From the NCBI RefSeq assembly GCF_035084215.1, contig NC_090354.1, positions 5,952,001 to 6,016,000 of the forward strand: a stretch of DNA of 64,000 bases, given 5' to 3'. The notes below the pieces were generated by a model. The model was given only the letters and a program-made list of their open reading frames with translations, did not search any database and was not told where the DNA came from. Position numbers and translations under genes: made by a program. This document shows, piece after piece, positions 1-64,000 of the stretch (positions are counted from its first letter, which is position 1; the number at the start of each line of letters is the position of its first letter). This DNA is from Heptranchias perlo. Its lineage: Eukaryota.

Positions 1-15700: not shown

Positions 15701-16504
15701 CTCCACTTAACCAGTAACAAAGATTGAAAGTCACTGATATTCTCCTGACAACTCAGAGAGTAGATCAGGCATACAGACCAGGAGGGTCTCTGGTTCATTC
15801 CAAATTTGTGCCAAGTTAGTTGATCTGAGCCGGGGCAGTGGTGGGTGGGGGTGCTGTAATCGGCCTCAGTGGGCCAGAATTACAAGTGTAAAATCAGCTA
15901 TGACTCCCAATCCTGATCGTTATCCCTGAGGAGATGATACAAATAGAAAAGAAAATACAAAAGAATAGTAGCTTATTTTGACAGTCACTGCCAAAATTAT
16001 CTTCGTCCCACTCTTGCTGATCACTGCTCAGCTCCCTTCTCTCTCTCTCCCCCTCCCTCCATCCATCTGTCTCCCCTTCTCTCCCTCCCTCTCCCCCTTT
16101 CTCCTCTTCTCACTCCTCTGTCTCCCTCCTCCGCTCTCCCCTTCCCCTCCTTCTCCCCTTCCCCTCTCCCTCCTTCTCCCCTTCCCCCTCCACCGCTCCC
16201 TCTTTCTCCCCTTCCCCCTCCTCTCCCCCTCCCTCGCCCCTCCCCCTCCACCGCTCCCTCCTTCTCCCTCTCCTCCTCCTCCTCCTCCTCCTCCACCGCT
16301 CCCTCCTTCTCCTCCTCTCCCCCTTCCCCCTCCTCCTCTCCCCCTCCCCCTCCCCCTCTCCATGTTTAAAGGGCTGGGCTGCTGCTGTAGGCCTCAACCT
16401 CCCAACTAAATTTAACATTGCAACACTAACACCATCCCTATCCCCGGGGTAATCTCCGCGTCCTCTCGCCCTTCATAATTACTTACAAGGTCTCCGCCGC
16501 CCAT
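632..16504 (-). CDS. CWC25: Pre-mRNA-splicing factor CWC25, complete CDS over 10 exons (1260 nt, 419 aa)
   Basis: complement(join(632..746,3370..3531,5747..5836,6697..6911,9050..9119,10630..10739,12109..12178,12993..13229,14362..14534,16487..16504)). All introns are GT-AG and the phases are consistent. Reads [33 protein letters not shown]... to ...SLEDRVKRNIHSLQRTSAALEKNFMRK*, matching recalled vertebrate CWC25. Confidence 0.96.
1013..1478 (-). mobile_element. DeuSINE (SacSINE1/AmnSINE1-like), near full length
   Basis: tRNA-like head, central gagggagtgctgcactgtcggaggtgccgtctttcggatgag domain, L2-like tail aaaggcgctatataaatgcaagt. More than 10 copies in the window. Confidence 0.85.
2850..3230 (+). 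mobile_element. AmnSINE2-like tRNA-derived SINE
   Basis: ccaggtt..at..tggtctgtgctgagttag...attggcctcag...catgaagaatg. Many diverged copies: about 6330-6650, 9330-9570, 12660-12930(-), 15745-15925, 20330-20612, 20705-21150, 26620-26865(-), 27250-27570, 51680-52000, 53940-54190(-), 56620-56830. Confidence 0.6.
3370..3531 (-). CDS. CWC25: CWC25 coding exon 9
   Basis: ttacag|KLSAEELERRRLEMMENAKWSDEARQHNIRQYKEEEQRERELEKKDTGEGKFL|gtaagt, 162 nt. Confidence 0.96.
3851..4250 (+). mobile_element. CR1/HER1-type LINE 3' fragment
   Basis: Encodes LFSLEQRRLRGDLIEVFKI (CR1 ORF2 C-terminus) followed by the ggcctccttctgtg..attct 3'UTR. Confidence 0.9.
5747..5836 (-). CDS. CWC25: CWC25 coding exon 8
   Basis: ttttgaag|YSDKKGNDQARNSSPKREGYQRRPHPNQS|gtattg, 90 nt, phase 2-2; resembles human SPKKEVYQRRH. 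Confidence 0.87.
5880..6320 (+). mobile_element. DeuSINE (SacSINE1-like)
   Basis: Same family as 1013-1478. Confidence 0.85.
6697..6911 (-). CDS. CWC25: CWC25 coding exon 7 (RS-rich)
   Basis: gtgcag|MKDSHRINHRHSSP...RSRSRSRSRS...SRDRRSRSTSRSPPRHSKLHS|gtgagt, 215 nt. Confidence 0.9.
7960..8322 (-). mobile_element. CR1-type LINE 3' fragment
   Basis: acagcacagaaacaggccatt.ggccc... tail plus RT C-terminal remnant. Confidence 0.8.
9050..9119 (-). CDS. CWC25: CWC25 coding exon 6
   Basis: ttgcag|RHEKATSPTSTSVQKKIPGYGLK|gtttgt with the conserved PGYGL motif, 70 nt. Confidence 0.9.
10115..10525 (+). mobile_element. DeuSINE, diverged copy
   Basis: Degenerate head, body and tail; contains a 15-bp tandem duplication caaggtcctgtctac. 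Confidence 0.7.
10630..10739 (-). CDS. CWC25: CWC25 coding exon 5 (Lys-rich)
   Basis: poly-T..aaaag|LQKNLDKTGKKKKKDKKKKHKKHRHSNSSDNEQQKA|gtacag, 110 nt, phase fits neighbours. Confidence 0.88.
11160..11490 (+). mobile_element. AmnSINE2-like SINE
   Basis: gctcagccagtaaatgcac...agccatacagatcag...caatccctggtctgtgcggagttaacagatctcagc. Confidence 0.65.
12109..12178 (-). CDS. CWC25: CWC25 coding exon 4
   Basis: tttcag|KREEEKKREVLTNPMKMKMIREI|gtaagt, 70 nt. Confidence 0.95.
12993..13229 (-). CDS. CWC25: CWC25 coding exon 3
   Basis: ctgtag|KKSDRLDWMYQGP...EYLLGRPIDKY...DMASKIREDPLFMI|gtagga, 237 nt. Confidence 0.97.
13427..14022 (-). mobile_element. CR1/HER1-type LINE 3' fragment
   Basis: SYVERLEKLGLVSLEQRRLRGDLIEAFKIMKGFDRV plus 3'UTR. 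Confidence 0.92.
14362..14534 (-). CDS. CWC25: CWC25 coding exon 2
   Basis: tttcag|[57 protein letters not shown]|gtaagt, 173 nt. Confidence 0.97.
14870..15340 (-). mobile_element. DeuSINE interrupted by a CR1 3' tail (about 14945-15065) and an L2-type tail
   Basis: Nested fragments recognisable from other copies in the window. Confidence 0.65.
16033..16361. repeat. Polypyrimidine/polypurine (CT-rich) low-complexity tract in the intron after the first CWC25 coding exon
   Basis: About 330 nt that are almost only C/T, with (CCT)n and a repeated ccaccgctccctc. Confidence 0.95.
16487..16504 (-). CDS. CWC25: CWC25 first coding exon (MGGGDL)
   Basis: ATG GGC GGC GGA GAC CTT followed by gtaagt donor. 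Confidence 0.93.
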
Positions 16505-16740
16505 CGCTGCCCCCGAAGCTCCTTCAAACTCTGCTCCCGGTTACAGGCGACGCTGTTCCGCCAAGCACTCCCCTCAGACGGACGGCTCCAGCTCTGGGGA
16601 GTTTGACCGGCTGCCGCCTCCGCTGCCCCCTAGGCTGGAGGACACGAAACGCGAGGAACTGCAGCCAGTTGCTGCTGGAAATTGGGAAACTGGTTATCAA
16701 TTTTTCAACAAGGAGGGCACTTGGTTTTAATATATATAAA

Positions 16741-16930
16741 AAACTTGCATTTATTATAGCGCCTTTCACGACCTCAGGGCGTCCCAAAACGCTTTACAGC
16801 CAATGAAGAACTTCTGAAGTGTAGTCACTGTTGTAATGTAGGAAACACGGCAGCTAATTTGGGCAAAGCAAGATCCCACAATCAGCAATGAGATAATGAC
16901 CAGATCATCTGTTTTTTAGTGATGTTGGTT
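16741..16930 (-). mobile_element. DeuSINE 3' half
   Basis: acttgcattta..atagcgcctttcacgacctcagg...atgaccagatcatctgttt. Confidence 0.8.
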
Positions 16931-17012
16931 GCAGATCTGCCAAACCCCCTTAAGCTGCTGCCAAACACTCTAAAGCTCAACTTGTCGCTTCACTTTTGCA
17001 TTTACTCAGCAG

Positions 17013-17368
17013 TAGGGATGCCATATCCTCTTGGACATATTCCTGGAGATTTTATCACTGACGTCCCGCCTCTGCGCTCCTTCCATTGTTTGCCCAACAC
17101 ATCCATCCCAGTGCTGCACCGCCTTCCCACGCCAATTGTAAAGTTAACAGACATTTCATTACCCGATTGGATGATTCTTGACTTGTCAGTCTTTTTATTC
17201 CCTATATCCAATAACTAATAAATAAAAGTGTTGAAAGAAAAATAAAAAAAACACAACTTTTTTTAATGCCCCTATGCTTTTTCTCCCGGGTTGCTTTCAG
17301 CAGTGTCCAGGAGATTAATCTTCAATTCCTGGAGACTCCAGGGCAACTCTGGAGGGATGGCAACCCTA
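17013..17368 (-). mobile_element. Non-autonomous DNA transposon (MITE) with TAGGGTTGCCA-type terminal inverted repeats
   Basis: TAGGGATGCCA ... TGGCAACCCTA; internal ccaggagattaatct motif shared with the other copies. Confidence 0.75.
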
Positions 17369-17491
17369 CCTGTACAGAGAGTCAAGGTGTCTTTTTAAAA
17401 CAGTTTTATTTGAAGTTGATGGATTTAGGCAGGCACTGAATTTCACATTGGCACAAGGCCTCGAAACCCCCCTCGGGAACTGCCCCCTCAC

Positions 17492-17640
17492 CTCTGAAAA
17501 TTGGAAATTCCCTCCGTGCCATTCCATTCTGCGCGAATGGATTCCCTGTACTGGCTGCTCCCGCAAGTTCTCCAGTTCCTCGACCTCGTCTTTTGTCTTG
17601 ACAGCCATCTTGCCGTCCGACGGAAACGGGGCCCACAGTG
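17492..17640 (-). promoter_or_regulatory. Predicted CWC25 promoter and upstream first exon
   Basis: CpG-rich patch with ETS-like CGGAA (17621-17625) and YY1-like CAAGATGGCTG. GAG|gtgagg donor at 17492/17491. Matching pyrimidine-rich acceptor ttcctcgcgtttcgtgtcctccag| at 16635/16634. Confidence 0.55.
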
Positions 17641-18099
17641 GAAGTCTCTGAATGTGGAAATCCTTCCCTGCATCATTGAGGATCTCAGGTGGAGAGTGGT
17701 GTCCAATGTAGTTTAAAGTCACTTCACTGATACCCCGGATGCCTGCAACTTTTGCAGCCTTGGGAACCTTTCCATGTTGAATTTGAACCCAGATCCCCAA
17801 GGTGAGAGGACAGTGTACAACCCATTGCATCATCAATTACCAACAGTTTCCCATTCCCCCAGCCAGCAGCCTGAGTTTAAAGAATGATTCCACTGTCATT
17901 ATGTAGTTTGAAACAAATTGGAGATTCAGCGATAATGTTTAATCGTGTGGAGCACATAGATGGGGCAAGTACCTAGGAATGTGCTGCACAGATAAAACTG
18001 GATGGATGGGAGTGGTGGCAGAGCAGTCATCTGCCAAAGATTTCAGATGGTGTCACAAGAGAGAAGTTTGAGCTAAAGTTTGGTGGACAGCCTATGGAG

Positions 18100-18210
18100 A
18101 AAACACTGGAAAGCACTCAGCAGGTCAGACAGCATCTGTGGAGAGAGAAACAGAGTTAACGTTTCAGGTCGTTGACCTTTCCTCAGAACTGGAAGATGTT
18201 AGAGATTATA
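18100..18210. mobile_element. Penelope-like element terminal fragment
   Basis: ctggaaa-cactcagcaggtcag-cagcatctgtggagagagaaacagagttaacgtttcaggtc. Related copies near 4510-4680, 11720-11925, 14030-14090, 23232-23370, 24845-24945 and 50860-51055. Confidence 0.65.
18154..18190 (-). ncRNA. Minimal type I hammerhead ribozyme motif in a Penelope-like element fragment
   Basis: AGUU-CUGAGGA-A-AGGUC(AAC)GACCU-GAAA-CG-UU-AACU: stem I, catalytic core, stem II and palindromic stem III. Confidence 0.65.
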
Positions 18211-18574
18211 GAGAAATCGAGGAAGGGAAGGAAAGAGTCGGAGACAGACAATGTGAAGGTGAGAGAGGGGTGGAAATTAGAGCCAAAGTTGATGACATTT
18301 TCTGAGCTATTTTGTTTGTCATCTGAACCCTGAGATTAAATTAATACCAATAATCTGCCACGCATCAGCCACTCTTAATGGATATATTCATACCTCTGCT
18401 GCTGTTCCTGGTCTCTTGCTACTAGCATTGTTGCGTAACGATGCCAAACGGTGAAGTACTTCCCAGAATATCAACTTGAGGTGAGTGATTTAGAACTTCA
18501 TGTAATATCAGATTCTTTCGGATAATGAATGACCTCAATCAAGTGGCTGTTCTTCACGCGGAGAGTAGATAATG

Positions 18575-19940
18575 AGTAACCTCTTCCAGCTCTACAGTCC
18601 TCAGAGATCTCTGTGCTCCTGGCTTCTCGCGCATCCCCGATTCTCATTGGCGTCGGTGCCTTCAGCTGTCCGCCCTAACCTCTGGAATTCCTTCCCTAAA
18701 CCTCTCCGCCTCTTTACCTCTCTCTCCTCCTTTAAGGCACTCCTTAAAACCTACCTCTTTGACCAAGTTTTTGTCCACTTGTCCTAATATCTCATTACGT
18801 GGCTCGGTATCATATTTTGTTTGATAATGCTCCTGTGAACCACCTTGGGACGTTTTACTACGTTAGAGGCGCTATATACTTGTTAGCCAGAGAATCTCCT
18901 GCAATGGCTTCTCTTCCCGCTGCCGCACCATTACCTCTGGAGTCCCCCTAGGATCTATCCTTGGCCCCCTCCTAATTCTCATCTACATGTACGTTGACGA
19001 CATCCAGCTCTACCTCAACACCACCTCTCTCCACCCCTCCACTGTCTCTGATTTGTCACACTGCTTGTCCAACATCCAGTACTGGATGAGCAAAAATCTC
19101 CTCCGACCAAATATTGGGAAGGCAGAAGCCATTGTATTCAGTCCCCGCCACAAAATCTGTTCCCTAGCCACTGACTCCATCCCTCTTCCTGGCCACTGTC
19201 TGAGGCTGAACCTGAGCGTTCGCAACCTTGGCGTCCTATTTGACCCTGAGATGAGCTTCCAACCACATATCCGCTCCATCACCAAGACCGCCTACTTCCA
19301 CCTCTGTAACATCGTCTGTTTCCCCCCCCCCGCCACAGCTCATCTGCTGCTGAAACCTTCATCCATGTCTTTGTTACCTCTAGACTTGACTATTCCAATG
19401 CTCTCATGTCCGGCCTCCCATCATAAACTTGAGCTCATCCAAAACTCTGCTGCCTATATCCTAACTTGCACCAAGTCCCATTCTCCCATCAGCCCTGTGC
19501 TCGCTGACTTACATTGGCTGCTGGTCTGGGAATGCCTCGATTTTAAAATTCTAATCCTTGTTTTCAAATCTCTCCATGGCCTCGCCCCCTCCCTATATCT
19601 GTAAACTCCTCCAGCCCTACAACCCTCCGAGATCTCTGTGCTCCTCCAATTCTGGTCTCTTGCACATTCCCGATTTTAATTGCTTCACCATTGGCGGCTA
19701 TGCCTTCAGTTGCCTCAGCCCTGAGCTCTGGAATTCCCTCCCTACACTTCTCCGCCTCTCTATCTCTCCTCCTTTAAGTCGCTCCTTAAGCCTACCTCTT
19801 TGACCAAGCTTTTGGTCACCTGTCCTAGTAACTTCTTATGTGGCTTGGTGTCAAATTTTGTTTGAAAATCGCTCTTGTGAAGCGCCTTGGGACGTTTTAC
19901 TACGTTAAAGGTGCTATATAAATGCAAGTTGTTGTTGTTG
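18575..19940 (+). mobile_element. Two tandem L2 LINE 3' fragments (about 18575-18880 and 18900-19940)
   Basis: RT remnant MYVDDIQLY...VRNLGVLFDPEMSF...LELIQNSAA with frameshifts; tail gctatataaatgcaagttgttgttg. Confidence 0.9.
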
Positions 19941-21694
19941 TCTCATCCAAAAGATGGCTCCTCTGACAGTGCAGCACTGCCTCAATACTGCACTGGAGTG
20001 TCAGCCTTGTTGTTGTTGTTAGTTGGTTATTGAACAATAGCTGACATCACATCAATGTCTGGGCATGCTCTCTCTCATTGCATCTGCACTACATTGGCAT
20101 GAAACGGAATGAAATTATGTAAAGTGTCTTTGTACAGAAATATACAATTGATTATTGGCAGCAACGAAATAGCTTAAGCTTCACTCTTGCGGTTTATGAC
20201 ACCATGTGAAATCCTTAGCAGATTGCCCTGCAATCCGTGCCTTCAGGAGAGGAGAGGAGAAAACTGAGAGGGGGAAGAAACAGATTAAAGACAGAAGATT
20301 TAACTCTCTGATGCTTTGTCCAGTGTTGTAATATTACAGTCCAGAAGGTCTCAGGTTACAAGTGGCATCATCTAAGGAAGGACAGAAGCAACATGGGATA
20401 GTTTCCCATTCCTATCCACTAACTGCTGCTGGATAGTGCACATCTGGTGAAGACACTGTATCTGGCTTAGCTGTAATGCCAGCCGTGCTCAAATAGCCAG
20501 CCAAAACTTGCTAAGTTCACACATGAGGAATCGCACCTGGGTCTTGGAATACTGCTAGCATCATGGGACTGTACCCGAGCAAATATGAGGAGAGAAAAAC
20601 TGGAAGGAAAAATGTCAATAGACGTACCTCTTCAAAACCATCATTTAATCAACTCTTTACAACTCCTCAGTCCATAGAGGTTTTAAGATAATGTACTTAA
20701 TGACTTCCTCGATGGCCTAATGGTAAGTATACCACTTAGTATAGCACCACACCATTGGGAAGATTCCGGTTTTAATTCCCGGTCTATGCTGGGTTAGCTG
20801 ATCTTAGCCAAGGCAGTGATGGTGCTGTAATTAACACCAAGCCACATAAGGAGGTATTAGGACAGATGACCAAAAGCTTAGTCAGAGAGACAGGTTTTAA
20901 GGAGTGACTTAAAAGGAAGAGAGGGAGATAAAGAGGCAGAGAGGTTTAGAGAGGGAATGCCAGAGCTTAGGGCCTAGGCAGCTGAAGGCACGGCCACCAA
21001 TGGTTGAGTGAAGGACTTCAGATAAGGACATGATTGGGCTTTCCACAGTTGAATAGCCTGCCAACACTCATATATGAATAACAACAACTTTGGCAAGTAC
21101 TGGATGGGGCCCATTCTCAATACCTTCAGCAGAGGAGAGAGAATTTTTAAAAAGAAAATGTATTGTATATTGCCAGTCTAACACACTACATTTGTCTTCT
21201 AATTGCTCCTCTGTATTTAAATATGTTGTCAACACATTTTAATAAAATTTAGGTCTCCCCTCGTAGGACAGCTGAATAGATACTGTACTCTGTTAATTTG
21301 TTTTAATTGATTAAGAAAAAGGTAAAATCTTCAAAAGACTTTAAGTTGCCAACATTTTTGATAAAATGTGTTTTGCTCAGTTCTCATTCCTGCAGTTTTT
21401 ATTGGAACAAAATAGTGCTTGGGTCACAAATTTCTAATGATCTTACTTCAAACAAAATGATTCCATGAGTTGATGATGGAGTATTGTGATATGTCCAGCA
21501 AGAGGGGTCCTTCTTTTTAAAGCTCTATATTTGCCATCCTGGATGCATAAATGCAGCTGACTCAGGCAACTGAACTCACCTCATTGGATCTACCTCACTG
21601 AAACTGAATATTGTTAGAAAGGTACAAGACCAAGAGAAAACCAAGGTTAGGATCCTCGGCCCATTTCCTGATGATGTCACCTTCCCATGTCATA

Positions 21695-22093
21695 AAAGAA
21701 ATACTTGCATTTATATAGCGCTTTATCACATCGTCAAAAACATCTCTAAGTACGTCACATTATTAAAGACTTTTTGGAGTACAGGGACTTGTTATATAGA
21801 CAGATGTGACAACCATTCTGTGCCACCAACAGCAATAAGATAAATGACAGTTGATTGTTTTGGTGGTACAGGTTGAGGGAGGAAGGTTGTCCAGGAAACC
21901 AGGAGAACTCCCAGCTCTTCTTTGAATAATGTCACATGGAGCCTTAACAGCTACCTGAAGAGCCTCAGTTTAACATTTTATCCAAAACTGGAGAGTCGGC
22001 CTGGATTATAAACTCAAGAGCTGGTGTGGATCCTTGAACCCACAACCTTCATAACCCAGAAGTGAGCGTGCTACTGAATGAGCTAAACTGACA
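21695..22093 (-). mobile_element. DeuSINE, diverged copy
   Basis: Tail, body and head motifs present. Confidence 0.7.
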
Positions 22094-22575
22094 CGTAATC
22101 CAGATGTGGTAGCTCTTCTGGCAAATTATTGTCAAACTGGAAAAAAAATGGCAGACATGAAATAGCTGTGGTGTAAAGTTTTTCACTTTTCCAATTTCCC
22201 CCCATCTTCCTGGAAGTGCTAACTCATGCCTGGGTACAGTTTCACAGGTGTCACCTACTCTCAGGTAGCTCAGCCAAGTGGCTATTCAGTGCTTGTGGCA
22301 ACAGTGAAGTACATCACAACCAAGACTGACCCTGTTTTACCATAGAATTTGCAGCACAGAAACAGGCCATTCGGCCCAACTGGTCTACGCCGGCGTTTAT
22401 GCTCCACACGAGCCATTCTTCTCTCTCCATCAGTGCTAGTAAGCCAACGTGAAATGGAATAGAACTCTTCAAAGATATCTCAATGCAGAAATCTACAATG
22501 TAGATATAAATCAAATACAGGATAAATGAGTAGCTTAAAATATATCTTTACAAAATCGTGTCCTTAAACACATGC

Positions 22576-22581
22576 TTTATT
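22576..22581 (-). terminator. Candidate polyadenylation signal (AATAAA) of SPMAP1
   Basis: AATAAA on the minus strand about 305 nt after the stop codon. Confidence 0.55.
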
Positions 22582-22885
22582 TTAGGATCTATATCTTACT
22601 TTCAGTACAAGAGGTCCTTTATATTCAACCACGTACAATATCTCGTTTACAAAGACTATTCTTCATTATCACAGAAGTATCAAATTCAATTTGTTTCTCG
22701 AGAAGGGTTGACTTCCTTGAAATGCTAATTGTTTAAAATTTAGTAATTGAGGTTTTCCTGCTTTTTCAACTGTCCGAATTCTCCACCATCACCAGCCTTC
22801 CTTGTAAAAAAATACACGATCCTGCCTATGTTGAAATCAATGAGTTTAAGACTTCGCCTTTTCACTGTTGGTCTCCGTGTACGTG

Positions 22886-23043
22886 CTAGTACAATGAGAG
22901 ATTGGTAACCTCTCCGAAATTGGAAGGCTTTTGTCTCAGGCTGGGTATGTTTCTCCTGAATCCAAACTTTCCGTTGTATCCGACTATTGGTTTGAGATCT
23001 GACAAAAATCCCCGGTGACCGATTATTTGATCATGTGAGTGAC
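22886..23043 (-). CDS. SPMAP1: SPMAP1/C17orf98 exon 3
   Basis: ttgcag|HSHDQIIGHRGFLSDLKPIVGYNGKFGFRRNIPSLRQKPSNFGEVTNLSLY TAG. Confidence 0.93.
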
Positions 23044-26000
23044 CTGCAAAATCAATACATTCGGAATAAAACCAAACCTCTCATTGAGATCGTCAAGTAA
23101 ATCCAAAGATGGTCCTATAGGAACGGGCGTAGGCCATTCGACCCATCGAGTTTGCTCCTATCAGTTGTGTTAGCCATGGCACTTCTACTTTATTAAAGTT
23201 AATTTCCTGTCTTTCCTCCATATCCCTTAATAAAAACAGAAAATGTTGGAAATACACAAGTCAGTTTGCATCTGTAAAGAGAAATTAGGGTTTATGGTGA
23301 TCCAGATGTGTACTATTCAGTTATTTCCATAATTTTCTGCTTTTGTTTCAGATTTCCAACATTTGCAGTTTAAAAAAAAAATTCCTTTAATATCTTTACT
23401 TCACAAATAATTATCTCTTTTTTAAGCACCTCGGGTGACTTTATATCTATGGCGTTCTGGGGCAGTGTGTTCCACATTCTCACAACCCTTTGCGGGAAGA
23501 GGTTTTTCCTGGAATCACCTATAACTGGGTTTGCTCGAGTTCTAAACTGAAACCTTTAAAGCAACGACATTTTAGAGCGCTATAACGCTCCAAATATCAC
23601 CCCAACTGAGGTCAGCCAGCTCAGCATAGACCAGGGTTTAAATGTGGGATCTTCCTGGGAAAAAAATTGCACAGCTACGGGGAAAAGGGCGGGGGTGTGG
23701 GACCGACTGAATTGCTCTTGCAGAGAGCCGGCACGGGCTCGACGGGCCGAATGGCCTCCTTCTGTGCTGTAACCATTCTATGATCCTATGATTCCTGGTC
23801 TGTATGGCTCAGTTTTACTTTGGGCAGTGCATTTATCCATTGAACCTTCAGAGGAAGCAATTTTTGACAAGACTTGAGCAATGCTCCGGGTTGCTGATGC
23901 AGTAAGCCCCGGTCTATGGCAACCTGTGAGTTGTTCATTAGTTCCAAGAGCAATTTTCCCAAATCGTTCTATGCTCCAAACAATCACCAGGGTCAAAATC
24001 ATGAAACAAATGCCTGTCACCTCCAGCTGTTCCATCTCACCCCATTTACAAAAATAAAGTTCCTTTCAATGTTTTGGTATGTCAACGTGTTTCCAAAGAG
24101 GTGACCCAACTCCTGACAGAAGCAGATAACGAGACACATCATAGGACAATGACAATCAGACACATGCTGTTGCTATGACACGTTGCTAGGCACCAAATAG
24201 CCCCGCGTGTCATTGCATTCAATGGACATTATCCGTCACTTCATTGGGAACTACCATCATGGCATTAATGTGTACATTTGAAATCTGTCTGCAGAAAGCA
24301 ACGGTATTTCATCTTTCCCACTATTATGCTTAATTTGAGAATACAATTCCCCTGTAATCAACTACAGGCTATTTTTCTGCAATGTTGCAGTAATTAGATC
24401 ATTTCATGCTGTGCTCATTTCACCACAGAAAACCACAAGGAAATTAAAAATTCCCTCGGTATCTACAACGCTTTATCTTGAGGATTTAAACAAAATTTTG
24501 TTATGCATTTTGTGCTCAAATGAGGGTTGCTAGCACTGGAGAATTGAATACTTTCCATTTCAGACAAAAATCAGTACCCAAATTTCAGGATTTGATTACA
24601 TCTGCCATGTTGGAGGTTCTTTATTAACCCTTCTAAGTAGACGTGTCTGTGAACAAGGTGACAAAGTACGTCTATGCCAAGATACAGAGGAAGTTCACTT
24701 TGTTGGAAAAGCAACAACTTTCACTCCTGTTATTTTGCTGTAACCGTCCCAACACATCCCGGACTTCAAAAAAACCTGTGCAAAATCCCAGTAAAATTTT
24801 TTTTTTTTAACTGGTTGCCCTACATCCATACATTGTATAAAAGAAATGAAAACACAGAATGTTGGAAATACATAGCAGGTCAGTCGGCACCTGAAAGAAA
24901 GAGATACTGCAGGATAACATTTTGGTGGGACCCTTTATCAGACCGGGAAATGTTTCTGAAGTCACTATGTTAAAGTAACTAGCTAGCTGCCATGGATCTC
25001 TTTCACCATAACCATTAAGGAATACTCTTTCAGCTGTTGGACAAAGGTTGTTGAGGTATTGCTATTTTCAGGGTTTTTTTAAGCCAAGTGACTTTTTGTC
25101 ATATCGATGGGACAGAGGTACCTCTAAAGGTCACCCAACTAGATAACTCGTTAATTTGGGAAACCTCAAATTTATCCTTTACGGCTACAATTTTCCTCCA
25201 TTCTCGCTGTGGTAAAATTAAGTCTCATTGTACCGTCTGTGAATGTAACTTATTCCGTCTCGGGACCTCAAAACCATGCAGCTCCTCACCTCCCTCACAC
25301 TTCCTCCTACAATCTGCGGGCTGTTAAAGCATAAACTTACATAAGAATTGCTAGACAAAGAAAGACTAAGGTCCATCTAGTTCGCCTTCTGCCATCCTAT
25401 AAGTCCCATGATACAACGATAATGGAGTTGTTGACTAATCACAGCAAACTTGGCACTACCTCCTCATTACTTACTGATTTACCTCATTTTTCTGTCCTAC
25501 TTTTTCAGCCTTTATGGTATCCTGCGCTATGGTCCATGGCCCTTCAGTCAGAGTTCTCAATACAAGAACCTCCTATAGTATCGAATAAATCAGGATAATA
25601 TCACAATGGGATTGCACCTGGAGTTCCTGCACTATCTGCATGGACAGGAACTAAATGAAGGTCAGATGTTGCTGCTTGAAATCTTTAAAGGGGCAGGCAC
25701 CCCTTGGGTCTAACCCTTATTTGTAAAATCTTTTGTTCCAGACCCAAACAGTGAGTAATCTATTATTTCAAAGTTTGAGATCTATGCTTCCACAGCCAGT
25801 TCTCGCCCTTTTGAAATATCGTACCTATACTGAAAAACATCAATAAATAAGACAATAGAACTATTCTTGTTTGAAAGGATTTAAATCCACCTACCTGCTC
25901 CATATGCATTTCTCTTGGAAAGGTACCTTTGAGCTGGTCCATGTTTATAAAAATAGTCCACAAGCCACCCATTGGTCGATGTCCCACCATGATCCTAACA

Positions 26001-28359
26001 AAGATTATTTACTGATCAAATTGTCTTAACGAATTGAAATAGGAAACTAAAAAAACATGCTGCATCTCTTTTAACTTTAATATTACTCTTTTTTTCTTCA
26101 TCCCCACTCTCAAATTTTCCCTATTCTCTCCTAAAGATGCTGGAGTATGGTCCCACAGGTGCTAGGCTCCCTTCTGCACCTTGCTCAAGTAACCACTCTT
26201 CATGCATGAGCCTAAATTTTCCCCGGGTCGCACACCGAGACAGATATCAACTGCGGCTGGAAGACCATCAACTCGGTGAAGAGGCCCTTTGGTCCATCCG
26301 AAACCTGCTGGCCTTCCAGCTGAAGGAACTGTCCATGACCAAGTGTTGTTGACTGACACAGTCCAAGGTTCAGGAGTACTTGCTGCGGGTCTCACTGAAG
26401 TGAGGTGCGACCTACACAAAGGCTTTATGGGGAAAGGCCATCCCACCTTGTATTGTACAGCATGTATTATAAGATATGTACTGTGTTTAAATTGTAATAT
26501 TGGAATCGTATTGTGTACGATCTGTGTTGTATGATTTCGAATTGTATATTTTGAAAGATAAAAAAAGTGTTAACTGGCTATGCCCTTTGGGTGAATCAGA
26601 TAGGCTGATTCTATCTTCACTCTAAGACCACACATACATTCTTTCCAGCAGGTGCCACTGGATAGTGATCAGGAATGGGAAACAATATTGATTTTTTTTT
26701 GCCCGTCCAGCTCAGGGTCACTGAGGCTAATGGTAATATCCTTACTACCATCCTGACTCAGATCAACTAACGCAGCACAGGGCAGGAATCAAACCTGAGA
26801 GCTTCCTAGTGTACGTGACTCAGTTTCACACAAGACAATACACTTAGCAATTGAGCCATCAAGGAAGCTTTTAATATTACCCTAATGTGTTTAATTACAA
26901 CTTGGTGCTGGGGTCAAAAGCACATTGAGCCCGCTAGTTATAGTGCTTTCATTCCACCATAAAGTATATGCAATTGTGTGCTCAATACAGCTTTCATCCC
27001 AGCATAAATCATATGTAATCTAGAAACCAGTTTACAGAACACATTTAGTAGGGGCCGGTTAGCACACTGCATTTGAATCCAGTTTACAGACATGGGATGA
27101 AGGTCTCTCTCTGCTTACTGGAAGGGTCTCATATACAATGAGTTGGACCTGTTCTTTTTAATAACATTTCAAGTGCAATGAATAGAAGTGAAGGAAAATT
27201 ATTAAAATGACTGCTGAGATTTTATGAGAAATTGCGAACCCAAGTCTTCTCAATGGCTCAGAAGGTACAGAAACTGAACAGCTGAGTCATACAAACCAGG
27301 CAAGTTCCAGATTTGATCCTGGTTTGTCCTAAGGTTGGTGGCAAGGAGTGCTACTATGGGCCTCAGCACCTATGAATTAAAACCAGTCAGGATTCTGTCC
27401 ACCAACCCCAGCTGAAAATGTATATGTGTGGACTTTGTGTGAGGATGAGTTTGGACTTGGCTGTGATACCCCCCTCCCCCTCCCCATTGATTGGGCAAAG
27501 TAGTGGAGCAGGCCCATAGCTGTGGAATCATACCTGACAACACCTTTAGGAGAGAATGGAAGAAAAAAGAGAAAATACATAGGGCTTGGAGCAATGGATT
27601 CTAACTCGGCACAGGGCTAACCAAGAGAGAAAGAAAACAAAAGATAGAGAAGCAAAAAGAAAACAGTAATAAAAAAAAAGATAAGACAAGACAGAGGAAG
27701 AAAATAGAAATTGAGCTGAAACACAAAGCAAAGATAAACAGCAGGCAGAGAACAGAAGCAGCAGAAACAAGGGGATAGAAGTAAAAGATTCAAATATAAA
27801 GGTTACATTCTAATCTTGCCCAAATCATTAGACATTACAATTCTGTAGATGCTCCTAATGTAAAGTCTCTCCCCGTTGATAGGAAAATTCCTCCTCTCAA
27901 CAATAAGCAATGAAGCCAAATAAGACAAACCAGTGAAAGGTCAAGAAAATGACCCTGCACTCCTTAATCAAATACTTCCACACCGCGAGTGGGAGGTGTG
28001 ACGGCCGCTACTGTACAGTATTTCACTGTCAAACTAAACCATACAACGATGTTATCCGCATGGCGTGTGGCCAATGCGGACATCATCTCCAGGAGCTTTA
28101 CTGTTACAAAACCGAAGCCCGATACCTGGTTGGTCTTCTTGAGAAGCTTTTGCATTTCCTTGTTTTGGAAGTTTTGCATAGTGTAAGGGTCAGTCTGGCC
28201 GTTGTAAGGCGGAATTACATCGCACCGTTTGGGGTTGGTTTTATGGTATCCTTTGGCGGTGAAGTAGGCGGCCACACCGTCCAAGATGAAACCCTTTTCT
28301 CTTCTGAGTAAGTCATATTCCAGGCAGCAAAGCCCAGGAGGACAGGAAGCACTGTTCAT
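22886..28359 (-). CDS. SPMAP1: Sperm microtubule-associated protein 1 (C17orf98 orthologue), 3 exons, 492 nt, 163 aa
   Basis: complement(join(22886..23043,25895..25994,28126..28359)). Motifs EKGFILDGVA, IPPYN, DHGGT..GW.VDY, NG.FG.RRN.P.LRQ and FGEVT match recalled C17orf98. Syntenic between CWC25 and RPL23. Confidence 0.93.
25895..25994 (-). CDS. SPMAP1: SPMAP1/C17orf98 exon 2
   Basis: tgttag|DHGGTSTNGWLVDYFYKHGPAQRYLSKRNAYGA|gtaggt, 100 nt. Confidence 0.93.
28126..28359 (-). CDS. SPMAP1: SPMAP1/C17orf98 exon 1
   Basis: MNSASCPPGLCCLEYDLLRREKGFILDGVAAYF...VIPPYNGQTDPY...LLKKTNQ|gtatcg; start codon taken as the first ATG of the ORF. Confidence 0.9.
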
Positions 28360-28475
28360 GGTTACAGTGCCAGTTCACCTATGGCCCCAACCTAAACACA
28401 CGTGTAATTTACCCAACTCAGCAACTATCACAGTGTCACAGGGCTCACTGTTGCGTTTACATTGTACAATATAAA

Positions 28476-28490
28476 GTTACCTTAGGCGAC
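28476..28490 (-). promoter_or_regulatory. RFX X-box in the SPMAP1 proximal promoter
   Basis: GTCGCC-TAA-GGTAAC matches GTNRCC(N0-3)RGYAAC exactly, about 117 nt upstream of the ATG. Confidence 0.7.
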
Positions 28491-28859
28491 ATTTTTTCAA
28501 CCCTGACAATCTCTGTGCAGATGAAATAACAATATCTCCGCAATTCTCAGTTTAACATTTATTGCAAGCGGGTAGCTAGCGTTAGCTTGTATTTTTTTAG
28601 GTTTCACGGTCTCTACTGTGATTTGCTTTTCAATCCAACACAGATGCATATTATACGGCTGCACAAAAAGTTCAGCAGCGCCCAGAGTAGAAAGGGGCTA
28701 GCAAGTACCTCCCAAATGAGGAACTGGTGTCCATGCGGAGAGGGAGGGAGGGAGGGGGAATGATTAAAATGTGCGACCGTCCGAAGGCACATTATTTTGT
28801 TCGAAGTCACAGGATGTACTGCACTGTTTACAAAGTTAATTATCCATAATTCTTCAAGC

Positions 28860-29780
28860 TGTGCTAGGATACTCGAACAAGGGGACTTAAGTTATAAGTG
28901 GTGAAAGGAAAAATTTAGGACCGACCTCACCAAGAACTTGTTCAGGCAAAGAGTAACACTTGGAATGGTCTCCCTGCTAGAATGATGGAGGCAAAAGCCT
29001 TGATTCTCAGGATAATGATGGTCAAGGAAAGCCATTTGTCTCAAATTAGTTCATAAGTCTGGAAGCCCCCTACAGTCCTCCCCCACTGTAGCATCCAGTT
29101 GTTTGTTAAGTGCATCCAGGAGTTTTGCCTCCACTTCTCGACTGGGAAGGTCATTGCATCAGTTGATCACTCTGTGTGAAGGACTTCCTGAGATCAGGCA
29201 TGACGTTTTTTGACTAGGTTGAACCATTCTTACGACTTAATAGTGGTCCAGATTTACCTTTGCCGTTTCTCTTTAAGATGATGCTGAGAATGTGAACTCG
29301 CTACCACGTGGAGTGGTTGAGGGGGAATAGCATAGATGCATTTAAGGGAAAGCTAGATAAATACAGAAGGGAGAAAAGAATAGAAGGATATGTGGATAGG
29401 GTGAGATGATGGTGAATGGAGGCTTGTGTGGAGCATAAACACCAGCATAGACCTATTGGTCCAAATGACCTGTTTTCTGTGCTGTAAAATTCTGTAATTT
29501 CTCACACACCTCCTTTCAAGGTTGAAAAGCCCAAGTCTATCCCAGCTTTTCTTAAAACTCAGACCCGACACCAGGAATCAGCCTTGTGGCTCGTCTCTGT
29601 ACTGTCTCCAGTGCTTGAATGTCTCTCTTGTGTCTCAGTGATCGGAACTGGATTCAGTACTCAAGATACAGCCTGTCCAGAGAGAACGAGTTTGATCCCA
29701 ACTTCCATTCAACGGTTTTGGTTGAGTAATTTTACATTTGCTTTGTTAATCACCGTGTTGCAGTGGTTGGACAGGAATTT
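28860..29780. mobile_element. Cluster of old CR1-like fragments with a younger CR1 tail (about 29285-29500) nested inside
   Basis: WDRLGLFNLERRC remnant on the minus strand; CR1 3'UTR on the plus strand. Confidence 0.6.
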
Positions 29781-32508
29781 CCTCTGTGGCCACAACCCCG
29801 AAGTTAGACTGGAACATTTTGCCAATGTCAAGTTACACCCAAGTATCCTCTCAATCTCATTAGAATACACCCAAACATAAAAATGAGCGTGAATCAGCAC
29901 AAACAATCAGAGCCCAAAGAAACACCAAACCCACACCATTCTAAGACTCAAAGAAGAAATAAAAGGTTCAACTCATTTAACCACCATTCATGCACATCAG
30001 GCACACCGTGATTAAGAACCTGCAATCAGGGAAGCTATTCAATTTTTAATGAATATGCCAGACAAATTCATTAAAAGAAACAGAAAATACAGAGCAGGTC
30101 TCATTGAGGATAAACAAGCTCAAAAAAAATTGCAATTAAAGGGCCAGAAATATTACTGTTGCCTGCTGCACCTGAACATCTGGTCACAACGTTGAGACCC
30201 ATCTGAACAAGCACAATTGGAGGATACTCACATTTGAGTCATGACTGCGGCCAGTTTTGTGGATGGAGAGTTTGATGGACGGATGTAATGATCAAGGAGA
30301 CTTGGGCGGTCTTTTAAGCCACATAATTTGTTTGTGCCCAGATTACAGGGGTAATGCAGAGGAAACTCAGATCTTTAGTCTTGAGTCTAAGACTCCTGGT
30401 TCACTGTCCACTTCATTCTTAGCCATTTTAACACCGTTCATAGAGTGAGTGTTGCCTATTTATCAATGCTGCATACAGTATTGCATTTGGCTGACTTAAA
30501 TTTTATCTGTCATTTTTCTACCCACATACTTACTTTGCTCAACTCATTAATTTCTGAGCTATCTGCTACCCCTCCCACTTTAGTATCAGCAACTCTACAT
30601 TCATTTGCTCTCAAATAATTTGGATGCAATGAAGCAAGTGTAGGTCTTTAGTTTGGATGGATGAGCAGACTAAATGGCCTCTCATCTGTATCAATCTTGT
30701 AACTTTTTAGCATCAAAAATAGTTTCTCCTCCCATCAAAACAGTATTTTATCAAAATATTCAAATAGTGCCCAGTGCACACGTTGGACTTAGGTTGTGAT
30801 GTTTTCCATTCCTCACAGAAGTTGTTATGAAGGAACTACATCTTACAGTGAAGGGTTTAGCTTAACTGGAAGTAATGGGAAAATGCTCTGTGGTAATCTA
30901 TTTAAGTTTAAAAGATCTACAATTAATATCTTTCAGTGTATAACACTGCACTTCTCAAACACATCTCAAGTCACTGAACACTACCATGAAGAACTAAGAA
31001 CCACATGTCTAAATATATATATCTAAAATTTACATTTATAATATAAAAATTAAGCATTTTCAAATCTTACAATTCAAGGAGCACTATTTAAATATTCAGG
31101 ATTTTGAATATTCAACATTGGCTTTAATAACTGGCAGTCAAAATCTCACCAGCTTGGGGAATTAAGGATTTAATGTTACCTGTGCCTTTAAAAGTACATA
31201 TTACCTCAATACATGGGATTTTTTTTGACAAGGGCTCTCAAGAGTTTGCCACCTCACTCCATGAAGCCATTCTTTATGCGTGAGGCTAATGATGTTGGCA
31301 GATCATTCAACTGATCAGTCGAGCCTGATCCTGCCCTCATTGACTTTCACACATTTCCAGCAGCTAGATCTAGGCTGATCTTTCTTTTCCCTCTTCCAAC
31401 CCCAGGGGCACCCCAGGCAAATTGCAACACTCAATTGCTGCCCCAGCCGATGTGAAATTATCAATGATAAAGCAACCATAAAAAGAAAAATCACATTTTT
31501 AAAATCTCTCACTTGGTCGTAGACAAATAAGAGCCAAGCATCCCACGAGGTTAAGACCATACCATGTTTCTGTGCCCTATCCCACCAAAATATACTACCA
31601 GTTTTGACTTGTCTCTGGGATGTTGGAGCACTGAGGTGGAGTTGAAGAGCACCGAGGCAGGCATTCTTAATCAGGGCTATCACGAAAAGGTGGGACTATT
31701 TGGATAACTCTTTCAAAGAGCCGGTACAGACACAATGGGCCAAATGGTCTCCTTCTGTACTGTAAGATTCCATGATCTAACTCCTTCCCCCATCACCAAA
31801 CCCAGCTGGCATTCATAATTGTCAGGATGTAAGCACTCTTTAATTCATACTACCAGATCTCCAGGTCACCCATAAGTAATACCACTGAAGCAAAGAGCAG
31901 AAAACAATGGGGGGGATGGTGGCAGAACAGTGCGACGAGGAAGGACAGCAAGTACAGCAAAACATGGGGGTGGGGGAAAAAAAAGAGCCAGAAGCAAAGC
32001 CTAGCAGAAGATATGCAGTGAGGAACAGAAGGTTAAAAAAAAAATCAAAATCATCAGAGATGTAGGGACTTACCCGGTGGGACAGAATTGAGGAGCAGTG
32101 TAAAAAAACCTGTCAAATTTTGTCAGAGGCTTATTAATGAGGCTGGACTATCAGCCCATTGTAGATTTGTGTAGCATTAAGATTCTTTTCGGAGACAAAA
32201 ACATTTCACTCGGGCCATGGTGTTCTGACCCGACTGATGCTATTGTTAATCAGTCAACAGCTTGCTTTGCCAGTGTTATTTATTAGGGAGGGGGAAGTTA
32301 GTGAACGCACCCATTCACTTCATCTAGAAAAGGCACACTGTTGATATTAAATTGCAAGACTGAGTGAAGAATACATTAAATATGAATTGTTTATTTACAA
32401 ACACAGGGATGGCAAACTGTATCTTTAATTACAGAATATGCTACAGATAAATTCAGGACATGATCAAAAGAAATCAGCGACTGCTTGTATTTCTGGGAGT
32501 AAAAAGTA

Positions 32509-32514
32509 TTTATT
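32509..32514 (-). terminator. RPL23 polyadenylation signal AATAAA
   Basis: AATAAA 40 nt after the stop codon, typical of the short 3'UTRs of ribosomal protein genes. A second AATAAA lies at 32390-32395. Confidence 0.8.
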
Positions 32515-32554
32515 GAATTGTATTGGTTTTCTTTGCAGGAAATTTTTATAACTC

Positions 32555-39014
<6,460 letters not shown>

Positions 39015-39022
39015 TGTGGTTC

Positions 39023-39140
39023 AAGGAAAGAGGCCGAGCGCATTGAATTATGGGATATATCGGCGTCGCACGTTACGTGGAATGACGCAATCGCGCACCT
39101 TGCGTGAAGCCGGGGAGGTACTCTCGCCCGTATCACGTGG
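39023..39140 (-). promoter_or_regulatory. RPL23 core promoter with TCT/5'TOP initiator
   Basis: CCTCTTTCCTT pyrimidine tract (39023-39033) just before the ATG. ATATAT about 25 nt upstream. CpG-rich, with E-box CACGTG and TGACGCAA. Confidence 0.8.
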
Positions 39141-39352
39141 CAAGGATCAAGGATTGAATTAGGGGCAAGTACGAAGGAGCAGCAGCTGAAGGATTTCATC
39201 AGTAGCGCGCCCTGCGGGTTACATTGTTTATTGCAACTAAAACAAATACGCGGAGTATTTGCCTGCAGTTAAACTTCCAATTCCTGTTGGTGCCTCACCA
39301 AAAAGGGCAGCAATCAATTCAGGGATCAGATCACAGTTTGAAATCTGCTATC

Positions 39353-39479
39353 TTTTTTTTTTATTCGTTCACGGGATGTGGGCGTCGCTGGCAAGGCCGG
39401 CATTTATTGCCCATCCCTAATTGCCCTCGAGAAGGTGGTGCTGAGCCGCCTTCTTGAACCGCTGCAGCCCGTGTGGTGA
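39353..39479 (-). mobile_element. 5'-truncated inverted copy of the same element's 3' end with poly(A)
   Basis: Reverse complement of 42651-42776 with about 6-7 differences; T-run at 39353-39362. Confidence 0.92.
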
Positions 39480-42400
39480 GGTACGGTAGCATAGTGGTTA
39501 TGTTACTGGGCTAGTAATCCAGAGGCCTGGACTAAAAAAATCCAGAGTCATGAGTTCAAATCCCACCACGGCAGCTGGCGAATTTAAATTCAATTAATTA
39601 ATTAAATTCAATTAATTAAATAAAAATCTGGAATTAAAATACTAGTACCAGTGATGAAGCTACCGGATTGTCGTACAAACCCATCTGGTTCACTAATGCC
39701 CTTTAGGGAAGGAAACCTGCCGTCCTTACCCGGTCTGGCCTATATGTGACTTCAGACCCACAGCAATGTGGTTGATTCTTAATTGCCCTCTGAAATGGCC
39801 GAGCAAGCCACTCAGTTGTAAAATCTCGCTACGAAAAGTCATAATAAGAATAAAACCGGACGGACCACCCGGCATCGGACACAACAACGGCAAAACACCA
39901 AGCCCAGTCGACCCTGCAAGGTCCTCCTGACTAACATCTGGGGACTTGTGCCAAAATTGGGAGAGCTGTCCCACAGACTAGTCAAGCAACAGCCTGACAT
40001 AGCCATACTTACAGAATCATATCTTTCAGCCAACGTCCCAGACTCTTCCATCACCATCCCTGGGTATGTCCTGTCCCACCGGCAGGACAGACCCACCAGA
40101 GGTGGCGGTACAGTGATAGACAGTCAGGAGGGAGTGGCCCTGGGAGTCCTCAACATTGACTCTGGACCCCATGAAATCTCATGGCATCAGGTCAAACATG
40201 GGCAAGGCAACCTCCTGCTGATTACCACCTACCGTCCTCCCTCAGCTGATGAATCAGTCCTCCTCCATGTTGAGCACCACTTGGAGGAAGCACTGAGGGT
40301 AGCAAGGGCACAAAATGTACTCTGGGTGGGGGACTTCAATGTCCATCACCAAGAGTGGCTCGGTAGCACCACTACTGACCGAGCTGGCCGAGTCCTGAAG
40401 GACATAGCTGCTAGACTGGGCCTGCGGCAGGTGGTGAGCGAACCAACACGAGGGAAAAACTTACTTGACCTTGTCCTCACCAATCTCCCTGTCGCAAATG
40501 CATCTGTCCATGACAGTATTGGTAGGAGTGACCACCGCACAGTCCTCGTGGAGATGAAGTCCCGTCTTCGCACTGAGGACACCATCCAACGTGTTGTGTG
40601 GCACTACCACCGTGCTAAATGGGATAGATTCAGAACGGATCTAGCAGCTCAAAATTGGGCATCCATGAGGCGCTGTGGGCCATCAGCAGCAGCAGAATTG
40701 TATTCCACCACAATCTGCAACCTCATGGCCCGGCATATTCCTCACTCTACCATTACCAACAAGCCAGGGGATCAACCCTGGTTCAATGAGGAGTGTAGAA
40801 GAGCATGCCAGGAGCAGCACCAGGCGTACCTAAAAATGAGGTACCAACCTGGTGAAGCTACAACTCAGGACTACATGCATGCTAAACAGCGGAAGCAACA
40901 TGCTATAGACAGAGCTAAGCGATTCCACAACCAACGGATCAGATCAAAGTTCTGCAGTCGTGAATGGTGGTGGACAATTAAACAACTAACGGGAGGAGGA
41001 GGCTCTGCAAACATCCCCATTCTCAATGATGGCGGAGTCCAGCACGTGAGTGAAAAAGACAAGGCTGAAGCGTTTGCAACCATCTTCAGCCAGAAGTGCC
41101 GAGTGGATGATCCATCTCAGCCTCCTCCCGATATCCCCACCATCACGGAAGCCAGTCTTCGGCCAATTCGATTCACTCCACGTGATATCAAGAAACGGCT
41201 GAGTGCACTGGATACAGCAAAGGCTATGATCCCCGACAACATCCCAGCTGTAGTGCTGAAGACTTGTGCTCCAGAACTAGCTGCGCCTCTAGCCAAGCTG
41301 TTCCAGTACAGCTACAACACTGGCATCCACCCGACAATGTGGAAAATTGCCCAGGTATGTCCTGTCCACAAAAAGCAGGACAAATCCAATCCGGCCAATT
41401 ACCGCCCCTTCAGTCTACTCTCAATCATCAGTAAAGTGATGGAAGGTGTCGTCGACAGTGCGATCAAGCGGCACTTACTCACCAATAACCTGCTCACCGA
41501 TGCTCAGTTTGGGTTCCGCCAGGACCACTCGGCTCCAGACCTCATTACAGCCTTGGTCCAAACATGGACAAAAGAGCTGAATTCCAGAGGTGAGGTGAGA
41601 GTGACTGCCCTTGACATCAAGGCAGCATTTGACCGAGTGTGGCACCAAGGAGCCCTAGTAAAATTGAAGTCAATGGGAATCAGGGGGAAAACTCTCCAGT
41701 GGCTGGAGTCATACCTAGCACAAAGGAAGATGGTAGTGGTTGTTGGAGGCCAATCATCTCAGCCCCAGGGCATTGCTGCAGGAATTCCTCAGGGCAGTGT
41801 CCTAGGCCCAACCATCTTCAGCTGCTTCATCAATGACCTTCCCTCCATCATAAGGTCAGAAATGGGGATGTTCGCTGATGACTGCACAGTGTTCAGTTCC
41901 ATTCGCAACCCCTCAGATAATGAAGCAGTCCGAGCCCGCATGCAGCAAGACCTGGACAACATCCAGGCTTGGGCTCATAAGTGGCAAGTAACATTCGCGC
42001 CAGATAAGTGCCAGGCAATGACCATCTCCAACAAGAGAAAGTCTAACCACCTCCCCTTGACATTCAACGGCATTACCATCGCCGAATCCCCCACCATCAA
42101 CATCCTGGGGGTCACCATTGACCAGAAACTGAACTGGACCAGCCATATAAATACTGTGGCTACGAGAGCAGGTCAGAGGCTGGGTGTTCTGAGGCGAGTG
42201 ACTCACCTCCTGACTCCCCAAAGCCTTTCCACCATCTACAAGGCACAAGTCAGGAGTGTGATGGAATACTCTCCACTTGCCTGGATGAGTGCAGCTCCAA
42301 CAACACTCAAGAAGCTCGACACCATCCAAGATAAAGCAGCCCGCTTGATTGGCACCCCATCCACCACCCTAAACATTCACTCCCTTCACCACCGGCGCAC

Positions 42401-42776
42401 TGTGGCTGCAGTGTGTACCATTCACAGGATGCACTGCAGCAACTCGCCAAGGCTTCTTCGACAGCACCTCCCAAACCCGCGACCTCTCCCACCTAGAAGG
42501 ACAAGAGCAGCAGGCACATGGGAACAACACCACCTGCACGTTCCCCTCCAAGTCACACACCATCCCGACTTGGAAATACATCACCGTTCCTTCATCGTCG
42601 CTGGGTCAAAATCCTGGAACTCCCTTCCTAACAGCACTGTGGGAGAACCGTCACCACACGGACTGCAGCGGTTCAAGAAGGCGGCTCACCACCACCTTCT
42701 CGAGGGCAATTAGGGATGGGCAATAAATGCTGGCCTCGCAACGACGCCCACATCCCGTGAACGAATTTAAAAAAAA
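39480..42776 (+). mobile_element. Near full-length non-LTR retrotransposon (CR1/L2-group-like) with tRNA-derived 5' head, single EN+RT ORF and poly(A) tail
   Basis: A box TAGCATAGTGG 39487-39497 and B box GTTCAAATC 39554-39562. Long ORF ends at 42713. AATAAA at 42722 and A-tail to 42776. Confidence 0.93.
39822..42713 (+). CDS. Retrotransposon ORF2: APE endonuclease + reverse transcriptase (open frame; ORF track starts it at GTG 39948, 921 aa)
   Basis: EN motifs TNIWGL, LTESYL, YRPP, GDFN, LDLVLT, SDH. RT motifs NYRP.SLLS, QFGFR, ALDIKAAFDRVWH, GIPQGSVLGP, FADD, ILGV. No stop between 39822 and 42711. Confidence 0.93.
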   Translation, partial: NLATKSHNKNKTGRTTRHRTQQRQNTKPSRPCKVLLTNIWGLVPKLGELSHRLVKQQPDIAILTESYLSANVPDSSITIPGYVLSHRQDRPTRGGGTVIDSQEGVALGVLNIDSGPHEISWHQVKHGQGNLLLITTYRPPSADESVLLHVEHHLEEALRVARAQNVLWVGDFNVHHQEWLGSTTTDRAGRVLKDIAARLGLRQVVSEPTRGKNLLDLVLTNLPVANASVHDSIGRSDHRTVLVEMKSRLRTEDTIQRVVWHYHRAKWDRFRTDLAAQNWASMRRCGPSAAAELYSTTICNLMARHIPHSTITNKPGDQPWFNEECRRACQEQHQAYLKMRYQPGEATTQDYMHAKQRKQHAIDRAKRFHNQRIRSKFCSREWWWTIKQLTGGGGSANIPILNDGGVQHVSEKDKAEAFATIFSQKCRVDDPSQPPPDIPTITEASLRPIRFTPRDIKKRLSALDTAKAMIPDNIPAVVLKTCAPELAAPLAKLFQYSYNTGIHPTMWKIAQVCPVHKKQDKSNPANYRPFSLLSIISKVMEGVVDSAIKRHLLTNNLLTDAQFGFRQDHSAPDLITALVQTWTKELNSRGEVRVTALDIKAAFDRVWHQGALVKLKSMGIRGKTLQWLESYLAQRKMVVVVGGQSSQPQGIAAGIPQGSVLGPTIFSCFINDLPSIIRSEMGMFADDCTVFSSIRNPSDNEAVRARMQQDLDNIQAWAHKWQVTFAPDKCQAMTISNKRKSNHLPLTFNGITIAESPTINILGVTIDQKLNWTSHINTVATRAGQRLGVLRRVTHLLTPQSLSTIYKAQVRSVMEYSPLAWMSAAPTTLKKLDTIQDKAARLIGTPSTTLNIHSLHHRRTVAAVCTIHRMHCSNSPRLLRQHLPNPRPLPPRRTRAAGTWEQHHLHVPLQVTHHPDLEIHHRSFIVAGSKSWNSLPNSTVGEPSPHGLQRFKKAAHHHLLEGN

Positions 42777-42811
42777 GGTTCTCCCTGATTAATGTCCCAG
42801 CTCACAAAGCT

Positions 42812-42910
42812 CCAAATTTATTGAATTCAATTTCAGAACTTACCGTGGTGGGATTTGAACTTGTGACCTCTAGATTGCTAGTCCAGTACCATAACCACTA
42901 GGCCACCATG
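42812..42910 (-). mobile_element. tRNA-derived head of a related SINE/LINE, opposite orientation
   Basis: TGGCCTAGTGGTTATGGTACTGGACTAGCAATCTAGAGGTCACAAGTTCAAATCCCACCACGG, similar to 39483-39571. Confidence 0.8.
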
Positions 42911-43149
42911 TCCCTAAAATAAGAAAAATAAAACCTTACATCTTTCAATAAAAGAGAGAGTATCATGCAGTTTATTTAAAATAACTGCTGAAATGGGATT
43001 TGGGGATTCTCAATTCTACATCAGGGAGATTTAATACAGGGTCCTCTGTACCCATTAAAAGAACAAAACAATAAAGTAGGACTTGTGTTAATGATTTAAC
43101 CAACGCAAACTTTGCATGGACTTCCTAAGGACTCATCTTGGAGGAAATT

Positions 43150-55889: not shown

Positions 55890-56345
55890 TACATAGAAAC
55901 ATAGAAAATAGGAGCAAGAGTAGGCCATTCGGCCCTTCGGGCCTGCTCCGCCATTCAAAATGATCATGGCTGATCGTCTAACTCAGTACCCTGTTCCCGC
56001 TTTTTCCCCATATCCCTTGATCGCTTTGGCATTAAGAAATATATCTATCTCCTTCTTGAATACATCTAATGACTTGGCCTCCACTGTCTTCTGTGGTGGA
56101 GAATTCCACAGGTTCACCACCCTCTGAGTGAAGAAATTTCCCCTCATCTCGGTTCTAAATGGCATGCCCCGTATCCTGAGACTGTGACCCCTGGTTCTGG
56201 ACTCCCCAGCCGTCAGGAACATCTAGTCCTGTTAGAATTTTATATGTTTCAATGAGATCACCTCTCATTCTTCTAAACTCTAGTGAATATAGGCCGAGTC
56301 GACCCAATCTCTCCTCATACGTCAGTCCTGCCATCCCAGGAATTA
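55890..56345 (-). mobile_element. CR1-type LINE 3' fragment
   Basis: ESRTRGHSLRIRGMPFRTEMRGNFFTQRVVNLWNS with (catagaaa)n tail. Confidence 0.92.
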
Positions 56346-57411
56346 ATATTTTATCCTATCAGGCTGTTATCCTGAGTTGTGCTTTTACACTGTCATATCT
56401 GGCAGTTGTTGGCGTTAGCACACTCTGTTCTCGTATTGCTGTTTCATTTAAAGAAAAGAAAGGACTTGGATTTATGCACTGACTCTGAAGCGAGAGTGCT
56501 ACCGACTGAGCCAAGGCCCATTCAGACAGTTGCTTTTGTTCCTCTGTGACTAGTTTATCCAATTGTCTCACCTGGCGCCTCCTGAGTAAATTTGGAAGCG
56601 TTTCCAATCGGACTTAGGCGTCCCTCAGCTTGAAAAAAAAGCAAGGTCAGCCAGAGTTCCTGTTCTAATCACTACCCGGTGATTCACGCCAGAATCTGTG
56701 GGGGTTGTGGAAGTTAGATGAAGCTCGGAATCAGGGTTGACCATGATTTTGTCCGCCAACATTTGTCTGGACTTATGGTTGCTCAGGGAAAGTACAGCGG
56801 GCTACTGATACCCTTGGAGCCAAACTCCAAGGCGTTTGTTATTTTGGGAGAGCAGGAGTATTCATTCATAAGTTTGCTGACCTCCTGTATTGGGGTTTAA
56901 TTTTAATGGAGGTGTCAGCAAAGCAAACACTGGATCTGGTTGGGGAGACTGAGACAGATGTTCTTTGAATTGGGTGTGGTGCAGTGCAGGTGTTGCCTTG
57001 ATGACCGCAGTTGATGAGCTTTAGCAGATACTGATGCAGCAAGACCTCCCCCTCCCAGTTTTAACACTTGTGAATTTCTTTTTAAAAGAAAAAAAGCATT
57101 ATCTAATCGTGCATACAAAATAATATGAGGACATTGTCGTGGGCATATTGCTACATCTGGACAAATGATGTTGCATTGCATTGGCCTTTCTCATACAATG
57201 GTTCAGAAGCCAGAAAACATCGTTTACAAAAACAAGTCCAGATGTTGAATTGTTCATTGCAGCTGCTTTAATAAAATTATGACTGGTTAATTAACTGAGG
57301 TGGTTGTTTTTATAGAAAACCATTTCAACACCAAGGTCCCCGTGTCTTTTTATATATGAAAAAATTATTTTCTTTCCTCTTTTCCACTCCACATCCCACC
57401 CCAAAGCTCCA

Positions 57412-58318
57412 GGCTCGTGCTTGGGGGGGGGGGTACGGGCCGTTGGGCTCGTGCTTGGGGGGGGGGTACGGGCCGTTGACTCGTGCTTGGGGGGGGGGGG
57501 TACGGGCCGTTGGGCTCGTGCTTGGGGGGGGGGTACGGGCCGTTGGGCTCGTGCTTGGGGGGGGGGTACGGGCCGTTGGGCTCGTGCTTGGGGGGGGGGT
57601 ACGGGCCGTTGGGCTCGTGCTTGGGGAGGGGTACGGGCCGTTGGGCTCGTGCTTGGGGGGGGGGTATGGGCCGTTGGGCTCGTGCTTGGGGGGGGGGGGT
57701 ACGGGCCGTTGGGCTCGTGCTTGGGGGGGGGGTACGGGCCGTTGGGCTCGTGCTTGGGGGGGGGGTATGGGCCGTTGGGCTCGTGCTTGGGGGGGGGGGG
57801 GTACGGGCCGTTGGGCTCGTGCTTGGGGGGGGGGTACGGGCCGTTGACTCGTGCTTGGGGGGGGGGGGGTACGGGCCGTTGGGCTCGTGCTTGGGGGGGG
57901 GGGGTACGGGCCGTTGGGCTCGTGCTTGGGGGGGGGGTACGGGCCGTTGGGCTCGTGCTTGGGGAGGGGTACGGGCCGTTGGGCTCGTGCTTGGGGGGGG
58001 GGTATGGGCCGTTGGGCTCGTGCTTGGGGGGGGGGGGTACGGGCCGTTGGGCTCGTGCTTGGGGGGGGGGTACGGGCCGTTGGGCTCGTGCTTGGGGGGG
58101 GGGTATGGGCCGTTGGGCTCGTGCTTGGGGGGGGGGTACGGGCCGTTGGGCTCGTGCTTGGGGGGGGGGTATGGGCCGTTGGGCTCGTGCTTGGGGGGGG
58201 GGGGGTACGGGCCGTTGGGCTCGTGCTTGGGGGGGGGGTACGGGCCGTTGGGCTCGTGCTCGTGCTTGGGGGGTACGGGCCGTTGGGCTCGTGCTTGGGG
58301 GGTACGGGCCGTTGGGCT
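57412..58318. repeat. G-rich minisatellite, 27 units of about 33 bp: GGGCTCGTGCTT-G(n)-TACGGGCCGTT
   Basis: Counted 27 GGGCCGTT cores; G-run length is variable. Confidence 0.97.
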
Positions 58319-58954
58319 CCAGCTGCCTACTGATATCGCGCCCAAGTGGCTATTCTTCGCGTGTGAATCTAGAAATTGAGTTTTGAGGGGCTATTCAACA
58401 ATGGGGTTGTCACAGTTGTGCCCGAAATGTTCTCCACAAACGCACGTCCAGCAAGGGTCCTCGAGAGAGTTCAACAGTGGGGATTCTAATTGGCCTGGTT
58501 TATTTTTCCTTACTGCCTGACCCAGAGGCCAGTTGTGGCACCCTGAAATATTTAATTTGGAGTCGATGAGCTGGCTTACAATGTTCACGCTGCTAAATCT
58601 GGCTCCCTTATCAAGACCCCCCCCCCTTTAAAAAATTTTTGTGTGACGTTACAAGCCTGGCACTGGGACAAGGGAGACTGATTAAGTTGTGTAAATGATG
58701 GGAGCTGGCTGACCAACTTTGAACTGAAGTGGTGCCAAAGTGAATTCTGGAACAAAGCAACGTGGGAGGCCAGCTGGGTGAATTTGCTCTCCGCATTACA
58801 TGGCCTAGCTGGTCTCTGAAAACTGGCAAACAGAAGGCACTGCCCTGAAACAGCGTGCCACGTTCAACCCCAGAGTAATAGCTCCTTCACTGCAGTTAGA
58901 AGGTCAGCTCGATGGACGGTTGTTTCAATAAGTTGTCAAATGTCACGTTGATTA

Positions 58955-59240
58955 CATAGTATTTTTACAGCACAGAAACAGGCCATTCGGCCCAACAGGT
59001 CCATGCAGGTGTTTATGCTCCACACGAGCCTCCTCCCACCACTCACCTTATCGACATATCCTTCTATTCCTTTCTCCCTCAAATGTTTATCTAGGTTTCC
59101 CTTAAATGTATCTATGCTACTCAATCACTCCATGTGGTAGCAAGTTCTACATTCTAACAACTCTCTTGAGTAAAGAAGTATCTCCTGAATTCCTTATTGG
59201 ATTTTTCAGTGACTTTCTTATGCGTTTTCTTTCTAGTTTT
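58955..59240 (-). mobile_element. CR1-type LINE 3' tail
   Basis: Same subfamily as 7960-8322. Confidence 0.8.
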
Positions 59241-59769
59241 GAAATTAATATTTTACATCATCTCTGTCACAGTTAGTGTCCTTCTGATGACTGAATTTTA
59301 TTCTCACCATTCTTCAGCAAACGTTAAACCAAAGGACCAATAAAGTACTGGGCCAGCCAGGGACATAATTAACTATTGTCTGCCGGGGAACAGTTAGTCT
59401 CTGTGCATCTGAATAAGACTCTGTTCCTTATTGAAGTGGCTTTTGCCCTGCCTGTTTCCTGTCTGTCTAGGGAGAGCAATCTCCACACACCATGAGTTGT
59501 TTTACTCTTTGGGTGCTGGACATGCTGTGCAGTGTGGCGAACCAATTGCTTAAGGCAGTGTTCATTGAAAAATAGGCCCCTTATCCAGACAACGCATGCA
59601 ATGAGACTGTGATATAGTTTGTTCTCTGAATGTCTTGGCGATTATACTATAGCTTGCAGCCGATGGATGGAGACCTGCTCCTGTCCCTGCTGGCTGCAAG
59701 CACGCTTGAGGGCAATCGCCATCCATTGAAAATGCGTTTGGCAAAACTTTTTTTCAGCACCCACCCCCC

Positions 59770-60130
59770 CCCCACCTCTCCTTCCCCCACACCCCCGGCT
59801 TCTTCCTCCCACTACTCCCCTCCCTTCTGTGATTCCTCCTGGGGTATGGTTCAATTACCTCGCTCAAGTAGAACTCCTCCTTCCAAGTGTGTCTGGGCAA
59901 TGAGTGCCGCCGGCAGGCTATTCAACCGCAATGGGCGTCACAGGAGAACTTGATCATGCCCCAGCCTATCGACCCCACGCACACTTTCCAGCAGGGAGCC
60001 ACTGGACACTGATCGGCAGCCCTGACTCATGACTTTGCCCTCATGTAGTGTCCCAATTACTGTCCTGATGGAGCTCAGCTCACTCGGTGCAGATTGGAAT
60101 CGAATGTGGACCTGTTGGGCATTTACCCAT
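59770..60130 (-). mobile_element. AmnSINE2-like SINE
   Basis: Reverse complement of the family motifs. Confidence 0.6.
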
Positions 60131-60239
60131 CAAACTATCGGGGTAGATGCAAAAGCTTTTCAATTGCATGTTTTAAAAAAAAACATGTTTTGTATTTGGA
60201 GTTGAGATCCCCCAGTTCCCGGTTTCCATCTTAATGCTA

Positions 60240-60345
60240 ACGTCAAGTACTCCCAGGTCAGGTACAGCACTGGTTAGATGCACAGTGAAGCTCTATCTAC
60301 TCATCGTCTAGTCCTGTGCCTTCATCCCAAACTCAGAAGAGCGCT
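60240..60345 (-). mobile_element. Possible LF-SINE-related fragment
   Basis: gaaggcaca...gagcttcactg...tgctgtacctg resembles the recalled LF-SINE 3' part. Confidence 0.4.
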
Positions 60346-60354
60346 GTGTAAAAA

Positions 60355-60810
60355 AAGAAAAAGAAAGACTTGCATTTATATAGCGCCTTTCATGACCTCA
60401 GGACGCCCCAAAGCGCTTTACAGCCAATGAAGTACTTTTTGAAGTGTAGTCACTGTTGTAATGTAGGAAACGCAGCAGCCAATTTGCGCACAGCAAGGTC
60501 CCACAAACAACAATGTGATAATGACCAGATAATCTTTTTTTTTTGTGGTTTAATTGAGGGATAAATATTGGCCGGGACATCTGGGGGCAGTCCCCTGCTC
60601 CTTTTCAAAATAATGCCGTGGGATCTTTTACATCCACCTGAGAGAGTTTAACGTCTCATCCGAAAGACGGCACCTCCGACAGTGCAGCACTCCCTCAGTA
60701 CTGCACTGGAGTGTCGGCCTGGATTACGTGATCAAGTCTCTGGAGTAGGACTCGAACCCACAATCTTCTGACTCGGGCAAAAGTTCTATCACTGAGCCAC
60801 GGCTGACACT
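60355..60810 (-). mobile_element. DeuSINE, near full length
   Basis: Same family as 1013-1478. Confidence 0.85.
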
Positions 60811-60994
60811 GTACTGCATTAGTGATGGTTCTACTACCTACATCGTTTGTCGTTTATGGTCTGTCTGGAGTGAGGTGGTCAATTTGTGCTAAATAGTGAT
60901 CTATTTTGTGCTGTGGACCCATTCGTTGCAGGAACTGGGTATGGCCATCTGGGATCTTTACAACTGGGGTTAAAGTAGCATTTCATGTAGTAAA

Positions 60995-61365
60995 TCATGG
61001 CGAGTAAATGTACTGCACAGAGTGGTACCGAGCCATACATATCAGCCAGTATCCAAAGTTTGATTCCTGGTCTGTGGTGAGTTGGTTAATTTTAGGCAGA
61101 GCAGTGGTGGGGGTGCTGGAATTGTCCTCAAGTGTTACTGGGCTAGGAAGGAAGGGGGAGGGAAAAAGTCTTTCAGGACCGCATGCTCCTGTTAACCAAT
61201 GACCCTGCTGGATGAGGACCAAATGGAGCCCAGCTGTGATACCCCACAGTTGAATCGTGGGCCAACATAATATATCTAGGTTCACACATGAAGAACGAAC
61301 GCTTGGGAGCGGCACTGGCCCAATGGGGCTGTACCTCAATGTGAGTCACTGCCTTCAGGAGAAAC
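60995..61365 (+). mobile_element. AmnSINE2-like SINE
   Basis: gagtaaatgtactg..gagccatac..tgattcctggtctgtggtgagttgg..cacatgaagaa..gccttcaggaga. Confidence 0.65.
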
Positions 61366-63442
61366 CAGCTGATGAGAAAATGTTAAAAGTAACTCTTGGG
61401 TTTGTTGGTGAAACCCTGGGCACGTGCGATGAGAGTTAGTAAATGCTTCAGCAGCGGGCTGGGACATGATTTCTAATCTTTTGTGTTCCTGTGTGCTCTT
61501 GATAGTTTTTTTAGAGTTAGCTAAGAGTGTGGAGGTTGAAAAACCAAAAATTGTGGTATTAGGTATGTGAAAAAGTTTGTTCATGTCAAACTTACTGTCA
61601 AAGTAATATGATTGAGCTGGGGTGAGCTGTGCACTTATGTGGGAAAATGTTACTAAGAGAAAACTCTGGATTTTCTTTCCTCTTCAGGGTTGTTTGTTCT
61701 GTAGCCACGACCCCTGAGTGATTCCCAAACCAATTGTTTAATTCTGTGCAGTGAGAATTAACTAGTGCCTGAGATGCCTCACGGAATGGACTCCCAACTT
61801 GCAGAGCAAGATTGCTTGGAGTGTATTACAAGGCTTTAATACAGTCACGGTCTTGTGCTTGTTTCCGAACTCATGACTGGAAGGCTTGAGCAGGTTATGT
61901 TCGTTCTCTCTCTCTCTCTCTTTTATCCCCTTTCTTGAAGGTGGTGACTCATTATCTCAGCCAAGTCACCCATTCTTTGTGAATCCAGTGAGTGTCAGCA
62001 GCCTACGTAACGGGGAGTGGGGGAGAAAGAAAGAGCGAGAAGGGAGCGAAAATGACATAGAAATGACAGCGTCCTATTGAAACTGCGCTGTACCCTCTCC
62101 ATATTGTCTCAACATCCTTCCTACCATGTAGAGCCCAAAACTGCGCCCAATCCTCCAGCTGTGGTCTTACTAAGGTTTTATTTGGATTTGCTGCTTTATC
62201 TCAACTTTTATCATCTCTACCTTTTGCCATAAAACCCAATATTTGCAGTTAACTTTTTTTTTGTAGTCTTATCCACTTGCGGTGCTGCTTTTAATGTCTT
62301 GTGAACCCAAATCCCTCTGCTCATCCACATCACCCAACCTTCCTTTATTCAAAGTAGAATGGTTTGTATGGCTCGATGTCACACTAGGCAGCACACTGAC
62401 CAACGAAGCCACATCATTGCCCCAGCAGCTCTCTATGTAAAGCATGATTCAGTTACAATGAGAAACTATCAGTCTGCAGGCCAAACCACTCCACCTCAGG
62501 GTTTATCTCGCTGAGCTGCTAAGTTCCCATAGAAATCTGTCTTCCCTCGTCAGTTACAGGAAGTTTAATTTGGCTGACCGCACAAGTGTTTATTTCAGTG
62601 CCTGGATTACTGAATCCATTAAAGCACTTGAAATGGCAGAGTACCGTCAACCATTATCACATTCCATCGTCCAACAGCACTGGAGTTAGACAAGTTGCCA
62701 ACATCAGCTCTTGTCTTCTGCCTCGCATTAAATATTCCTCGAATGCATTAGCGCACAATATTTTTTTAATGCCCTTGTGATTTTTCTCCTGGGTTGCTTG
62801 CAGCAGCGTCCAGGAGATTAATCTTTAATTCCTGGGGACTCTGGGGAATTCCAGGAGGAATGGATAACCCTAATTCTATCCCAGACCTCGGTAGCTCAGT
62901 AAGGAGCAGAACATCTCAGCCATAGCAATCTCATGAGTAAATGTTCTTGAGTGTTGAGATTTTCCCCGATCTCTAACCTGTCTAACTCCGGGACGATACC
63001 CAGTGTTGATGTGAGAGATCTTATGTGATTTTTATAATGACTGCCCAGGGAACAACCAACTCTGCAGGTTTCAATGTACTTTAGTCTTTAACCTTAACAT
63101 GTTGCACTGATATTCAGTTGAATTGCTACTGACTGCTAATACAGGTGGTGTGAGATCCAATAAACTAATTTGTTTCAGAGTCATGTAAACTGAAAGTAGT
63201 TTTTTTTTGTCTAGAAGCCAATTGACCCAGAGACTGGCACAGTGCAGAAGTTTTTGCTTGATGTGTACTAGCAGTAGGACCCTGGGGGCACCTCAACTAC
63301 TGATTTTGAACTTGTTGGTCAACCCACAAGTGATCATTTGTAGTAATGACTGACTAACATTCATGTTCTCCTCTGTAATAAGGAATTTTGGGATGAATGA
63401 AACACTCCAATGTTGCCTCCTGATTTAAAGGGACATTGTTAT

Positions 63443-63910
63443 CGAATCATACAGCAGAGAAGGAGGCCATTCGGCCCATTGTGCCTCTGCCAGCTCTTTG
63501 AAAGAGCTATTCAGTTAGTTCCACTCACCTGCTCTTTCCCCATAGCCCTGCAAATATTTCCTTTTCAAGTATATATCTGATTCCCTTTTTGAAAGTTACA
63601 ATTGAATCTGCTTCCACCGCCCTTTCAGGCCATGCATTCCAGATCACAATAACTCGCTGCGTAAAAACAATTCCTCCCCCCCGCTGCCCCCCCCCTCCGA
63701 TTCTTTTGCCAATTATCTTAAATCTGTGTCCTCTGTTTACCAACCCTCCTGCCAATGACAACAATTTTTCCCTATCTACTCTATCAAAACCATTCATAAT
63801 TTTGAACACGTCTACTAAATCTTCCCTTAACCCTCTCTGCTCCAAAGAGAACAAACCCAGTTTCTCCAGTCTCTCCATGTAACTCAAATCCCTCACCACT
63901 GGTTTCATTC
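63443..63910 (-). mobile_element. CR1/HER1-type LINE 3' fragment
   Basis: LSYMERLEKLGLFSLEQRGLREDLVDVFKIMNGFDRV. Confidence 0.9.
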
Positions 63911-64000
63911 AGTCATGAAAATAACTTTGGCAAAATTTTCTCCCCACTTGTGTACGAACACGTGTGTGAGAATGTAAATAATAAAATTGTATTTGCTTTT

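What the first reader, a model, noticed from the sequence alone, without database searches (positions are those of the whole stretch)
39480..42776. Candidate autonomous Pol III-transcribed LINE: tRNA head, EN/RT ORF and no TTTT terminator in 3.3 kb
Seen: the element starts with a tRNA-like head (A box TAGCATAGTGG 39487, anticodon-like arm CTGGG-CTAGTAA-TCCAG, B box GTTCAAATC 39554). A leader of only about 300 nt follows with no room for ORF1, then an uninterrupted endonuclease+RT frame and a poly(A) tail. Reading line by line I found no run of four T on the sense strand from 39480 to 42776, only about 8 TTT, while AAAA runs are common and flanking DNA is full of TTTT. A rough estimate with T near 0.21 (by eye) predicts about 5 such runs. 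Established: A/B-box tRNA heads define non-coding Pol III SINEs, vertebrate Pol III stops at T4 or longer, and LINEs are normally Pol II transcripts. Inference: this is a protein-coding retrotransposon under selection to be read by Pol III, an 'autonomous SINE', whose uncapped RNA would need non-canonical translation.
Basis: partly seen in the sequence, partly recalled or inferred. Interest (0 to 1): 0.9.

Follow-up and report, generated by a model that had tools for sequence, protein, structure and literature searches.

The report
SINE-headed shark LINE with IRES-like leader
This is a copy of a shark-and-ray jumping gene (Zenon) that codes for its own copying enzyme yet starts with the tRNA-type promoter of a non-coding SINE, avoids that polymerase's stop signal, has no normal start codon, and carries a small tRNA-mimicking RNA fold where translation would have to begin, so it may be a protein-coding gene made by RNA polymerase III and translated without a cap.

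Summary
Observation confirmed. The element is a copy of elasmobranch Zenon, a published ORF1-less CR1-group LINE (PMC13343379). The head is integral: 32 of 39 fetched copies start at it and 7 are 5'-truncated. All 5 published elasmobranch Zenon-1 consensuses start with it, but the paper never mentions tRNA or a promoter.

Sense-strand T3+ runs are 0.29 of expectation, against 0.67-1.54 in 55 related ORFs. T4 = 0 alone is not significant against codon shuffles (P about 0.08).

New here: the ORF has no in-frame AUG before residue 245, past the endonuclease. Just upstream, a 7-nt anticodon-like loop (AGC) can pair with an in-frame GCU, the geometry of pseudoknot I of dicistrovirus IRESs. The nearest invertebrate relatives (one lineage) keep this with different stems; 0 of 33 other relatives do. 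That rule was drawn up after seeing the fold.

Best reading (0.5): Pol III makes uncapped RNA that is translated from this tRNA mimic. There is no polymerase, cap or translation data. This scan noted the head and T-run features before in other genomes; my look-up found no note of the fold.

The parts
39480..39570 (+). tRNA-derived head with A box (39487-39497), anticodon-like arm (39506-39522), a second similar hairpin (39527-39545) that widens the A-B spacing, and B box (39552-39563); 5' end of the element
   Evidence: 32 of 39 copies start within 9 nt of it; same head in 12 of 21 oldest-subfamily copies and 5 of 5 published Zenon-1 consensuses
39571..39789 (+). Non-coding leader. Its 3' ~130 nt is nearly invariant across elasmobranchs; candidate ribosome-binding domain (inferred; structure not solved). 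It holds upstream AUGs whose frames are not kept between species
   Evidence: one search read by eye
39790..39815 (+). Anticodon-stem-loop mimic: stem 39796-39799 / 39807-39810 (extends to 39790 / 39815), 7-nt loop 39800-39806 with AGC in the anticodon position. The window copy has G at the second loop base where most copies have T
   Evidence: closing-pair probability 0.94-0.95 in family majorities
39816..39831 (+). 12-nt variable linker, then GCT(A) at 39828-39831: the in-frame codon that can pair with the loop (proposed pseudoknot). The next codon, 39831-39833, would be the first one decoded
   Evidence: GCT in 73 of 85 anchored copies while linker and next codon differ between subfamilies
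39822..42713 (+). Single stop-to-stop frame of 963 aa: basic N-terminal arm, APE endonuclease (about 39933-40544), RT (about 41373-42119). First in-frame ATG at 40554, after the endonuclease
42714..42776 (+). 3' UTR with AATAAA (42722-42727) and poly(A) tail (42769-42776); shared with short head-plus-tail derivatives
39353..39479 (-). Left flank: 3' tail of another copy of the same family on the minus strand, 94% identical; the element is inserted into it
42777..42910 (-). Right flank: rest of the interrupted minus-strand repeat, with an older tRNA-like head; the junction is blunt or has a 3-4 nt overlap, no clear target-site duplication
   Evidence: (Rfam tRNA 22.9 bits, E 0.17)

Best explanation
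[quoted passage not shown] (1) Shown: the head is the fixed 5' end. (2) Shown: sense-strand T runs are depleted. (3) Inferred: Pol III reads 3.3 kb, runs through the A tail and stops at the first T4+ in the flank (43390 for this copy), giving uncapped RNA. (4) Shown: no in-frame AUG precedes the endonuclease. (5) Inferred: a pseudoknot, in which an anticodon-like loop (AGC) pairs with a downstream in-frame GCU, occupies the ribosome as pseudoknot I of a dicistrovirus intergenic IRES does, so elongation starts at the next codon with no cap or initiator tRNA. (6) Established for LINEs: the EN/RT protein binds the 3' tail and inserts copies by target-primed reverse transcription. (7) Inferred history: the fold is older than the head, since invertebrate relatives have it without head or T-run depletion. 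Cap-independent translation would have let the LINE survive capture of a Pol III head. SINE-like head-plus-tail repeats then arose repeatedly by internal deletion.
For: Head integral: 32 of 39 copies start at nt 1-9, 7 are truncated, none shows a longer shared 5' end. The oldest subfamily, 86% identical over the 5' 800 nt, has the same start in 12 of 21 copies and keeps both boxes. 5 of 5 published Zenon-1 consensuses start with it, some with a textbook B box; hagfish and coelacanth Zenons lack it and show T4+ within 400 nt. T runs: T3+ observed/expected 0.29 against mean 1.04, sd 0.17, minimum 0.67 in 55 related ORF regions, none of which has zero T4. Same-genome CR1 ORFs have 8-12 T4+ runs (10 of 10) and Tx1-like ORFs 2-10. 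No T4 in any of four age-class majorities. Phe 1.96%, lower than all 108 homologues; Phe codons 3 TTT to 16 TTC. ORF maintained: 24 synonymous to 10 non-synonymous codon differences between mid-age and young majorities. Fold: found in young and old majorities and in L200 and L206, with unrelated stems but the same AGC:GCT pair, 34-39 codons before the endonuclease Asn; 0 of 33 other relatives; 0.5-2.1% of leader shuffles give any hit. Frame from GCT kept in 62 of 70 rows and 15 of 23 old copies (lengths from coordinates).
Against: No ChIP, cap, RACE or translation data. T4 = 0 is not significant against codon shuffles or a Markov model (P 0.07-0.10). The pseudoknot rule was drawn up after seeing the cases, and rests on two lineages (L200 and L206 are about 80% identical to each other). 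No Rfam IRES family matched, and I could not assign the other two pseudoknots of a full dicistrovirus IRES. In SquAca_Zenon-1 the GCT is one base out of frame with the arm (by eye; may be a consensus error in an A-run). L200 and L206 each have an in-frame ATG, though at different places. An AUG in the +1 frame lies just downstream of GCT in all five published consensuses (ATA here). The tail has AATAAA, which Pol II would also use. 3.3 kb is long for a Pol III transcript (recalled).
Confidence: 0.5

Rival explanations
1. Pol II makes the master RNA, from read-through or from a Pol II activity of the head. The head is a captured SINE kept as 5' UTR or RNA structure, and T runs are avoided for another reason (RT slippage, RNA decay signals, pairing with the A tail). 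The fold may still start translation.
For: LINEs are normally Pol II transcripts (PMC5786205 passages). AATAAA and poly(A) are present. T4 = 0 alone has P 0.07-0.10 in the conservative models.
Against: Those other causes should act on CR1, Tx1-like and related Zenon-like ORFs too, and these show no such depletion. Copies begin precisely at the tRNA 5' end. A and B boxes are kept across sharks and a ray while the hairpin between them changes sequence.
Confidence: 0.17
2. Division of labour: Pol III RNA is the abundant template for insertion, as for a SINE, but the protein comes in trans from rare Pol II read-through mRNAs of the same family.
For: It explains the head and the T-run depletion without needing translation of uncapped RNA. 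Short head-plus-tail derivatives that must be mobilised in trans exist (85 exact pattern hits).
Against: Purifying selection on the ORF along one ladder-like lineage is easier to keep if the copied RNA supplies its own protein. The start-codon problem remains for any mRNA.
Confidence: 0.15
3. Pol III transcription, but translation starts by another route: termination-reinitiation after the short upstream frame (ATG GCC TAG in young copies), a near-cognate start, or a shift from the overlapping +1 frame. The loop-codon match is then incidental or serves another role.
For: A +1 frame from an ATG at element nt 293 is open for about 71 codons in young and old majorities, and a second +1 AUG is present in five species. 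AUG-independent reinitiation is reported for L1 ORF2 (recalled; paper not held).
Against: The start-stop ATG is GTG in the oldest subfamily, and the ACG candidate is ACA or AAA in older ones. Non-CpG differences between species in the arm are mostly silent in the main frame, not the +1 frame (6 against 1, counted by eye). I saw no conserved slippery heptamer. RhiTyp_Zenon-1 has a 1-nt shorter linker yet keeps the frame from GCT.
Confidence: 0.17
4. The head is a chance neighbour: a SINE lying next to a 5'-truncated LINE.
For: The window copy does sit inside another repeat of the same family.
Against: 32 of 39 copies in unrelated flanks start at the same bases; the same holds in five other species.
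Confidence: 0.01

Closest known systems
Elasmobranch Zenon (CarCar, HypSab, RhiTyp, ScyCan, SquAca Zenon-1; Stuart et al. 2026, PMC13343379; also the 'CR1-Zenon like LINE' of the whale shark preprint 10.1101/443036)
   Same: Same family: 3.2-3.3 kb, no ORF1, poly(A) tail, and the same head and leader over the first 400 letters that I could see.
   Different: Nothing in sequence class. The main text has 0 hits for tRNA, promoter, polymerase, start codon or translation, so head, T-run depletion, missing AUG and fold are not remarked there.
tRNA-derived SINEs with LINE-derived 5' and 3' parts (Bov-tA, SINE2-1_ACar, WALLSI2; Kojima 2018, PMC5786205)
   Same: Pol III head joined to LINE sequence; tail recognised by the LINE protein.
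   Different: Those are short and non-coding; the paper states that SINEs cannot encode a protein. Here the head leads a maintained EN/RT frame, and the short forms look like deletion products of the long one.
Lepidopteran Zenon and its internally deleted derivative Persaeus (PMC6740152)
   Same: Single ORF, poly(A), internal-deletion derivatives. The RT of Zenon-1_Hmel matches P0004/P0005 by eye, which are 32% identical to this ORF.
   Different: Persaeus has no tRNA homology and no Pol III promoter.
Dicistrovirus intergenic-region (type 6) IRES, pseudoknot I
   Same: Anticodon-codon mimic directly before a non-AUG frame, as described in PMC3894237, which asks whether non-LTR elements might hold such IRESs.
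   Different: Only the pseudoknot-I-like part is identified. No Rfam match. Pseudoknots II and III not found. It sits in a 5' leader, not between two ORFs.
Known shark SINEs: SacSINE1 (Deu), HE1 (V), CmiSINEs (CORE); MetaSINEs
   Same: tRNA head with A and B boxes in cartilaginous fish or other animals.
   Different: They are non-coding, with L2 or HER1 partners where known. The Meta-type bodies printed do not resemble this leader by eye; the others were not aligned here.

Membership tests
Zenon (CR1 group) | Single ORF with APE endonuclease and RT; no ORF1 | tested here: met
   definition from PMC13343379
Zenon (CR1 group) | Poly(A) tail, unique to Zenon among CR1-group elements | tested here: met
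Zenon (CR1 group) | RT groups with Zenon, apart from canonical CR1 | tested here: inconclusive
   Tree of 20 rows: with Zenon-like P0004/P0005 at 86/83 (below the starred level), apart from the genome's own CR1. No named reference set was in the tree
Zenon (CR1 group) | Sequence identity with named elasmobranch Zenon consensuses | tested here: met
   First 400 letters of each match head, leader and arm by eye; lengths 3244-3314 against 3319 here. The rest of each cell was cut
tRNA-derived SINE (SINE2) | 5' tRNA-derived head with A and B boxes | tested here: met
tRNA-derived SINE (SINE2) | Short, non-coding, non-autonomous | tested here: not met
   3.3 kb with a maintained 968-codon frame. The short derivatives do meet it
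tRNA-derived SINE (SINE2) | Transcribed by RNA polymerase III | not testable with these tools
   Indirect only: T-run depletion. No raw RNA reads were listed
Type 6 (dicistrovirus IGR) IRES | Pseudoknot I: anticodon-like loop paired to an in-frame codon just before a non-AUG frame | tested here: met
   Pairing potential and conservation only; rule made after the fact; structure not probed
Type 6 (dicistrovirus IGR) IRES | Pseudoknots II and III ribosome-binding domain; match to the Rfam model | tested here: inconclusive
   No IRES family at E <= 5 or E <= 2; a conserved ~130-nt leader is present but its fold is unresolved
Type 6 (dicistrovirus IGR) IRES | Factor-independent 80S assembly and initiation | not testable with these tools
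   needs biochemistry
HDV-like ribozyme leaders of R2/RTE/L1Tc (recalled) | Match to HDV-like ribozyme families | tested here: not met
   no such Rfam hit

The most novel reading that the evidence does not exclude
Elasmobranch Zenon is a protein-coding gene transcribed end to end by RNA polymerase III and translated without cap, AUG or initiator tRNA through a cellular-genome counterpart of the dicistrovirus tRNA-mimicking IRES. The IRES arose first in an invertebrate Zenon lineage and allowed a LINE to adopt a SINE promoter. Its SINE-like offspring come from deleting the ORF, the reverse of the usual model of SINE origin.
Probability: 0.45. Interest if true: 0.95.

Novelty: new variant of a known kind. 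Interest (0 to 1): 0.86.

Why it matters
The textbook split is that LINEs are Pol II and coding while SINEs are Pol III and non-coding; Kojima 2018 writes that SINEs cannot encode a protein. A family that has kept a Pol III head on a working EN/RT frame across sharks and a ray would break that split and give a natural long Pol III mRNA. How ORF2 of non-LTR elements starts translation is an open question, and PMC3894237 names dicistrovirus-type IRESs in non-LTR elements as an untested possibility. The AGC:GCU pair makes this testable with two point mutants. The family also offers a worked example of SINE-like repeats born by deletion from a headed LINE, and a compact 3.3-kb element of possible use as a gene-delivery or IRES tool. 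Young copies are 0.9-2.3% from their majority and several keep the full frame, so assays are feasible.

Tried and rejected
Chance SINE neighbour: rejected.

ATG at element nt 322 as the ancestral start: rejected. A TAG follows two codons later in all subfamilies, and the oldest has GTG.

ACG as start: not conserved.

RNA-modification signature at the variable TAG base: rejected. TpA sites vary on both strands and the same is seen, weakly, in CR1.

Upstream 31-34-codon frame as ORF1: its frame differs between species (by eye).

Selection against new T4 runs among copies: 0 of 43 T4-creating sites reached 8% frequency, but neither did 158 non-CpG A4-creating sites, so the test has no power.

Target-site duplications: none convincing among the 35 copies with an intact 3' end; 5 of the 40 examined were 3'-truncated.

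Overall folding of the 5' 481 nt is only modestly better than shuffles (z -1.94); head, tail and ORF-start pieces are not better.

RNA evidence: no RNA holder listed. The four runs laid were contigs; they cover all 30 bins in organisms A-D and show head-to-tail joins, but give no start, strand or cap.

An L2 control could not be fetched: PF09004 gave no match. Viral contigs gave no relatives. One search was aimed at the wrong end of an old copy and returned mid-ORF matches, which I used only as age-graded copies. Full-length copies of the oldest subfamily were not obtained; only their 5' ~800 nt were examined.

Two recalled papers (Pol III-made functional mRNA; AUG-independent L1 ORF2 translation) were not held.
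Full report
OBSERVATION. The stretch 39480-42776 begins with a tRNA-like head (A box 39487, anticodon-like arm 39506-39522, B box 39552-39563), carries one stop-free frame of 963 aa (39822-42713) and ends in A8. Pfam finds an APE endonuclease (aa 38-241) and an RT (aa 518-766). The sense strand has 0 T4+ runs, 8 T3 runs and 19 A4+ runs; the T4-free stretch is four times the next longest on that strand of the window. The head is not a tRNA gene. The copy is inserted in a minus-strand repeat of the same family, without a clear target-site duplication.

THE HEAD BELONGS TO THE ELEMENT. A search of the 3.25-Gb own genome with the ORF start gave 1766 candidates, of which 40 were scored. I fetched all 39 non-self hits: 32 start within 9 nt of the head's first base, 7 are 5'-truncated, none shows a longer shared 5' end, and 28 are full length. 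The majority of those 28 plus the window copy is 3319 nt, with 7 T3 runs, no T4 and a 968-codon frame; copies differ from it by 0.9-2.3%. Older copies form one ladder-like lineage. In the oldest subfamily (21 of 23 pattern hits examined, 5' ~800 nt only), 12 reach the same start, both boxes are kept, and the majority is 86% identical to the young one. Short head-plus-tail repeats exist with many different junctions (85 exact hits; more among 30 of 141 hits). I read this as repeated internal deletion of the long element (inference).

WHAT FAMILY. The protein's closest full-length relatives are 32-42% identical. In a 20-row RT tree it falls with Zenon-like proteins at 86/83, below the starred level, and apart from this genome's canonical CR1. 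Stuart et al. 2026 (PMC13343379; I saw the abstract, passages, section 13 and supplement rows) describe elasmobranch Zenon as ORF1-less with a poly(A) tail, in five species. Their Zenon-1 consensuses for white shark, stingray, whale shark, catshark and dogfish are 3244-3314 nt. The first 400 letters, all that the tool shows, begin with this head and continue with this leader. The two hagfish Zenons and the coelacanth Zenon do not have the head and show T4+ runs within 400 nt. The main text has no hit for tRNA, promoter, polymerase, start codon or translation. So the family is known, and its odd anatomy is not remarked in what I could read.

T-RUN DEPLETION. T4 = 0 has P 0.011 against base shuffles, 0.087 against a Markov model, 0.073-0.086 against synonymous-codon shuffles and 0.0025-0.010 against a composition-driven model. 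T3+ runs are depleted in all four models (P 0.035 or less). The controls are clear: the ratio observed/expected is 0.29 here and 0.67-1.54 (mean 1.04) in 55 related ORF regions, none with zero T4, although most of them are richer in T. Ten of ten CR1 ORFs of the same genome have 8-12 T4+ runs, and Tx1-like ORFs have 2-10. A, C and G runs show no such gap. No age-class majority has a T4. Phe is 1.96%, below all 108 homologues. Oligo-T is the Pol III terminator (established knowledge), so head plus depletion point to Pol III. This is inference; the RNA tools gave only contigs.

NO START CODON. The first in-frame ATG is residue 245, after the endonuclease. An in-frame ATG at element nt 322 is followed by TAG two codons later and is GTG in the oldest subfamily. 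The frame is nonetheless maintained: 24 synonymous to 10 non-synonymous codon differences between mid-age and young majorities. The comparisons with the oldest copies are noisier, 56 to 49 and 11 to 9. Length variants between leader and endonuclease keep the frame in 62 of 70 rows (one locus counted twice) and in 15 of 23 old copies; part of this may come from 3-nt and 15-nt repeats.

A tRNA MIMIC AT THE FRAME START. Just upstream lies a hairpin with a 7-nt loop, C-U-AGC-A-A in most copies, shaped like an anticodon loop (closing-pair probability 0.94-0.95). Twelve nt after the extended stem comes GCU-A, in frame. Anticodon AGC reads codon GCU. Among 85 anchored copies, AGC is in place in 75 and GCT in 73, while the linker and the next codon differ between subfamilies; some of the misses look mis-anchored and several are CpG or TpA decay. 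Loop and GCTA are present in all five published Zenon-1 consensuses. By eye, GCT is in frame with the basic arm in four; in the whale shark this holds despite a linker one base shorter, and in the dogfish it is off by one. The two nearest relatives from metagenome contigs (L200, L206; 38-42% protein identity, about 80% identical to each other, leaders unalignable to the shark's) have 11-12-bp stems of different sequence, 7-nt loops with AGC, and an in-frame GCT 34 codons before the endonuclease Asn; the shark values are 35 and 39. None of the other 33 relatives with an intact ORF start meets the rule, and 0.5-2.1% of leader shuffles give any hit. The rule was written after I saw these cases. 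[quoted passage not shown] Against: no Rfam IRES match, no upstream pseudoknots assigned, in-frame ATGs in L200 and L206 (not shared between them), and a conserved +1-frame AUG in the five published consensuses. L200 and L206 have no A/B boxes and no T-run depletion, which suggests that the fold came before the head.

VERDICT. Member of elasmobranch Zenon. It works, most likely, like a SINE in transcription and like a dicistrovirus IRES in translation. My odds: Pol III transcription in some role about 0.8; the fold setting the start about 0.65; both, in cis, 0.5.

LITERATURE COVERAGE. Ten searches listed no paper describing a Pol III-headed coding LINE. None was aimed at IRES or pseudoknot terms; one search included non-AUG. 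Repbase, Dfam and subscription journals were not searchable. Seen as passages: PMC5786205, PMC11481361, PMC3894237, PMC10294476, PMC3747384, PMC13431491 and 10.1101/443036 (supplement closed; it may bear on the whale shark Zenon). PMC4824008: passages, section 9, supplement part 1. PMC5499810: part 2 of 6. PMC6740152: passages and supplement hits. Recalled only: Pol III-made translatable mRNA, AUG-independent L1 ORF2, HDV-like ribozyme leaders; the label 'Tx1-like' is mine from recall. Six earlier AI notes of this scan report the head and T-run features in other genomes. They are not independent support. A look-up for the fold found no note.

Noticed in passing
copies L031-L099, L141-L169, L211-L240: TpA dinucleotides are about as mutable as CpG in young copies, on both strands and with transversions (T in CTA 0.066, A in TAG 0.051; CpG contexts 0.03-0.07). 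This looks like a genome-wide TpA mutation process. One search listed no shark paper on it.
   Followed up: partly
3' ends of L054, L081, L083, L095, L096, L098; window 42765-42776: Several copies have T3-T5 just before the A tail. This could be stepwise TpA mutation, or a built-in Pol III terminator as in polyadenylated T+ SINEs (recalled).
   Followed up: no
window 39353-39479 and 42777-42910, minus strand: The host repeat joins an old tRNA-like head to a young tail (94% identical to the element), so it is a chimera or a nested insertion.
   Followed up: partly
window about 39766-39982: A +1 frame from an ATG overlaps the ORF start for about 71 codons and is open in young and old majorities; a second +1 AUG is present in five other species. 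It could be a regulatory overlapping frame.
   Followed up: partly
L100, L101 (G000 C38, C13; more on C725, C1626, C424): A two-ORF Tx1-like LINE with intact 1311-1319-aa ORF2 occurs in head-to-tail arrays spaced about 7 kb apart; it may be target-specific.
   Followed up: no
L243-L252: A young canonical CR1 family with many open frames of about 990 aa; used here only as a control.
   Followed up: no
window about 43140-43650: Another tRNA-headed repeat on the plus strand that resembles the Deu-type SacSINE1 (resemblance from recall, not tested).
   Followed up: no
L273-L351: Many bacterial and archaeal MAGs in the genome collection hold eukaryotic LINE contigs, most likely host contamination.
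   Followed up: no
L058: One young copy has lost both short upstream stops and reads open from the ATG at element nt 322 (977-aa frame); probably private mutations.
   Followed up: no
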